Positions 1 through 64,000 of a stretch of 64,000 nt of DNA are shown here, piece by piece. A program made the translations under genes and the position numbers. Source of the DNA: Alphaproteobacteria bacterium (GTDB taxonomy: Bacteria; Pseudomonadota; Alphaproteobacteria; JAPOUT01; G958296285); NCBI GenBank assembly GCA_965212075.1, contig OZ243043.1, positions 158,797 to 222,796 on the forward strand, in the 5' to 3' direction. Numbering within the stretch: the stretch's first letter is position 1; every line of letters begins with the position of its first letter. A model generated the notes under the pieces. The model saw only the letters and a program-made list of their open reading frames with translations. It was not told where the DNA came from and searched no databases.

Positions 1-2
1 AA

Positions 3-251
3 CGACAACTGGCGGATTTAGCGCCTCTGCGACTTGAAATTACAGACCTCTCCGCCGCGCATGAAGGCCATGCGGGCGCGCCGCAGAACGAACAAGAAAC
101 TCATTTGGAGGTTCTGATCGTCTCGGAGAAATTTACCGGCAAAACGCGCATTGAGCGCCAGCGCATGGTGCATTCCTGCCTTGCCGCGCAGTTTTCCGCC
201 GGGCTTCACGCCTTGATCATCAAAGCTTTGTCTCCGGAAGAGGTGAAGTGA
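3..251 (+). CDS. BolA family protein (5' end cut by window edge)
   Basis: The frame starting at nt 3 is open from the window edge to TGA at 249-251. It translates to ...HEGHAGAPQNEQETHLEVLIVSEKFTGKTRIERQRMVHSCLAAQFSAGLHALIIKALSPEEVK, a BolA-like pattern. It is absent from the ORF track because no start codon lies inside the window. Confidence 0.8.
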   Translation, partial: RQLADLAPLRLEITDLSAAHEGHAGAPQNEQETHLEVLIVSEKFTGKTRIERQRMVHSCLAAQFSAGLHALIIKALSPEEVK

Positions 252-254
252 AGT

Positions 255-1586
255 TTAAGCCGAGAGTTTGCGCAGCCGCAATTTGGTGACCTTTTGTCCG
301 CGCCGCCCGATGACATCAACGTGAATGCCGTGAAAATCAAAACTTTCTCCCATATTGGGAATTTCTTTTGCCTGATCAATGACGAGGCCGGCCAATGTTG
401 ACGTGCTGGCGCTATCGGGCAGATTCCAATCCAGCGCGCGGTTTAAGGCGCGGATCGGAATGGAGCCATCAACAATCACCGAGCCATCGCGATTTTTCAG
501 CAATTCCATATGGTCCTGATCGTGCTCGTCTTCGATTTCGCCGACGATTTCTTCAAGGATGTCTTCAAGCGTGACAAAGCCGAGCAGATCGCCATATTCG
601 TCAACGACAAGCGCGCAATGGTTTTTGCCCTGCAGGAAAGTATTCATCTGCACACGCAGAGAGGTCGTGTGAAGAACGAACCAAGGCTCGCGCGCGAAGT
701 TGGCGATGTTGAGCTGGTCAACTTGTCCGTTGCTGTGGATCACCGCCTCAAGGACATCTTTGGCGTGGATGATTCCGATGATGTTGTCCTGATTGTCGCG
801 CCAGAGAGGAATGCGCGTATGGCCGCCGGACATGATCTGCTCCATCAGTTCGCGTGCAGGCAGGTCGGCATTGGCCATATTGATCTGCGTGCGGTGAATC
901 ATCACATGAGAGATATTCACTTCGTCTAGATCAAGGATGCTGTTGAGCATGTCTTTATTGTCTTTGATGACGGCGCCGCCCATATGGTGAAGGTCAATGA
1001 CGCCGCGCAACTCTTCGCGCGCGCTGAGCTCCTGATCTTCCTCTTGAGCGCGGCGGCGCATCGGCGCGAGCAGTTTGCGGATCATAATTTGTGCGGTGAT
1101 CGCCGGCAGGCCGAGAACCGCCAAAGCGCCGCGCGAAAACAAAGCCAAAAACAAAAGCGCATTATCCGGCCTTATCAGCGCGAGCGTTTTTGGCAGCAAT
1201 TCGGAAAATGAAACGATCAGAATTGTCATCACAATTGTCGCATAGACGATGCCCGCCTCTCCGAACAATCTCAAGAATACGGCGGTGGCCAAAACTGAAG
1301 CAAGGATATTGACGAGATTATTTCCGAGCAAAATCGCGGCGATGAGCTTTTCGCGCTGCTCAATCAGAAATTCCGCAATGCCCGCGCGCGGATGGCCTTG
1401 GCGCGCTTTTTGGTGAATGCGCGCATGGCTTGCGCCGGTGATCGCGGTTTCCGATGCCGAAAAGAGGCCGGAGAATATGAGCAAAATCGGAATGGATAGG
1501 ATTTCGATCAAAGTGCGTGTGGAAAGATTTAAATTCGCAAACCAGTCTGTCAGCGTGGTGGACAATTCAGCAAGAAGCTCGGTCAT
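255..1586 (-). CDS. HlyC/CorC (TlyC/CNNM) family transporter: DUF21 membrane domain, CBS pair and CorC_HlyC domain
   Basis: 443 aa. The N-terminal part has hydrophobic helices, followed by a CBS-like region (VMIHRTQI...IPLWRDNQDNIIGIIHAKDV) and a C-terminal CorC-like region (SVIVDGSIPIRALN...). Confidence 0.85.
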   Translation of the reverse strand: MTELLAELSTTLTDWFANLNLSTRTLIEILSIPILLIFSGLFSASETAITGASHARIHQKARQGHPRAGIAEFLIEQREKLIAAILLGNNLVNILASVLATAVFLRLFGEAGIVYATIVMTILIVSFSELLPKTLALIRPDNALLFLALFSRGALAVLGLPAITAQIMIRKLLAPMRRRAQEEDQELSAREELRGVIDLHHMGGAVIKDNKDMLNSILDLDEVNISHVMIHRTQINMANADLPARELMEQIMSGGHTRIPLWRDNQDNIIGIIHAKDVLEAVIHSNGQVDQLNIANFAREPWFVLHTTSLRVQMNTFLQGKNHCALVVDEYGDLLGFVTLEDILEEIVGEIEDEHDQDHMELLKNRDGSVIVDGSIPIRALNRALDWNLPDSASTSTLAGLVIDQAKEIPNMGESFDFHGIHVDVIGRRGQKVTKLRLRKLSA

Positions 1587-2695
1587 AAGACAGATATATC
1601 CTGTTTTTGTGTAAAGAAATCATAAAGATCGTCAAAATTCACATCATGAGAGATGAAGGCCTCGCCGATATTTTTTGCAAGGATGAGGGATAATTGCCCC
1701 TGTTTGGTTTTTTTATCTTGGCGCATGATATTGACGATGTTGCGGGCGTCGTTGAGCAGGCGGCTTTGCACGGGCAGGCCGACAGCGGCGAGATGATGTG
1801 CGACGCGCTGGGCTTGCTGCGGCTTCATCAGACCGCGCTGTGCTGACATGGAACAAGCCAAAGTCATGCCGATCGCCACAGCTTCGCCGTGCAATAATTG
1901 ATGGTCGGACGCGATCTCAAGCGCATGGCCGAAACTATGGCCGAGGTTGAGCAAAGCGCGCTGGCCATGTTCTTTTTCATCTTGGCTGACAATGGCGGCT
2001 TTGGCGCGGCAGCTTGTTGTGATCGCATGGAGCAGGGCAGTTTTATCTTGCGCGATGATTTTATCTTTATTTTGTTCAAGCCAGCAGAAAAAATTTTCAT
2101 CGCCGATGATTCCATATTTGACGATTTCCGCATAGCCGCTCAGAAATTCTTTTTTGGGCAGGGTCTCGAGCAGAGCGATGTCAATAATAACGAGCGCAGG
2201 CTGATGGAATGTGCCGATCAGATTTTTGCCCTGTGCGGTGTTGATGCCGGTTTTGCCGCCGATGGCGGAATCGACCTGTGCGAGCAGAGTGGTGGGAATG
2301 TGCGCGATGCGCACGCCGCGCCGGATGAGACTCGCGGCCATGCCGGCGAGGTCGCCGATCGCGCCGCCGCCAAAAGACAAAATAAGATCGTTGCGCTCAA
2401 TATGCGCGTCAAGCAGAGCGGCGCAGATTTTTTCCAGTGAAGCAAAAGTTTTGGCGCGTTCACCGGAGTAAGGCGCATCAATGATGGTCGCGTCAAGTGC
2501 GGCATTGTCGAGCGCTTCGTCTAGAAGATGTCCCTGTGCAGCGCGCGCTTGCGGGTCGGCGATCACGGCGATCTTGCGCCGCGCGAGCAAAGGCGACACA
2601 AAGCGCGCCAAATCGGCGAGGATGCCGTCTCCGACATGCACCTCATAGCTGGACTCCGACGCAGAGACGGTGATGGATGTGGTGGTTTGACTCAT
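1583..2695 (-). CDS. aroB: 3-dehydroquinate synthase
   Basis: 370 aa with GGGAIGDLAGMAAS, the metal-binding region LNLGHSFGHALE...HGEAVAIGM, and a 4-nt overlap with aroK upstream. Confidence 0.9.
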   Translation of the reverse strand: MSQTTTSITVSASESSYEVHVGDGILADLARFVSPLLARRKIAVIADPQARAAQGHLLDEALDNAALDATIIDAPYSGERAKTFASLEKICAALLDAHIERNDLILSFGGGAIGDLAGMAASLIRRGVRIAHIPTTLLAQVDSAIGGKTGINTAQGKNLIGTFHQPALVIIDIALLETLPKKEFLSGYAEIVKYGIIGDENFFCWLEQNKDKIIAQDKTALLHAITTSCRAKAAIVSQDEKEHGQRALLNLGHSFGHALEIASDHQLLHGEAVAIGMTLACSMSAQRGLMKPQQAQRVAHHLAAVGLPVQSRLLNDARNIVNIMRQDKKTKQGQLSLILAKNIGEAFISHDVNFDDLYDFFTQKQDISVL

Positions 2696-3264
2696 TGAGG
2701 GGTGAATGATTGCAAAATCTTCTTTGTGCGTAAAGCGCAGATGACGGTGTTTATAATGTGCTCACTTGGACGGGTCGCGTCTAGGGTGATATTGGCTTCT
2801 TGATAGTGAGGCTCGCGCAGCGCGAGCAATTGGCTCACAATAGCATGTTTATCGCCATCGGCAAGAAGCGGGCGCTTGTTTGGTTTGGCTTCGATGCGGG
2901 CGGATAGGAGCGCGGGCGGGGCTTTGAGCCAGATCGTCACGGCTTTTTGCCTGAGAAGCACGCGGGTGGCTGGATTATCCAGCGCGCCGCCGCCTAGGGC
3001 GATCACACCGGCTGACGGCGCTTGGATCAGATCGGCCACAATGTCTGCCTCAAGTGCACGAAATCGCGGCTCGCCCTTTTGGGAGAAAATTTGCGCCACC
3101 GAGAGGCCGGTTTGCGCTTCAATCACCTCGTCGCTATCGGCGAAGGAGAGGCCAAGATGGCGGGCGAGCGCACGTCCGATCGTGGTTTTGCCTGATCCCA
3201 TCATGCCGACCAGCACGACAGGCCGCAGCAGCTTCGCCTTCATATTTTTGATATTTTTTGCCAT
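2692..3264 (-). CDS. aroK: shikimate kinase
   Basis: 190 aa with the P-loop GMMGSGKTTIGR and a conserved DSD motif. It forms an operon with aroB. Confidence 0.9.
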   Translation of the reverse strand: MAKNIKNMKAKLLRPVVLVGMMGSGKTTIGRALARHLGLSFADSDEVIEAQTGLSVAQIFSQKGEPRFRALEADIVADLIQAPSAGVIALGGGALDNPATRVLLRQKAVTIWLKAPPALLSARIEAKPNKRPLLADGDKHAIVSQLLALREPHYQEANITLDATRPSEHIINTVICALRTKKILQSFTPQ

Positions 3265-3291
3265 CTCGTTTATTCTTGGCTAAGTTTCCTT

Positions 3292-3426
3292 ATGCTGCGT
3301 TTTATTAAAATCACCCTTTTGACCACTTTGGCGATTCTGCTTTTCGGATTGGTTTATCTGCAAGCGATGGATCCGCCACAGCGCCAAATCAACAAAATCG
3401 TGCCCAATGAGAAATTATTACAATAG
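3292..3426 (+). CDS. possible small membrane protein (44 aa)
   Basis: Hand translation gives ATG at 3292, MLRFIKITLLTTLAILLFGLVYLQAMDPPQRQINKIVPNEKLLQ and TAG at 3424-3426. It has one hydrophobic helix and overlaps the start of the next ORF by 20 nt. It is below the ORF-track length cutoff and there is no homology evidence. Confidence 0.2.
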   Translation: MLRFIKITLLTTLAILLFGLVYLQAMDPPQRQINKIVPNEKLLQ

Positions 3427-5188
3427 GAATATTAGGAATATCCATGATATTCATCATATCAATATCAGGCGCTGTGTAGAATGCTTTGGCGTTTTGATTT
3501 TGGCGCTGTTTGTTGGCGAAAACACGCTTTGGGCGGCGCCGCGGGATACTTTGCCGCCCGGTTTTCACTCCAAGCCGCTTTTGCAGCCAAAATATGAGCC
3601 TAACCCCGATGAGGACGAACCTTCTGATGACAAAGCCGCGGCGCAAGATGCGGCCACAGATTCGATTACTTTTTTGCCTCTGATTGAAAAAGAGCTTCTC
3701 TTGCCGCCGAAGACCGGCCTGCTTTATGACGAGGAAGGTTTGGGTGAGGAGATTTGGCAGGAAGGCGATTTAGATACGATCATGAGTTTGATGGATACAT
3801 GGCGCGTTAAATTGCGCTCTCGGCCTGTGGCTGATCTTGCGCGGCGGCTTTTGCTGACTCACGCCAGCGAGCCTTTGGGCATAAATCCTTTTGACTTTAT
3901 GAAAGTCAGGCTGACCAAAATATACCAGATGGGTGATGTGGCGGCTCTGAAGAAATTTTTTGTGCGTTTTCCTGTTTTGTCATTGGATAAAAGCTTTTCG
4001 CTGCTGCATGAGCGTCAAGCATTTGCGCAGGGAATTCGTGATGGCCGCATTGTGGGCGAAGGCTGTGCTTTGTGGCGCGCCAACCGACAGCGTCCGCGTC
4101 AGGAAGACGATGTGCTCGTTCCGCCCGAGCCGATTGAACAGCAGATCACAGCTTTATGTTTGGGCTTTTCGGGCCAGATTGGGCGCTCTTTATCGGAAGC
4201 TGAAAATCTAAGCGATACAGGCCGCGCGCCGCGGGAGTTTTTTACTTTGTTAGCGGCGGCTTTGGGGTCAAAGACGAAAATAAGAGATAGTTCTTCTGTA
4301 GAATCATCTACGCCGCAGGAGATCAATTCTGTGCTGTGGTCGCTCTACAAGCTGGTGAGAAGGCAGCCGAGATATATTTATCTTGATCGCGTTGAGGCGG
4401 TGCTTTTGCCCTATATGGCGCGTGATGAATCATTGACTTATAATTGGCGTCTGGCCGCCGCCCAGCGCGCGATGCTGCATGGGTTGATTCCCCCGCGTTT
4501 TTTGCAGAGCTTTTATCGCGCTCGTGGCCGTCAAGATTTTGCGCGCCCGCCATCGCGAAGCTCCAAGCAGGAGCGCAGCGCGAATGTTGATCGCACACAA
4601 GTGCGAAAAATTTCTAATATTCTCGCCACAGCGCCCAATCGCATGGCTTATATTGCTTTTTTGCATAGCTGGGCGCGCGACATTGCGTTTTTAGATCTTC
4701 GCAGCGGCCATAGCCGCTTAAATGGCTTGCGCGCGTCTCTTTTGCTGAATCAGCAAGCGCGCATGAAAGTCTGGCTTGGCTCGCGGGGCGCATCAAATTT
4801 GCCGCTGCCGCTGCGCGCGATTTTGGCCGTATTAGAAGGCGCAAAAAGCTCGTCTCATCGCGGGATTGCGCCGCAGGCGATTGAAAGCTGGCGGCAAAGA
4901 ACCAACATGATCGTCAATGTCATCGGCAAGGAATTTTTCAACATAGACGCCGCCGACCTGCCCGACATTGATGACACCAAAGAAGGCGAGGCGCTCGTGC
5001 AGACGATAGAAAAAAAAGCGCGCGCCGAAATCATTTTGCGCGTGCTGGTGGGCATGGATAATGTCGCGCTTGCGCGCACGCCCTCTTTTTTGCGCGCGGT
5101 GATCCGCAGCTTGAACGCGATTGGCCTCAAAAAAGAAGCGTGGCGCATCGCGATTGATGTGTTTCTCATTGAGGCATGGGGGCCATAA
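3407..5188 (+). CDS. hypothetical secreted protein (593 aa) in the aroK-xerD interval
   Basis: This is a long ORF on the expected strand. The N-terminus looks like a signal peptide (basic stretch, then FGVLILALFVGENTLWA/AP). I recognise no family motif. Confidence 0.55.
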   Translation: MRNYYNRNIRNIHDIHHINIRRCVECFGVLILALFVGENTLWAAPRDTLPPGFHSKPLLQPKYEPNPDEDEPSDDKAAAQDAATDSITFLPLIEKELLLPPKTGLLYDEEGLGEEIWQEGDLDTIMSLMDTWRVKLRSRPVADLARRLLLTHASEPLGINPFDFMKVRLTKIYQMGDVAALKKFFVRFPVLSLDKSFSLLHERQAFAQGIRDGRIVGEGCALWRANRQRPRQEDDVLVPPEPIEQQITALCLGFSGQIGRSLSEAENLSDTGRAPREFFTLLAAALGSKTKIRDSSSVESSTPQEINSVLWSLYKLVRRQPRYIYLDRVEAVLLPYMARDESLTYNWRLAAAQRAMLHGLIPPRFLQSFYRARGRQDFARPPSRSSKQERSANVDRTQVRKISNILATAPNRMAYIAFLHSWARDIAFLDLRSGHSRLNGLRASLLLNQQARMKVWLGSRGASNLPLPLRAILAVLEGAKSSSHRGIAPQAIESWRQRTNMIVNVIGKEFFNIDAADLPDIDDTKEGEALVQTIEKKARAEIILRVLVGMDNVALARTPSFLRAVIRSLNAIGLKKEAWRIAIDVFLIEAWGP

Positions 5189-5240
5189 AGTGGCCATAAA
5201 GTGGTCTTAAGAGTAGCTTTAAGAGTGGCTTTAAGGAACT
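5181..5240. repeat. tandem repeats straddling the stop codon of the 593-aa ORF: GGCCATAAAGT x2 (11 bp), then about 12-bp units TCTTAAGAGTAG/CTTTAAGAGTGG/CTTTAAGGAACT
   Basis: Read directly: ggccataaagtggccataaagtggtcttaagagtagctttaagagtggctttaaggaact. Confidence 0.85.
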
Positions 5241-5247
5241 CGTCATA

Positions 5248-6198
5248 ATGTCAAATGACGCAAATAAAATTGAGCTTTTTCTTGAGATGATGAGCGCTGA
5301 GCGCAATGCGTCTCAAAACACGCTTGCGGCCTATCGGCGCGATTTGGAATCTTTGGCGGCATTTTTGGCGAGCAAAAAGCGCGCGCTCAAAAATGCCGAT
5401 GGTGATCTGATCCGTGCCTGGTTGGTTGATCGTTTAGCGGGGCGTCTGGCCCCCTCGACGCAGGCGCGGCGGCTGGCGGCGGCGCGGCAGTTTTATAAGT
5501 TTCTGGTTCTTGAAAATATCAGGCCGGATCAGCCCTGCGATGGGATCGAGGCGCCCAAGCGCGCCCAGCGTCTGCCGAAAACGCTTTCGGAAAAAGAAGT
5601 GGATCAATTGCTGGATTTTGCCCATAACGCGCTGGCAAAAAACGACAAAGAGCTTCATAAAAAAACCCGCTTTGTGTGCATGATTGAAATTCTTTATGCG
5701 ACCGGCTTGCGCGTTTCCGAGCTTGTTGGTTTAGCACTTGAGGCGATTTCCGAAGACCGCCGCTTTTTGCTGGTGCGCGGCAAAGGCCGCAAGGAGCGCA
5801 TCGTTCCCTTATCGCAAAAGGCTAGTGAAGCGCTGGCTGCGTGGCTGGCGGCGCGCAATCAAGATGAGGGCGCACAGCAAAGCGCGTGGCTTTTTCCGTC
5901 AGGGCGTTCGCATATATCGCGCCACCGCTTTGCGCAATTGCTGAAACAAGCGGCACTGGCTGCTGGTCTAGCGGGTGAAAATATCAGCCCGCATATTTTG
6001 CGCCATGCCTTTGCCAGTCATCTGCTTGAGCATGGCGCGCCGCTGCGCGCGGTGCAGCAAATGCTGGGCCATGCGGATATTTCCACCACGCAGATCTATA
6101 CCCATGTGATGGAAGAGAGGCTGCGCGCTCTGGTTCAAGAAAAACATCCGCTGGCGCATAAAGTGCATAAAGCGCATAAGCCTGCTCATAAAACTTGA
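5248..6198 (+). CDS. xerD: site-specific tyrosine recombinase XerD
   Basis: 316 aa with LPKTLSEKEVDQLL, ILYATGLRVSELVGL, RGKGRKERIVPL, HILRHAFASHLL and LGHADISTTQIYTHV. This closely follows the E. coli XerD pattern. The C-terminal tail HKVHKAHKPAHKT is encoded by 9-bp repeats. Confidence 0.85.
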   Translation: MSNDANKIELFLEMMSAERNASQNTLAAYRRDLESLAAFLASKKRALKNADGDLIRAWLVDRLAGRLAPSTQARRLAAARQFYKFLVLENIRPDQPCDGIEAPKRAQRLPKTLSEKEVDQLLDFAHNALAKNDKELHKKTRFVCMIEILYATGLRVSELVGLALEAISEDRRFLLVRGKGRKERIVPLSQKASEALAAWLAARNQDEGAQQSAWLFPSGRSHISRHRFAQLLKQAALAAGLAGENISPHILRHAFASHLLEHGAPLRAVQQMLGHADISTTQIYTHVMEERLRALVQEKHPLAHKVHKAHKPAHKT

Positions 6199-6229
6199 CT
6201 CTCCGATTTTTCGCCGTCAGACTTCTGCC

Positions 6230-7180
6230 ATGCCGGATTACCTAGATTTTGAAAAACCGCTCGCCCAGCTTGAAAGTGAAATCAAAGCACTCGCCGATCT
6301 TGACCAGCAGGATGATTCAGTCAGCGTCAAAGATGAGATCGCCAAGCTCGAGGAGAAGGCCAATGCGCTGCTGCGCACGCTCTATGGCTCGCTCGATGCG
6401 TGGCAAAAGACGCAGGTGGCGCGTCATGCGGCGCGGCCTCATTTTTCGGATTATGCGCGCGCGCTGGTGCCGGACTGGACGGCGCTCGCCGGTGATCGCA
6501 ATTTTGCCGAAGATCACGCTTTGATTGGCGGTCTGGGCTCATTTGGCGGGCGGCCTATTTTGCTGCAGGGGCATGAGAAGGGATCGGACACGCAGTCGCG
6601 GGTTCACCATAATTTCGGGATGGCGCGGCCAGAGGGCTATCGCAAGATCGTGCGGCTGATGTCGCTGGCGGAGAAGTTTGATCTGCCGGTGATTTCGCTG
6701 GTGGATACGCCGGGGGCTTATCCGGGCATCGGCGCTGAGGAGCGCGGCCAGTCGGAGGCGATTGCGCGCTCGACCGAGAGGTGTTTGTCTTTGGGGGTTG
6801 CGAACATTGTTGTGGTGATTGGCGAGGGGGGCTCGGGCGGCGCGGTGGCGCTGGCGAGCGCGAACAAAGTGATGATGCTGGAGCACGCGATTTACACGGT
6901 AGCCTCGCCGGAGGCTTCGGCGTCTATTTTGTGGCGCGACGCCGCGCGCGCCAAAGAGGCGGCCAGCGCGATGAAAGTGACGGCGCAATCCTTGATGAAG
7001 CTGGGCGTGATTGACGAGATCATCACCGAGCCGCTGGGCGGCGCGCACCGCGATCCGAAGGAGATGATCGCAGTGACAGGCCGCGCGCTTGCTGCCGCAC
7101 TTCAGGAGCTGGACGCTTTAAGTGCAGAGGAGCTGCGCGCTCATCGCCGCGACAAGTTTATGAAGATGGGGCGTCTTTAG
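6230..7180 (+). CDS. accA: acetyl-CoA carboxylase carboxyltransferase subunit alpha
   Basis: 316 aa starting MPDYLDFEKPLAQLESEI, with TPGAYPGIGAEERGQSEAIA and GEGGSGGALA-type motifs. Confidence 0.9.
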   Translation: MPDYLDFEKPLAQLESEIKALADLDQQDDSVSVKDEIAKLEEKANALLRTLYGSLDAWQKTQVARHAARPHFSDYARALVPDWTALAGDRNFAEDHALIGGLGSFGGRPILLQGHEKGSDTQSRVHHNFGMARPEGYRKIVRLMSLAEKFDLPVISLVDTPGAYPGIGAEERGQSEAIARSTERCLSLGVANIVVVIGEGGSGGAVALASANKVMMLEHAIYTVASPEASASILWRDAARAKEAASAMKVTAQSLMKLGVIDEIITEPLGGAHRDPKEMIAVTGRALAAALQELDALSAEELRAHRRDKFMKMGRL

Positions 7181-8363
7181 GGGTGCCTACAAGCGTCCGG
7201 ATGAAATCGCGCATTTCCTGAACGAAGAGCTCCGGCTGTTCCATCGCGGCGAAATGTCCGCCGCGCTCAAACGTTCGCCAGCTCTGGACGTTATATCCGG
7301 CCTCGACCATGCGGCGCGGCGGAAACTTGATGAATTCGGCGGGGAAGTCGGCAATCCCGACCGGCACCTCAATTTTTTGACCGGCGGGAATATCGGCGCC
7401 GCCTTCTTCCAACATGCCGCGATAGAACCAAGTTGCGGTGTTGAAGCTCTTGGTCAGCAGATAGACCATCACATTAGCGAGCAGCTGGTCTTTGGTGAAA
7501 GCGTTTTCAATATGCTCGCTGTTATCTTTGCCGCGCCGGTCTGACCAGCGGTGGAATTTTTCAACGATCCACGCGCAGACGCCGAGCGGGCTGTCCATCA
7601 TCGCGTAAGAGAGGGTTTGCGGCTTGGTCATCTGCAATCTGAGATAAGCGCCCTCCATCTCAAACATCATCTGTGCGGCAGCGACCCAGTTTTTTTCCTC
7701 TTCGGTTTGCGCAGGCGCGGCGGCGCGCAGGCCATACATATTGATATGGATGGCCTCGCAGCCGCCTGAAGGGGCTGCGTGATTGAGTCCCAGATATCCC
7801 GAAACCACCGCGCCCCAATCGCCGCCTTGCGCGATATAGGCGCTGATGCCGAGCGTCTCGCGCATGAGCTTGTCCCAAAGTTGAGCGGTGCGGCGCGGCC
7901 CGACGGGTCTCGGCGGCTTGCCCGACCAGGCATAGCCGGGCAGAGAGGGCGCGACGACATTGACGCCATCGTCAGCGCTTCCGCCAAATTGTTCGGGGTG
8001 CGCGAGCGGCTTGATGACCTCACGAAACTCCAGCACCGATCCCGGCCAGCCATGGGTGAGCAGCAGGGTTTTGGCGTGAGCGCGCTGGGCTTTTTCATGG
8101 ATGAAATGGACTTGGAGGCCGTCGATCTCGGCGGTGAACTGGTTGAATGAGTTGAGGGCGGTTTCGGTTTTGCGCCAGTCAAACTGGTTGATCCAATAAT
8201 CGCTGAGCTCTTTGAGATAATTCATATCGGTGCCATAGACCCATCGGTCTTGGTTGGGGTCTATTTCGGGCATTTGGTGCCATTGGTAGGCGCGCACTTT
8301 GCTGAGGATGGCGTCGATGTCTTTTTGCGGCGCGTTGATTTTGAAAGGCTTGGGCTGGCTCAT
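7158..8363 (-). CDS. epoxide hydrolase (alpha/beta hydrolase with EH N-terminal domain)
   Basis: 401 aa with an N-terminal EHN-like segment (F.INAPQKDIDAILSKV...), an HGWPGS oxyanion motif, and GGDWGA as the nucleophile region. Confidence 0.8.
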   Translation of the reverse strand: MSQPKPFKINAPQKDIDAILSKVRAYQWHQMPEIDPNQDRWVYGTDMNYLKELSDYWINQFDWRKTETALNSFNQFTAEIDGLQVHFIHEKAQRAHAKTLLLTHGWPGSVLEFREVIKPLAHPEQFGGSADDGVNVVAPSLPGYAWSGKPPRPVGPRRTAQLWDKLMRETLGISAYIAQGGDWGAVVSGYLGLNHAAPSGGCEAIHINMYGLRAAAPAQTEEEKNWVAAAQMMFEMEGAYLRLQMTKPQTLSYAMMDSPLGVCAWIVEKFHRWSDRRGKDNSEHIENAFTKDQLLANVMVYLLTKSFNTATWFYRGMLEEGGADIPAGQKIEVPVGIADFPAEFIKFPPRRMVEAGYNVQSWRTFERGGHFAAMEQPELFVQEMRDFIRTLVGTPKDAPSS

Positions 8364-8475
8364 TTTGGTTCCCCCTTATTTGAGGTTTTTATGCTATAGG
8401 AGATAACCAACCGCGCCAAGCCCTTCGGGGATATGAGGGAAGCATAAATGGCTGATAGGCATAAAGAATAGCGGA

Positions 8476-9891
8476 ATGATTGAGAATCGGACCATATTTA
8501 CCCGCGACAATCTTGACATCCTTCCGGGGATGGATTCCGAAAGCGTGGATTTAATTTATCTTGACCCGCCCTTTAATTCTAACCGCCATTATGAAGCTCC
8601 CGTAGGGAGCAAAGCCGCAGGAGCGGCATTTAAGGACGCTTGGACTTTTGAAGATACCGATGACGCATGGTGGGGATTGATCGCTGAAAAACATCCAGCG
8701 CTTTACAAAGTTATTGATGCGGCGGGAGCAGTCGGCAATAGCGGAGATAAATCATATTTGATTTATATGGCTATGCGGGTTCTAGAACTGCATCGGATAT
8801 TAAAACTCACTGGATCAATCTATCTTCATTGTGATTCTACAATGAGCCATAGTCTGAAGATGATGATGGATAGTATTTTTGGAAGGCGCAATTTTCGGAA
8901 TGATATTATTTGGAAACGCACAAACAACCCAAAAGGCTCTCAGTTTAAAAGCAAAAAGTATGGAGTTTATACAGATAACATTTTTTTCTATTCAAAAAGC
9001 GATAGCTTTTATTTTAATTTGTCGGCAGCTAAAAAGAAATTGGATTCAGAGGAAATTAAGAAAAAATATAAACTTGTTGATGAACATGGGAGATATTATC
9101 AAGGCCCCATTGTGAGGGGCGCTTCAATGGGTGATAGACCAAATCTTTGTTATGAATATAAAGGTTATACTTCCCCGCCTAGTGGGTGGCGTATGACAAA
9201 AGAAAAACTTATAGCATTAGACAAAGCAGGTAATCTTGGTTGGAGTAAAAATAAAATGCCATTTCGCAAACTTCGGCCCCAAGATGATGATGGACACCCA
9301 CTGGGCGGTTTGTGGGATGATATAAGCAGAATATCGTCGCAATCTCCGGAGCGCACAGGATATCCAACACAAAAGCCTATAGCATTATTAGAGCGCATTA
9401 TCAAAGTGTCCAGCAATGAAGGTGATGTGGTATTTGATCCGTTTTGCGGTTGTGCCACCACCTTAATAGCTGCTGAGAAAGAAAAACGACAATGGATAGG
9501 CATAGATATAAGCTCAAAGGCCGTTGACCTCGTAAAAGATAGGCTACACCAGACTTTCCAAATTGGAGAAGGTAGCGAAGGAGAACTCGCCTATAAAAGC
9601 GCTGACATTATTCACCGCACCGATATACCGATTAGATCGGATCATGCAACCCCACGATCAAAAGACATCAAGCATATTTTGTTTGGAAAACAAAAGGGCA
9701 TTTGTAATGGCTGCAAACATGATTTTCCGTTCCAGAACTTTACTCTTGACCATATTCAACCCACTTCAAGAGGCGGCGCGGATACGGACGCAAACCTTCA
9801 ACTGCTATGCAATCATTGCAACAGCGTCAAAAGCAACGGAACAATGGCAGAATTGATTGCGCGTTTGCGTGAACGCGGCATTTTGCATTAG
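8476..9891 (+). CDS. beta-class N6A/N4C DNA methyltransferase fused to a C-terminal HNH endonuclease domain
   Basis: 471 aa. Motif IV (LIYLDPPFNS) lies upstream of TGYPTQKP and motif I (FDPFCGCATT). The C-terminus reads CNGCKHDF...LDHIQPTSRGGADTDANLQLLCNHCNSVKSNG, an HNH pattern. The gene is visibly AT-richer than its flanks. Confidence 0.85.
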   Translation: MIENRTIFTRDNLDILPGMDSESVDLIYLDPPFNSNRHYEAPVGSKAAGAAFKDAWTFEDTDDAWWGLIAEKHPALYKVIDAAGAVGNSGDKSYLIYMAMRVLELHRILKLTGSIYLHCDSTMSHSLKMMMDSIFGRRNFRNDIIWKRTNNPKGSQFKSKKYGVYTDNIFFYSKSDSFYFNLSAAKKKLDSEEIKKKYKLVDEHGRYYQGPIVRGASMGDRPNLCYEYKGYTSPPSGWRMTKEKLIALDKAGNLGWSKNKMPFRKLRPQDDDGHPLGGLWDDISRISSQSPERTGYPTQKPIALLERIIKVSSNEGDVVFDPFCGCATTLIAAEKEKRQWIGIDISSKAVDLVKDRLHQTFQIGEGSEGELAYKSADIIHRTDIPIRSDHATPRSKDIKHILFGKQKGICNGCKHDFPFQNFTLDHIQPTSRGGADTDANLQLLCNHCNSVKSNGTMAELIARLRERGILH

Positions 9892-9897
9892 CAAAAA

Positions 9898-12639
9898 TCA
9901 AGCGGCGCGGCCATGGCAATGTTTGTATTTTTTCCCTGAACCGCAAGGGCAGGGCGCGTTGCGCGGCGTCTTTTGCTCGCTAAATTGAGGTGTTTGGGGA
10001 GGCATCTGTTGCGGCGCGGCGTTTCTGGCCATTATCGGGAGTGGTGGCGTTTCCCCTTCGGGGTTCGCCCCTTCGAGGTTCTCATGGTGAAGCTCCATTT
10101 CGGGCAGTTCGTCTTCAATAAGCTGCTCCTGCTGTCCCTGTGCCTGCTCATTTTTATCGCTTTCAATGATTTGCAGGGTCATCATTTGCCGCGTGACATC
10201 TTTGCGCAGAGTGGTCAGGAAGGTTTCAAACAATTCAAAGGCTTCGCCTTTATATTCATTGAGGGGGTCGCGCTGTCCGAAGCCGCGCAGGCCGACGACT
10301 TGGCGCAAATGTTCGAGTCTTTGCAGATGTTCGCGCCAGTGGCGGTCGAGCGATCGCACAAGCACGGCTTTTTGCACCTGAACGGCGATTTCCGGCGGAG
10401 CGGCTTGAAATTGCTCGGCGAGGCATTGATCGCAGGCCTGCGTGACGCGCGCGCGCACTTCTTCGGCGGTGATGCCTTCTTCCTGCGCCCAGTCTTTGAT
10501 GGGCAGCTCAAGGCCTAATCCGGTTTTTGCGTCTTCGTCGAATTCGGCGAGTTTCCATTCTTCGGGCCAGGCCTTTTCGGGGATATGGTCGGCGAGCAGA
10601 TCGTCAATGATTTGCTCGCGCATATCGTTGACGATCTCGGCGACATCATCGCTGCGGATAAATTCGAGTCTTTGTTCAAACACGACTTTGCGCTGGTCAT
10701 TCATCACATTGTCAAATTTGAGCAGGTTTTTGCGGATGTCGAAATTGCGGGCTTCGACTTTTTTTTGCGCTTTTTCAAGCGCTTTATTGACCCAGGGGTG
10801 GACGATGGCCTCGCCATCTTTGAGGCCGATTTTTTGCAGCAGGCCGCCCATGCGGTCGGAGCCGAAAATGCGCATCAGGTCGTCATCGAGGCTGAGGAAG
10901 AAGCGCGAGCCGCCCGGGTCGCCCTGGCGGCCTGAGCGTCCGCGCAATTGGTTATCGATGCGGCGGCTTTCGTGGCGTTCGGTGCCGAGCACGAACAGGC
11001 CGCCTCCGGCGATGGCGGTCTCGCGTTTGGCGAGGATGTCGGCCTCAATGTTGGAGCGGGTTTGGTCGGGGGTTTGGGTGAGCGTCATGTCGAGATTGCC
11101 GCCGAGCTGGATGTCGGTGCCGCGTCCGGCCATATTGGTTGCGATGGTGACCGCGCCGGGCGCGCCGGCTTCGGCGATGATTTGGGCTTCCTGTTCGTGG
11201 TAGCGCGCATTGAGCACGTTATGGGGGACTTTGCGCGCTTTGAGCTGTTCGGCGAGCAGCTCCGATTTACTGATCGAGGTTGTGCCGACGAGGATGGGCT
11301 GGCCGCGCTGGTGGCAGTCGGTGATTTTTGCGACGATCGCGTCATATTTTTCTTGCTGGGTGAGATAGACTTCATCATCTTCGTCGGTGCGGCAGACGGG
11401 CAGGTTGGTCGGGACAGCGAGCACATCGAGGCCGTAAATATCGAGGAACTCTTCGCGTTCGGTCATTGCGGTGCCGGTCATGCCTGCGAGCTTGTGATAC
11501 ATGCGGAAATAATTTTGGAACGTGATGGAGGCGAGCGTTTGGTTTTCGGCCTCGATCGGGACGTTTTCTTTAGCCTCGAGCGCTTGGTGGAGGCCGTCAG
11601 AATATCGCCGTCCGGCCATCATGCGGCCTGTGAATTCGTCAATGATGACGACCTTGCCATTGCGGACGATATAATCGCGGTCGCGCTGGAAGAGCTTATG
11701 CGCGCGCAGCGCTTGGTTGATATGATGGACAACGGATACATTTTCGGCCTCATAAAGAGAGTCGCCGACGAGCAGATTTTCGCGCCGCAATAGATTTTCG
11801 ACCTGTTCGTTGCCTTCATCCGACAGGCTCACCGCGCGGGTTTTTTCATCAAGGTCATAAGCGTGCTCATCAAGTTCGGGGATCAGCGCGTTGATCTTGG
11901 TGTAGAGGTCGGACTTATCCTCCACCGGCCCGGAGATGATCAAAGGCGTGCGCGCTTCGTCAATGAGAATCGAATCGACTTCATCGACGATCGCAAAAGC
12001 ATGGCCGCGCTGCACCATATCTTCTATGCGAAACTTCATATTGTCGCGCAGATAATCAAAGCCCAATTCGTTGTTGGTGGCATAAGTGATGTCAGCGGCA
12101 TAGGTTTGCTGGCGCGCTTGGTCATCCATATCGTTGGTGATGCAGCCGACGCTGAGGCCGAGAAATTGATAGATCTGCCCCATCCATTCGCTGTCGCGCT
12201 TGGCGAGGTAGTCATTGACGGTGACGATATGCACGCCCTTTCCGGCGAGCGCATTGAGCACGGCGGGCAGGGTCGCGGCGAGCGTTTTGCCCTCGCCGGT
12301 TTTCATTTCGGCGATGTCTCCTTGGTGGAGGATGATGCCGCCGGTGAGTTGGACATCAAACGGTCTCTGGCGCAAAGTGCGCCATGCGGCCTCGCGGGTG
12401 ATCGCAAAGATTTCGGGCAGCAGCTCGTCGAGCTTGCGGCCTTTGCCGACAGCGTGGCGCGCGGCGGTGATGCGCGCGCGCAGATCGTCATCTGTATCTT
12501 GTTTGATCTCGTCTTCATGGGCGTTGGTCGCCTGCACGAGCGTCTGCAATGAGCGAACTTTGCGCTCATTGCGGCTGCCGAACAGGCCGAAGGTGAATTT
12601 GCTGGCGAATTGCTGAAGACTGGGCATAGAATTTATCAC
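9898..12639 (-). CDS. secA: preprotein translocase ATPase SecA
   Basis: 913 aa with MKTGEGKTL, the DEAD-like [20 protein letters not shown], and a C-terminal zinc finger [14 protein letters not shown]. Confidence 0.95.
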
Positions 12640-13529
12640 ACTTTTTTATCACGAATTTTGGCGAGCGCATCGGCGATTTTGACTTTGGCGCTGCCCGGTT
12701 TGAGCGGACGCGGCTGGCTTTGATCGGGTGCCCAGCCGAGCAGCCACGCGACTGTGAAGCTCGCTTTGATTCGGCCATCGGAGTCGGAGAATTGCTCGGC
12801 ATAGATTGCTTGGGCGCGCGACAAAGTAGAGCGCGTGAGCCGTGCGGGGTGTGCCAGATTAAGGGCTTGGCTTTCGCCCATATTTTGAATATCGCGCATG
12901 AGAGCGGTGATGTTGTCATAGCGCGCGGTGATGTGGCTGACATCGGCGACTGGCATGGTGAATCCCGCGCGGACGAGCAAATTGCCCAGCGCGCGAATAT
13001 CAGCGAGCGGGATCATGTGAGGCGCGGCACCTTGGCGGGTTTCGCTTTCTGCGGCGAGCAGGCTGGCGCGCAATTCGCGCAAAGTGCCTGCGGCGAACAA
13101 AGCGGCGAGGAAGACGCCATCGGGTTTGAGCGCGCGGCGAATTTGTTGCAAGCAGCCGGGCAGATCATTGACCCAGTGAAGCGATAATATGCTCGTAATG
13201 AGGTCAAGACTATGCGCACGCACCGGCAGCGCATCTTCATCGGCGACAAAAGCGGGCGCGTGCGCAAGGCACGCCATTTCCCAAGCGGGATCGGTTTGCA
13301 GCCAATGTTTGACTTTTGGCGCTGCCGCAAGAGATGCCGCGCCGTGCCAGCCAATGTTGAGTGCCATATCAAAATCGCGCGTGATGAGATTTAATCTTTC
13401 GGCCATCTCTTCGGCGAGATGGTCAAACAGAAATCCGCGCGTTGCGCGGCCTTTTGTGGCAAAATGTCCGGCGCGCGCGCGGCGTTGGCGCAGGAGCTGC
13501 CGGTTGAATATCGGGCTATCATCAGTCAT
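12636..13529 (-). CDS. class I SAM-dependent methyltransferase (BioC/NDUFAF5-like)
   Basis: The protein has a methyltransferase-fold pattern ([33 protein letters not shown]). I moved the start to the internal Met (MTDDSPIF) to avoid overlapping the divergent comF-like gene. The ORF-track start is 13571. Confidence 0.7.
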
Positions 13530-13555
13530 CGCGAAATCATAAACGGACATCATAA

Positions 13556-14326
13556 ATGGATATAGGAACAAATTTGAGAATACCTATCATAACAGCGATG
13601 AAAAGCCTGCGCGATCTTGTTTTGCCGCCCAGCTGTTTGTTATGTGCGGCGCGGGTGGGGTCTCATTTTTGTCTATGTCCGCGCTGCTGGCGCGCGGCGG
13701 ATTTCATCACCAAGCCGCGCTGTGAGATAACGGGCGTGCCTTTTGCGCATGAGTGGCCGGAGGGGACTCAAAGCCGTTTGAGTCAGATGTTTCCTCCGCT
13801 TTATGATCACGCGCGCGCCGCTTTGCGCTATGAAGCGCAGACGGGGCGTCCGCTCGTGCTGCGGATGAAATATGCCGATCGGCCTGAAATGGCTCTGCGC
13901 ATGGCGGCGTGGATGGCGCGTGCTGCCGCCGATCTTTTGCCGCAGACAGATATGATCGCGCCGGTGCCGCTTCATTGGCAGCGTTTATTGTCGCGGCGGT
14001 TCAATCAGGCGGCTGAGCTGGCGCGCGCTTTGGCGCGGGACAGCTCTATAGATTTTTATCCAGATTTGCTGCTGCGCGTGCGTCCAACGCGCTCGCAGAT
14101 CGGATTAACGCGCGCGGCACGGCGGCGCAATGTACGTGGTGCGTTTCAGATTAATCCGACATGGCGCAAGAAGCTTCAAGGCAAGTCAGTGCTGCTGGTG
14201 GATGATGTGATGACTTCGGGTGCGACTTTGGCAAGCTGCGCGAAGACTCTGCGCCGCGCGGGCGCTGGGCAGATCAATGTGGCGACTCTGGCGCGGGTGA
14301 TTCATGCGGAGGAGACGATCGTCTAG
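13556..14326 (+). CDS. ComF family protein (zinc ribbon plus phosphoribosyltransferase domain)
   Basis: An N-terminal Cys cluster (CLLC...CLCPRCW) is followed by the PRTase motif VLLVDDVMTSGATL. Confidence 0.75.
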   Translation: MDIGTNLRIPIITAMKSLRDLVLPPSCLLCAARVGSHFCLCPRCWRAADFITKPRCEITGVPFAHEWPEGTQSRLSQMFPPLYDHARAALRYEAQTGRPLVLRMKYADRPEMALRMAAWMARAAADLLPQTDMIAPVPLHWQRLLSRRFNQAAELARALARDSSIDFYPDLLLRVRPTRSQIGLTRAARRRNVRGAFQINPTWRKKLQGKSVLLVDDVMTSGATLASCAKTLRRAGAGQINVATLARVIHAEETIV

Positions 14327-15029
14327 CTCGGCGCTTGACAGCGCACATCATATAATTGACGCGCATATTTTTTGAAAGATCAAAGCGCTGCATCAGCGGA
14401 TTGTAAAAGACTCCCGTTTGATGAGCGAGTCTCAAGTCGTTATTTTTCAGCGCGCGCTGCAGCTCATCGGGGGTGACGAATTTTTGATAATCATGCGTGC
14501 CGATCGGCAGCCAGCGCAAAATATATTCTCCGCCAATGATCGCAAACAAAAACGCTTCGGGCGTACGATTGATGGTGGATAGAATCATCATGCCGTCGGG
14601 TTTGAGGCAGGCCGCGCAGGAAGAAATAAAATTTTCAACATCATCCACATGCTCCACCACTTCCATATTCAAGATGAGATCAAAACTTTCATCGTGAATC
14701 TGATCAATCGTGCCGACGCGGTAGTCAATTTCAAGTTCTTGCGTCTGTGCGTGATGGCGCGCAACATTGATCGTCGCCTCGCTGGCATCGAGCGCGACAA
14801 CATGAGCGCCCAGCCGCGCCATAGGCTCGCTGAGCAATCCGCCGCCGCAGCCGACATCAAGCACGCGCAAGCCGTCAAAAGATTTTTTGGGGGTTTCTAC
14901 CGCGTTCGCGCGAATGTAGCGAAGCCTGACAGGGTTGAGCCGATGCAGAGGTGCAAACGGGCCGTCATGATCCCACCATTGTTCGGCCTGCGCTGAAAAG
15001 CGGGCGATTTCGTCTTGATTGGCGTTCAT
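14274..15029 (-). CDS. ubiG: bifunctional 3-demethylubiquinol 3-O-methyltransferase
   Basis: 251 aa with EIARFSAQAEQWWDHDGPFAPLHRLNPVRL, the SAM motif VLDVGCGGGLLSEP, and a UbiG-typical C-terminus. Confidence 0.85.
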   Translation of the reverse strand: MNANQDEIARFSAQAEQWWDHDGPFAPLHRLNPVRLRYIRANAVETPKKSFDGLRVLDVGCGGGLLSEPMARLGAHVVALDASEATINVARHHAQTQELEIDYRVGTIDQIHDESFDLILNMEVVEHVDDVENFISSCAACLKPDGMMILSTINRTPEAFLFAIIGGEYILRWLPIGTHDYQKFVTPDELQRALKNNDLRLAHQTGVFYNPLMQRFDLSKNMRVNYMMCAVKRRARRSSPPHESPAPESPH

Positions 15030-15106
15030 TTTTGCTTCAGCTTGCTCCGGCCTCTGCTTGTCTTTATGAATAGGTGGAATTCTAGCACGTTTTTGAAGGA
15101 GCTTTT

Positions 15107-16384
15107 ATGCCCCGCTTTAATAGATGCCTTGTGATGAAATTTGGCGGCACCTCTTTGGCTGATATGGATTGTGTGCGGCGCGCAGCGTCGCATGTGCTCG
15201 CGCGCGTCGCGGAGGGCTATGAGGTTGCGGTGGTTGTCTCGGCGATGGGGCGCGAGACCGATCGGCTAGTGACGTTGTCGCAGCAGGCGCAGGGCGATCC
15301 GGATGCCGAACATGATCTGATCGTCTCGGCGGGCGAGCAGGTCAGCGCGGGCCTGCTGGCGCGGACATTGCGGGCGCAAAATTGCGCGGCGCGCTCTTTT
15401 TTGGGCTGGCAGATTCCGATTCACACCGATGGCTGTCACGGCGCAGCCCGGATGACGCGCATTGAAACTGAGCGGATTGAGCAAAATTTGGCGGCGAAGC
15501 AGGTTGCGATCATTGCGGGATTTCAGGGGATCGGCCCTGATGGCCGGATCACGGTGCTGGGGCGCGGCGGCTCGGATACGAGCGCGGTGGGGCTGGCCGC
15601 CGCACTTGGCGCGCTGCGCTGTGAGATTTATACTGATGTGGAAGGCGTTTATACGTCGGATCCGCATATTGTGGCGCGCGCGCGGCGGCTGGATCGGGTG
15701 GTTTATGAAGAGATGCTAGAGATGGCGTCTCAGGGCGCGCGGGTTTTGCAGACGCGCGCGGTGGAGCTGGCGATGGCGCGGGCGGTTTTGCTGAAGGTTT
15801 TGCCGGCGCATGCGACTCCCGCCCAGATTGCCGCCGGAGACGCGCGCGGCACCGAGATCGGCGCTGATGTGGAAGATCAACAACAAGGAGCAATGAAAGA
15901 GCATATGGAGCAGCAAACGATTAGCGGCGTGACCTATGTCAGCGATGAAGCCAAAATCACGCTGACAGATTTGGCTGACAGGCCGGGCATTGCCGCGAGC
16001 ATTTTTTCACTTTTGGCGCAAGCGGGGATATTGGTGGATATGATTATCCAGACCTCTGCGGGCGATAGAGGGAAAACCGACATCACCTTCACTGTGGCAC
16101 AGAGCGATCTGGCGCGCGCACTGAAATTACTGCAAGCCGCGCAAAGCGAGATCGGCTACCAGAGCATGGATAGCGATGATGAGGTTGCCAAAGTTTCGGT
16201 GATTGGCATTGGCATGCGCTCGCATGTTGGCATCGCCGAGACGATGTTTCGCACGCTAGCACAGGCAGGTATCAACGTTCAAGCGATCTCAACCTCGGAG
16301 ATCAAAATTTCAGTTCTGGTTGCGCGCAGCGAAATGAAAGAGGCGGTGCGGCATCTTCACACGGCTTACGGGCTGGATGGTTGA
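15107..16384 (+). CDS. lysC: aspartate kinase
   Basis: 425 aa with VMKFGGTSLAD and GRGGSDTSAV, plus C-terminal ACT repeats (AKVSVIGIGMRSHVGIAETMF). Confidence 0.9.
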   Translation: MPRFNRCLVMKFGGTSLADMDCVRRAASHVLARVAEGYEVAVVVSAMGRETDRLVTLSQQAQGDPDAEHDLIVSAGEQVSAGLLARTLRAQNCAARSFLGWQIPIHTDGCHGAARMTRIETERIEQNLAAKQVAIIAGFQGIGPDGRITVLGRGGSDTSAVGLAAALGALRCEIYTDVEGVYTSDPHIVARARRLDRVVYEEMLEMASQGARVLQTRAVELAMARAVLLKVLPAHATPAQIAAGDARGTEIGADVEDQQQGAMKEHMEQQTISGVTYVSDEAKITLTDLADRPGIAASIFSLLAQAGILVDMIIQTSAGDRGKTDITFTVAQSDLARALKLLQAAQSEIGYQSMDSDDEVAKVSVIGIGMRSHVGIAETMFRTLAQAGINVQAISTSEIKISVLVARSEMKEAVRHLHTAYGLDG

Positions 16385-18659
16385 TCCCAGCATATCTGTA
16401 AGTCCGGTGGCGGGCAGCGGCGCGCTGCTCAGGCGTCTGCGCGAAATGATGGCGCAGCCTCTGCCGACGCAGCAGCGGCTTGATCGGATCGTATCTCTGA
16501 TCGCCACCCATATGCGCACGGAGACTTGCTCAATTTATTTGCGCGACCATTCTAGGCGCTTTGAGCTTTGCGCCAGCCATGGTCTGAACGAGGAGGCGAT
16601 TCATAAGACAATTTTGGCACCGCGCGAAGGGCTGATCGGCAACATCGCCGCGCATGCGCGGCCATTAAATTTGACCGAGGCGCAGGCGCATCCGGCCTAT
16701 GCCTATCGCAAGGAAACGGGCGAAGAGGTTTATCATTCTTTTTTGGGCGTGCCGATTTTGCGCAACGGCCATGTGATCGGCGTGCTGACGGCGCGCAACC
16801 GCGCGGCGCGGCATTATACTGAAGATGATGTTGACATTTTATTGACGGTGGCGATGCTGCTCGCCGAGCTGCAGATTGATGAAGTTTTGTCATCCGGCAG
16901 CCTGTCGCCGACGAGTCGGCTGCCGACGCGATTGCACGGCGCGGGCTGGGCGCCGGGCATTGCTTTAGGCCATGTCGTTTTGCATGAGCTGCATATTCAT
17001 ATTAACGAGCTGATTGCCGATGATCCTGTGCGGGAACACCAAAGACTGAACGACGCGGTTTATGATCTGCGCGAGGAAATTGACAATATGCTCAACATGC
17101 CGATTTTCCGCAATATGGGGGCGCATCGGGACATTTTTGAGGCTTACCGCATGTTTGCCAATGATCAAATTTGGTTCCAGCGCATCCATGAGGCGATTGA
17201 CACCGGTCTGACGGCGGAAGCGGCGATTGGCCGCGAGCGCGATGAGATGCGCGCGCGTTTTTTGCACCAGAGCAATCCCTATTTGCGCGCGCGCCTGCAT
17301 GATTTGGAGGAGCTGGCCAACCGGCTTTTGCGGCATTTGTCGGGGGCGCAAAGCATGGCAGCGGAAGATTTGCCAGACGATGCGATTATATTTGCGCGCA
17401 ATATAAGTCCAGCGGAATTGCTTGACTATCCGCGCGAGAAATTGCGCGGCGTTGTGATGGAGGAGGGCGCTGCGCATGCGCATATCACGATCGTCGCGCG
17501 TGCTTTGGAACTGGCACTTGTTGGCCGCCTGCCCGACATGCTGAGTCAGGCCAAAGCGGGTGCGAGTGTTATTGTCAATGGCGATGATGGCGAGGTCTAT
17601 TTATCACCTGATGAATCGGTGATTGAGGCCTATAAGGAAAAAGTGCGTTTTCGCGCGCAGCGGCAGGCCTATTATCGCGAGCGCGTTGCTGATCCGGCCA
17701 TAACGCAAGACGGCGTTGAGATTCAGCTTTTAATGAATGCTGGCCTGCTCGTTGACCTGCCTCATCTTGAGGAATCGGGTGCGGCGGGGATTGGATTATT
17801 TCGCACCGAGCTGCAATTTATGGTCGTCTCAACGATGCCGCGGCTTGATGAGCAGGTCAAAGTCTACCGCCAAGTGCTTGAGGCGGCGAAGGGGGTTGCG
17901 ACGTTCCGCACTTTGGATATTGGCGGCGATAAGATTCTGCCTTATATGGATCGCGCTGTGCACGATATGGAGGAGAATCCGTCTTTGGGCTGGCGCGCCA
18001 TTCGGATCGCTTTGGATCGTCCGGCATTGCTGCGCTATCAATTGCGCGCTTTGCTCGCCGCCGCGCGCGGCTATGACCTCAATGTCTTATTTCCGATGAT
18101 CAGCGAAGCGGCAGAATTTACCGCAGCGCGCCACTGGCTTGATCGCGAAATCAGCCGTGCGCGCAAGCTCAAACAAGAGCTGCCAAATCAGATTCAAGCG
18201 GGCGCGATGCTTGAAGTGCCTGCGCTGATTTGGCAATTAGATCGCCTGCTGCCTTTGGTGGATTTTTTATCCATCGGCAGCAATGATCTGCTGCAATTTC
18301 TGTTTGCGTCGGATCGCAGCAATACGCGGCTTTCAGGGCGATATGACGAAATGAGCCTGCCGGTGCTGCGCGCGCTGCGCGACATTCAGTGCGCGGCAGT
18401 GAAATATGATGTTCCGGTGACGTTATGCGGCGAGCTGGCCTCAACGCCATTGACGGCGCTCGCGACGATCGGGTTGGGTTTGACACGCATCGCGATGGCG
18501 CCGACATCAATCGGTCCGGTGAAGCAGGCCATTCGCGCGGTCAATTACCGGCAATTGAGCGCAAAGATGGCCGAAATTTGTGATATAACGGAAGATGACC
18601 TCACGCCGCGCGCGCGGCTGGCGGCCTTTGCCAAAATGAACGACATTCCGGTTGATTAG
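16377..18659 (+). CDS. ptsP: phosphoenolpyruvate-protein phosphotransferase EI-Ntr (GAF plus PEP-utilising domains)
   Basis: 760 aa with an N-terminal GAF-like region and the phosphohistidine region EEGAAHAHITIVARA. The C-terminal PEP-binding region contains IGLFRTELQF and LSIGSNDLLQF. It overlaps the lysC stop by 8 nt. Confidence 0.85.
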   Translation: MVDPSISVSPVAGSGALLRRLREMMAQPLPTQQRLDRIVSLIATHMRTETCSIYLRDHSRRFELCASHGLNEEAIHKTILAPREGLIGNIAAHARPLNLTEAQAHPAYAYRKETGEEVYHSFLGVPILRNGHVIGVLTARNRAARHYTEDDVDILLTVAMLLAELQIDEVLSSGSLSPTSRLPTRLHGAGWAPGIALGHVVLHELHIHINELIADDPVREHQRLNDAVYDLREEIDNMLNMPIFRNMGAHRDIFEAYRMFANDQIWFQRIHEAIDTGLTAEAAIGRERDEMRARFLHQSNPYLRARLHDLEELANRLLRHLSGAQSMAAEDLPDDAIIFARNISPAELLDYPREKLRGVVMEEGAAHAHITIVARALELALVGRLPDMLSQAKAGASVIVNGDDGEVYLSPDESVIEAYKEKVRFRAQRQAYYRERVADPAITQDGVEIQLLMNAGLLVDLPHLEESGAAGIGLFRTELQFMVVSTMPRLDEQVKVYRQVLEAAKGVATFRTLDIGGDKILPYMDRAVHDMEENPSLGWRAIRIALDRPALLRYQLRALLAAARGYDLNVLFPMISEAAEFTAARHWLDREISRARKLKQELPNQIQAGAMLEVPALIWQLDRLLPLVDFLSIGSNDLLQFLFASDRSNTRLSGRYDEMSLPVLRALRDIQCAAVKYDVPVTLCGELASTPLTALATIGLGLTRIAMAPTSIGPVKQAIRAVNYRQLSAKMAEICDITEDDLTPRARLAAFAKMNDIPVD

Positions 18660-19787
18660 ATGACGAAAGATCTTTCTCAAATACGACCTTGGCGCTTTGT
18701 AGCGCGCCGTGCCAGCCGCGCGATTTCTGTGGGCGAAGTGAAAGTCGGCGGCGGCGCGCCGATCAGCGTTCAGTCTATGACGAATACGCCGAGCGAAGAT
18801 GTCGGCGCGACTTTGGCGCAGATTAGCCAGCTTGAAGAGGCGGGCGCGGATATGGTGCGCGTCTCCTGCCCGACGGAGGAGTCCACGCGCGCTCTGCGCG
18901 AGATCGTGCGCGCGGCCAAAGTGCCGATCATTGCGGACATACATTTTCATTATATGCGCGCGATTGAAGCGGCCAAAGCGGGCGCGGCCTGTCTGCGGAT
19001 CAATCCCGGCAATATCGGCGACGCGGCCAAGACTCGCGATGTGATTAAAGCGGCGAAAGATTATGGCTGCTCCATACGCATTGGGGTCAATGGCGGCTCG
19101 CTGGAGCGGCGGCTGCTGGAAAAATATAAGGAGCCCTGCCCCGATGCGATGGTGGAAAGCGCGCTCAGCCATATGCGCATTTTGCAGGATTTGGATTTTC
19201 ACGCGTTTAAGGTCAGCGTCAAGGCGTCGGATGTTTTTTTGGCGATGGCGGCCTATCGCGCGCTGGCGGTGCAGACGGACTGCCCGCTCCATTTGGGGAT
19301 CACCGAAGCGGGGGGCTTGCGCGCGGGCACGATCAAGTCAGCGATCGGGCTGGGCATTTTGCTGGCCGAAGGCATTGGCGATACTTTGCGGGTTTCGCTT
19401 GCGGCGGATCCGGTGGAGGAGGTCATTGCCGGTTTTGAGATTTTGAAATCTTTGGGCTTGAGGCATCGCGGCGTCAGCGTGATCGCCTGTCCGTCTTGCG
19501 CGCGGCAGGGCTTTGATGTGATCGCCACGACACGCTTGTTGGAAGAGAGGCTTGCGCATATATCTGCGCCGATCACGGTGTCGCTGATCGGCTGCGTGGT
19601 CAATGGTCCGGGCGAGGCGGCGCTCAGCGATGTTGGCTTTACCGGCGGCGGCGCGGGGCATGGTATGGTCTATGTCGCCGGAGAGATGCTGGAAAAAATA
19701 CAGCATGAAGACATATTGGATCGCATCGTGGCTTTGGTGGAGGCGCAGGCCGAAACATTTGCCGAAACGCCTGTCATGTCTGAATGA
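18660..19787 (+). CDS. ispG: 4-hydroxy-3-methylbut-2-en-1-yl diphosphate synthase
   Basis: 375 aa with [23 protein letters not shown], and the Fe-S cysteines CPSCARQ...[11 protein letters not shown]. Its ATG directly follows the ptsP TAG. Confidence 0.9.
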
Positions 19788-20872
19788 TTACCCCCGACCA
19801 GTTGGAAGCGATCATTGCGCGGATGGATCGTCTGGAAGCGCAGATGCGCGCGGCGGATCCGTCGGGTGAGGATTATGCGGCTCTGGGGCGTGATTATGCG
19901 ACGTTGAGGCCGCTCGCCAATATTGCGCGAGATTTGTGCGCGGCCTATCGGGAGCTTGAGAGCCTTGAAGAGCTGTGCGCTAGTCAGGACAAAGACCTCG
20001 CCGCTTTGGCGCAGGAGGACATCAAAAAAACCGCGCATCTGATCAAAGAAAAAGAGATGGCTTTTGTGGCTTTGGTCAGCCGTCAGGAGGAAGGGCAAGA
20101 GGGCGACCGGCTGATCCTTGAAGTGCGCGCGGGAACGGGTGGCAGCGAAGCGGCATTATTTGCAGGAGATTTATTGCGCATGTATCAGCGTTATGTTGAG
20201 GCGCAAAATTGGACATGGGAGCCGTTATCACAAACAATGTCGGATATTGGCGGCATCAAAGAGGCGGTTATTTCTGTTGCGGGCGCGGGCGCGGTTTCGC
20301 GGCTGCGCTTTGAGTCGGGGGTTCATCGGGTTCAGCGGATTCCGGCGACCGAGTCGGGCGGACGGATTCACACATCGGCGGCGACCGTGGCGATTTTGCC
20401 CGAGCCGGAAGAAAGCGCTATTGAGATCAATCCAGCGGATTTGCGCATTGATGTGTTTCGCGCGCGCGGGCCTGGCGGGCAGTCGGTCAACACGACCGAC
20501 AGCGCGGTGCGAATCACGCACCTGCCGAGTGGCCTTGTGGTCAGCCAGCAAGATGAGAAATCCCAGCATAAGAATCGCGCGCGCGCGCTCAAAGTGCTGC
20601 GCGCGCGGCTTTATGAGCTGGAGCAGACGAAGCGCGAGGCCGAACGCGCCTCGGCGCGCAAAGGGCAGGTTGGCTCTGGAGATCGCTCAGAGCGGATTCG
20701 CACATATAATTTTCCGCAGAGCCGCGTGACGGATCACCGCATCGGTCTGACAGTTCATGCGCTTGAAAAAATTTTGGAAGGATCAGCGCTTGACTTGCTC
20801 GTTGATCCTTTGCTTGCGCACCAGCGGCAGAAAAAACTGGGGCAGCTGGCTGAGGAAGGAGCATCGGAATGA
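19784..20872 (+). CDS. prfA: peptide chain release factor 1
   Basis: 362 aa with the RF1 tripeptide region ([12 protein letters not shown]) and the GGQ motif ([21 protein letters not shown]). It has an ATGA overlap with ispG. Confidence 0.95.
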
Positions 20873-21723
20873 CGATCAAAGATTTAAAATCCTTTGAAGG
20901 CTCAAAGAATGTTGAAGATCTATTGTCGGCGGGTGCGAACTATTTGACGGCGCAGAACATTGAGACGGCCCAGCTTGATGCGCGGGTGCTTTTGGATCAA
21001 GCGCAGCGGGTTGCGCGCATGCAGGCTGCGGGTGAGGGTTTTGAAAATGTGCGGGATAAATTCATGGCCTATGCGGAGCGCCGCATTCAGGGGGAGTCAG
21101 TGGCGCGCATTGTGGGGCAGCGTGAATTTTGGAGCTTGGCGTTTATCATCGGCGCTGATGTATTTGATCCGCGCCCCGAAAGCGAGACTTTGGTTGAGGC
21201 CGCGATGCGCCATAAGCCGCGTGATGAAGCGCGCGTGCTGGATTTGGGCACGGGGTCGGGCTGTTTGCTTTTGTCGCTTTTAAGCGCATGCCGCGAGATG
21301 CGGGGTCTGGGCATTGACATTCTGCCTGAGGCGGTGCGCATGGCGCGTTATAATGCGCGCCGTTTGGCTCTATCGCCGCGCGCGCATTTTTTTGTCGGCG
21401 ATTGGATGTTGGATTATCAGGGTGCGTTTGATCTTTTGCTGTCCAACCCGCCTTATATTCCTTCGGGCGATCTGGCGGGTTTAGCGGCTGAGGTGCGCCA
21501 TGACCCGCGCTCAGCGCTTGATGGCGGCGCGGATGGGTTGCTGGCCTATCGCCGTCTAGCGGCGTTGGCGCCGTCTTTGCTAGCGCCGGGCGGGCGAATC
21601 ATCGTTGAAATCGGCGCCGAGCAAGCTGATCGGGTCAGTGAGATATTCACGCTTGCCGGATTGACCATCAATGATATAATAAAAGATCTTTCGGGGCACC
21701 AGCGCGTGGTGGTGGCATCTTGA
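20869..21723 (+). CDS. prmC: release factor glutamine methyltransferase
   Basis: 284 aa with [15 protein letters not shown] and the catalytic NPPY motif ([12 protein letters not shown]). It overlaps prfA by 4 nt. Confidence 0.9.
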
Positions 21724-21757
21724 TCCGAGAGCGCAAACCCTCCCAACAGGACATATT

Positions 21758-22255
21758 ATGAGACAAGATCATCAGCGGCATGGCCAGAATCATCGCGGCC
21801 AACAGCGTCCGCGCAATAAGAATAGAAATCAGAATCTAGCGCAGCGGACATTGGACAGCAACGGGCCGGACATCAAGCTGCGGGGAACGGCGGCGCATAT
21901 TTGCAAAAAATATCAGACGCTCGCGCGCGATGCGCAATCTGCGGGCGATCGCATCCGCGCTGAGAATTATCTCCAGCACGCCGATCATTATTATCGTCTG
22001 GTGATGGCCGCGCAGCAGCAAACTGCGCAGCAGCAAACCCAGCAGGCGCATCAGATGAGCGCGCCGCCGCCAAATGAAGCGCCGCCAAATGAAGTGTATG
22101 ACGTGCGTGAGGCGGCGCATGAGCCTCATTCTTCTTCGCGTCAAGGGCCAGATAATAATAGAGGTTCCCATAAAAACGGCGCGGCCAATTTTGAAGAAAC
22201 GGCACGTGGCGAAATAAAAAATGACGAAAACGAAAATGACGCCGAATCTAGCTGA
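21758..22255 (+). CDS. DUF4167 domain-containing protein
   Basis: 165 aa with an Arg/Gln-rich N-terminus, then RGTAAHICKKYQTLARDAQSAGDRIRAENYLQHADHYYR. The position after prmC is typical of alphaproteobacteria. Confidence 0.7.
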   Translation: MRQDHQRHGQNHRGQQRPRNKNRNQNLAQRTLDSNGPDIKLRGTAAHICKKYQTLARDAQSAGDRIRAENYLQHADHYYRLVMAAQQQTAQQQTQQAHQMSAPPPNEAPPNEVYDVREAAHEPHSSSRQGPDNNRGSHKNGAANFEETARGEIKNDENENDAESS

Positions 22256-23129
22256 TGATTTTGATCACGCCATTGACTGCAAAGGCAGCAAAAATGAGCG
22301 CGCCGCAATCCCGATTAGCAGAAAATATTTTCCCCGCTTGGTCGCGATCATCCGGATTTAAGACCGCAACCTGCCAAATCAGATGAGCTCCCGCGGCGGC
22401 CATCGCGAAATAAAAACCGAGAGACGCGTCAATCAAAACACCTGATAAAATCATCAGCGCCCATGCGGCGGCGTAGAAGACTCCCAGCCATAATTTGATG
22501 TTGGCATAAAGCGCGATGGCAGTGGATTTGAGTCCAAGCAGAGAATCGTCATCTCTGTCTTGCAGAGCATAAATTGTGTCATAGCCGATGACCCAGAGGA
22601 TATTTCCGGCATAAAGCGCTAGCGCCGCAAGCGGCAGCTGGTTTGCGATCGCCGCCCAGCCCATCAGCGCGCCCCAGCTAAAGGCAAGACCAAGAAAAAA
22701 TTGCGGCCAGTGGGTAAATCTTTTCATAAACGGATAGATGGCGACGAGCGCGAGGCTCGCCGCGCCGAGCAGGATCGTCAAAAGATTAAACTGCAGCAAA
22801 ACGAGAGCGGCCAAAGTCAATTGAACGAAGAAGAACGCCCAAGCGGCTGGGCGGCTGATCTGGCCTGAAGGCAGAACGCGCGTTTGGGTGCGCGCGACCT
22901 GCTTGTCAAATTCGTGATCAGCGAGGTCATTATAGGTGCAGCCCGCGCCGCGCATCAGCAGCGCGCCTGCGGCAAAGAGCGCGAATATATTGACCACCGA
23001 CAGGTCTGCGCGGCCAATATAGGACATCGCCGCGAGCGACGACCACCAGCACGGCCAGAGCAGCAGCCAAGTGCCGATCGGGCGGTCAAGGCGGGCGAGC
23101 TTTATATAGGGCATCAAGAGTTTTGTCAT
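22248..23129 (-). CDS. ubiA: 4-hydroxybenzoate polyprenyltransferase
   Basis: 293 aa, polytopic, with the UbiA motif NDLADHEFDKQVARTQTRVLPSG and a second Asp-rich motif YALQDRDDD. Confidence 0.85.
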   Translation of the reverse strand: MTKLLMPYIKLARLDRPIGTWLLLWPCWWSSLAAMSYIGRADLSVVNIFALFAAGALLMRGAGCTYNDLADHEFDKQVARTQTRVLPSGQISRPAAWAFFFVQLTLAALVLLQFNLLTILLGAASLALVAIYPFMKRFTHWPQFFLGLAFSWGALMGWAAIANQLPLAALALYAGNILWVIGYDTIYALQDRDDDSLLGLKSTAIALYANIKLWLGVFYAAAWALMILSGVLIDASLGFYFAMAAAGAHLIWQVAVLNPDDRDQAGKIFSANRDCGALIFAAFAVNGVIKIIS

Positions 23130-23159
23130 TTATCCGTCTTTAGATTAAAGGTAATTATT

Positions 23160-23960
23160 GTGAAGGGCAAAAAAAATAACTTACCGCGTCGAGAGACGAG
23201 CGGTTTCGTGCCGCGCCTTTATGTGGCCGATGATCTGGCTGCCGGAAGCCGCTTGCGGCTGGATGAGGCGCAGACGCATTATATAGTGCATGTGATGCGG
23301 CGTATAGCGAGCCGCCGCTCGGCTGGCGATGATCTGTTTTTTTTCAATGGCCGCGATGGCGAATGGCTGGGCCGGATCAGCGCAATGAACAGTAAGCGCG
23401 CCGAGATTGAGATTGAAGCGCAGACGCGCGACCAGACGAAGCCGGTGGATTTATCGCTTATTTTTGTTCCTTTGCGTGGCGGGCGCTCGGCGTGGCTGGC
23501 TTGCAAGGCTGCCGAGATGGGGGTCAAAGCGCTCCAGCCGGTTTTCAGCCAATATGGCGTTGCGAAGGAGGTCAATGCGGCGCGTCTGCGCGCGAGCGCG
23601 ATTGAAGGGGCGGAGCAAAGTGAAAGCCTATCGGTTCCGGAGATTTTTCCGGCGCGTCCTTTGCTTGATCTGCTTGCGGACTGGCCTGCGCCGCGCCGCC
23701 TGATTTTTTGTGATGAGACACGCGCGCGCTCATCATCATCGGCGGCGGCGACTGAAGATTTAGCCGCTTTGCGCGGCGGGCGAAGTTTTGCTATTCTGAT
23801 TGGCGCTGAAGGCGGATTTGCTCCCGAAGAGCGCGCCGCAGTGGCTGCTTTGTCGGCGCATGTGTCGATCAGTTTGGGGCCGCGCGTGATGCGCGCCGAG
23901 ACGGCAGCGATTGCGGCACTCGCATTATTTCAGGCGATTTTGGGCGACTGGGCTCAATAA
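23160..23960 (+). CDS. rsmE: 16S rRNA (uracil1498-N3)-methyltransferase
   Basis: The sequence is RsmE-like (PRLYVADDLAAG...HYIVHVMR; C-terminal ILIGAEGGFAPEE...ISLGPRVMRAETAAIAAL). The ORF-track start at 22884 lies inside ubiA on the other strand. I use the in-frame GTG at 23160. GTG at 23208 is also possible. Confidence 0.8.
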   Translation: MKGKKNNLPRRETSGFVPRLYVADDLAAGSRLRLDEAQTHYIVHVMRRIASRRSAGDDLFFFNGRDGEWLGRISAMNSKRAEIEIEAQTRDQTKPVDLSLIFVPLRGGRSAWLACKAAEMGVKALQPVFSQYGVAKEVNAARLRASAIEGAEQSESLSVPEIFPARPLLDLLADWPAPRRLIFCDETRARSSSSAAATEDLAALRGGRSFAILIGAEGGFAPEERAAVAALSAHVSISLGPRVMRAETAAIAALALFQAILGDWAQ

Positions 23961-23972
23961 ATAACGAAAGGA

Positions 23973-25355
23973 TTGCACATGACGAATGACCGGCGCATCA
24001 CGCGCGGCGATCTGGTGGCTTATATGGAGTCGGGCTGCAAGCCTGCGTCGCAATGGGCTTGCGGCACGGAATATGAGAAGTTCGCCTATCGGTGCAGCGA
24101 TCTGAAGCCGCTTGATTATAACGGCGCGCAGGGCATTGAGGCTTTGCTGCAGGAGTTTCACCGCAGATTTGACTGGGATTTGATTTTAGAAGACGGCCAT
24201 ATTGTCGGGCTGCAATCGCCGGAGGGGCAGCCGAAGGCGTCCATCACGACCGAGCCGGCCGGTCAAGTTGAACTATCGGGTCAAATTTGCCGCAACGTCC
24301 ATGAGAACGCCGCTGAGATCAAACTCTATCACCAGCAAATGGCTGAGGCCGGCAAGGCGCTCGGCATCGGCTTTTTGGGCATCGGCTATGCGCCGAGCTG
24401 GAAGCTGACCGATATGCAGCCTCTGCCCAAAGCGCGCTATGCGGTGATCTCGCGCTATATGGTGCTCAACAGCGTGATGGGGATTGATATGATGTATCGC
24501 TCCTGCACGGTGCAGGTCAATATGGATTTCTCCGACGAAAAAGATATGGTGCAAAAAATGAGGCTGGGTCTGGCGCTGCAGCCTTTGGTTTCGGCCTTGT
24601 TTGCGACTTCGCCGTTCATGGATGGCGCGCCGACGCGGTTCATCACCAATCGGGTCAATGTTTGGCGCTATTGCGATCCGGCGCGCTGCGGGCTTTTGCC
24701 GCTTGCGTTTGAGGACGGCTTCGGCTTTGAGCGCTATGTGGATTATGCGCTGGATGTGCCTTTATATTTTGTCTGCCGCGACGGCAATTATATTGATGTG
24801 CGCGGCCAGACCTTCCGCGAGTTTCTCGACGGCAAGCTTGATGTGCTGCCCGATGAGTTCCCGACGATCAATGATTGGGAGGTTCATCTGACGACGATTT
24901 ATCCCGAAGCGCGGCTGAAAAAGTTTATTGAGATGCGCGGCGCGGATAGCGGCTACACATTGGAGCATTTATCGGCGCTGCCGGCTTTCTGGACGGGGAT
25001 TTTATATGATTCCGCCTGCCGCGAAGCCGCTTGGGACATTGCCAAAGACTGGCAGGCCGAAGATCGCGACGCGCTGCAAAAGGAGATCATCCGGCGGGGG
25101 ATTTCCGGCAAGTTTGCCGGGCGGCCTGTGCTGGAGATGGCCGCGCAGCTAGTCGCGATCGCCCGCGAGGGTCTGACCAAGCGCCATATTCTTGACGCGC
25201 AAGGACGCGATGAGGCGCATTATCTCGCCGTGCTGCAGGACCGCATTGATAGCGGCAAGACGGCGGCTGACCGCCTGCTTGATCTTTATCATGGCGCGTG
25301 GGGCGGCGACATCAACAAGATTTTCAGTTTGGATGAGGCGAATCTGCCTGATTAG
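23973..25355 (+). CDS. gshA: glutamate-cysteine ligase, plant/alphaproteobacterial type (GCS2)
   Basis: 460 aa with GTEYEKF, ITTEPAGQVELSG, and EVHLTTIYPEARLKKFIEMRGAD, typical of the plant-type enzyme. Confidence 0.85.
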   Translation: MHMTNDRRITRGDLVAYMESGCKPASQWACGTEYEKFAYRCSDLKPLDYNGAQGIEALLQEFHRRFDWDLILEDGHIVGLQSPEGQPKASITTEPAGQVELSGQICRNVHENAAEIKLYHQQMAEAGKALGIGFLGIGYAPSWKLTDMQPLPKARYAVISRYMVLNSVMGIDMMYRSCTVQVNMDFSDEKDMVQKMRLGLALQPLVSALFATSPFMDGAPTRFITNRVNVWRYCDPARCGLLPLAFEDGFGFERYVDYALDVPLYFVCRDGNYIDVRGQTFREFLDGKLDVLPDEFPTINDWEVHLTTIYPEARLKKFIEMRGADSGYTLEHLSALPAFWTGILYDSACREAAWDIAKDWQAEDRDALQKEIIRRGISGKFAGRPVLEMAAQLVAIAREGLTKRHILDAQGRDEAHYLAVLQDRIDSGKTAADRLLDLYHGAWGGDINKIFSLDEANLPD

Positions 25356-26271
25356 GCAGCTGTTTGGCGGCCTGTTTTTTGATCGCTTTTTGCAATTTTT
25401 GGAAAGCGCGCGTTTCAATCTGGCGCACACGCTCGCGTGAAATGGCATATTTTTGGCTGAGTTGCTCAAGCGTCAGCGGGACATCGCGCAGTTTGCGCGC
25501 CTCAATCACTTCGCGCTCGCGCGGCTTGAGGTCTTGCAGCGCGTTAAGCAGCAAGCCTTTGCGATAAGCGAACTCCTGCTCCTGCGAGAGCAAAGTTTCT
25601 TGATCTTCTTCTTCGCTTTCAAGCCAGTCCATCCACTCGCCGCCTTCTTCATTGGTTGAGATCGGGGCGTTGAGCGACATATCATTGCCCGACATGCGGC
25701 GGTTCATTGAGACGACTTCATCTTCTTTGACATTGAGCCGCTGGGCGATCTGGCGAATATGTTCGGGGCGCAGATCGCCGGATTCAAAGGCTTGAATTTC
25801 GTGCTTTGTTTTGCGCAGATTGAAGAAGAGTTTTTTCTGCGCGGCGGTCGTGCCGATCTTGACGAGGCTCCAAGAGCGCAGCACATATTCCTGAATGGAG
25901 GCGCGGATCCACCAAAGCGCGTAGGTTGTCAGCCGGAAGCCTTTGCTGGGATCAAAGCGCTTGACCGCCTGCATGAGTCCGACATTGCCTTCGGAGATGA
26001 CTTCGGCGATGGGCAGGCCGTAATTGCGATAGCTCATGGCGACTTTGGCCACGAGGCGCAGATGGCTGGTGACGAGTTCATGCGCGGCTTCAACATCTTG
26101 TTGATTGCGCCAGCGTTCGGCGAGTTCGCGCTCTTTTTCTGCGCTGAGCATCGGATAATTACGCAAAGACTGCAAATAGCGCGTGAGATTATCTTCAGGC
26201 GTGAGCTGCGGCGCCGGTGCGGGCACAGGCAGATGAGAAGCAGGTTTTTTGTGAGAGTCTTTTTCGGTCAT
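25324..26271 (-). CDS. rpoH: RNA polymerase sigma-32 (heat-shock) factor
   Basis: 315 aa with region 2 (HLRLVAKVAMSYRNYGLPIAEVISEGNVGLMQAVKRFDP), an RpoH-box-like segment QKKLFFNLRK, and the region 4 HTH (TLEQLSQKYAISRERVRQIE). Confidence 0.85.
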   Translation of the reverse strand: MTEKDSHKKPASHLPVPAPAPQLTPEDNLTRYLQSLRNYPMLSAEKERELAERWRNQQDVEAAHELVTSHLRLVAKVAMSYRNYGLPIAEVISEGNVGLMQAVKRFDPSKGFRLTTYALWWIRASIQEYVLRSWSLVKIGTTAAQKKLFFNLRKTKHEIQAFESGDLRPEHIRQIAQRLNVKEDEVVSMNRRMSGNDMSLNAPISTNEEGGEWMDWLESEEEDQETLLSQEQEFAYRKGLLLNALQDLKPREREVIEARKLRDVPLTLEQLSQKYAISRERVRQIETRAFQKLQKAIKKQAAKQLPNQADSPHPN

Positions 26272-26319
26272 GTTGAGCTCATCATAAGGTCGGAATTAAC
26301 CCCGTGCATATTGTCCATA

Positions 26320-27336
26320 TTAAGAGTCTAGCACAGATGATTGTGATTTGAGCAGAGAAATAACGGCCTGAAAATCGGCAGGCGGCGGGCTGTCAAAGCG
26401 CAGAGGCTGTTTGTGGCGGGGGTGGACAAAGCCGAGATGGGCAGCATGGAGCGCTTGGCGCTGTATTTTTTGCAGGATGGTTTTGCTGCTGGTGTGATTT
26501 TGATATTTGCGCCGCCGGTAGAGCGGATCACCGATGAGCGGCCAGTCGCGCGATGACAGATGAACGCGGATTTGGTGCGTGCGTCCGGTGAGCAGGCGGC
26601 AGGCGAGCAGGCTGGCGGTTTCATCATCAGGGCTGCCAAATCTTTCACGAAGCTGGTAGTGCGTGATTGCGGGTTTGCCGCCAAATCGGCGCACGGCCAT
26701 TTTGTGCCGATTGATCGGATGGCGGCCAATCTTTGCGTCAATTTCGGCTGGTCCGGGCGGCGGCCATCCCCAAACGAGGGCGAGATATTCACGGGTTAAT
26801 TTTCCATCCTGTCCGTGAGCGGCGAATTGTTGTGCGAGTTTGTGATGGGCGAGATCGGTTTTAGCAGCGACGATCAATCCGCTTGTGTTCATATCAAGGC
26901 GATGGACGATGCCCGGGCGCTCTTGGCCGCCAATGCCGGAGAGGCTTCCCTGACAATGATGAAGCAGCGCATTGACGAGCGTGTCGTCGTGATGACCGCG
27001 CGCCGGATGCACCGGCATGCCCGCCGGTTTGTTGACGACGATGAGATCATCATCTTCATAGATGACATCCAATTTGATGGCGCGGGGTTCAATCTGGCTA
27101 GGCGCGATGGGCGGTAACGTAATCGTGAACGAATCACCGGCGGTGATTTTGGCGCTGGCATGGGTCAAAGGCTGGCCGCGCCTTTGCACGTGGCCGGATT
27201 TGATAAGCGCTGCGACTCGCGCGCGGCTCATCTCGGCGAGAAACTGCGCCTGCAGCGCGCGCGTGAGAAATAGATCGGCGCGCAAGCCTTGATCTTCCTT
27301 TTGTGCGATGATCTCTATAGTCTGCTGGGAGGTCAT
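26320..27336 (-). CDS. RluA-family 23S rRNA pseudouridine synthase (RluD-like, with S4 domain)
   Basis: 338 aa with an N-terminal S4-like region (RADLFLTRAL), the catalytic HRLDMNTSGLIVAAK, and GRTHQIRVH. Confidence 0.85.
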   Translation of the reverse strand: MTSQQTIEIIAQKEDQGLRADLFLTRALQAQFLAEMSRARVAALIKSGHVQRRGQPLTHASAKITAGDSFTITLPPIAPSQIEPRAIKLDVIYEDDDLIVVNKPAGMPVHPARGHHDDTLVNALLHHCQGSLSGIGGQERPGIVHRLDMNTSGLIVAAKTDLAHHKLAQQFAAHGQDGKLTREYLALVWGWPPPGPAEIDAKIGRHPINRHKMAVRRFGGKPAITHYQLRERFGSPDDETASLLACRLLTGRTHQIRVHLSSRDWPLIGDPLYRRRKYQNHTSSKTILQKIQRQALHAAHLGFVHPRHKQPLRFDSPPPADFQAVISLLKSQSSVLDS

Positions 27337-27511
27337 AGATAAAGAGGTTAGCCGTTTTGCCGAAATCTGTCCCGCCGAAACCGCCGCTTTATGGCGCTGC
27401 GCGCTGGCCGATTTGGGCGCAGACGGCGCTGAAAATTTCTGTTATACTGATGGCAATGGTTCTGTTCACCGGCCTGATCGTGGTATTGGGCACAATTATT
27501 TGGAGGTTGCT

Positions 27512-27934
27512 ATGAGTCGACTTGCTTCTTTTCCGTGGATGATTTTATTGGCGCTTGGCATATTCAGTTTTGCGCGCGGCGTGTTTCACTATGTGACGCC
27601 CGATAGCGGCGCGGGCATTGTTGCGGGCATGGATTTGTCTCCAGCGAACGGCGCGGACATTATTTTTCTGCTGGGCGCTGCCGGTCTGATGCAGATGGCG
27701 TTGGGCGCGTTTTATGTCTGGTTTGCGACCAAAGCGCGCGCGCTCGTGCCGGTGGCGCTTTGGATAGAGAGCATCCGCGCGGTGCTGTTTGTTTCAATGG
27801 AATATAGTTTTAAGGCGCCGGCCAACCCCGTGCCGGGGCGCTATGCGCATATTTCGGTTTTGATTCTGGTGCTGCTGGCGCTGGCCATCCATCTCTGGGT
27901 TCAGCATAGAAGCCACGAACCGCAGCCTGCTTAA
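27512..27934 (+). CDS. small integral membrane protein (140 aa)
   Basis: The start was moved to ATG 27512, which is preceded by GGAGG at 27503-27507. The protein (MSRLASFPWMILLALGIFSF...) has four predicted hydrophobic segments. No family was recognised. Confidence 0.5.
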   Translation: MSRLASFPWMILLALGIFSFARGVFHYVTPDSGAGIVAGMDLSPANGADIIFLLGAAGLMQMALGAFYVWFATKARALVPVALWIESIRAVLFVSMEYSFKAPANPVPGRYAHISVLILVLLALAIHLWVQHRSHEPQPA

Positions 27935-27939
27935 CAGAA

Positions 27940-28015
27940 GTCCCCTTCGTCTAGTGGTCTAGGACGCCGCCCTCTCACGGCGGAAACAGGGGTTCGAGTC
28001 CCCTAGGGGACGCCA
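27940..28015 (+). tRNA. tRNA-Glu (anticodon CUC)
   Basis: The 76-nt cloverleaf was folded by hand. The acceptor stem GTCCCCT pairs with AGGGGAC, the anticodon stem CCGCC pairs with GGCGG around the loop CTCTCAC, and the T arm is AGGGG-TTCGAGT-CCCCT. CCA is encoded. Confidence 0.9.
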
Positions 28016-28053
28016 AAAAGCGACGCCATAAAGCGACGCCAAGAAGCGACGCT
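28009..28053. repeat. 13-bp tandem repeat x3.5 starting inside the tRNA-Glu 3' end (GACGCCAnnAAGC)
   Basis: gacgccaaaaagc gacgccataaagc gacgccaagaagc gacgct. The first unit includes the last 7 nt of the tRNA (GACGCCA). Confidence 0.9.
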
Positions 28054-28056
28054 GCT

Positions 28057-28464
28057 TTAATTCTCTCCTTCCCAAGGGCTGTAATCACCGAAGCTCCAAA
28101 TGTTGCCCTCAAGGTCGCGGCAGGTATAGGCGCGGCCTCCATAATCCTGATCTTTGATGTCCATTAAAATCTCCGCGCCGGATTTTTTGGCGCGCGCATA
28201 ATGTTCATCAGCGCTGGGGACGATCATATAGATATTTTGTTTTGGGTCTTTGCCGAGCAGGCGATCAAAGTCGGTGATGCCCGCCGAGCTGAGCATGATC
28301 ATGCCCGATTGATAAATAAGCTGCGCATGATGAATGATTTTAACCTCTTTCTCATCGGCGACAACCAAATGTTCTTTAAAGCCAAACGCTTTACACAGCC
28401 AGTCTATCGCCGCGGGCGCATCATCATAGCGCAGGATCGGAACAACAACGCCTCCATTCTTCAT
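28057..28464 (-). CDS. VOC (glyoxalase/bleomycin-resistance fold) family protein
   Basis: The sequence is PhnB/glyoxalase-like (VVPILRYDDAPAAIDWLCKAFGF...; C-terminal DLEGNIWSFGDY). The start was set at the second ATG after AGGAGG. The ORF-track start is 28491. Confidence 0.75.
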   Translation of the reverse strand: MKNGGVVVPILRYDDAPAAIDWLCKAFGFKEHLVVADEKEVKIIHHAQLIYQSGMIMLSSAGITDFDRLLGKDPKQNIYMIVPSADEHYARAKKSGAEILMDIKDQDYGGRAYTCRDLEGNIWSFGDYSPWEGEN

Positions 28465-28547
28465 CATCACCTCCTTTGATTTTCTTGACAAGTTTAAGGC
28501 AATCAGCCTACATCATCAAGTCATATCAAGAATAAAAATAAGGGAAA

Positions 28548-30437
28548 ATGAACATCTTGAAATTTTTAGGTGCGGCAGCGCTTGCTTTTTTGTTTATTGC
28601 GCCTGCCGCTTTATGGGCGCAAGAAAAACAGATAGAAGAGATTATCGTTAAAGGCGCATCGCTCAGTCCGCTCGCGCTGAAACATCTATCAAGCACGATC
28701 ACCATTTTGACCGCAGACGACATCGCTGCAAGCGGCCAGCCTTTTCTCATTGATGTGCTGCGCCGCGTGCCGGGCATCGGAATCACCCAGAGCGGCGGCC
28801 CGGGCGCTTTGAGTGATGTGCGCATTCGCGGCGGCGAGAGCGATCATACCAAAGTCTTGATCAATGGCATTGAGGTCAATGATGCGAGCTCGGCGCAATT
28901 TGATTTCGGCCATCTATCCAGCAGCCAGATTGAGCGGGTTGAGATCATCCGCGGCAGCCAGAGCCTTGTTCACGGCGCCAACGCCACTGGCGGCGTGATC
29001 GCGATCACGACCAAAACCGGCGCGGGAGATTTTTCCGGAGATTATCAGGCGGATGGCGGCAGTTTTGGCACATGGCACGGCGCGGTCAATTTTGGCGGCG
29101 GCAATAAGGAGATGCGCTTTGGCGGCGGGCTGGATATTTATCAAAGCGATGGCCATGATGTCTCGTCTTTTGGCCATGATGAAAAAGACGATTATCGCAA
29201 TTATACCGCTCATGCGCGCGCAGATTGGGCGCGGAATGATTTCAAGGCGCATTTCGCGCTGCGCCATGTCAATGGCAGGTTTAATTATGATGTAATGGGA
29301 TTTAGCGCGTCGGACACTTCAGATGGCGTCGGCGATGTGCAGCAGCCGCAGCAAACCGAAGCCGGAATTGGCGTTAGCCATGATCTGGCGCTGACAAAAA
29401 AAATAAATTTTTACAATGAAGTCAATTTGTCTCTGATGCGTTTGGAAAATCGGTTTAACGCCTCCTCTTTCGGCCAGCAGCGGCTTCATGCTGATTATAA
29501 AACCACAGTGAATTATGACAAGCTCGCCAATTTGACTTTGCTGCTGGGCTGGGAGGAAGAAGAGTTTAATGCGACTGATAGGAATTTTGCGGAAGTTGGG
29601 CAATTTATCGCGCTGGAAAACCAGATCAATTTTCTCGGTGTGAATTTCTCAGCGGGTGTGCGCGGCGAATTTTATAATAATAGTGAAGACGGCGTGCTCT
29701 GGCGCGTGACGGCATCGCGTGATGTGCCTTATGTGCTTTATGTGCCGGTGCGGGTGTATGGCACTTATGGCACGAGCCTCAACAAACCGACGCTCTATGA
29801 GCTCTACGGATTTACTCCGGCTACCTATTGTCCCAATCCCGCTCTCAAGCCGGAAAAGGCGAATTCATGGGATGTCGGGCTGGATTTTGATTTGACATCT
29901 TTTGTCAAAGGGCTGTCGTTCGGCGCGACAGCTTTCGGTCTTGATGTTGAAGATGAGTTTCAGGGTGTGTTTAATTCTGATAACACGATGCCGCCCAGAG
30001 CGGGCTGTCCTGCGGAAACGGCGAGCTCCATCGTCAATGATACGGGGCGCTCCAAGCGGCGCGGCGCGGAATTGCAGGCGGACTGGCAGGTTTTGGACGA
30101 TCTGTTTTTGTCCACGCATTATACCTATACCCGCGCGCGCAGCGGCAGTGGCACGGAGTTGCAGCGCAATCCCAAACATATTTGGGGTTTCAATCTCTTG
30201 TGGACTTTTGGGGATTTTTCACTAGGTGGCGATATGGTCTGGACGAGCAAGCAGCAAGATTTTGGAACCGCCACGATACCTTCGTATTTTTTGTTTAACC
30301 TGCATGGCAGCTATGCCTTTTCTGAGGCGCTGGATGTTTTTGTTCGGGTGGATAACGTCACCGATGAAGATACTTTGCTTAATGGCTTTGATCGCCGCGG
30401 TGTGGGCGCTTATGCGGGGATTAAGGGTCGGTTTTAG
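28548..30437 (+). CDS. TonB-dependent receptor, BtuB-like
   Basis: 629 aa with a signal peptide and a plug domain (VLRRVPGIGITQSGGPGALSDVRIRGGESDHTKVLINGIEVND...IERVEIIRGSQSLVHGANATGGVIAITTK). It also has the BtuB-like segment YGTSLNKPTLYELYGF...NPALKPEKANSWD and a terminal Phe (GIKGRF). Confidence 0.9.
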   Translation: MNILKFLGAAALAFLFIAPAALWAQEKQIEEIIVKGASLSPLALKHLSSTITILTADDIAASGQPFLIDVLRRVPGIGITQSGGPGALSDVRIRGGESDHTKVLINGIEVNDASSAQFDFGHLSSSQIERVEIIRGSQSLVHGANATGGVIAITTKTGAGDFSGDYQADGGSFGTWHGAVNFGGGNKEMRFGGGLDIYQSDGHDVSSFGHDEKDDYRNYTAHARADWARNDFKAHFALRHVNGRFNYDVMGFSASDTSDGVGDVQQPQQTEAGIGVSHDLALTKKINFYNEVNLSLMRLENRFNASSFGQQRLHADYKTTVNYDKLANLTLLLGWEEEEFNATDRNFAEVGQFIALENQINFLGVNFSAGVRGEFYNNSEDGVLWRVTASRDVPYVLYVPVRVYGTYGTSLNKPTLYELYGFTPATYCPNPALKPEKANSWDVGLDFDLTSFVKGLSFGATAFGLDVEDEFQGVFNSDNTMPPRAGCPAETASSIVNDTGRSKRRGAELQADWQVLDDLFLSTHYTYTRARSGSGTELQRNPKHIWGFNLLWTFGDFSLGGDMVWTSKQQDFGTATIPSYFLFNLHGSYAFSEALDVFVRVDNVTDEDTLLNGFDRRGVGAYAGIKGRF

Positions 30438-33127
30438 GGATCGGTTTTGAGCGACGGCTCTAGCGCGACATTTTGGTGGCGCATCCAAGCCAGCATGGCC
30501 GGCAGGACGACCAGCGCGCAGATCATCATAAAGATCATAGCGATGGTCAAAGTGATTCCCATAGAGCGCATGCCGCTATGGGTTGCGATGGACAGAGCGC
30601 CGAAAGTGACGAGGGTGGTCGTGTTGCTCAAGAACACGGCGATCGGCGTGGAGGAGTGCATCACTTCGCGGACATTTTTTTCGGTGCGCGCGCGCGAGAG
30701 GATATGGATTCCGTTGGCGACGCCCAGCCCCAAGAGGAGCGGCAGCAGCAGCACATTGACAAAGTTGAATGAGATGTCCAGCCACACGCAGGCCGCTAGA
30801 GTATAGGTGCCCGCGAGCGCAATCGGCGCGAGCACGAGCGCGGTATTTTTGACTGAGCGCAGGCTCAAGAGCAAAATTATCGTGATGGCGATGGTCGCGA
30901 GCACCAACGCGGTGCGAAAAGCACTGACAGTGAGTTCGCCGACGGCATATTCTACGAGCGGCCTGCCGCCGACATCATCTTCGGCTTTGGTGATTTCTTG
31001 GACGAAGCGGGCGAGGGCATCGGGGTCGGACATATCTTCGGTGGGATAGATGTTGAGCTTGATGCGGCCATCTTTGGTTTCGGATTGCTCGCGGACATTG
31101 GCGGGCAGCTCGTTAAAGGTGAAGGGCTCGGCATCGAGCGAGCGCTCAAGCCGCGTCAGCCTTTCGGCGAAGTCTCCGGTGAGGAGTTTGTTGAGGTCGC
31201 CGATTTTGGCGAGCGCGCCGGGGGTGCGCAAAAGCGCGGCGAGGGCTGCGCCCAGCCTTTGCTGTTCGGGGGGCAGCGCGCCCTCTTGTTTTTTCTTAAC
31301 GCTGAGCGCGCGCAGCAAGTCTTTCGCCGATAGCTCAAAGTCCATCTTTGTGGGGCGGGGCTCAGGCGTGGCGGCAAAAGCGGGCGCCATAAAGAACGCC
31401 GCTTCCGACAGGATTTCCGTTTTGTCATCTTGCTCTTCGGGGACGAAGACTTGATGGGTTTCCACTTTGCGCACGAGCGGCAGCTGGGTGAGTTTTTCGG
31501 CCTGTGCGATCGCGGTGCGGCGGTCGGGGGTCAGCATGGTCGCGATATAGCTGGTGAAAAAGCCGCGCGCCTGCAGCTCTTTGAGGCTGGTGACCGATTC
31601 GGCCTGCTGATCTTTGATAACCAAAGCCGAATGGTCAAAACCCATCTGCACAGCGAGCGGTGCCGCCGCAAAGGCCAGCACAAAGGCTGATAGGGTGATG
31701 ATGCGGAAACGCCTGCGAATCCACGCATAAAGCCTGATGGAAAAACGTCCGATGAAGTTCGGCTCATCTCCCTGCTCCCTAGGCGCGAAATCGTCGGCGG
31801 GCAGATAGTTCAGCAAAGCGGGCAGGACGGTGAAGCTGGCCAGCAAAGCGAGCAGCATGCTGCCGCCGGCAATGATGCCCAAATCTCTGAGCGCGAAATA
31901 ATTGGTTGGCGCAAAAGACAAAAAGCCGATCGCGGTTGCGAGGCCGCATAGAGAAATCGCGCCGCCCGCGCTATGGATTGTGATGCGCATCGCCTCGATC
32001 GGGTCGCGGCCATTCGTTTTGTGCAGCTCTTCGCGATAGCGCAGAGCGACATGGATCGAAAAATCAATGCTGATCCCCAAAAACAAAACCGCAAAGGCTG
32101 TCGTGATCATGTTGAGCTCGCCGACCGATATGAGCACCCAGCCAAAAGACCAGCTAATGCCGACAAACAAAGCGGACATAATCATCGCGATGATGCGCCA
32201 TGAGCGCACACCCAGCCCCAAAACAAAAATGATCGCCAAGACCGAAATCACACCGGCAGTTTCAACATTAAACAAGACGCTGGACAATTCATCCAATGTG
32301 AGCGGCTCGCGGCCTGTCAGGCGGATTCGCACGCCGTCTTCCTGCAGGCGCAGATCGGCGACGATCTGCCGGAGCCCGTCAATCCCCTTTTTCCCCGATA
32401 AGAATCGGGAATAATCCAAATGAGGCTGAACGATGATCACTTGCAGCGCTTCGGGATATTCTTCGCTTGTTTGGCCGATCCAGTCGGGGAAGGCGTCCTG
32501 CCAGATGTCGCCGGGCGGGCGTCCGGCGGTGAATTCTTCCACCGCGCTGGCGATGCGTTCAATGATGCTCTCAAAACTTTCCGGCAGCTCTTGATCATTG
32601 TCTGTTTCTTCCTTGAGGCCGGTTTCCAATAATGAAAACAGGCCGCGCAAATTGGGATCGCCCGCAAGCTCGGCGATGGCGGGCTGCGCGGTCGCGAGGC
32701 TGTCAACAAATTCAGCGAGGTCATCGCTGTCAAGATAAAGCAGGCCGTTTTTCTGAAAAAAATCTTCGCTCTGCGGATGAAACACATGGTTGAACAGATC
32801 AGACCTTTTGCGCAAAACATTGGCGAGGCGATCCGCGCCTTGGCTGACTTTCCACGGATCTTCGCCGCTGACCAGCACCAAGATCATATGCACTTGCTGC
32901 GGAAAGGCTTTTGAGAACATATCCTCGCGCTGGAGGAATTCGTTTTCTCGTGAAACGAGGTTTTCCTGATCCGAATTGATTGGCAGGTTAAAAGCGGCAT
33001 ATCCCAGACAGATAAACGCGCTGATCATGCTCGCGCCGATCGTCAGCAGAGGCCGCCGCATAGAGGCAGCAACGAGGCGCGACAGATGGAAGATATAGAA
33101 ATCTTGTATTTTGTTGATAAACGTCAT
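30434..33127 (-). CDS. MMPL/RND-superfamily exporter (HpnN-like architecture)
   Basis: 897 aa with two blocks of about 6 TM helices separated by large soluble loops, as in RND/MMPL proteins. It overlaps the TBDR stop by 4 nt (convergent). Confidence 0.8.
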   Translation of the reverse strand: MTFINKIQDFYIFHLSRLVAASMRRPLLTIGASMISAFICLGYAAFNLPINSDQENLVSRENEFLQREDMFSKAFPQQVHMILVLVSGEDPWKVSQGADRLANVLRKRSDLFNHVFHPQSEDFFQKNGLLYLDSDDLAEFVDSLATAQPAIAELAGDPNLRGLFSLLETGLKEETDNDQELPESFESIIERIASAVEEFTAGRPPGDIWQDAFPDWIGQTSEEYPEALQVIIVQPHLDYSRFLSGKKGIDGLRQIVADLRLQEDGVRIRLTGREPLTLDELSSVLFNVETAGVISVLAIIFVLGLGVRSWRIIAMIMSALFVGISWSFGWVLISVGELNMITTAFAVLFLGISIDFSIHVALRYREELHKTNGRDPIEAMRITIHSAGGAISLCGLATAIGFLSFAPTNYFALRDLGIIAGGSMLLALLASFTVLPALLNYLPADDFAPREQGDEPNFIGRFSIRLYAWIRRRFRIITLSAFVLAFAAAPLAVQMGFDHSALVIKDQQAESVTSLKELQARGFFTSYIATMLTPDRRTAIAQAEKLTQLPLVRKVETHQVFVPEEQDDKTEILSEAAFFMAPAFAATPEPRPTKMDFELSAKDLLRALSVKKKQEGALPPEQQRLGAALAALLRTPGALAKIGDLNKLLTGDFAERLTRLERSLDAEPFTFNELPANVREQSETKDGRIKLNIYPTEDMSDPDALARFVQEITKAEDDVGGRPLVEYAVGELTVSAFRTALVLATIAITIILLLSLRSVKNTALVLAPIALAGTYTLAACVWLDISFNFVNVLLLPLLLGLGVANGIHILSRARTEKNVREVMHSSTPIAVFLSNTTTLVTFGALSIATHSGMRSMGITLTIAMIFMMICALVVLPAMLAWMRHQNVALEPSLKTDP

Positions 33128-33173
33128 AGTCTCTTTCTATATATACATAAATTTTTCAATAGGGAAATTGTTC

Positions 33174-33770
33174 ATGAGGTTTTTTTCTTTTTTGGCGCTA
33201 TTTTTTTTGACGGCATTTTTGGCATTTCCAGCACAGGCCGCCGAGACTCCGCGCGACGCGGTGCTGGCGCTTAATGAGGGCATTCTCGATGATGATCCGC
33301 AAGTTTTGATGCGCTCAATTGAGCAGAATTTTGATCTCAAGCGCGTTGCGGTGTCAAGCGTTGGCATTCGGCGCTGGCGGGAGTGGTCGCGCGATGAGCA
33401 GGCGACTTATCGCAAAACCTTCATTGATTATGTTCTCGCACTTTATCTCAATCGCTTTCGTGATTATGAGGGCAGCGGGCTGAACATTTATAAAGTGGAG
33501 CAGAAAAAAAATCACGCGCGCGTGAGAGCGCGAATCAAGCCGCGCGTAGATGAAAAAACGCTTGCCAGCACAGATCCGGTTAAAATTGACTTTGTGCTGC
33601 TGAAACAGAAGAAGGGGAATTGGCAGATCATTGATGTTTATTTCAAGGGCACGATCAGCGAAGTGGCGGGCTTTCGGGCGCAATTTTCTCAATTGGCGAG
33701 AGATGAAGGCTGGGCAGGGCTGATTCGCGAAATGAAAGCGCGGAAAAAAGATCTGAATAAAAAGAAATAG
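33174..33770 (+). CDS. MlaC/Ttg2D-family lipid-binding periplasmic protein
   Basis: The start is ATG 33174, giving the signal peptide MRFFSFLALFFLTAFLAFPAQA. The mature part fits the Ttg2D pattern (FDLKRVAVSSVG..W......Y...F..Y....Y...F......WQIIDVYFKGTISEVAGFRAQF). Confidence 0.75.
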   Translation: MRFFSFLALFFLTAFLAFPAQAAETPRDAVLALNEGILDDDPQVLMRSIEQNFDLKRVAVSSVGIRRWREWSRDEQATYRKTFIDYVLALYLNRFRDYEGSGLNIYKVEQKKNHARVRARIKPRVDEKTLASTDPVKIDFVLLKQKKGNWQIIDVYFKGTISEVAGFRAQFSQLARDEGWAGLIREMKARKKDLNKKK

Positions 33771-33775
33771 AACGT

Positions 33776-34639
33776 CTATACGCCGTCGTCTTGTGTGTCG
33801 TGCGCGTCCCCAAGCGCGTCCCCAAGCGCGCTACCAAGCGCGCTACCAAGCGCGCTACCAAGCGCACCATGGGCAAGAAAAGGCGGATTGGCACAATTAT
33901 CTAAATGAGTCGGCGGCACGCGGCCATAAGATAATTCGCCCTGATCGGTTTGCAAATTGCCGCCCGCCGCAGCGAGCACAGCATGTCCGGCGGCGATGTC
34001 CCAGATCATCGTGCGGCCTTCGCGCGGATAGAGGTCGGCTTCGCCTGCGGCGATCAGGCAAAATTTTATTGACGAACCCATCAAGATGATCCGGCTGGCC
34101 TGATATTTTTCGCGTAATTCTTGTTCACCGGCATCTTTGTGTGAGCGGCTTGCGATCACCACTGGATTTTTGGGCACATTGCGCGCGTGAATTTTTTCTG
34201 CTGCGCCGCCATAGCGTGATTCAAACGCGTGCTCCTGATTGGCGAAAAAGAGCCGTCCCAAAGCTGGCGCATAGACAACACCCAAAATCGGCTGGTGATT
34301 TTCTATCAAAGCGATGTTGACGGTGAATTCGCCATTTTTTGCAACGAACTCTCTTGTGCCATCAAGCGGATCAACGAGGAAGAATCTTTTGCCAGTTTTC
34401 GGGAAATGTCCGATGCTGGCTTTTTCTTCGGAAATGGCGGGGATATTGGCCGCGACCCTTCCCAGCGCTTTGAGGATCAGACGTTCGGCCTCGCGGTCGG
34501 CGGCGGTGACGAGGCTCCTATCCTCTTTGAACTCTGGCTTGGCGGGCTCGTCATAATGGCGCATGATGAGCGCGCCGGCGTCAAGTGCGATCTGGCAGAT
34601 ATTTTGAACAAGGTTTTGTTTATTTTTGGAGATGCTCAT
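33776..34639 (-). CDS. cysQ: 3'(2'),5'-bisphosphate nucleotidase / inositol monophosphatase family
   Basis: 287 aa with the metal motifs EDRSLVTAADREAE, FLVDPLDGTREF and WDIAAGHAV. The C-terminal tail GALGSALGSALGSALGDALGDA is encoded by 12-bp repeats. Confidence 0.8.
   Translation of the reverse strand: MSISKNKQNLVQNICQIALDAGALIMRHYDEPAKPEFKEDRSLVTAADREAERLILKALGRVAANIPAISEEKASIGHFPKTGKRFFLVDPLDGTREFVAKNGEFTVNIALIENHQPILGVVYAPALGRLFFANQEHAFESRYGGAAEKIHARNVPKNPVVIASRSHKDAGEQELREKYQASRIILMGSSIKFCLIAAGEADLYPREGRTMIWDIAAGHAVLAAAGGNLQTDQGELSYGRVPPTHLDNCANPPFLAHGALGSALGSALGSALGDALGDAHDTQDDGV
33802..33869. repeat. 12-bp tandem repeat, 5 full units plus a partial sixth (8 nt) (GCGCGTCCCCAA / GCGCGCTACCAA), inside the cysQ 3' end
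   Basis: Read directly. The units are in frame and encode (G-[SD]-A-L)n on the minus strand. Confidence 0.9.
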
Positions 34640-35270
34640 GAACCAGCGCGACCTATTTGATTATTTGAGCCTGTGTGTGCGGTGGATTGCGCATGATATG
34701 GCCAATCCGCTGTCGGCGGTGCGCGCGGGTCTTGATATGGGCGAAGAGGAAGGCGGCGTGATGAGGGAGTTTGTGCAGCACGGCGCGGATCAATTGACGG
34801 CGCTGACGCGCTGTCTGAGGCTGATCGCCGCGCCCGCGCAGGATGAGGCGCAGCAGGTCCAAGCACCAGAGGATTGGTTCAAGCCGCTTGAGATGTTTGC
34901 GCAGGGGCGTGATATCCAGTTGAGCATTCATTTAAAGTCTTTGCCTTTTTTGTCTTTGGCCTATGCGGGTTTTTTGGCGGCGCTCACGCTGCCGGTGATT
35001 GGTGCGGTCATGACAGGCGGTCGCATCAAGATCAGCCGCGATGATAAAGGCAGATTCCATCTTGAGGCCACGAACCTGTCGGATAAGAGCGTTCAACATA
35101 TAAAAGAAATGCTCACGCGGCAATTAGAATCTACCGTAGAATCTACCGCTGATCCCGCCGATATGCCCTTTTATATTGCGCGTCTGGCATGTCAAAAACT
35201 CGGCGCACAAATTGACATCAACACATCTGGTCAGAAGCTGGATCTTCGGATTGAGCCCCCTGTGGCATAA
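34632..35270 (+). CDS. chpT: ChpT-like histidine phosphotransferase
   Basis: About 212 aa. The DHp-like His region LCVRWIAHDMANPLSAVRAGLDM resembles the ChpT signature (HDxxxPxxAxxxGLDL). It lies next to ctrA. The start could be ATG 34632 or 34638; the track start TTG 34626 overlaps the divergent cysQ start. Confidence 0.55.
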   Translation: MLMNQRDLFDYLSLCVRWIAHDMANPLSAVRAGLDMGEEEGGVMREFVQHGADQLTALTRCLRLIAAPAQDEAQQVQAPEDWFKPLEMFAQGRDIQLSIHLKSLPFLSLAYAGFLAALTLPVIGAVMTGGRIKISRDDKGRFHLEATNLSDKSVQHIKEMLTRQLESTVESTADPADMPFYIARLACQKLGAQIDINTSGQKLDLRIEPPVA

Positions 35271-35281
35271 AGTGGTATAGA

Positions 35282-36022
35282 TCAGCTAGCGATGGCGCGT
35301 TTAGGCTGGGGTTGTTGTTCTGCAGGCAGCGCGGCGTCATTGGCTTCGGGCGGATCACGTAATACGTAGCCGCGCCCCCAGATCGTTTCAATGCAATGCT
35401 GTCCGCCGGTCACTTTGGCGAGCTTTTTGCGCAATTTGCAGATGAACACATCAATGATTTTCACCTCCGGCTCGTCCATGCCGCCATAAAGATGGTCAAG
35501 AAACATTTCCTTTGTGAGCGTCATGCCTTTGCGCAGGCAGAGCAGTTCAAGAATTTGATATTCCTTGCTGGTCAGATGGATCGGCACACCATTGGATTCA
35601 ACCGTTTTGCCTTCAAGATTGACCGAGATTCCGCCGGTAACAATGACCGGCTGGCTAAAGCCGCGCGCGCGCCTGATCACCGCGCGCAAACGCGCGATCA
35701 GCTCGGTGCGGTTAAACGGCTTGGTGAGATAATCATCAGCGCCGGTGATGAGACCGCGCACTTTATCGGTGACATCGTCTCTGCCAGAGAGGATCAGCAA
35801 AGGTATTTGAATGCCGATTCGCCGCAATCGCCGCAGCACGTCATGGCCGTCCACATCGGGCAGTTTGAGGTCAAGGATAATAATGTCGTAATCGTAGAGC
35901 TTGCCGAGCTCAAAGCCATCTTCGCCCGTTTGTGCCGTATTGGTTGTCCAGCCTTCATCGGTCAGTAAGCGATCAATGCTGCGTAAAGTGACGGGGTCGT
36001 CTTCAATGATTAATGCGCGCAT
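35282..36022 (-). CDS. ctrA: cell-cycle response regulator CtrA (OmpR family)
   Basis: From the internal Met the protein reads [25 protein letters not shown]...[25 protein letters not shown]...[49 protein letters not shown]. This aligns nearly residue for residue with Caulobacter CtrA as I recall it. The ORF-track start at 36100 adds an unlikely 26-aa leader. Confidence 0.85.
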
Positions 36023-36110
36023 GAGGCCATCCGGTTTTTGATATTCAAACGAATCAGATTCAGATTCATTAATTTGACGCGATGTTGGCGGGCAGGTCAA
36101 TCAGAAACTT

Positions 36111-36118
36111 TTAACCAT
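36111..36118. promoter_or_regulatory. candidate CtrA half-site TTAACCAT upstream of ctrA
   Basis: An exact TTAACCAT 8-mer lies 89-96 nt upstream of the ctrA ATG (36022). It matches the CtrA half-site motif described in Caulobacter. Function here is untested. Confidence 0.3.
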
Positions 36119-36193
36119 AAGGATTTTTTTGGAAAGATTTTTTCCGAATCATTAGCGGGCGTTAATAATGATTAACAGGAAGCACAAAAAAAT

Positions 36194-36433
36194 TCAGCGA
36201 TAGAGTTTCAATCTTGTGGTGCGCAGGCCATCAAGGCCGTGTTGATTCACGAGTCGCTGCCATGAGGCGAATTCTTCCTGTGTCAAGCGATAGCGGCGGC
36301 AGGCTTCTTCGAGGTCTAGCGCGCCGTCTTTGACGGCTTGCACGACCTGCGCTTTGCGCCGCGCGATCCAGCGCGTGGTATTTTCGGGCGGCAGGTCGGC
36401 AGACACTGGGGTCTCTGGTTTATCTAGGCTCAT
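36194..36433 (-). CDS. sciP: DUF1153 protein, SciP-like CtrA-associated small transcription factor
   Basis: 79 aa reading TRWIARRKAQVVQAVKDGALDLEEACRRYRLTQEEFASWQRLVNQHGLDGLRTT, a DUF1153/SciP-type HTH pattern. It sits immediately upstream of ctrA on the same strand. Confidence 0.65.
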   Translation of the reverse strand: MSLDKPETPVSADLPPENTTRWIARRKAQVVQAVKDGALDLEEACRRYRLTQEEFASWQRLVNQHGLDGLRTTRLKLYR

Positions 36434-36488
36434 ATTGGCTCTTTGGCTCTCTTTTGGCGAAACTGCAGGCTAAAATAAGACGATCTGA

Positions 36489-36503
36489 TTAAGGATAACT
36501 AAA
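36489..36503. promoter_or_regulatory. near-consensus CtrA box TTAA-N7-TAAA upstream of the sciP-like gene
   Basis: ttaaggataactaaa lies 56-70 nt upstream of the sciP start (36433). It has one mismatch to TTAA-N7-TTAA. Confidence 0.25.
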
Positions 36504-36570
36504 TGGCATAATTAATTTTTTAAGTTAATTTTTTGATTAATTTTGTGCGATTTCGGCTTTATGATGCGGT

Positions 36571-37833
36571 ATGACGAGATTTACAGAAATTGAGGCGTCT
36601 CTAGAGGCTTTGCGCGGCAAGACAATTGCGGTAGCGATGTCGGGTGGTGTTGATTCGTCTTTGGTGGCGGCTTTGTTGAAATCGCGCGGCCTGAAGGTGA
36701 TCGGCTTGACGTTGCAATTATATAATCACGCCGCCGCCGCCGGACGCGCGCAAAGCTGCTGTGCTGGCCGCGACATACATGATGCGCGCCGGGTTGCGGC
36801 TCATCTTGATATTCCGCATTATGTTTTGGATTATCAAAAGGATTTTCACGAATCTGTGATTGAGGATTTTGTTGAATCTTATGCGCATGGCCAAACGCCG
36901 GTTCCCTGCACGCGATGTAATGAGCGGGTGAAGTTTAGTCGGCTTCTTGATTTTGCGCGCGAGATTGGCGCGCAAGCTTTGGCGACCGGCCATTATATTC
37001 GCCGTGAGGAAACAGAGCAGGGTGCCGCTCTTTATCGCGCGCGCGATCTTGAGCGCGACCAGAGCTATTTTCTTTTCACGATGACCGCTGCGCAATTGGC
37101 GTTCAGCCATTTTCCGCTAGGCGGTCTGCGCAAAGATGAAGTGCGCGCGCTTGCGCAGCAATTTGCTTTGTCTGTGGCGGCGAAGCCGGATAGCCAAGAT
37201 ATTTGCTTTGTGCCGTCCGGAAATTATAAAAATATCGTGCGGCGTCTGCGGCCTGAGGTGCAGCGCGCGGGCGACATTGTTCATATTAACGGCGCACATC
37301 TTGGCCGGCATGACGGGCTTTATCAATTCACCATTGGGCAGCGGCGGGGGCTGGGCGTGTTTGCCACGGGGTCGTCTGCGGAGCCGCTTTATGTAATCGG
37401 GCTTGATGTTGCGCGCGCGCTTCTGATCGTCGGCGCGCGGGAAGAGGGCGCGGTGCGCCGCCTCTGGCTGCGTGATGTTAACTGGCTCGGTGATGTTGAG
37501 GCCAATGGCGCCGATCTATTCGTCAAGCTGCGCTCATCCCAAGCGCCGATTGCCGCCAGACTTGAAATAAAGGGGTCAAATGTTGAAGTCGCGCTTCAAG
37601 AGGCTGAAAATGGCATTGCTGCCGGTCAGGCTTGCGTTTTTTATAAATCTTGTGATAATAAGCATAGAATGGTCGCAGGAGGCTGGATAGAGGAAACCGA
37701 TGTGAGCCGCTCTATGCAAAAGCTGGCCACTTTGCAGCAAGCAGATCAGAGAACAGATAGGGAGAATAAAAGTGAGTCTAATAAAAGTGAGTCTAATAAA
37801 GGTGAGTCTAATAAAGTGAGTTTAGAATTGTGA
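36571..37833 (+). CDS. mnmA: tRNA 2-thiouridine(34) synthase
   Basis: 420 aa with the PP-loop VAMSGGVDSSLVAALL, the catalytic region PCTRCNERVKF, and DQSYFLF. The C-terminal tail ENKSESNKSESNKGESNKVSLEL comes from 15-bp repeats. Confidence 0.9.
   Translation: MTRFTEIEASLEALRGKTIAVAMSGGVDSSLVAALLKSRGLKVIGLTLQLYNHAAAAGRAQSCCAGRDIHDARRVAAHLDIPHYVLDYQKDFHESVIEDFVESYAHGQTPVPCTRCNERVKFSRLLDFAREIGAQALATGHYIRREETEQGAALYRARDLERDQSYFLFTMTAAQLAFSHFPLGGLRKDEVRALAQQFALSVAAKPDSQDICFVPSGNYKNIVRRLRPEVQRAGDIVHINGAHLGRHDGLYQFTIGQRRGLGVFATGSSAEPLYVIGLDVARALLIVGAREEGAVRRLWLRDVNWLGDVEANGADLFVKLRSSQAPIAARLEIKGSNVEVALQEAENGIAAGQACVFYKSCDNKHRMVAGGWIEETDVSRSMQKLATLQQADQRTDRENKSESNKSESNKGESNKVSLEL
37765..37823. repeat. 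15-bp tandem repeat x3 plus a degenerate fourth unit (AATAAAAGTGAGTCT) at the mnmA 3' end
   Basis: Read directly. The units are in frame and encode (NKSES)n. Confidence 0.9.
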
Positions 37834-38468
37834 GTGTCGTTCGTTATCCGATGGATTCTTATGCCGTCTTGCGCGCCTATGATCGCTGGGCGCATGTTTA
37901 TGACATTACCTTTGGGCTGTTCATTCGCCCTTATCATTTGCGGGTCATTCATGAAGTCAATGCGAGCGAGGGCACTGTGCTGGATGTCGGTGTCGGCACG
38001 GGCGCGATGCTGCCTTATTATCAAGACCATCTTGAGATCACCGGCGTAGATCTGTCATCGGCGATGCTGGATCGCGCACACGCGCGCGTGAAAAAGCGCA
38101 GCCTGTCCCATGTCAAGGATTTACTGGTGATGGATGCGACGAAAATGGATTTTCCGGATAATCATTTTAATGTGGTGGTCGCGGCTTTTGTGATGACGGT
38201 CGTGCCGGATCCGAAGCAGGTGCTCACTGAGCTTGCGCGCGTATGCAAGCCCGGCGGTGAAGTGTTTATTTTGAATCATTTTGGCCATAAGAAGGGCCTG
38301 CGCTGGTTTGTTGAGCGCATGATGGCGCCTTTATCGTCTTTGCTGGGCTGGCATCCTGACATGCCGATTGAGGTGGTCACCGAAACGAACGAGCTGGAAT
38401 TGATTTCACGCCGTGAGTTTAAGCCCTTTGGCATTTTTACCATGTTAAGGTTCCGCAAACCGGCGTGA
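37830..38468 (+). CDS. class I SAM-dependent methyltransferase (UbiE/PmtA-like)
   Basis: 212 aa with the SAM motif VLDVGVGTGAMLPYY, DFPDNHFNVVVAAFVM, and KPGGEVFILNH. The GTG start overlaps the mnmA stop. ATG at 37851 is an alternative start. Confidence 0.75.
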   Translation: MSVVRYPMDSYAVLRAYDRWAHVYDITFGLFIRPYHLRVIHEVNASEGTVLDVGVGTGAMLPYYQDHLEITGVDLSSAMLDRAHARVKKRSLSHVKDLLVMDATKMDFPDNHFNVVVAAFVMTVVPDPKQVLTELARVCKPGGEVFILNHFGHKKGLRWFVERMMAPLSSLLGWHPDMPIEVVTETNELELISRREFKPFGIFTMLRFRKPA

Positions 38469-38504
38469 GGCGACGAGTTCCGGTTGCCATTTTCCGGTTA
38501 ATCG

Positions 38505-38581
38505 GGCGGAGTAGCTCAGCTGGTTAGAGCAGCGGAATCATAATCCGCGTGTCGGGGGTTCGAGTCCCTCCTCCGCTACCA
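38505..38581 (+). tRNA. tRNA with CAU anticodon (elongator Met, or Ile2 if lysidine-modified)
   Basis: The 77-nt cloverleaf has an acceptor stem GGCGGAG/CTCCGCT (G1-U72 wobble), a D arm GCTC-AGCTGGTTA-GAGC, an anticodon stem GCGGA/TCCGC with loop ATCATAA, and a T loop TTCGAGT. CCA is encoded. It is not an initiator because positions 1 and 72 are paired. Confidence 0.85.
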
Positions 38582-38618
38582 TTTTATTCGGGCATTTTAT
38601 TCGGGCATTTTATTCAGG
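38580..38618. repeat. 13-bp tandem repeat x3 (CATTTTATTCGGG) starting in the tRNA CCA end
   Basis: cattttattcggg cattttattcggg cattttattcagg. It begins at the last two nt of the tRNA and ends one nt before the stop codon of the downstream minus-strand gene. Confidence 0.9.
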
Positions 38619-38619
38619 C

Positions 38620-39279
38620 TCACGCGGAAAAGAGATGAACGATTTTTCCGTCCCATTTTTTGCCACCTATTACATCGAGCATGAACGTCGCGCCGTCGCT
38701 GCGTCCGAGAAACATCTTTCCTGCCTGCTCGCCTTCGTTGCGGGGTAAATATCCCTTTTTTTCTTTTCTGTCGAGAAAAGCGGTGGGACGCACGATGATC
38801 ACCGCGCAATTTTCAGATTGAGCCTCAAGCGCGATTTTTTCTGCGGCTTCCATGTCGTCCCAAATTTTTCGTCCGATGCAGGCGATCAAGAATCTCGTAA
38901 CGAGCCTGCCGCCCGCAAACACAGACTCGCCGCAGCCAATAGAAGAAAGATGAACATATTTCTTGATCGGGTGTATCTTTATCGCCTCCGCGAGAATGCG
39001 TGTGCCGGCCTCGACGATGACCTCCTCCTTCGGCCTTGAGCCTAAACACGAAACCACAACATCAGCACCTTCCACGAGTCTGTTGACGGCGTTGGGATCA
39101 AGCACACTGCCCTCAATGGCGGTGAGGCGCTCTGAGGACACGCTGAGTTTAGATGGCGAGCGCGCCAGCGCCCTGACGATCATCCCGCGCCCGAGGGCAT
39201 CGCGCAGCACATAGCCGCCTACGCGTCCGGTGGCGCCGAGCAAGGCCACAACATTTTTCTCAATTTCAGGCGTCATCAT
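38620..39279 (-). CDS. NAD(P)H-binding (NmrA/atypical SDR) family protein
   Basis: 219 aa with an N-terminal Rossmann motif (LLGATGRVGGYVL). Confidence 0.75.
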   Translation of the reverse strand: MMTPEIEKNVVALLGATGRVGGYVLRDALGRGMIVRALARSPSKLSVSSERLTAIEGSVLDPNAVNRLVEGADVVVSCLGSRPKEEVIVEAGTRILAEAIKIHPIKKYVHLSSIGCGESVFAGGRLVTRFLIACIGRKIWDDMEAAEKIALEAQSENCAVIIVRPTAFLDRKEKKGYLPRNEGEQAGKMFLGRSDGATFMLDVIGGKKWDGKIVHLFSA

Positions 39280-39317
39280 ATATAATACAGCCCATTCGCA
39301 CAGGATTTCAAAGGTTT

Positions 39318-39929
39318 ATGATGGCCGACACCACTTCAAACAGAACGCTTTCGGATGAGGCGCTTGATCAGATTTTTCGCGCCGCGCGCACGCATAATGA
39401 CTGGCAGGACAAGCCCGTCAGCGACGATCTGCTCGCCCAGCTTTATGAAGTGATGAAATATGGGCCGACCAGCGCCAATTGCTCACCGGCGCGGATTATC
39501 TTTGTCAAAAGCGAGGCGGCCAAAGCGCGTCTGCTGCCTCACCTTTTGGAGACCAACCGCGCAAAGACGGAAAAAGCGCCGGTCTGCGCCATTATCGGCT
39601 ACGACCTTGAGTTTTACGAGCGCATACCGGAGCTTTTTCCGCATAATCCCGCCGCGCGCGGCTGGTTTGCCGGAAATGAAGATTTGGCGCGTGAGACGGC
39701 GTTTCGCAATGGCACTTTGCAGGGCGCTTATCTGATTTTGGCGGCACGCGCGCTGGGGCTGGATACCGGCCCGATGTCGGGGTTCAATCCGGCGGGCGTT
39801 GACGCCGAGTTTTTCCCTGATGGACAGGTGAAGTCAAATTTTTTATGCAATCTGGGTTATGGCGATTCCAGCGGCTTGTTTGAGCGCTCTCCGCGGCTCG
39901 CTTATGAAGATGCCTGCCAGATTATATGA
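39318..39929 (+). CDS. nitroreductase-family protein, malonic semialdehyde reductase RutE-like
   Basis: 203 aa with LDQIFRAARTHNDW, GPTSANCSPARIIFV and a C-terminal ...RSPRL pattern, as in the RutE/YdjA-type nitroreductase fold. Confidence 0.75.
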   Translation: MMADTTSNRTLSDEALDQIFRAARTHNDWQDKPVSDDLLAQLYEVMKYGPTSANCSPARIIFVKSEAAKARLLPHLLETNRAKTEKAPVCAIIGYDLEFYERIPELFPHNPAARGWFAGNEDLARETAFRNGTLQGAYLILAARALGLDTGPMSGFNPAGVDAEFFPDGQVKSNFLCNLGYGDSSGLFERSPRLAYEDACQII

Positions 39930-39946
39930 TATAAATATCGGGGGAT

Positions 39947-40330
39947 ATGATGATAAAAAAATTCTTATGTTTGTCTTTCGTCTGCGGGCTTATGCTGGCC
40001 TGCGCGCCGTCAAAATATATAGAGGTTTTTGAAAATAAATTTCTCTCGGCTTTGTCATCTGGCGAATATCAAAACCGGCGCGAGCACACTTTTGCGAAAT
40101 GCCGCCTTGAGGTGCTCAAAATATCCGTGCCAGCGCCGACATGCACGCCGGTCACCCAATGTGATGATGAGGGCAATAATTGCCGTGTGTCTAATTATTG
40201 CGATGATTGGGCGACCGACAGGGCTTTGAGCGAAAGGGAAGAGGCGCAGCTTTTGTGCATGAAAATTGCCGGATGGCGCGTGGTGAGGAAGCTGAATCCG
40301 GAATGGGTGGAATGGCAGAAAGTCCGTTAA
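39947..40330 (+). CDS. hypothetical Cys-rich lipoprotein
   Basis: 127 aa with a signal peptide and lipobox (LMLAC). The mature part has 7 additional Cys. No family was recognised. Confidence 0.5.
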   Translation: MMIKKFLCLSFVCGLMLACAPSKYIEVFENKFLSALSSGEYQNRREHTFAKCRLEVLKISVPAPTCTPVTQCDDEGNNCRVSNYCDDWATDRALSEREEAQLLCMKIAGWRVVRKLNPEWVEWQKVR

Positions 40331-40341
40331 GGGAGCAAGGG

Positions 40342-40842
40342 GTGCGCGATAGATTTATTCATAAATTTATTCGGGACAGCGTGGTTTTTTCGCTTTTGGC
40401 GATGTCTGTGATGGCCTGCACAAAGAGGATTCATACCGAGATTGAGATCAGCGCGCCGCGCGATGTTGTCTGGAAAATTCTTGCCGACATTGACGATTAT
40501 CCGAAATGGAATCCTTATCATCTCAAGGTTGAAGGGCGGCTGGCGCTAGGAGAGACGCTCAAAGTGTATATTCGCAAGCCCAATGGCGAAGAGGTTGAAA
40601 TTGAGCCTCATGTTATGGTGCTGAACAAGCTAGATCAATTATCTTGGGGCGGCGGCCTGCGGCCTTTATTTTATGGCCGCCATGATTTTATTTTAGAAGA
40701 GGTCGCGGAAAATAAAACGCGTTTGATTCACAAAGAGGTTTTTGAGGGTCTTGTTGTTCCTTTTGCAGCACTTGAGGCGATTGATGAAGGCTATGATCTT
40801 ATGAATCGCGCGCTCAAGGATTGGATTGAGGGAGGGAGATGA
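40342..40842 (+). CDS. SRPBCC-family (polyketide cyclase/START-like) lipoprotein
   Basis: The start is the in-frame GTG at 40342, after GGGAGCAAGGGG. The lipobox is VMAC. The SRPBCC-like core reads ISAPRDVVWKILADIDDYPKWNP. The ORF-track start at 40207 overlaps the previous gene. Confidence 0.65.
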   Translation: MRDRFIHKFIRDSVVFSLLAMSVMACTKRIHTEIEISAPRDVVWKILADIDDYPKWNPYHLKVEGRLALGETLKVYIRKPNGEEVEIEPHVMVLNKLDQLSWGGGLRPLFYGRHDFILEEVAENKTRLIHKEVFEGLVVPFAALEAIDEGYDLMNRALKDWIEGGR

Positions 40843-41356
40843 AGCGGAAAATGATGATTTTATTGATTGTGCTGCTGGCGTTAATTTTGGTTCCGCTGGC
40901 ATGGGGGGTCTTTAACTGGATATCGGTATCACCGCCGCGGGCGGCAAAGTGAAGTCGGCGCGGCGCATCATTGACGCTTTGACCCGCTCATTTTGGTTTT
41001 TCCTGCCGGATTTTTTGCGGCGCGAAGAGATCAGGCTGGCTTTTTTTGCTGACGGCAATAAGATTCCCGATTATTGGATTGGCGGCTGGAATATCGGCAC
41101 GTCCAAGGTTCAGGTCAAAGCGATGAACAACACGCCGTCGGAGCGATGGTGGGCGGGCGGCACAGCGCCCATGCTTGTCGTGCAGGGCATGAAGGACCGC
41201 ATCGCGCCGCCTGAACATACGGCGGTGCTGCTCAAAGCGGAGTTTGGCGCGCGGGTTCAGGTTGCCGAAATCCATGATGCCGGACACGCGCTCTTGCCCG
41301 AGCAAAGACAGGCCATCAGCGCGGCGGTGATTAGCTTTTTATCTGGAGGAAAATAA
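40839..41356 (+). pseudogene. remnant of an alpha/beta hydrolase paralog (N-terminal anchor plus C-terminal third; nucleophile region missing)
   Basis: A 37-codon ORF (MKRKMMILLIVLLALILVPLAWG...) runs from 40839 to 40952. A frame shift then leads into the 135-aa ORF 40949-41356. Its C-terminus (PMLVVQGMKDRIAPPEH...IHDAGHALLPEQ...ISFL) parallels the Asp/His end of the intact hydrolase at 41356-42327. No HG or GxSxG segment is present. Confidence 0.4.
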
Positions 41357-42327
41357 TGAGAATCATGAAAGTCATAGCAATATCTTTGCTTTCCGTTTTA
41401 GGCCTGCTCGTTTTGCTGGCGGCGGGGATGTTTTTTTATGCGCGCAGCGGTTTGAAGCCGCTCGATGACGAGGCGCGCCGTCTAGCACCGGGGAATTTTG
41501 TTCAGCTATCGCAAGGGCAGGTTCACTACCAATTTTTTGGCGAGGGCGAGGGCGAGGATAGGCCTTTGATTGTGCTGGTGCATGGATTTTCAACGCCGAG
41601 TTTTGTCTGGCGGGGTCTTGTGCCGCTTTTGACCGCGCGCGGCTTTCGGGTGCTGGCCTATGATCTTTATGGGCGCGGCTGGAGCGATCGGCCTGACGTC
41701 CGCCATGATGCGCAGCTTTATGAAGAGCAGCTTTTGGAGCTTCTGGCGGCGCTGCATATCAGGGGTCAAATGACTTTGGTCGGCTATTCTATGGGCGGCG
41801 CGATTGCGACGCATTTTTCTGTGCGCCATCCGCGTTTTGTGAAAAATCTTGTGCTGCTGGCTCCGGCGGGACTTTCGGTCGCTTCGGGAGGCACGGCGAT
41901 TTTTCAGCTGCCGATCATTGGCGACTGGGTGATGGCGGTCAGGGGACGGGAGTTTTTGCTTGAGGTGATGCGGCAGCCAGAAAATCAGGGCAAGGCGGTG
42001 CCGGACATCATCGCGCGCTATGAGCAGCAGATGGATTATGACGGCTATTTGTCGGCGCTTTTATCCACTTTGCGCTATTTCCCGCTCGGCGCTATGGAGG
42101 ACGAATATCGCGCGCTGGGGCGGCAGAATTTTCCGGTGCTTGCGGTGTTTGGCGGCCAAGATAATGTCGTGCCATTGTCAAATGTTGAGCGCCTCATCCC
42201 TTTGCTGCCGAATGGGCAATTTGCGATTTTTGATCGTGCGCATCATGCGCTCACTTATAGCGAGCCCGAACTTGTCGCCAAAGCGATGTTGAACTTCTTG
42301 TCCCCGATTCAGCGGAACGCCCAATAG
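41356..42327 (+). CDS. alpha/beta hydrolase
   Basis: 323 aa with an N-terminal anchor, the oxyanion motif LVHGFSTPSFVW, the nucleophile elbow GYSMGG, and a C-terminal His region (DRAHHAL). Confidence 0.85.
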   Translation: MRIMKVIAISLLSVLGLLVLLAAGMFFYARSGLKPLDDEARRLAPGNFVQLSQGQVHYQFFGEGEGEDRPLIVLVHGFSTPSFVWRGLVPLLTARGFRVLAYDLYGRGWSDRPDVRHDAQLYEEQLLELLAALHIRGQMTLVGYSMGGAIATHFSVRHPRFVKNLVLLAPAGLSVASGGTAIFQLPIIGDWVMAVRGREFLLEVMRQPENQGKAVPDIIARYEQQMDYDGYLSALLSTLRYFPLGAMEDEYRALGRQNFPVLAVFGGQDNVVPLSNVERLIPLLPNGQFAIFDRAHHALTYSEPELVAKAMLNFLSPIQRNAQ

Positions 42328-42695
42328 CGCGAGAGCAGGAACGTCATGAGCGGCGTGATGAAGATCATCAAAGGCAGCACATAGAAATCGGGCTGGGCGA
42401 GCTTCGTGATCACGACAAACACGAAAAGCGCATTGAGCGCATAGCCGGATAAAGCGACGATGAGAAAACGCGGCATCGTTTGCCCTATAGTTTGCGCGCC
42501 GTTTTTTTGGAATGTCCAGAAATAATGGCCGCTCCACGACAAAAGAAAGGCGAGGATAAAAGCGGCGAGATTGCTTGCCTGCTCTGTCCAGCCGAGCAGG
42601 CGCAAGATTAAGATGAAAGCCAGCGCGTGAGATAAAGTCGCGGCGATCCCGACCACGCCGAATTTAAAGATCTGGCCGAGCGTTTCACGCTTCAT
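42309..42695 (-). CDS. GtrA-family membrane protein
   Basis: 128 aa with four TM segments. The N-terminus QIFKFGVVGIAATLSHALAF is typical of GtrA. Confidence 0.75.
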   Translation of the reverse strand: MKRETLGQIFKFGVVGIAATLSHALAFILILRLLGWTEQASNLAAFILAFLLSWSGHYFWTFQKNGAQTIGQTMPRFLIVALSGYALNALFVFVVITKLAQPDFYVLPLMIFITPLMTFLLSRYWAFR

Positions 42696-43650
42696 CTTTG
42701 CGGTAATTTTTGTGGTAATTTTTGCGGATGATATAAAGAGGCCGTCTTTTGGTTTCGGTGAAAGCGCGGCTGATATATTCGCCCAAGAGGCCGATGCCGA
42801 TCATATTGATTCCGCCGGTGAGCAGCATCACGACCATCAAAGAGGCATAGCCCGGCACATCGGCGCCATAGATCAAAGTGCTCGCGATGATGAATCCCGC
42901 AAAGCCTGTCGCGGTTAGCGCGATGAAGAAACCCAATATCGTCCAGATGCGCAGCGGCATGGTTGAAAAGGAAACCAGCGCATCAAGGGCGAGCATAAAA
43001 AGCTGGATGAAGCGCCAGCGCGATCGGCGCTTTGTCAGCGCTTTTTGATAGGGCAGAATGTGCTGTTGAAATCCGAGCCATGCAAAGAGGCCTTTATTGA
43101 AACGGGTGCGCTCGCCCAATTGGCGATAGGCTTCCACGACGCGGCGATCAAACAGGCGGAAGTCTCCAGCGTGGGGGACGAGCTTCGTGTCGCCAATATA
43201 ATTGAATATGCGGTAGAACCAGTCTGACGATCGATAATGTATGCTCACATTCTGGCCGACGACCATATCCGCGCCATCGCGCCAATGTTTGATGAATTCG
43301 GGGATGGTTTCGGGCGGGTCCTGCAGATCGGCGTCCATCGTGATGACCGCTCTGCCGCGCGCATGATGCATGCCGGCGGCTAAGGCCGCTTCCTTGCCGA
43401 AATTGCGCGATAGATCAATAACGCCTATGCGCTCATCCGTGCTCATAGATTTGAGCAGCCGCGCGAGCGTATCGTCTTTGCTGCCATCATTGACGAACAG
43501 AATTTCCGTCGTGAGATCCAGCGCGTCAATCACGGCGGCGAGGCGCTCAAGCAGCGGCTTGATCTGTTCCGCCTCATCTTTAACCGGAATAACGATGGAT
43601 AAAGCTATATCGGAGTCTATATCAGGATTTATGTCAGATCGCGCAGCCAT
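42685..43650 (-). CDS. family 2 glycosyltransferase (polyprenyl-phosphate glycosyltransferase, ArnC/GtrB-like)
   Basis: 321 aa with SIVIPVKDEAE, VNDGSKDDT and the DXD region ITMDADLQDPPE, plus two C-terminal TM helices. Confidence 0.85.
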   Translation of the reverse strand: MAARSDINPDIDSDIALSIVIPVKDEAEQIKPLLERLAAVIDALDLTTEILFVNDGSKDDTLARLLKSMSTDERIGVIDLSRNFGKEAALAAGMHHARGRAVITMDADLQDPPETIPEFIKHWRDGADMVVGQNVSIHYRSSDWFYRIFNYIGDTKLVPHAGDFRLFDRRVVEAYRQLGERTRFNKGLFAWLGFQQHILPYQKALTKRRSRWRFIQLFMLALDALVSFSTMPLRIWTILGFFIALTATGFAGFIIASTLIYGADVPGYASLMVVMLLTGGINMIGIGLLGEYISRAFTETKRRPLYIIRKNYHKNYRKDEA

Positions 43651-43704
43651 AAGATTATGATATAGAGCTGATGAAGGTAAAGATTCAGATAACGGGGATC
43701 AGGC

Positions 43705-45165
43705 ATGACAGTTGAAACCGCGCAGCGCGCTATGGCTTGGGTGATGTTGGCCTTCGTCATTTTATGGACGGCCAGCGCTTTTTTGGCTCATCAAACGCCG
43801 CCTTTGGATATTCTTGAGGGCTTGATCTGGGGCAATGAATGGCTTTGGGGCACCGAAAAGCATCCGCCTTTGCCGGCATGGCTGATAGAGATTTCTTGGC
43901 AGATTGGCGGAATGATTGGCGTTTATTTTTTGGCGAGCGCGGCTCTGGCTTTGGGTCTGTGGTTTGTATTTTTATTGGGCTGCCGCTTCGTGAGTGTTGA
44001 AAGGGCATTTTTGGGCGCGTTATTGCTGTTGGGCTTGTTTTATTATTTATGGCCGGTTCCGGAGTTTAATCACAATACGGCGCAGATACCGCTCTGGGCG
44101 GCGGTGATTTTTTTGTTTGAACGATGTTTGACCGACCGGCGGATTCACTTTTGGCTATTGCTGGGCATGGCGGCGGCGTTATGTGTGCTGACGAAATATA
44201 CTTCTTTGTTTTTACTTTTCTGTGTGCCGGTCTGGCTGCTGCTTGACGGCGAAGCGCGCCGTCAATTATGGACGTTCGGGCCTTGGGCGAGCCTATTTTT
44301 ATTTTTGGCGCTGATCGCGCCGCATCTGAATTTTCTTGTGCAGAATGATTTTTCGCCTTGGGTAAATGCGCTCGAGCGCGCCAGCGAGGGTCATTCGGTT
44401 TTTTGGTTTTTGCTGGCGCAGGGGTTCAATCATTTGCCGATGATTTTGATTTTGGGCATGGCCGGATTTTTTGGCCGCGGTGCGATGATGTCGCAGGCTC
44501 TATCGCGCGCTGATCGTTTTTTGCTGTTTTTTGCTTTTGCGCCTTTGATTTTGTTTGCTGCTGTGCTGGGTGTTTCGGGGGCGGGGTTTCGCTCAATGTG
44601 GGGCGCGCCCTTTTTTATGCTTTCGGGCTTGCTGCTGATGCGGTTTTTTGGTGCGCGCTGGACAGAAGCGCGTGCGCGCAGAATCGTTTATGGCGCGAGC
44701 GCATTACTGGTTTTAGCGCCTTTATGTTATAGCGCGGTGATTGCAGGCCGGAGCTTGGTTTCGGCTGATTATAAGCGGGAACATTGGCCGCAAAGCGAAA
44801 TCAGTGCGCAGGTGGAACGACATTACCGCGCGCAAGCCGCAGATCGTCCGCTTAAGGTGATTGTTGGCCGCGTGGAGATTGCCGGTCTTGCCGCGATGGG
44901 CATCAGGGCTGGCCAAAAGACGATCAGGGCGCGCCCGTCAGTTTTGATTGAAGGTGATTTTGCGGTGTCTCCATGGATCAAAAAAGACAATATATGCCGC
45001 GCGACGATCATCATCTGGAAAGGGACAGCACCCCAAGAGGAGTTTCAGTCCATCATCGCCTTATGTGATCGCACAGCAAAGATCACGAAGTTAGAGTTTC
45101 CGATCGCTGGATTTCAGGCAGCAAAGCCGCTCATTTTGCATATGGTTGTGCTGGCCGAAAATTAA
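43705..45165 (+). CDS. family 39 glycosyltransferase (ArnT/PMT-like, polytopic)
   Basis: 486 aa with about 10 TM segments. An early periplasmic loop carries EKHPPLPAW, as in ArnT/PMT_2 proteins. It is divergent from the GT2-GtrA pair. Confidence 0.75.
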   Translation: MTVETAQRAMAWVMLAFVILWTASAFLAHQTPPLDILEGLIWGNEWLWGTEKHPPLPAWLIEISWQIGGMIGVYFLASAALALGLWFVFLLGCRFVSVERAFLGALLLLGLFYYLWPVPEFNHNTAQIPLWAAVIFLFERCLTDRRIHFWLLLGMAAALCVLTKYTSLFLLFCVPVWLLLDGEARRQLWTFGPWASLFLFLALIAPHLNFLVQNDFSPWVNALERASEGHSVFWFLLAQGFNHLPMILILGMAGFFGRGAMMSQALSRADRFLLFFAFAPLILFAAVLGVSGAGFRSMWGAPFFMLSGLLLMRFFGARWTEARARRIVYGASALLVLAPLCYSAVIAGRSLVSADYKREHWPQSEISAQVERHYRAQAADRPLKVIVGRVEIAGLAAMGIRAGQKTIRARPSVLIEGDFAVSPWIKKDNICRATIIIWKGTAPQEEFQSIIALCDRTAKITKLEFPIAGFQAAKPLILHMVVLAEN

Positions 45166-45398
45166 TCGTCATCTTGCTGGCGCACGAAGGTGACGGCGTA
45201 ATAGGTTTCGCCGTCAAACAGCGGCTCGGCCTCGCCCAGCCCGTCGGTGAGAAAGAACTTTCTCGGCGTCACGCGCCCTTCCAAGCGATAACCTTTGGCG
45301 CTCATATTACGGCGGTGAAATTCCATCGCTGCGGGGGTGAATTCACGCGCGAGCACGGTGATCCGTTCGGGCAGCTGGTCTTGATCTTGGTCGGCCAT
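45162..45398 (-). CDS. hypothetical small acidic protein (78 aa)
   Basis: The ORF sits between msrA and the GT39 stop (4-nt overlap) on the same strand as msrA. No family was recognised. Confidence 0.4.
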   Translation of the reverse strand: MADQDQDQLPERITVLAREFTPAAMEFHRRNMSAKGYRLEGRVTPRKFFLTDGLGEAEPLFDGETYYAVTFVRQQDDD

Positions 45399-45403
45399 AA
45401 AAG

Positions 45404-45868
45404 TCAGGCTCCTATAGGTTGCGCGCGTTTTTGAATATAATTTTGGTGATAGTCCTCAGCCGGAAAGAATTTCGGCGCGGGCAGGATTTCGGTGACGATG
45501 CGGCGGCCTTGCTCGATCAATGTCTGCTTGGCGGCTTGGGCTTGGGCTAATTGGTCTTCGTCATCGCAGAAGATCGCCGAGCGATATTGCGTGCCGATAT
45601 CCGGACCTTGGCGATTTAAGGTCGTCGGGTCATGGCAGGCCCAAAAGACTTTCAACAAAGCGGCGAAACTGGTTTGGGAGGAATCAAAGGCGATCTGCAC
45701 GGCTTCGACATGGCCGGTCGTGCCGGAGCAGACCTGTTCATAAGAAGGCGCATCGCCGCTACCGCCCATATAGCCGACTTGGGTCGCGATCACGCCGGGC
45801 TGCTTTTGGAATGTAGCTTCCACACCCCAGAAACATCCGGCGGCGAAATATGTCTTGCTCTGGCTCAT
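45404..45868 (-). CDS. msrA: peptide-methionine (S)-S-oxide reductase
   Basis: 154 aa with the catalytic GCFWG motif, GHVEAVQI, and DPTTLNRQGPDIGTQYRS. Confidence 0.9.
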   Translation of the reverse strand: MSQSKTYFAAGCFWGVEATFQKQPGVIATQVGYMGGSGDAPSYEQVCSGTTGHVEAVQIAFDSSQTSFAALLKVFWACHDPTTLNRQGPDIGTQYRSAIFCDDEDQLAQAQAAKQTLIEQGRRIVTEILPAPKFFPAEDYHQNYIQKRAQPIGA

Positions 45869-45889
45869 GCGGCGAGTATGGCCGAGATT

Positions 45890-47023
45890 TTAGAAACCTT
45901 CAAGAGTCGCAAAGCGGTCGCGATGATATTGCGCATTGCCAAAGGTGGCGGCGGCGACGCGCGCACGTTTGAGGTAGAGGCCGATATCGGACTCGTCGGT
46001 CATGCCCATGCCGCCATGCATCTGGACAGCTTCATTGGTGACGAGTCGCGCGCAGGCGGCCAGCCTCGCTTTGGCGTGGCTCGCCATGGTGGGGATATTG
46101 TTGCGCCGCTCCTGCGCAGCACTTGCCGCGCTGCGGGCGACGGAATGGGCCAGCTCAATTTCACAAAACATCTGCGCGGCGCGATGTTTGAGCGCTTGGA
46201 ATGATCCGATGATCTCACCAAATTGTTTGCGCTCTTTGATGTAGGCGAGGGTCTGCTCGAAGGCTGCGCGCGCGCCGCCTAACATTTCGCAGGCGATGCC
46301 GATGCGCGCAAGATCAAGGACTGGCTCGAGAATATCAGCGCCGTCGCCGATCTGGCCAATGATCTGGTCATCGCGCGCGGCGACATTGTCGGCAGAGATG
46401 AGCGCATAATTGCGGCTGTCGGCAAGATGAAGAGGCTCGCGCTTGACTTGCGCAGCATCAAGCAAAAAGAGCGTAATGCCTGTGCGCTCATGTCCGGCGC
46501 CCGATGTCCGCGCCGCAAAAATAATATGATCCGCCGCCCAGCCATCAATGACGAAAGTTTTATCTCCTGAAATTTTGAACCCCTTATCTGATTTTTCTGC
46601 CCTCGCCTTAATGCTGTTAGGCGCGTGATGTGCGCCTTCGTCAAGGGCGAGCGCGAGCACAATTTCACCGGCGGCGATTTTCGGGAGGATGTTTTGCTTG
46701 TGTGCAGCGCTGCCGCCCAAAATAAGCGCGCTCGCCCCGATCAAAGCGGTGGATAGCAAAGGCGAAGGGGCGAGCGTGCGTCCGGCCTCTTCAAGGGCGA
46801 GACAGAGTCCAAGAAAGCCAAAGTTTGTGCCGCCATACTCTTCGTCGATCAATGTGCCGGTGAGGCCGAGTTCGGCCATCTCCTGCCATAATTTTGGATC
46901 AAAGCCGGTCGGGTTTTTTTGATCGCGCAGTTGGCGCAGATGCGCGACCGGCATTTTTTCCTGAAAGAAGCGGCGCGCGACATCTTGCAGCATGGTCTGT
47001 TCTTCGTTGAGTGTGAACGCCAT
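45890..47023 (-). CDS. acyl-CoA dehydrogenase family protein
   Basis: 377 aa with the ACAD N/M/C pattern and a C-terminus ending in HGGMGMTDESDIGLYLKRAR. Confidence 0.85.
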   Translation of the reverse strand: MAFTLNEEQTMLQDVARRFFQEKMPVAHLRQLRDQKNPTGFDPKLWQEMAELGLTGTLIDEEYGGTNFGFLGLCLALEEAGRTLAPSPLLSTALIGASALILGGSAAHKQNILPKIAAGEIVLALALDEGAHHAPNSIKARAEKSDKGFKISGDKTFVIDGWAADHIIFAARTSGAGHERTGITLFLLDAAQVKREPLHLADSRNYALISADNVAARDDQIIGQIGDGADILEPVLDLARIGIACEMLGGARAAFEQTLAYIKERKQFGEIIGSFQALKHRAAQMFCEIELAHSVARSAASAAQERRNNIPTMASHAKARLAACARLVTNEAVQMHGGMGMTDESDIGLYLKRARVAAATFGNAQYHRDRFATLEGF

Positions 47024-47051
47024 TATCTCCCCCTTTTATTTTTTAATTGGA

Positions 47052-48236
47052 TTAGTCGGGCAGGCCGAGAACGCGCTTGGCGATGATGTTGAGCTGCACT
47101 TCGGATGTTCCGCCTTCAATGGAATTGCCTTTTGAGCGCAGCCATGAGCGGGTTTGGCCAAGCTCGTGATCGGAAAAGCCGGCGCCTTCCCAGCCCAAGC
47201 CCTGCACGCCCATCATCTCAATGAGCGCTTCATTGCTGCGCTTATTATGCTCGGCGCCAAAGAATTTGATGATGGAAGTCGCCGCCGAAGGGCCGGCTTT
47301 GGATTCTTCCTGCACGCGGCGGATGGTCAGAGCAAAGGCCGCGCCGTCCATTTTTAATTGCGCGATCTCTTTGCGCATGGCCTCATCTTTGACCTGTCCG
47401 TCTTTTTCGCCCAGATAATCTTTGGCGATCTGCTCCATAGCGGTGCCGCCGCCGCCCGCGATGGAACCGCCGAAATCGGAGATGGCATTGCGCTCAAATT
47501 GCAGCAGCCTCTTGGCGACCGTCCAGCCTTTATTGAGATCATGGACGAGGTTTTTTTTGGGCACTTTGACATTGGTGAAAAAAGTCTCGCAAAAGGGCGA
47601 GGAGCCGGAGATCAATTTGATCGGCTTGGTTTCGACGCCTTCGCTGGCCATATCAAAGAGGAGAAAGGAGATGCCGTCATGTTTTTTTGTCGTGTCGGTG
47701 CGCACGAGGCAGAAGATCCAGTCGGCATGGTTGGCGTAGGATGTCCAAATTTTTTGTCCATTGACAAGGTAATGGTCGCCTTTATCTTCGGCGCGGGTTT
47801 GCAGTCCGGCGAGGTCGGAGCCCGCGCCGGGTTCGGAATAGCCCTGACACCAGCGAATCTCGCCGCGCACGATTTTGGGGAGGTGCTCTTTTTTCTGCTC
47901 CTCATTGGCGAATTCCAGCAAGGCCGGGCCGAGCATCCAGATGCCGAAGCTCAGCAGAGCGGGTCGCGCATGGATGCGCGCCAATTCTTCGCCGAGAATT
48001 TTGGCCTCGTCGCGCGACAGGCCGCCGCCGCCATATTCTTTTGGCCAGAGCGGCGCGGTCCAGCCTTGTGAGGCCATAGCGTCGAGCCATTGTTTGCTTT
48101 CGGGGTTTGCGTAGGAGGCTTTGCGTCCGCCCCAGATTTGATCGCTTTCGGCCTTCATCGGGGTGCGCATGGAAGGCGGGCAGTTATCGTCCAGCCAAGC
48201 GCGCGCGTCTTGACGAAATGCCTCAAGATCGCTCAT
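47052..48236 (-). CDS. acyl-CoA dehydrogenase family protein
   Basis: 394 aa with the middle-domain motif WCQGYSEPGAGSDLAGLQT and a C-terminus IEGGTSEVQLNIIAKRVLGLP, typical of ACADs. Confidence 0.85.
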   Translation of the reverse strand: MSDLEAFRQDARAWLDDNCPPSMRTPMKAESDQIWGGRKASYANPESKQWLDAMASQGWTAPLWPKEYGGGGLSRDEAKILGEELARIHARPALLSFGIWMLGPALLEFANEEQKKEHLPKIVRGEIRWCQGYSEPGAGSDLAGLQTRAEDKGDHYLVNGQKIWTSYANHADWIFCLVRTDTTKKHDGISFLLFDMASEGVETKPIKLISGSSPFCETFFTNVKVPKKNLVHDLNKGWTVAKRLLQFERNAISDFGGSIAGGGGTAMEQIAKDYLGEKDGQVKDEAMRKEIAQLKMDGAAFALTIRRVQEESKAGPSAATSIIKFFGAEHNKRSNEALIEMMGVQGLGWEGAGFSDHELGQTRSWLRSKGNSIEGGTSEVQLNIIAKRVLGLPD

Positions 48237-48239
48237 GCG

Positions 48240-49367
48240 TTATTCGGCGGCGGAGAGGTTATCCATGGACAGATAGCGCGAAGATCCGCCATTGAGTCCG
48301 ATGAGATATTTGATGCCATCTTCGGCGATGTCATCGCCGACCATGCGATCGGTTTCATTATGTAGCTCTTTCATATCGATGAAGGCGGCATAATTGGCCG
48401 AAGTGCGCTCGGTGATGATTCCGGCTTTGAGCAGGGTTTTGATCAGCACGCGGAAGATGTAGGACGATCTCTGCATCTCATCGCGGATGACGTTATCGGT
48501 CATGGCTTCCATGAAGGCTTCCTGCACCCATTCCCAGTCGAGGCCGACTTGAGCGTAGATGTGTTGTTTCTGCTCGGGGCTGCCGAGGTTATAGAGGAGG
48601 ACATGGAACACTTCCCACGCCCAGTCTTCGATCATTGCGCGCTCTTGCTCGGGGAGGTGGGGGATGGTGCGATCGGCCCAGATTTTGCCGAATTTGTGAT
48701 GGAAGGCTTCGTCGGTCATGACGAGCTGGCAGAGTTTGCGCATGACGGGGTCATTGCCTCTTTCATAGAAGCTGGCGAAGGCGCCCATGGCGAGGCCTTC
48801 GATCATCATCTGCATGCCGACGAGCTTTTTCCAGACCAGCGGCGAGGCGACGATGTCTTTGAGCAGCCCGCCGAGTGCTGATCCGACTTGGCAAGGCTTG
48901 CCCCATCGCGCTTCCATATATTTGGAGAAGGCTGTGACATGGCGCGCTTCTTCGCGGGTTTGGTTGGCGGCATATTCTTGCGCGCCCGGGTCTTTGAGGA
49001 TGTGGCACAGGCTCGCCGAAAGCGCGAGCGCGCCCTGTTCGCCATGCAGGATGGACGAAAAGGACCAATGAACGCTGAGGTTGGTCAGCTTAATTTTCTG
49101 CTTCTCATCGAGCTTGTCGGCGACAGCGGTATGCAGTTCGCCGATCATCTCGGGGTCGGAGATATATTCATTCTCGAGATCAAAGGGCTTGGAGAAGTCG
49201 ATATATTTGGCGTCAAGCGGATCCCAGAAATGGTCGTGGGTCGCGGAGATGATTTTGTCAAAAGCCGTTGAGCGCTGCCCATAGCGATCCACTTCAATCA
49301 TGGCTTCAAAGTCATCGGGGGCGACGGCCTCATAGGCGCTGTCGATATTGATATGCTGCTCTGACAT
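48240..49367 (-). CDS. ferritin-like diiron protein (AurF-like oxygenase family)
   Basis: 375 aa with paired carboxylate/His motifs EQGALAL...REEARHVTAF and IEGLAMG...TDEAFHHKF, consistent with a diiron four-helix bundle. A strong RBS (AGGAGG) precedes the ATG. Confidence 0.65.
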   Translation of the reverse strand: MSEQHINIDSAYEAVAPDDFEAMIEVDRYGQRSTAFDKIISATHDHFWDPLDAKYIDFSKPFDLENEYISDPEMIGELHTAVADKLDEKQKIKLTNLSVHWSFSSILHGEQGALALSASLCHILKDPGAQEYAANQTREEARHVTAFSKYMEARWGKPCQVGSALGGLLKDIVASPLVWKKLVGMQMMIEGLAMGAFASFYERGNDPVMRKLCQLVMTDEAFHHKFGKIWADRTIPHLPEQERAMIEDWAWEVFHVLLYNLGSPEQKQHIYAQVGLDWEWVQEAFMEAMTDNVIRDEMQRSSYIFRVLIKTLLKAGIITERTSANYAAFIDMKELHNETDRMVGDDIAEDGIKYLIGLNGGSSRYLSMDNLSAAE

Positions 49368-49743
49368 TTATATGCCTCCTATATATATGCTTGTTTGAGT
49401 GTTCTCCTCTTATGATAGGCGATTCTCGCGTGAGGGCAAGCAAAAAACGAGCCTTTAATCCACTGATAGAAAGAGATTTTTTATCCGTCATTCCTGCCTA
49501 GTTCCCACCGCGTCATCCCCGCGCCAGACTCGTCTGCGACAGACTCGCCTGTCAGCGGGAATCCAGTCAAATACATGAACCCCTTTTCATCGTCATCCCC
49601 GCGAAGGAGGAAATAACGGCGCTAGCGCGCCGTTCGTGGCCTCCCCGCTTACTTCCCACCGCGTCATTCCCGCGACAGACCTGTCTGACGGCGGGAATCC
49701 AGTTAAATATAAACCATTCTAAAATTAACGGCGCGAAAGCGCC

Positions 49744-49822
49744 GTCATTCCCGCGAAGGCGGGAATCCAGTGAAATATGAATCGTGATTGCAAGCCGCCA
49801 ATAGCGGCGCAGCAATCTCAAA
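49744..49822 (+). repeat. 79-bp direct repeat, copy 1 (left flank of the GIY-YIG gene)
   Basis: gtcattcccgcgaaggcgggaatccagtgaaatatgaatcgtgattgcaagccgccaatagcggcgcagcaatctcaaa. It is identical to 50305-50383 except for one base (atAgcgg versus atGgcgg). Confidence 0.95.
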
Positions 49823-49840
49823 GTATAATCAAGCCCTATT

Positions 49841-50143
49841 ATGAAACAGCCCTGTGTATATATTCTCGCGAGCCATCACAACGGAACACTCTATGTCGGC
49901 GTCACATCCGATCTCATCAAACGTGTCGGGCAACATAGACAAGAGGAAACAGAAGGCTTTACCCAACAATATCAGGTCAAGCGGCTTGTCTGGTATGAGA
50001 TACATGACACAATGGAATCGGCAATCATCAGAGAAAAAGTCATCAAGAAATGGAATCGGAAATGGAAACTCAATTTGATAGAAATAGATAACCCCGATTG
50101 GCATGATTTATATTTGACTGGATTCCCGCCTTCGCGGGAATGA
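49841..50143 (+). CDS. GIY-YIG nuclease family protein (UPF0213/YhbQ-like)
   Basis: 100 aa reading CVYILASHHNGTLYVGVTSDLIKRVGQHR...ESAIIREKVIKKWNRKWKLNLIE. The GIY and YVG motifs, Arg and Glu are present. The last 9 codons (LTGFPPSRE) and the stop lie inside an inverted REP-like element. Confidence 0.85.
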   Translation: MKQPCVYILASHHNGTLYVGVTSDLIKRVGQHRQEETEGFTQQYQVKRLVWYEIHDTMESAIIREKVIKKWNRKWKLNLIEIDNPDWHDLYLTGFPPSRE

Positions 50144-50304
50144 CGGCGCTGGCGCGCCGTTTTTCATCGTCATCCCCACGACAGGCTCGCCTGCGACAGG
50201 CTCGCCTCTAGAGGTTTGTCTGTCAGCGGGGATCCAGTGATTTTGAACCGCCCAATGTAAGCCACCCGATTGCGGTTAAAATTCCGCCGTTCTTCTTTTC
50301 CGTC

Positions 50305-50383
50305 GTCATTCCCGCGAAGGCGGGAATCCAGTGAAATATGAATCGTGATTGCAAGCCGCCAATGGCGGCGCAGCAATCTCAAA
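50305..50383 (+). repeat. 79-bp direct repeat, copy 2 (right flank of the GIY-YIG gene, abutting the amidase stop)
   Basis: See copy 1. The two copies are offset by exactly 561 bp. Confidence 0.95.
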
Positions 50384-50384
50384 T

Positions 50385-51815
50385 TTACGCAAGCCGGTCA
50401 AACAGAGCGGGGTAGCGATCGGCCCAAGGGTGTGCCTCCTCCAACTGCGCGGCGAGTTGAAACAAAATCGCCTCGTCGCCGAAGCGCGCGGTGAACATGA
50501 CGCCGATCGGCAGGCCGTCATCGCTCCAGCACAAAGGCACCGACATCGCAGGCTGGCCGGTCATATTGGCAAGGCCGGTATAAGGCATGATCTCGCGGTG
50601 AAGGTCATTAAACCGATCAACATCCTCGCTCATCGTATCGATCGTGCCCAGCGCGAAGTTTTTGACCCCGAACACCGGACAGAGATAGAGGTCATAGGTT
50701 TGGTGAAAGGCGGCGACGCGGCGGCCCAGCGCGTGGATAAAGTTCACGGCGCGGACATAGTCTTCGCCGCTGGTTTTGCGGCCCCATTCGGCGATGCGCC
50801 ATGTAGCGCGTTCCACTTCGCTCTCGTCGATTGGTCGCGCGCGCGCCTCGCCGGTCTGCGCGAGCGTGAGCGCGACATTGACGCCGATCAAATTGATCTG
50901 GTGGAAGCCCATCTCCTGCGGATTGAGCTCTGGCGCGGCCTCTTCAATATGATGGCCGAGCGCCTCGCAATGTTTTGCGGCCTGCTGGATTGCGCGGATG
51001 GTGTCTTGATCGGGCTGGCTGCCATCGCCGCGCTTTGTGTTGAAGGCGATGCGCAAGGGTTTCGGTTTTATTTTCATTTCGTCAAGGAAGGGTCGTTGCG
51101 GTGTCGGCGCGTGATAGGGGTCGCCGAGCGCGGGCGCGCAGGTGGCGTCGAGGGCGGCGGCGCTGTCGCGCACCGAGCGCGACACGACATGATTGCACGA
51201 CATGCCTGCCCAGCCTTCGCCGCGATCGGGTGCCATCGAGACGCGCGCGCGGGTGGGTTTGATGCCGAACAGGCCGCAGGCGGCGGCCGGCAGACGAATG
51301 GAGCCGCCGCCATCGCTGGCATGGGCGAGCGGCACGATCCCCGCCGCGACCGCCGCCGCCGCGCCGCCGCTTGATCCGCCCGGAGACAGGTCAAACTGCC
51401 AAGGATTTTTTGTTGCGCCATATTTATGCGGCTCGGTTGTTCCGGTCAGGCCGAATTCGGGCGAGTTGGTTTTGCCGAAAATGACAAAACCGGCTTTGAT
51501 GTAGCGCTCAACGAGCGCGCTGTGATGATCGGCGATGAGGTCTTTAAAGATTTCGGTGCTGGAATCGGTGATTGTGTCTTTGAACATCACGTGGAGATTT
51601 TTCAGCAGAAAGGGGACGCCGCCAAACGGCCCGAAAGGATTTTGTCGGGCGGTGTCGCGGGCGACATCATCGTGGCGCATAACGATCGCGTTCAACTTGG
51701 GATTGAGCCGGTCAGCGAGGGCGAGCGCGGCATCAAGCGCTTCGCTGGCGCTGATCTCGCGCTTCTGGATGGCCGCGGCGAGTCCCAGCCCATCAAATTT
51801 GATATAATCCTCCAT
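50385..51815 (-). CDS. amidase (amidase-signature family)
   Basis: 476 aa with the AS motif GGSSGGAAAAVAAGIVPLAHASDGGGSIRLPAAACGLFGIKPT. Confidence 0.85.
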   Translation of the reverse strand: MEDYIKFDGLGLAAAIQKREISASEALDAALALADRLNPKLNAIVMRHDDVARDTARQNPFGPFGGVPFLLKNLHVMFKDTITDSSTEIFKDLIADHHSALVERYIKAGFVIFGKTNSPEFGLTGTTEPHKYGATKNPWQFDLSPGGSSGGAAAAVAAGIVPLAHASDGGGSIRLPAAACGLFGIKPTRARVSMAPDRGEGWAGMSCNHVVSRSVRDSAAALDATCAPALGDPYHAPTPQRPFLDEMKIKPKPLRIAFNTKRGDGSQPDQDTIRAIQQAAKHCEALGHHIEEAAPELNPQEMGFHQINLIGVNVALTLAQTGEARARPIDESEVERATWRIAEWGRKTSGEDYVRAVNFIHALGRRVAAFHQTYDLYLCPVFGVKNFALGTIDTMSEDVDRFNDLHREIMPYTGLANMTGQPAMSVPLCWSDDGLPIGVMFTARFGDEAILFQLAAQLEEAHPWADRYPALFDRLA

Positions 51816-51871
51816 TGCGACTGTGATATTATACTATTTCGGCATCTGATGTATAGAGCGAGGTTATCTCC

Positions 51872-53146
51872 GTGCGGCTTTGGCAGCGTCATTTTTGGGT
51901 AAAAGATATTTTTGTTCTAGTTGCCATTTTGGGCATGATGCTCGTCGGCTGCGGAGGGGGAGGAAGCGGTGGTTCAGATTCCATCGTGTTAAATCCACGG
52001 CTGAACCGACCACCGATCGCAGATCAGGCGCTGGATTATACTTTAGGGACACCCGATCCTTTTTTCATGGACGGCGGCGCGGGGGCGGGCATCGTTGGTA
52101 TGACCACAAGAAGATATGCTGCTAGCAGGCTTGTCTTAGGCAATGAGATAAGAAGTTTAGCGATTGCTCCGTCAGGTAATCAGATTTTTGATTATTTTGA
52201 CCTTAATTTAGCGCCCCGTGAGGTCAGAGAGGAATGGCGCAGAGGCTGGACAGGCCAAGGGAGTTCCGTTCTGGTTGTTGATGGTTTTACGCCTGCTGAT
52301 TTGAGGTTGGCGGAGATGGGGTTGGTAGAGACTCATGGCTTTGCTTCCATATTTTCTGTTTTGGCGACCGGGAATGGCGCGAGTTTATATGCCCTGACCG
52401 CGCCTGTTGGGGGTCAAATCTATGGGGCCGACGGTGTGCGCGCTGCTTTTAATACTGATAATATGCCTGTGAATTCTGTAACGTCTTTTGATGTGGTCAA
52501 TGCGAGCTTCGGTCGTAGTCCACAGACTGATCCTGCGCTGCGAGCGGCTGGAATTGCTGAGGTTCAAGCCGAAGCATTTTTTCGGGATATGAAAGGTCTT
52601 GGAGGTGCTGGGACTGTCTTGGAGCGTCGTGCATTGGATGCGGTGCTCACGAAAGCTGCAGGTAATGATGGCATGGATGCGGGTCTTTTGCCGGATAATC
52701 TCGCCTTTGTGGGAGATGAGAGTATCGGAACGCGTGTTTTGATCGTCGGCGCGCTGACCAGCTATTATGATAATGATAACCCCGCGCAGCTTGCGCAGAG
52801 CAGCAATGTTGCTGGCAGCAATCCGAATATTCGCGCGCGCTTTCTCGTGGATAATGGGTTCGCGCCTTTTAACACTATTGTTACTATTGGTGGGGTTAAT
52901 CAGGATGCAGAGATTGCCTTCACCACCTTGTTTGGGACATCTTTTGCCGCGCCGCGGGTTGCGGGCTATGCGGCGATTGTGCGGCACAAATTCCCGAACC
53001 TGACGGGAGTCAATACGGCGGACATCATGTTAGAGACCGCGACCTATGAAGGCTTGGTTTGTTTTCCCAACTGCGCGGAAAACATTTATGGGCAGGGGCG
53101 CGTGGATATCGGTGCTGCCCTCGCGCCGATTGGCGATATGAGGTAG
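51872..53146 (+). CDS. subtilase (S8)-like lipoprotein, subtype A, copy 1
   Basis: The GTG start is preceded by GAGG. The lipobox is MLVGC, followed by GGGGSGGS. Candidate catalytic residues are D (SSVLVVDGF), H (ETHGFAS), N (KAAGNDG) and S (GTSFAAPRVAGYAAIV). The protein ends GQGRVDIGAALAPIGDMR. Confidence 0.75.
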   Translation: MRLWQRHFWVKDIFVLVAILGMMLVGCGGGGSGGSDSIVLNPRLNRPPIADQALDYTLGTPDPFFMDGGAGAGIVGMTTRRYAASRLVLGNEIRSLAIAPSGNQIFDYFDLNLAPREVREEWRRGWTGQGSSVLVVDGFTPADLRLAEMGLVETHGFASIFSVLATGNGASLYALTAPVGGQIYGADGVRAAFNTDNMPVNSVTSFDVVNASFGRSPQTDPALRAAGIAEVQAEAFFRDMKGLGGAGTVLERRALDAVLTKAAGNDGMDAGLLPDNLAFVGDESIGTRVLIVGALTSYYDNDNPAQLAQSSNVAGSNPNIRARFLVDNGFAPFNTIVTIGGVNQDAEIAFTTLFGTSFAAPRVAGYAAIVRHKFPNLTGVNTADIMLETATYEGLVCFPNCAENIYGQGRVDIGAALAPIGDMR

Positions 53147-53155
53147 AGGGTTGAG

Positions 53156-54529
53156 ATGTTGTTGCGCATTTTGCGGCAGATTGACTTTTGGATGAAGAAC
53201 TTTCGGATGAAGAACTTTCGGATGAAGAAGGTCTTTTTGTTATTGGCTGTCTTTGGACTAATGTTGGCTGCGGGCTGCGGTTCGGGCGGAGGGAGTTCGG
53301 TTGCCGGAACGCAAGACCCAAACATACCGCCGATGATGCAGCAGCCAGAGCGTCCGCCAATCACGCCGCCGCTGCCGCCACCACCGCCTGATCCTTTTGA
53401 AATAGGAACGCCCGATTCTTTTTTTATGGAGGATGGCGCGTTTGAGACAAACAATGGCGGCACGAGCATCGTTGATATGACGGAGATGAGCTATGAGAGC
53501 ACGGAGATATTAGGCGCGACGATCGTGGGGCTCCCGGGTTCGGGTCTTATCATCATTGACCCTCCAGACAATTCGCCGTTTGATGTTGGGCTGCCCCCCG
53601 CGGGTGTCAAAGAGGCGTGGCGTGAGGGCTGGACGGGCGAAGGTGTCCCGGTTCTGATCGCTGATTGTTTTGAGCTTAATCCTCTCAACCGTCTGGAATG
53701 TCCACCCGCGCATGGCTATTCTGTGTTGTTTTCGCTTTTGGCGACCGCGCCGCATGCGAGTGTTTATGTGACGGATGCTTTTGGCCCACGGGCTTATGGA
53801 ACGCGTGGTGTGCTCGGCGCATTTCGGGCTGATGAGCCTGTGGGGTCTTTAAGATCTTTTGATGTGGTCAATGTGAGCTTTGGCCTCACAGAGCTGGTGG
53901 CTGATGCCGCCCGTCGAGACGCGCGGGTCGCAGAATATCAAAGAACCAGTCTCTTTTTTGCGGATTTGAAAGGCGAAAGTTTTGTTTTGGGCGGTCTTGC
54001 GGGGGATGCGGTGGTGACGAAGTCAGCGAGCAATGATGATGGCGCTGATGCGGGTCATCTGCCGGATAATGTTGCCTTTGTGATTGATCCGAGCATTGGT
54101 CCGCGCGTTTTGATCGTCGGCGCGACGAGGGGCTATTACGATGATGATGTGGGCGCGGAGATGGCTACATACAGCAATGTTGCTGGCAGCAATTCGGCTA
54201 TTCGCGATCGCTTTGTTGTGGCGAATGGGGACTCGCCTTTTGCCGGACGCGTGCGTATTAGCGGTCAGCCTGTCAATCCAGTTGATATCAATCCGATCAA
54301 TAGTGTCGGCACGTCATTTGCCGCGCCGCGGGTTGCGGGTTATGCGGCGATTGTGCGGCAAAAATTCCCGAACCTCACGGGAGCGAATACAGCGACCATC
54401 ATGTTGGACACCGCGACCTATGAAGGTTTGATGTGTAATATTCCGCCTAGCAGTTGCGCGGAAAACATTTACGGTCAGGGGCGCGTGGATATCGGCGCCG
54501 CCCTCGCGCCCTCTGGCCAAATGAGGTAG
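53156..54529 (+). CDS. subtilase (S8)-like lipoprotein, subtype B, copy 1
   Basis: The lipobox is LAAGC, followed by GSGGGSS and a Pro-rich tether (PPITPPLPPPPPDP). Candidate catalytic residues are D (VPVLIADCF), H (PAHGYSV), N (SASNDDG) and S (GTSFAAPRVAGYAAIV). The start is ambiguous: ATG at 53156, 53192, 53207 or 53222, the last three created by a 15-bp triplication. Confidence 0.75.
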   Translation: MLLRILRQIDFWMKNFRMKNFRMKKVFLLLAVFGLMLAAGCGSGGGSSVAGTQDPNIPPMMQQPERPPITPPLPPPPPDPFEIGTPDSFFMEDGAFETNNGGTSIVDMTEMSYESTEILGATIVGLPGSGLIIIDPPDNSPFDVGLPPAGVKEAWREGWTGEGVPVLIADCFELNPLNRLECPPAHGYSVLFSLLATAPHASVYVTDAFGPRAYGTRGVLGAFRADEPVGSLRSFDVVNVSFGLTELVADAARRDARVAEYQRTSLFFADLKGESFVLGGLAGDAVVTKSASNDDGADAGHLPDNVAFVIDPSIGPRVLIVGATRGYYDDDVGAEMATYSNVAGSNSAIRDRFVVANGDSPFAGRVRISGQPVNPVDINPINSVGTSFAAPRVAGYAAIVRQKFPNLTGANTATIMLDTATYEGLMCNIPPSSCAENIYGQGRVDIGAALAPSGQMR

Positions 54530-54531
54530 TG

Positions 54532-55824
54532 ATGTTGTTGAGCGCTCGTTTCATTTTGTATTTTGGTCTTGCCTTTTTTGGCATGATGCTTACAGGCTGC
54601 GGTGGTGGAGGGAGTTCGGTTGCCGGAATGCCGGACATGCAGCCGCCGGACATGCAACAGCCGCCGCCAACCCCAGACCAGCTGCCCACTGCCGATCCCT
54701 CAGCCTCAGTCTCGGCAGATAACCCGCTAAACCCACCGCAGTCAGGCCCGCCGCCACCAAACCCCGTGCCGCCAGACTCACAGGCTCCACGGGTTTTTAC
54801 TGAAGGACCGCAAGATCCTTTTTTCATGTCCGGCGGCCAGGGGGCGCGCTTCGTCAATACAGACACACGCGTATATAGTAATATGAATATATTAGGCGTG
54901 GGGATAGCGGGGACGGGTGGTTCTTTCGGCGTCAGATTAGCGCCCAGTGATGTCAGAGGGGAATGGAACAATGGCTGGTCGGGCCAAGGGCGTTCCGTTC
55001 TGATCGTTGATGATTTTAATAATCATCATGGTTATTTTGTGATGTTTTCTCTTTTAGCGGCTGCGCCGCGCGCGAATGTCTATGGCCTGACCGGGCCTAT
55101 TAGAGGTGTGAACTACGGGGACGGCGGTGTGCGCGCCGCTTTTAATGCACCCGGAAATCCTGCGTCTTTTGATGTGGTCAATGCGAGCTTCGGCGCCGAT
55201 CTCATTCCTAATCTTAATCCGCAAAACCCTCGGGTCGCTGCGTGGGGCAATAACATATTTTTTCGGGATATGAGAGGCCAGGGGCCTTTCTTGGGCGCGC
55301 GCGCGGTGGATGCGGTGCTTGTGAAAGCTGCGGGCAATGATGGTGGCGCTGATGCGGGTCATTTGCCGGATCATGTTGCCCTTGTGGGCGATGCGAGCAT
55401 TGGTCCGCGCGTTTTGATCGTCGGCGCGACGGATGGCTATTATAATAACGGCGCTGGCGCGCAGATTGCTGCATACAGCAATCGCGCTGGCAGCAATGCG
55501 AATGTTCGCGCGCGCTTTCTTGTAGCGAATGGGGACGCACCTTTTACTGATAGCTCTATTAGTGTTGGGGGTCAGCCTGTGGATGTTTTCACTAGCACAA
55601 GCAGAAGAGCAGGGACATCTTTTGCTGCGCCGCGGGTTGCGGGCTATGCGGCGCTTATGCGGCATAAATTCCCAAACCTGTTGGGACACCAGACGGCGGA
55701 CATCATGTTAGAGACCGCGACCTATCAAGGTTTGGTTTGTTTTCCCAACTGCGCGGAAAACATTTACGGTCAGGGGCGCGTGGATATCGGCGCCGCCCTC
55801 GCGCCGATTGGCAGTATGAGATAA
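54532..55824 (+). CDS. subtilase (S8)-like lipoprotein, subtype A, copy 2
   Basis: The start is ATG 54532, after GAGG and just past the upstream TAG. The track start at 54454 overlaps the previous gene. The lipobox is MLTGC, followed by GGGGSS and a long Pro-rich tether. Candidate catalytic residues are D (SVLIVDDF), H (NHHGYFV), N (KAAGNDG) and S (GTSFAAPRVAGYAALM). Confidence 0.75.
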   Translation: MLLSARFILYFGLAFFGMMLTGCGGGGSSVAGMPDMQPPDMQQPPPTPDQLPTADPSASVSADNPLNPPQSGPPPPNPVPPDSQAPRVFTEGPQDPFFMSGGQGARFVNTDTRVYSNMNILGVGIAGTGGSFGVRLAPSDVRGEWNNGWSGQGRSVLIVDDFNNHHGYFVMFSLLAAAPRANVYGLTGPIRGVNYGDGGVRAAFNAPGNPASFDVVNASFGADLIPNLNPQNPRVAAWGNNIFFRDMRGQGPFLGARAVDAVLVKAAGNDGGADAGHLPDHVALVGDASIGPRVLIVGATDGYYNNGAGAQIAAYSNRAGSNANVRARFLVANGDAPFTDSSISVGGQPVDVFTSTSRRAGTSFAAPRVAGYAALMRHKFPNLLGHQTADIMLETATYQGLVCFPNCAENIYGQGRVDIGAALAPIGSMR

Positions 55825-57069
55825 ATGAGAAAGGAGATGAAAATGTTGACGATATTACTGCGCTTTGGATCATTGCGCTTTGGCTTGGTTTTATGTTTTT
55901 GTGGGCTCGCTGTCGGCTGCGGTGGTGGTGGAGGCGGCAGCACGGTCCCATCGGGTCCGATGTCCCCGTCGGGTCCGATGTCCTCGACGGGAACGCCTGA
56001 TCCTTTTTTCATGGCGGACGGTGCATTTGAGAGGAACAATGGCGGGGCGAGCATCGTTGGTATGACAGAGATGAACTATCTGCGCACGGAGATATTGGGC
56101 GTGACAATTTCTGGCGTGTCCGCTGGCGATACTTCGTTTGATATTAACCTGCCGCCTGCAGATGTCAAAAGAGCGTGGCGCGATGGCTGGACGGGCGAAG
56201 GCGTTCCGGCAATGATCATTGACTGTTTTGAGGTTTCTGATGCTTGCGAATCGCATGGTTATGCTGTTTTGTTTTCGCTTTTGGCGAGCGCGCCGCGGGC
56301 GAACATCTATGTAACGGATTCAGGTACTGGCGATCTAGACTATGGAGATCGCGGTGTGCTCGGTGCATTTCGGGCTAATCAGCCTGTGAGGTCTGTAACG
56401 TCTTTTCGTGTGGTCAATGTGAGCTTTAACTTTAACCCGGTGGATGATGCTGCTGAAAGGGAGATGGCTGTCGCAGACTATCAAAGAGATGATCCCGTTT
56501 TTCAGGATTTGAGAGGCGATGGACCTATTTTAGACCGCCGTGCGGCGGATGCGGTGGTGACGCAGGCGGCGAGCAATGAAGAGGGCGATGATACGGGTCA
56601 TATACCGGACATTCTCGCTCATGTGCGCGATGATAGTATAAGGCCGCGCCTTTTGCTCGTCGGCGCGACGCAGGGCTATTATAATGATGGTGCGGGCGCG
56701 GACATCGCTTCTTACAGCAATATTGCTGGCAGCAATCCGGATATTCGCGCGCGCTTTGTTTTGGCGAATGGGGACGCACCGTTTAGCGCGCTGGTAAGGA
56801 TTAGCGACGGGTCTTCTTCCCCCATAGATGTCGATCCCAGCGACGAGCGCACCTCCGGCACGTCGTTTGCCGCGCCGCGGGTCGCGGGTTATGCGGCGCT
56901 TGTGCGGCAAAAGTTCCCGAACCTGACGGGAGTCAATACGGCGGACATTATATTGGACACGGCGACTTATGAAGGTCTGGTCTGCAATCCTAATTGTGCA
57001 GAAAACATTTACGGTCAGGGGCGCGTGGATATAGGCGCTGCGCTTGCCCCCAGCGGTTCAATGAGATAG
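55825..57069 (+). CDS. subtilase (S8)-like lipoprotein, subtype B, copy 2
   Basis: The lipobox is LAVGC, followed by GGGGGGS and a (PSGPMS)x2 tether. Candidate catalytic residues are D (PAMIIDCF), H (ESHGYAV), N (QAASNEEG) and S (GTSFAAPRVAGYAALV). The ATG at 55843 after AAGGAG is a likely alternative start. Confidence 0.75.
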   Translation: MRKEMKMLTILLRFGSLRFGLVLCFCGLAVGCGGGGGGSTVPSGPMSPSGPMSSTGTPDPFFMADGAFERNNGGASIVGMTEMNYLRTEILGVTISGVSAGDTSFDINLPPADVKRAWRDGWTGEGVPAMIIDCFEVSDACESHGYAVLFSLLASAPRANIYVTDSGTGDLDYGDRGVLGAFRANQPVRSVTSFRVVNVSFNFNPVDDAAEREMAVADYQRDDPVFQDLRGDGPILDRRAADAVVTQAASNEEGDDTGHIPDILAHVRDDSIRPRLLLVGATQGYYNDGAGADIASYSNIAGSNPDIRARFVLANGDAPFSALVRISDGSSSPIDVDPSDERTSGTSFAAPRVAGYAALVRQKFPNLTGVNTADIILDTATYEGLVCNPNCAENIYGQGRVDIGAALAPSGSMR

Positions 57070-57078
57070 GAGGTAGAT

Positions 57079-57693
57079 ATGTTGTTGCGACTCTGTTTTA
57101 TTTTGTGTTTTTGTTTTGTCAGCGCAGCGCCCGCCTTTGCGGCGGATGATGCGCATCGGCGGATGTTGGCGCGCTTTGCGCTGGCCGCCGAGCGGCAAAA
57201 TTTAAAACCGGCTCTGCCTTGGATCACGCGATTCAGTTTTGAGAATAGGCCTGCCGAGCTCACTTTGGCGGACGGGCAATATCTTTATCGCCGCCCGGAG
57301 GTCGTGCACTCGGCCTATGATAGCTCGGTGACCCATGATCTCGGGCATTTTTATCGGCCTTCCAAGCCGCGCATGAATATGGTTGCTCATTATAGCGGCT
57401 GGCATAAGGGCGAGGTTTTCACTTTCGGCTTTGATACGGGGTTTTCTGCGGCGAAGATTAAGATGGAGCCAGCGTTTTTCATAGGCTATACGCGGGCGTT
57501 TCAGGTCGCAGAGCTGACTCATATCACTTTGGGTGTGGGCTCTTGGTTTGGCGGCAGGGTTTCGGAAAAGCCTTGTTTGGATTCTTACGATCGGGAATAT
57601 TGGTGTCCGGCGCTGACCGCGTGGACGGATTACGCGCCGCCGCGCCGCCGCTTAAGCCGTTATGTTCATGTCGTTTTGACCCGCCGCTTTTAA
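57079..57693 (+). CDS. secreted beta-rich orphan protein, possible small outer-membrane beta-barrel
   Basis: 204 aa with a Sec signal peptide (MLLRLCFILCFCFVSAAPAFA/AD). It has alternating hydrophobic stretches (VFTFGFDTGF, AFFIGYTRAF, HITLGVGSWFGG, YVHVVLTRRF) and a C-terminal Phe. It is translationally coupled to the S8 array (GGAGG, then ATG 10 nt after the upstream stop). Confidence 0.5.
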   Translation: MLLRLCFILCFCFVSAAPAFAADDAHRRMLARFALAAERQNLKPALPWITRFSFENRPAELTLADGQYLYRRPEVVHSAYDSSVTHDLGHFYRPSKPRMNMVAHYSGWHKGEVFTFGFDTGFSAAKIKMEPAFFIGYTRAFQVAELTHITLGVGSWFGGRVSEKPCLDSYDREYWCPALTAWTDYAPPRRRLSRYVHVVLTRRF

Positions 57694-57715
57694 CGGCGCG
57701 GGCAGCAAAAAGGTT

Positions 57716-58630
57716 TTAGACGGGCTCCCAGTCAAACACGCCGCCGGTATGCTCCAAGCCGGGCGCGGTGCCGCTAATTGCGGGGAAGCCGTGTGAGAGC
57801 AGAGTTTCCGCCGTCCATCCTTCCATGCGCGCCGCATTTTGCAGAGGGCGGGGCTGGCTCATCATGACGACTTCATTGCCGCGCGCGACGATCATCTGTC
57901 CGGAGACTTTGCATTGAGGCGCGCTCAGCGCGACCGCGACCTGTGCGACTTGATCGGCGCGGGTCAATTGTTTGATGCGCTCCATGCGCTTGGCGGCTTC
58001 TTCGTCTTTGATCGGGATTGTCGCGATCATGCGCGTCCACGCAAAAGGCGCGATGACGTTGGAGCGGACATTTTTGAGCGCGCCCTCCATCGCGATGATG
58101 CGCGACAGGCCCGCGACGCCCATTTTTGCGGCGGCGTAATTGGCTTGGCCGACATTGCCGATGATGCCCGACGTTGATGTGAACAGCACATAGCTGCCTT
58201 CCTGCTGTTCGCGGAAATGCTCTATTGATGCGCGGCTGATATTGAACGCGCCTTTGAGGTGAACATTGATGATGATGTCCCAATCTTCCTCTGACATTTT
58301 GTGGAACATGCCGTCGCGCAGGATACCGGCGGGAGAGATGACCGCATGGAGGCCGCCAAACGTATCGAGCGCTTGGGCGACCATATTTTTGGCGCCGCTC
58401 ATTTCGGCGATGGTGTCGGAGCTAGCGGCGGCCTCGCCGCCTTGCTTGGCGATTTCATCAACGACAAGCTGCGCGGGAGAGGCATCGCCGCTATCGCCAC
58501 CGGCGACTCCGCCGCCTAAATCATTGACGATGACTTTCGCACCTTCCTTTGCCGCGAGCAGCGCGCATTCGCGTCCGATGCCGCGCGCGCCGCCGGTCAC
58601 CAGCACGACTTTATTGTCTAGAACACCCAT
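57716..58630 (-). CDS. SDR-family oxidoreductase (hydroxyacyl-CoA dehydrogenase-like)
   Basis: 304 aa with VVLVTGGARGIGRECA and the catalytic YAAAKMG motif. Confidence 0.85.
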   Translation of the reverse strand: MGVLDNKVVLVTGGARGIGRECALLAAKEGAKVIVNDLGGGVAGGDSGDASPAQLVVDEIAKQGGEAAASSDTIAEMSGAKNMVAQALDTFGGLHAVISPAGILRDGMFHKMSEEDWDIIINVHLKGAFNISRASIEHFREQQEGSYVLFTSTSGIIGNVGQANYAAAKMGVAGLSRIIAMEGALKNVRSNVIAPFAWTRMIATIPIKDEEAAKRMERIKQLTRADQVAQVAVALSAPQCKVSGQMIVARGNEVVMMSQPRPLQNAARMEGWTAETLLSHGFPAISGTAPGLEHTGGVFDWEPV

Positions 58631-58695
58631 GAGTTATTCTCCCTTTATGTTTTTTCCGGTTTTATGTTATCGGCGAAGCGAAGGCGAGGCAAGCG

Positions 58696-58734
58696 TGAAT
58701 CATTCTTCTGAATCATTCCTCTGAATCATTTTTG
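58696..58734. repeat. 13-bp tandem repeat x3 (TGAATCATTCYTC) overlapping the pgk stop codon
   Basis: tgaatcattcttc tgaatcattcctc tgaatcatttttg. The third unit carries the pgk stop (58726-58728, minus strand). Confidence 0.9.
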
Positions 58735-59961
58735 CCGCAAAGCTGCCGCCAGCGCGGCGATGGCGGGCAGGGATTGGCCTTCAAGCCAGCATAGGAACGC
58801 GCCGCCTGCGGTGGAGATATGGGTGAAATTTTGGCTATGGCCGCTGAGGTTGATGGCTGCGGCGGTTTCGCCGCCTCCGGCGATGGAGATGATGTGATCG
58901 CGCTGGGTAGCTTGCGCGATTTTTGCGGCGACATGTTTGGTGGCTTGATCAAAGGGCGGCGTTTCATAGGCGCCGAGCGGGCCATTCCATACGATCATTT
59001 TTGCCTGATCAATTTCCCGATCAATCAGCGCGAGCGTCTGCGGCCCGATGTCAAGGCAGAACATGCCATCGGGGATGTGATCAATGGTGCAGATTTGGGT
59101 GGCGGCATTGTCGCGCAGAGATTCAGCGATGACGACGTCTTTGGGCAATATGATGCGACAGGATGATCCCGAAGCTTTTTGCAGCAGCGCGCGGGCTTTG
59201 TCCATGGTGTTGTCGTCCACGCGCGCGGTGGATTGGGGCATGAGATTTTGTGCGGCGAGCAGCGCGTTGGCCATCGCGCCGCCAATGATGAGGCCGTCCA
59301 TTTGGCTCGCGAGGTTGAGCAGAATGTTGACTTTGCCGGAAATTTTTGCGCCACCGGCAATGGCGAGGGTCGGATGGGTAGGCGCGCTGAATATATTGTT
59401 GAGCTTGTCCAATTCTTCGCTGAGGCCAAAACCGGCAAAGGCGGGCAGAATATGCGCGAGCGCTTCGGTGGAGGCGTTGGCGCGATGCGCGACCGAAAAG
59501 GCGTCATTGACATAAAAATTTCCGAGTTCAGCTAGCTGGGCGGCGAAATCTGAGTCATTTTTTTCTTCGCCTTGATGGAAGCGGGTATTTTCCAAAACCA
59601 AGATGCCGCCTTCATCAAGCGATGAGATCATATTGCGCGTGCGCTGGCCGATGCAATCGGGTGCGAAGGTGATTTTTTTTTCTAATATGTCTTCAAGCGC
59701 GCCGACGATCGGCGCGAGGCTGAGGTCTTTATGCGGTGCGCCTTGCGGACGGCCAAAATGCGACAAAATCGCAATGCGCGCGCCGCGCGCGCTTAACGCG
59801 CTCAGGCTTGATTGATGGCTTTCAAGCCTCGTCGTATCTTGAACGCAGCCATTTTTGACTGGAATGTTGAGGTCGGCGCGAAACAGCACGGTCTGACCGG
59901 CGAGGTCGTCGCGCAAAAGCTCTGAAAGGCGGCGGAAGGACGCGGGGTGATTTTTTTTCAT
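58726..59961 (-). CDS. pgk: phosphoglycerate kinase
   Basis: 411 aa with VLFRADLNIPV, SHFGRP, and the C-terminal ISTAGGAFLCWLEG. Confidence 0.9.
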   Translation of the reverse strand: MKKNHPASFRRLSELLRDDLAGQTVLFRADLNIPVKNGCVQDTTRLESHQSSLSALSARGARIAILSHFGRPQGAPHKDLSLAPIVGALEDILEKKITFAPDCIGQRTRNMISSLDEGGILVLENTRFHQGEEKNDSDFAAQLAELGNFYVNDAFSVAHRANASTEALAHILPAFAGFGLSEELDKLNNIFSAPTHPTLAIAGGAKISGKVNILLNLASQMDGLIIGGAMANALLAAQNLMPQSTARVDDNTMDKARALLQKASGSSCRIILPKDVVIAESLRDNAATQICTIDHIPDGMFCLDIGPQTLALIDREIDQAKMIVWNGPLGAYETPPFDQATKHVAAKIAQATQRDHIISIAGGGETAAAINLSGHSQNFTHISTAGGAFLCWLEGQSLPAIAALAAALRQK

Positions 59962-59972
59962 ATGAAATCAGC

Positions 59973-60977
59973 TTAAATCAGCGCGCCGAGTTTTTTGGCG
60001 ACGTCGATCATGCGATTGGCGAACCCCCATTCATTATCATACCACGCTAAGACGCGCACGAGATTTTTTTCAATGACATTAGTTTGCGTGAGATCGGCGA
60101 TGGCGGAGGCGCGGTGATGATTAAAATCAACTGAGACGAGCGGCAGTTCATTGATCGCGAGCACTTTTTTGAGTTTGCCGCCCGCCGCTTTGGCGAGGGC
60201 GTTATTTATTTCTTCAATGCTGGTATTTTTTTCGGACTGGATCACGAGGTCAATGAGCGAGACGTTGGGCGTTGGGACGCGCAGGGCGCATCCGGCGATT
60301 TTACCGGCGAGTTCGGGCATGACGAGCGCGATGGCTTTGGCCGCGCCGGTGGAGGTGGGAATGATGGACGCCGCCGCCGTGCGCGCGCGCCGCGGGTCTT
60401 GATGTGCGACGTCAAGGATTGATTGATCGCTGGTATAGGCGTGAATGGTCGTCATATGGCCGTGTTTGATGCCGCACGTCTCATGCAGCACCATGGCGAC
60501 GGGTGCGAGGCAGTTGGTCGTGCAGGATGCGTTGGAGATCACGCCGTGATTTTTGTTCAGTATGCTGTCATTGACGCCAAAGACGATGGTCGCATCAGCA
60601 TTGCCTGAAGGTCCGGAGATCAAAACTTTTTTTGCGCCCGCTTCAAGATGGGCTTGAGCTTTTTGGCGATCGGTGAAGATGCCGGTGGCTTCAAGCACGA
60701 CATCTACGTCAAGCTCTTTCCATGGCAATTTTGCCGGATCGCGCTCGCGCAGAGATTTGATCTGATGTCCGGCGACATGAAGCTCTCCGTTTTGTTTTTC
60801 AACCGGAAAAGGCAGAGGGCCATGGGTTGAATCATGCTGGAGCAGATGCGCATTGATGTTGGTGTCGCCCAGATCGTTGATGGCGACGCAGCGCAGATTT
60901 TGCTCCTGCGCCTCTAAGGCGGCGCGCAAGCTCAACCGGCCAATCCGGCCAAATCCATTGATGGCGATGCGCAGCAT
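59973..60977 (-). CDS. gap: type I glyceraldehyde-3-phosphate dehydrogenase
   Basis: 334 aa with INGFGRIGRL, the active site SNASCTTNCLAP, and WYDNEWGF. Confidence 0.95.
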   Translation of the reverse strand: MLRIAINGFGRIGRLSLRAALEAQEQNLRCVAINDLGDTNINAHLLQHDSTHGPLPFPVEKQNGELHVAGHQIKSLRERDPAKLPWKELDVDVVLEATGIFTDRQKAQAHLEAGAKKVLISGPSGNADATIVFGVNDSILNKNHGVISNASCTTNCLAPVAMVLHETCGIKHGHMTTIHAYTSDQSILDVAHQDPRRARTAAASIIPTSTGAAKAIALVMPELAGKIAGCALRVPTPNVSLIDLVIQSEKNTSIEEINNALAKAAGGKLKKVLAINELPLVSVDFNHHRASAIADLTQTNVIEKNLVRVLAWYDNEWGFANRMIDVAKKLGALI

Positions 60978-61018
60978 GATGTCCCCCTCTTTTTCCTTTT
61001 TGTCTTTAGTTTTTTGTT

Positions 61019-63154
61019 TTAGTCTTTTTTCTCTTTGGACTTTTCAAATTTTTCCTTATTTTTTTCAATGGCGTCAAGCACGGTTTCGGCGATGGCTTCG
61101 GGCGTGAGGCCGAAATGAGGGAAAAGTTTTTCGCCTGCGCCGCTGGCGCCGAAATTTTTGAGGCCGATGAAGATCGTCTCGCCGCCGGCGACGCGCTGCC
61201 AGTTGCTTTCAGCCGCCGCCTCAATGACGACGCGGACATTGCTGTCGCCTAGGATTTCCGCCTGATATTCGGGCGGCTGCGCGGCGAAAATATCTAGGCA
61301 GGGAATGGAGATGACGCGCGTAGCGATGCGCTTGGCCGTGAGCAGGCGGCGCGCTTCTAGCGCGAGGCTGACTTCCGAGCCGCTGGCGATCAAAGTGGCA
61401 TCTTCTGCGCCGTCAACGCCGCGCAGCTGGTAAGCGCCTTGGCGGCTGCGATTTTCTTCGCTTTGCGCGCCGCGTAATGTCGGGACATTTTGGCGCGTCA
61501 GCAATATGGCGGAGGGGTTGTTTTTCTGCCGAATGGCGATGTCCCAACATTCGGCGGTTTCAACGGCGTCAGCGGGGCGCAGGACATTGAGGCCGGGGAT
61601 CGCGCGCAGAGCGGCGAGATGTTCAATGGGCTGGTGGGTCGGGCCGTCTTCGCCGAGGCCAATAGAATCATGGGTGAAGACATAGATGACTCGCAGCCCC
61701 ATCAAAGCGGCGAGGCGAATTGACGGGCGGCAATAATCGCTGAACACGAGGAACGTGCCGCCATAGGGCAGCATGCCGCCATGCGCGGCGATGCCGTTCA
61801 TGATCGCGCCCATAGCATGTTCGCGCACACCATAATGGATATAGCGTCCGCCGTGATTTTCGGCGGAAAGAGTTTGCAGCTCTTTGGGCTTTGTGTTGGT
61901 TGACTCGGTGAGGTCAGCCGCGCCGCCGACCATGCCGGGCAGCAGCTCGCTCAAAGTTTCAATCACAGCGCCGGAAGCTTTGCGCGTTGCGAGACTTTTT
62001 TCGCGCGAAAGCATGCGCTTGCACTGGCTGATTGCGCGCGCGGTGCCGTCGGGGAGGTCGTTATTTTGCCGGCGCATGATTTCGCTTTTGATGTTTTCCG
62101 GCAGAGCATCCCATGTTTTTTGCCATGGGCCGCTTTTTTTGGCGATGCGCAGGCCGGCGATGCGCCATGCGTCAAGGATTTTTCCGGGCACTTCAAAAGG
62201 GGCGGCAGACCAGTTGAGCGCTTGGCGCGTGGCGGCGACTTCCTCAGCGCCGAGTGCGGCGCCATGGCTGTGATGTGTGCCTTCTTTATTGGGCGCGCCG
62301 AAGCCGATTTTTGTCTGGCACGAGATCAAAGAGGGCTTTTCGGCTTTTTGCGCTTCACGAACGGCGCTGGTGATGGCATCGGGATCGTGGCCGTCAACGA
62401 TGACGCTATGCCAGCCCGCGCTTTCAAAGCGCGCGAGCACATCGCCGCTTCCGGCGAGCGCGATATCGCCGTCAATGGTGATCTGGTTATTGTCATGAAA
62501 CACAATGAGCCGCGCAAGTTTGAGATGTCCGGCCAAAGAGATCGCTTCATGGCTGATGCCTTCCATCAGATCGCCGTCGCTGGCGAGCACATAGGTCCAA
62601 TGATTAACGATGTCATCATTGATGGCACTGAGCGTGCTGTGCATTTGACGTTCGGCGATTGCCATGCCGACCGCCATGCCCAGCCCCTGTCCGAGAGGTC
62701 CGGTGGTCACTTCAACGCCGGGCAGGCAGCCGCGCTCGGGATGGCCCGGCGTGCGTGATCCGAGCTGGCGGAAATTTTTCAAATCATCAATCGTCACGCC
62801 TTCCACGCCGATCAGATAAAGCAGCGCGTAAAGAAGCATCGCGCCATGACCGGCGGAGAGCACAAAGCGATCGCGGTTGGGCCAATCAGGCCTATGCGGA
62901 TCAAAGCTGATGAAGTTCGTCCATAAAGCGGTGATGATGTCAGCGGCACCCATCGGCATGCCCGGATGGCCGGACTTCGCCGCTTCCACCGCGTCAATCG
63001 CGAGAAAGCGCAAAGCATTTGCCATTTCTTGCGGAGAAATGTCGCTGCTCTGCGCGGCGGCGAGGTTAGGAGCTTGACTTTCGCCCTCCGGCTTTTTGGA
63101 GGACGAAATCACCTGTCCGGCACCTAAAAGGGTGGTTCGGTGGCTGCTGCTCAT
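61019..63154 (-). CDS. tkt: transketolase
   Basis: 711 aa with the ThDP motifs SGHPGMPMG and GDGDLMEGISHEA-like (SDGDLMEGISHEA), plus FTHDSIGLGEDGPTHQPIEH. It has an unusual Lys/Glu-rich C-terminal tail (EKNKEKFEKSKEKKD). The N-terminal 40 aa may be over-extended. Confidence 0.9.
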   Translation of the reverse strand: MSSSHRTTLLGAGQVISSSKKPEGESQAPNLAAAQSSDISPQEMANALRFLAIDAVEAAKSGHPGMPMGAADIITALWTNFISFDPHRPDWPNRDRFVLSAGHGAMLLYALLYLIGVEGVTIDDLKNFRQLGSRTPGHPERGCLPGVEVTTGPLGQGLGMAVGMAIAERQMHSTLSAINDDIVNHWTYVLASDGDLMEGISHEAISLAGHLKLARLIVFHDNNQITIDGDIALAGSGDVLARFESAGWHSVIVDGHDPDAITSAVREAQKAEKPSLISCQTKIGFGAPNKEGTHHSHGAALGAEEVAATRQALNWSAAPFEVPGKILDAWRIAGLRIAKKSGPWQKTWDALPENIKSEIMRRQNNDLPDGTARAISQCKRMLSREKSLATRKASGAVIETLSELLPGMVGGAADLTESTNTKPKELQTLSAENHGGRYIHYGVREHAMGAIMNGIAAHGGMLPYGGTFLVFSDYCRPSIRLAALMGLRVIYVFTHDSIGLGEDGPTHQPIEHLAALRAIPGLNVLRPADAVETAECWDIAIRQKNNPSAILLTRQNVPTLRGAQSEENRSRQGAYQLRGVDGAEDATLIASGSEVSLALEARRLLTAKRIATRVISIPCLDIFAAQPPEYQAEILGDSNVRVVIEAAAESNWQRVAGGETIFIGLKNFGASGAGEKLFPHFGLTPEAIAETVLDAIEKNKEKFEKSKEKKD

Positions 63155-63398
63155 AAAAACTCCTAAAAGTTATTTTTGTTAACCCTTTCGGTTAACCCTT
63201 TCGCGGATGCTCCACGCCATAGGGACGCAGAGCGGCGATAAAGTCAAGTCTATCATGTTTATGGCATATTCATCTGTTATAGCATTTCTGGGCGCAAAAG
63301 GTTGACGCGCACAGCGCTTGCCGTTTAGCCTCAAGAATCAATCAAAAACGAATCAGATGTCTATAAATATGGATTGGGCAATATGGATTTAGAACCTC

Positions 63399-63968
63399 AT
63401 GGATTTTGAACCTCAAAATCACATTTATCCACAATTAGATAATTCGCGGGTAGATAATTCGCGGGTAGATAATTCGCGGGTAGATAATTCGCAGGCAGAT
63501 TATGCGGATCGCGGTCATATTCTTGCGGGTGCGGCGGCGCAATTGGGCAAAGCGATTGGCGAGCTGGAACTTGTCTGTGCGTCTGCGCGCGCGCGCGCCG
63601 ATCAAAAGAAAATGGCGGTTGAGCAGCGTCTAGAGCAGCATATTCAATCTCTGAAAGTGCAATCGGCCTATTGGCAGCGGGAAGCTGAAAAGCAAGCCGC
63701 CGCGCATGCCGAGCTGCATGAGCAGCAAAGTAAAGTGCAGCAAGCCGAGATAGAAAGCTGGCGTCAAAAAGTAGCATCGTGGCAGGAGAAGGCCGAGTCT
63801 TGGAAAGAGGAAGCGCGCCGTGCGGAAGAAGCGCGCGTGGCGGCATTGCATAATGTCGGCAGCGCCGAGGTCAAAGCGCTGGCGTCTGAGGCGAGTGAGT
63901 CGATTGATCATGCACTCGCGCATATTCACGCGGCGCTGGAACGCAAAAAGTCGCGTGCAGAGGGCTGA
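63399..63968 (+). CDS. coiled-coil protein, DUF4164-like (upstream partner of zapA)
   Basis: 189 aa. The N-terminus contains (DNSRV)x3 from 15-bp repeats. The remainder is heptad-rich (WQREAEKQAAAHAELHEQQSKVQQAEIESWRQKVASWQEKAESWKEEA). The position just before a ZapA-like start is typical of alphaproteobacteria. The start codon is uncertain. Confidence 0.5.
   Translation: MDFEPQNHIYPQLDNSRVDNSRVDNSRVDNSQADYADRGHILAGAAAQLGKAIGELELVCASARARADQKKMAVEQRLEQHIQSLKVQSAYWQREAEKQAAAHAELHEQQSKVQQAEIESWRQKVASWQEKAESWKEEARRAEEARVAALHNVGSAEVKALASEASESIDHALAHIHAALERKKSRAEG
63436..63495. repeat. 15-bp tandem repeat x4 (TAGATAATTCGCGGG)
   Basis: Read directly. The units are in frame within the 63399 ORF. 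Confidence 0.9.
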
Positions 63969-63971
63969 GCG

Positions 63972-64000
63972 ATGAAGCAGGTCAATGTTTGCATTAACGG
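63972..64000 (+). CDS. zapA: cell division protein ZapA (first 9 codons only, cut by window edge)
   Basis: ATG at 63972 gives MKQVNVCIN, matching the usual ZapA start pattern (M.QV.V.ING). The position downstream of a DUF4164-like gene supports the call. The evidence is very short. Confidence 0.45.

Follow-up and report, generated by a model that had tools for sequence, protein, structure and literature searches.

A probable Ssn endonuclease gene and its cognate NTS array form a strain-variable insertion in an alphaproteobacterial genome

The stretch of DNA analysed here (the window, 64 kb) carries between its amidase and AurF-like (diiron) genes a region of about 900 bp (49486-50383), which contains eight copies of an oriented palindrome (six complete, two degenerate) and among them the gene ssn (49841-50143, + strand), encoding a 100-aa single-domain GIY-YIG protein (Y7, Y18 and E65) that we assign to the Ssn family. 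The left arm of the palindrome, GTCATYCCCRC with at most one mismatch, has nine matches in the 64 kb, eight of which fall within 49487-50315, while the ninth, at 60355, is a 1-mismatch match. Since these eight arms include the two degenerate copies, the “at least 7” palindromes counted in a first-pass annotation of the sequence is fair as an arm count, whereas the complete copies number six. These (ATYCCCRC-loop-GYGGGRAT) lie at 49515-49562, 49666-49698, 49747-49766, 50122-50141 (inverted), 50172-50233 and 50308-50327, and the loops between their 8-nt arms measure 4, 17, 32 or 46 nt, in line with the earlier estimate of GAAG to about 45 nt. The peptides RGNDG and WIPAFAGMT, previously ascribed to translation of the palindrome, are present in the mechanical ORF list of the window.

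The encoded protein matches PF01541 (E 2.9e-18, residues 4-78) and has no other domain within its 100 aa (<150 aa), so the GIY-YIG assignment of the first-pass annotation holds. There is no specific model for it in NCBIfam, and a sequence search of the PDB gave marginal matches only, the best being UvrC (E 0.009) and BH0048 (E 0.044). The GIY-YIG catalytic core is shared with the N-terminal domain of UvrC, UPF0213 proteins (BH0048, YhbQ), SLX1 and homing endonucleases (I-TevI); however, the substrates of these proteins are dsDNA or branched DNA, or else they have extra DNA-binding domains, and the similarity is marginal. The Ssn family, in contrast, was described by Chenal et al. (Nat Commun 2025, PMC11893778) with SsnA of Neisseria meningitidis (NMV_0044/NMB0047; CDD cd10448, GIY-YIG_unchar_3), a 94-aa protein with catalytic residues Y6, Y17 and E64. 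The target of Ssn proteins is the NTS hairpin in ssDNA, to which they bind and next to which they cut, a few nucleotides on its 5' side, and in the homologues studied both binding and cleavage were confined to ssDNA, strand-specific, and specific for sequence and structure (PMC11893778). For our comparison the N. gonorrhoeae orthologue (94 aa; L089, 1498-1782; Y6, Y17 and E64; NTS on its flanks) was used in place of N. meningitidis CAX49033.1. The window protein is 64% identical to it over 90 aa (E 1e-43; tblastn E 5e-32), which lies within the bounds set by Chenal et al. for Ssn homology (blastp E < 1e-10 over at least 75% of the query), and its Y7, Y18 and E65 align at equal spacing with the three gonococcal residues and are invariant across a 17-sequence alignment. 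Family members are further expected to have an SRM or NTS within 500 bp on either flank of the gene; the window has 49743-49770 (+), 71 nt upstream, and 50118-50145 (-), over the stop codon. Ssn homologues number more than 7,900; no exact copy of the window protein is on record on other contigs, and the 64-kb window holds no second ssn.

Read from the AurF side, the array opens with a degenerate NTS left arm (CGTCATTCCTGC, 49486-49497, +, a 1-mismatch match), and comparison with empty sites in relatives L088 and L091 places its boundary at about 49485/49486. It is followed by the NTS-like palindrome A (49511-49566, +), whose 32-nt loop contains two roughly 15-nt tandem units (one fewer in strain L087) and whose ssDNA fold is no better than that of shuffles (z -0.76), and by the degenerate NTS B (49591-49614, +), with an intact left arm and a right arm decayed to GGAGGAAAT. 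Next come the first of three copies of a second hairpin, ACGGCGC-TAGC-GCGCCGT (49616-49633, +), and palindrome C (49662-49702, +), an extended hairpin into which 17 nt are inserted (-11.1 kcal/mol, z -3.3). As the first-pass annotation had noted, the second hairpin (ACGGCGC-N4-GCGCCGT) is found three times, at 49616, 49728 and 50143. Its second copy (49728-49745, +) overlaps with its 3' arm the CGT that starts the canonical NTS D (CGTCATTCCCGCGAAGGCGGGAATCCAG, 49743-49770, +), which lies upstream of ssn on the gene's strand, fits the consensus at 28/28 positions and matches the SRM pattern; the two fold together at -19 kcal/mol (z -5.9). The CGT overlap coincides with the zone cut by Ssn homologues (position from PMC11893778). 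As a general partner of the NTS, the second hairpin was rejected, for a perfect abutting hairpin occurs at 5 of 281 NTS-like cores (all loci) versus 14 at control positions.

NTS D and the 52-nt ssn leader, which folds into a hairpin of its own at 49786-49817 (-11.6 kcal/mol, z -4.1), make up the first copy of a direct repeat (49740-49822, +). The second copy (50301-50383, +) comprises the canonical NTS G (50304-50331) and the leader, stops one base short of the amidase stop codon (50385-50387); it resembles the 5' remnant of a further cassette. The repeats had been given as 79 bp; they are present with the reported 561-bp offset, but extend over 83 nt at 98% identity. Downstream of the gene, the canonical NTS E (50118-50145, -) is inverted and encodes the last ssn codons (TGFPPSRE) and the stop, as previously proposed, and this tail recurs in homologues of unrelated taxa. 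The third copy of the second hairpin (50143-50160, +) is followed by TTTTT on the + strand and looks like a putative terminator for ssn; a consensus scan called neither terminators nor promoters inside the array. Palindrome F (50168-50237, +), with its 46-nt loop, lies between NTS E and the second direct repeat. Unnoticed in the first pass was a 60-nt inverted repeat (92%) that directly brackets ssn, with its left arm at 49727-49786 and its right arm at 50102-50161; HDSYFTGFPPSR, read from the opposite strand of the left arm, is similar to the Ssn C-terminus.

The three canonical copies are identical 28-mers and fit the Neisseria NTS consensus CGTCATTCCCGCGMAVGCGGGAATCYRG at 28/28 positions. 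The published SRM pattern has three matches in the window, all in the array, compared with 0.19 expected from Markov simulations for 64 kb. The recognised strand of the NTS lies on the strand of positive GC skew in five of the six complete copies and in both degenerate ones. As ssDNA, the hairpins are more stable than their shuffles (z -3.1 to -5.9); four copies with loops of 17-46 nt, however, are outside the published NTS and SRM definitions, and two of these fold no better than shuffles and may therefore not be Ssn substrates.

The locus thus shares with the published Ssn-NTS system (PMC11893778) a single-domain GIY-YIG protein of ~95 aa, the catalytic spacing, a flanking 28-mer equal to the NTS consensus and the inverted NTS-ssn-NTS arrangement. 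It differs in its host, a Parvibaculaceae-like alphaproteobacterium with a small genome (1.6-Mb contig), in a 9-aa C-terminal extension of Ssn that is encoded by the NTS, and in an array whose long-loop variants (17-46 nt) and abutting GC hairpin fall outside the published patterns. The array also resembles the dRS3/NIME repeats of Neisseria, in which ATTCCC-N8-GGGAAT 20-mers are separated by repeated RS units of 50-150 bp (PMC1797815). Three exact 20-mers of this type with the core ATTCCCGCGAAGGCGGGAAT occur in the window array (at 49747, 50122 and 50308), the spacers between them are also repeated (families D2 to D7), and both kinds of array consist of clustered repeats with repeated 50-150-bp spacers and vary between strains in length and content beside conserved genes. 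In contrast to the hundreds of copies found genome-wide in Neisseria, there is one small array in 64 kb of a host that is not Neisseria, and neither a filamentous phage nor an IS110-type recombinase lies near it; as the dRS3/NIME family is defined in Neisseria, the match is a likeness of form. With REP/BIME elements and their RAYT (TnpA-REP), and with IS200/IS605, the locus has in common a small nuclease gene between inverted copies of a hairpin that these systems recognise in ssDNA, as well as repeats that are oriented and clustered. The window enzyme, however, has a GIY-YIG and not an HUH/Y1 fold, so neither a covalent 5'-phosphotyrosine intermediate nor strand transfer is to be expected; its only Pfam match is GIY-YIG, and membership in RAYT or IS200/IS605 was rejected because there is no Y1_Tnp match. 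An Rfam search of the array gave only weak matches to the Francisella small RNA FtrB (RF02748), whose consensus has a short hairpin directly followed by GUCAUUCCCGCGUAGGCGGGAAUC, a composite like that at 49728-49770; the match nevertheless reaches 26 bits versus a gathering score of 66, the NTS part alone aligns, and FtrB is described as an RNA and not as a DNA repeat.

Whether the palindrome belongs with GIY-YIG genes was assessed at 80 independent homologue loci from GTDB species genomes of many phyla. An SRM lies within 500 bp of the ssn homologue at 74 of them and on both sides at 45, and SRMs number 2.46 per kb close to the gene versus 0.13 per kb farther out (~19-fold), with a second pattern giving 3.63 versus 0.12 per kb (~30-fold). 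In the favoured layout, 10-12 nt separate the start codon from the end of an NTS on the gene's strand, and a second, inverted NTS lies at or across the stop codon; an inverted pair brackets the gene in most of the 80 loci, and the stem variants covary across loci (CCCGC/GCGGG, CCGGC/GCCGG, ACCGGC/GCCGGT). This ~19- to 30-fold enrichment and the identity of the NTS 28-mer rule out chance co-occurrence, and together with the experiments on homologues (PMC11893778) the enrichment bears out the suggestion of the first-pass annotation that enzyme and palindromes form a functional pair comparable to RAYT and REP. Six loci in Gallionellales/Nitrosomonadales show synteny of ssn with its flanks at 75-85% identity, which points to stable vertical inheritance of the gene there.

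The first-pass annotation had further proposed that relatives be compared at the diiron-amidase region, and this comparison showed that the cassette is not fixed and that polymorphism among close relatives is bounded by the repeats. Three related species (L088, L091 and L092; AurF identity 83-88%) have neither NTS nor ssn, and the amidase-AurF spacer is 120-136 bp in L088 and L091, which represent empty sites. The window and three strains (L086, L087 and L090), by contrast, all differ from one another in this spacer at 97-98% AurF identity. In strain L087 (AurF 98%) the segment 49677-50189 (513 bp), and ssn with it, is missing, with both breakpoints inside NTS copies, namely palindrome C on the left, where homology stops at 49676-49678, and palindrome F on the right; 3678-3739 of L087 matches 50251-50190 of the window at 93.5%. 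This clean indel is bounded by two other palindrome copies and does not support the proposal that the 561-bp unit is the mobile one. In strain L090 (AurF 97%) position 49523 is joined to 50291 in a permuted junction, after which the G-type repeat runs into ssn; the second direct repeat is exact there (100% over 93 nt), with the ssn gene next to it. Strain L086 (AurF 97-98%) has a different filler in the spacer. The fillers of two of the four strains are unrelated and AT-rich (36-40% GC versus 55% in the window), with shared NTS copies as borders, and the ORFs of the L086 and L087 fillers had no Pfam matches. The closest Ssn (79% identical) is encoded amid NTS copies at another locus of a genome whose amidase-AurF spacer is empty, and the neighbours of that gene (polyA polymerase and coproporphyrinogen oxidase) were sought in the 64-kb window and are not present.

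Taken together, ssn at 49841-50143 very probably encodes an Ssn-family endonuclease, with the surrounding ~900 bp as its cognate NTS array. Going by its homologues, the window protein would bind and cleave ssDNA, recognising the NTS (or more loosely the SRM) hairpin and cutting the same strand a few nucleotides 5' of it. Two of the three canonical NTS copies flank ssn in inverted orientation and would thus reproduce the published NTS-ssn-NTS layout, and the longer-loop and decayed variants would follow the pattern of dRS3/NIME arrays in Neisseria. Between the amidase and AurF-like genes the array would behave as a recombination-prone insertion, the content of which may turn over between strains via breaks and joins at NTS copies. 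Besides the long-loop copies and the Gallionellales/Nitrosomonadales synteny, two points were counted against this account: the second hairpin would place the expected cut site inside a stem, and ordinary or illegitimate recombination without Ssn could produce the strain differences. Chenal et al. had already drawn both the NTS-ssn-NTS layout and the analogy to REP/RAYT and IS elements (PMC11893778). Since the pairing of enzyme and repeat was published in 2025, the concept is already known and no discovery, and the locus is a new example of it; what is new is the status of the array as a lineage-specific, hypervariable insertion. Searches combining GIY-YIG with REP, REPIN or palindromes, or naming COG2827, returned nothing relevant; the Ssn paper was reached via the DNA string itself, and no later literature on Ssn was found.

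In a rival reading, Ssn and the NTS array might serve their host to restrict or tune ssDNA taken up in natural transformation, as in N. meningitidis, with the variability of the array arising from recombination with foreign DNA at NTS sites. Modulation of transformation in Neisseria is the role so far demonstrated for Ssn and a direct experimental result for SsnA (PMC11893778), the differences among four near-identical strains in one spacer fit such exchange, and the AT-rich fillers between shared NTS copies resemble Neisseria NIME arrays beside variable genes. Nevertheless, with a single array in 64 kb nothing points to NTS copies by the hundred around many genes, and PMC11893778 leaves the role of Ssn outside Neisseria open, so that we regard this reading as a tentative one, with the odds somewhat against it.

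Alternatively, NTS-ssn-NTS could be an autonomous selfish element, in which Ssn nicks ssDNA 5' of the NTS at both ends and the cassette reaches other NTS sites by copying or by moving, leaving solo palindromes as non-autonomous derivatives or footprints, as REP/REPIN are for RAYT or for IS200/IS605. The inverted pair around the gene, here and at most of the 80 loci, would suit such an element, as would the distribution of Ssn, which is 60-79% identical across Proteobacteria, Planctomycetes, Chloroflexi, Nitrospirota, NC10 and cyanobacteria, with many homologues on short contigs, and which occupies differing loci in congeneric genomes, one of them with an empty site at the locus studied here. 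The L087 breakpoints inside NTS copies are consistent with it as well; the array as a whole and both direct repeats have their left edges at the 5' edge of an NTS, where homologues cut, and the solo NTS D and G carry an opposite-strand fossil of the Ssn C-terminal codons. GIY-YIG nucleases, however, hydrolyse DNA with no covalent intermediate, and Ssn alone therefore cannot carry out strand transfer. There was no sign of a target-site duplication or of a precise excision product, no genome was found to carry near-identical copies at several loci, and the syntenic, vertically inherited ssn of Gallionellales and relatives argues against mobility. Likewise, 50,697 phage records contained no Ssn homologue, nearly all matches in a plasmid collection are on non-mobilizable replicons, and PMC11893778 raises the mobile element only as a hypothesis. 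We therefore consider autonomous mobility unlikely. The more specific proposal that the cassette moves via a single-stranded, tandem or circular intermediate begun by Ssn cuts 5' of the NTS is a little less likely still; its traces would be the window's 1.15-copy tandem form (561-bp unit plus 83-nt stump), the permuted L090 junction and the 513-bp absence in L087. Finally, the reading in which the palindromes serve as ordinary transcription terminators or as mRNA-stabilising REP elements, with a GIY-YIG gene among them by chance, has next to no probability: the hairpin at 50143-50160 with its TTTTT is terminator-like and the array sits between two convergent or divergent gene ends, but this reading is refuted by the enrichment at the 80 loci with its fixed rules of orientation and position and by the 28-mer identical to the Neisseria NTS, and the terminator scan also speaks against it.

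This Ssn-NTS locus has some value, in that present or past mobility of NTS-ssn-NTS is only a hypothesis in the literature. It offers a natural series at one site, with three related species lacking the array, four fillings in near-identical strains and NTS-internal breakpoints, which could serve to ask whether ssDNA breaks made by Ssn drive array turnover, while the long-loop NTS variants and the hairpin over the expected cut site are ready substrates for the study of Ssn specificity. If mobility of the cassette were true, it would be the first case in bacteria of a transposon-like element whose driver is a GIY-YIG nuclease, and would explain how NTS/dRS3 repeats multiply.

The repeat array lying between the AurF-like di-iron gene (48240-49367, minus strand) and the amidase gene (50385-51815, minus strand) is very probably an Ssn-NTS system. 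Its sole credible gene, ssn (49841-50143, plus strand), encodes a 100-aa protein with a GIY-YIG domain (E 2.9e-18), as the first-pass annotation had reported. In the published system, the 28-nt Neisseria Transformation Sequence (NTS) is defined as CGTCATTCCCGCGMAVGCGGGAATCYRG, an extension of the classical dRS3 repeat ATTCCC-N8-GGGAAT, and SsnA, a 94-aa GIY-YIG protein (cd10448), binds its hairpin only as ssDNA and only on the NTS strand, cleaves a few nucleotides upstream of it, and loses cutting activity through Y6A, Y17A or E64A (Chenal et al., Nat Commun 2025, PMC11893778). Three mutually identical 28-mers in the window (49743-49770 and 50304-50331 on the plus strand, 50118-50145 on the minus strand) agree with the NTS consensus at all positions. 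Direct comparison with Neisseria SsnA was possible because two nearly unannotated 2.17-Mb N. gonorrhoeae chromosomes (NZ_CP119140.1, our L089, and NZ_CP119142.1) are filed as plasmids. The window protein matched one location of a gonococcal chromosome in the plasmid collection (tblastn E 5e-32), and the L089 protein, which has 94 aa, Y6, Y17, E64 and NTS copies on its flanks, is 64% identical to it over 90 residues (pairwise E 1e-43). The candidate catalytic residues of the window protein, Y7, Y18 and E65, are invariant in our alignment A1. A protein search returned at least 7,989 significant homologues among 8,000 candidates scored; those listed show 60-79% identity across widely separate phyla, and many carry palindrome-translated tails or heads (e.g., TGFPPSRE, VIPAKAGIQ, DSRFHGNDG).

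Reading of 49200-50700 together with a repeat finder bore out the earlier description of a palindrome cluster. In a motif scan of the 64 kb, eight matches to the left arm GTCATYCCCRC fall in 49487-50315, and the single occurrence outside the array has one mismatch. Complete palindromes (ATYCCCRC-loop-GYGGGRAT) are present in six copies with loops of 4, 17, 32 and 46 nt, alongside two decayed copies. The degenerate published motif (SRM) matches the 64 kb only at the three canonical 28-mers, against 0.19 expected. A pattern scan placed a second hairpin, ACGGCGC-N4-GCGCCGT, at 49616, 49728 and 50143. The direct repeat previously proposed exists at its offset of 561, but the repeat finder gave a length of 83 nt rather than 79 bp (49740-49822 and 50301-50383, 98% identity), and a 60-nt inverted repeat that had gone unreported (49727-49786 and 50102-50161, 92%) directly brackets ssn. 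Folded as ssDNA, the canonical palindrome reaches -8.9 kcal/mol (z -3.1 vs shuffles), and -19 kcal/mol (z -5.8) when the GC hairpin is included; for the two copies with the longest loops, folding is no stronger than that of shuffles. The long loop of copy A (compared at 49521-49535) has two ~15-nt tandem units against one in the close strain L087, so loop length varies as units are gained or lost; in its one-unit form this copy makes a near-perfect extended hairpin of ~15 bp. Four minus-strand ORFs of 43-84 aa (49567-49821, 50170-50382, 50223-50354 and 50306-50521) are palindrome translations with peptides such as DSRLRGNDG, WIPAFAGMT and TGFPPSRE, and are likely to be reported as hypothetical proteins by gene callers. 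The minus-strand 18 nt after the two plus-strand canonical copies (49748-49786, 50309-50347) read HDSYFTGFPPSR, identical at 11 of 13 positions to the Ssn C-terminus, HDLYLTGFPPSRE; these solo copies look like fossil 3' ends of inverted ssn, or like an inverted repeat extending into coding sequence.

The suggested enrichment of the palindrome beside GIY-YIG genes was borne out across a set of 80 loci with homologues, fetched from GTDB species genomes and including Beta-, Gamma-, Alpha- and Deltaproteobacteria, Planctomycetes, Dehalococcoidia, Anaerolineae, Nitrospirota, NC10 and one cyanobacterium. With a simple oriented pattern, a palindrome lay between -400 and +300 nt relative to the gene at 65 of the 80 loci, and density was 3.63 per kb within 200 nt versus 0.12 further out. 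The SRM pattern matched within 500 bp at 74/80 loci and on both sides at 45/80 (2.46 per kb near the gene vs 0.13 further out); published values are 71% of homologue genes, and 42% for both sides (PMC11893778). In the most frequent arrangement, a copy on the strand of the gene ends 10-12 nt ahead of the start codon, and a second, inverted copy adjoins or overlaps the stop codon. The two stem arms change together (CCCGC/GCGGG, CCGGC/GCCGG, ACCGGC/GCCGGT), consistent with a need for the hairpin. The second hairpin was ruled out as a general NTS partner, accompanying only 5 of 281 cores; it is a feature of the window's lineage, also present in the Francisella FtrB model.

Comparison of the AurF-amidase interval among relatives, as the first-pass annotation had proposed, revealed both absence and variation of the array. 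At 76-77% identity, the named matches of the AurF-like protein come from Parvibaculaceae or Parvibaculum, by which the organism is placed near Parvibaculaceae. The amidase and AurF-like genes are neighbours in L088 (AurF 87%) and L091 (86%), separated by 136 and 120 bp, respectively, with neither NTS nor ssn; in L092 (83%) other genes lie upstream, and NTS and ssn are likewise absent. The sequence AAAAAATCYYTTTYTATCAG follows the amidase stop in L091 and follows the array in the window, hence the array is an insertion spanning about 49486-50383, which coincides with the limits first assigned to the cluster. At the empty site of L088 (3860-3890), the final ~15 nt of the amidase gene are repeated after its stop (GAGCGGTTGGCATAA), a small gene-end duplication. 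The genome that yielded L088 does encode an Ssn, with 79% identity to the window protein. Its gene is several kb off on the same contig, flanked by a polyA-polymerase-type gene and coproporphyrinogen oxidase and also amid clustered NTS-like copies and the GC hairpin.

Among strains with AurF at 97-98% (L087, L090, L086), the spacer differs in each. L087 retains copies A (49511-49566) and B (49591-49614) and one long-loop copy and lacks window 49677-50189, i.e., the right half of copy C (49662-49702), a hairpin, an NTS, the leader, ssn, the inverted NTS, a hairpin and the left half of copy F (50168-50237); since one side of its long-loop copy resembles C and the other side F, both indel breakpoints lie inside NTS copies. 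Beside its amidase stop, an unrelated 36% GC segment (2716-3690), with flanks 93-96% identical to the window, has the appearance of foreign DNA acquired next to the array; it contains two short ORFs for hydrophobic products (182 and 111 aa), neither with a Pfam match. In L090, window 49523 is joined to 50291, followed by the second direct-repeat copy (100% over 93 nt) and then directly by ssn, which identifies the 83-nt repeat (NTS plus leader) as the true 5' region of the ssn cassette. In the window, the second copy terminates a single base short of the amidase stop and is the apparent stump of a second cassette unit. L086 (2050-2240 and 2934-3852) has a 40% GC filler distinct from that of L087, and its amidase gene is reduced to the last 71 nt; a second NTS-like cluster lies ~800 bp further out.

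By analogy with its homologues, Ssn would act whenever this DNA is single-stranded, as in replication, repair or uptake: it would bind the hairpin of the NTS on the strand reading CGTCAT...ATCCAG and nick a few nucleotides 5' of it. All but one of the six complete copies, as well as the two degenerate copies, present this strand as the plus strand, and GC skew on the plus strand is +0.07 to +0.13 over the whole window (1-64000), yet the neighbouring genes are encoded on the minus strand. A strand with positive GC skew is usually read as the lagging-strand template, a bias known for IS200/IS605 and REP elements; coming from a single cluster, the strand bias carries little weight here. On their left side, the array as a whole, both direct repeats and the L087 indel are all bounded at or in NTS copies, positions that fit breaks at NTS sites and equally fit short-repeat recombination. 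As a biological role, modulation by the host of incoming or exposed ssDNA, combined with turnover of the array through recombination, is put forward tentatively. That NTS-ssn-NTS is an autonomous mobile element seems unlikely: the arrangement has been likened, as a hypothesis, to an insertion sequence and to RAYT/REP/BIME (PMC11893778), but GIY-YIG chemistry is hydrolytic, no target duplication was seen, the 64-kb window holds no second copy, 50,697 phage records showed no phage carriage, and ssn loci in Gallionellales and Nitrosomonadales are syntenic and apparently vertical. In six loci from Sideroxydans, Gallionellaceae, Nitrosomonadales and related MAGs (L024, L028, L032, L049, L063, L069), synteny covers ssn plus 600 nt to either side at 75-85% nucleotide identity, and ssn seems stably inherited, not mobile, in this clade. 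The REP/RAYT-like pairing of a GIY-YIG enzyme with palindromes that we had noticed is shown for homologues and had already been drawn as an analogy; membership of RAYT itself fails, as ssn lacks a Y1 transposase domain.

Rfam RF02748, the Francisella small RNA FtrB, matches weakly at 49728-49780 and 50079-50160 (26 bits, E 0.04-0.06). Its consensus contains a short hairpin followed by GUCAUUCCCGCGUAGGCGGGAAUC, an NTS that the Northern probe of the original FtrB paper also contains, and FtrB may thus be a transcript of an Ssn-type repeat. The Ssn-NTS concept is already published, and the window locus extends it by one further member from a host new to the family; what it adds is a series of empty sites and strains, NTS-bounded breakpoints, a cassette in tandem or permuted form, NTS variants whose long loops place them outside published motif definitions, and a hairpin over the predicted cut site.
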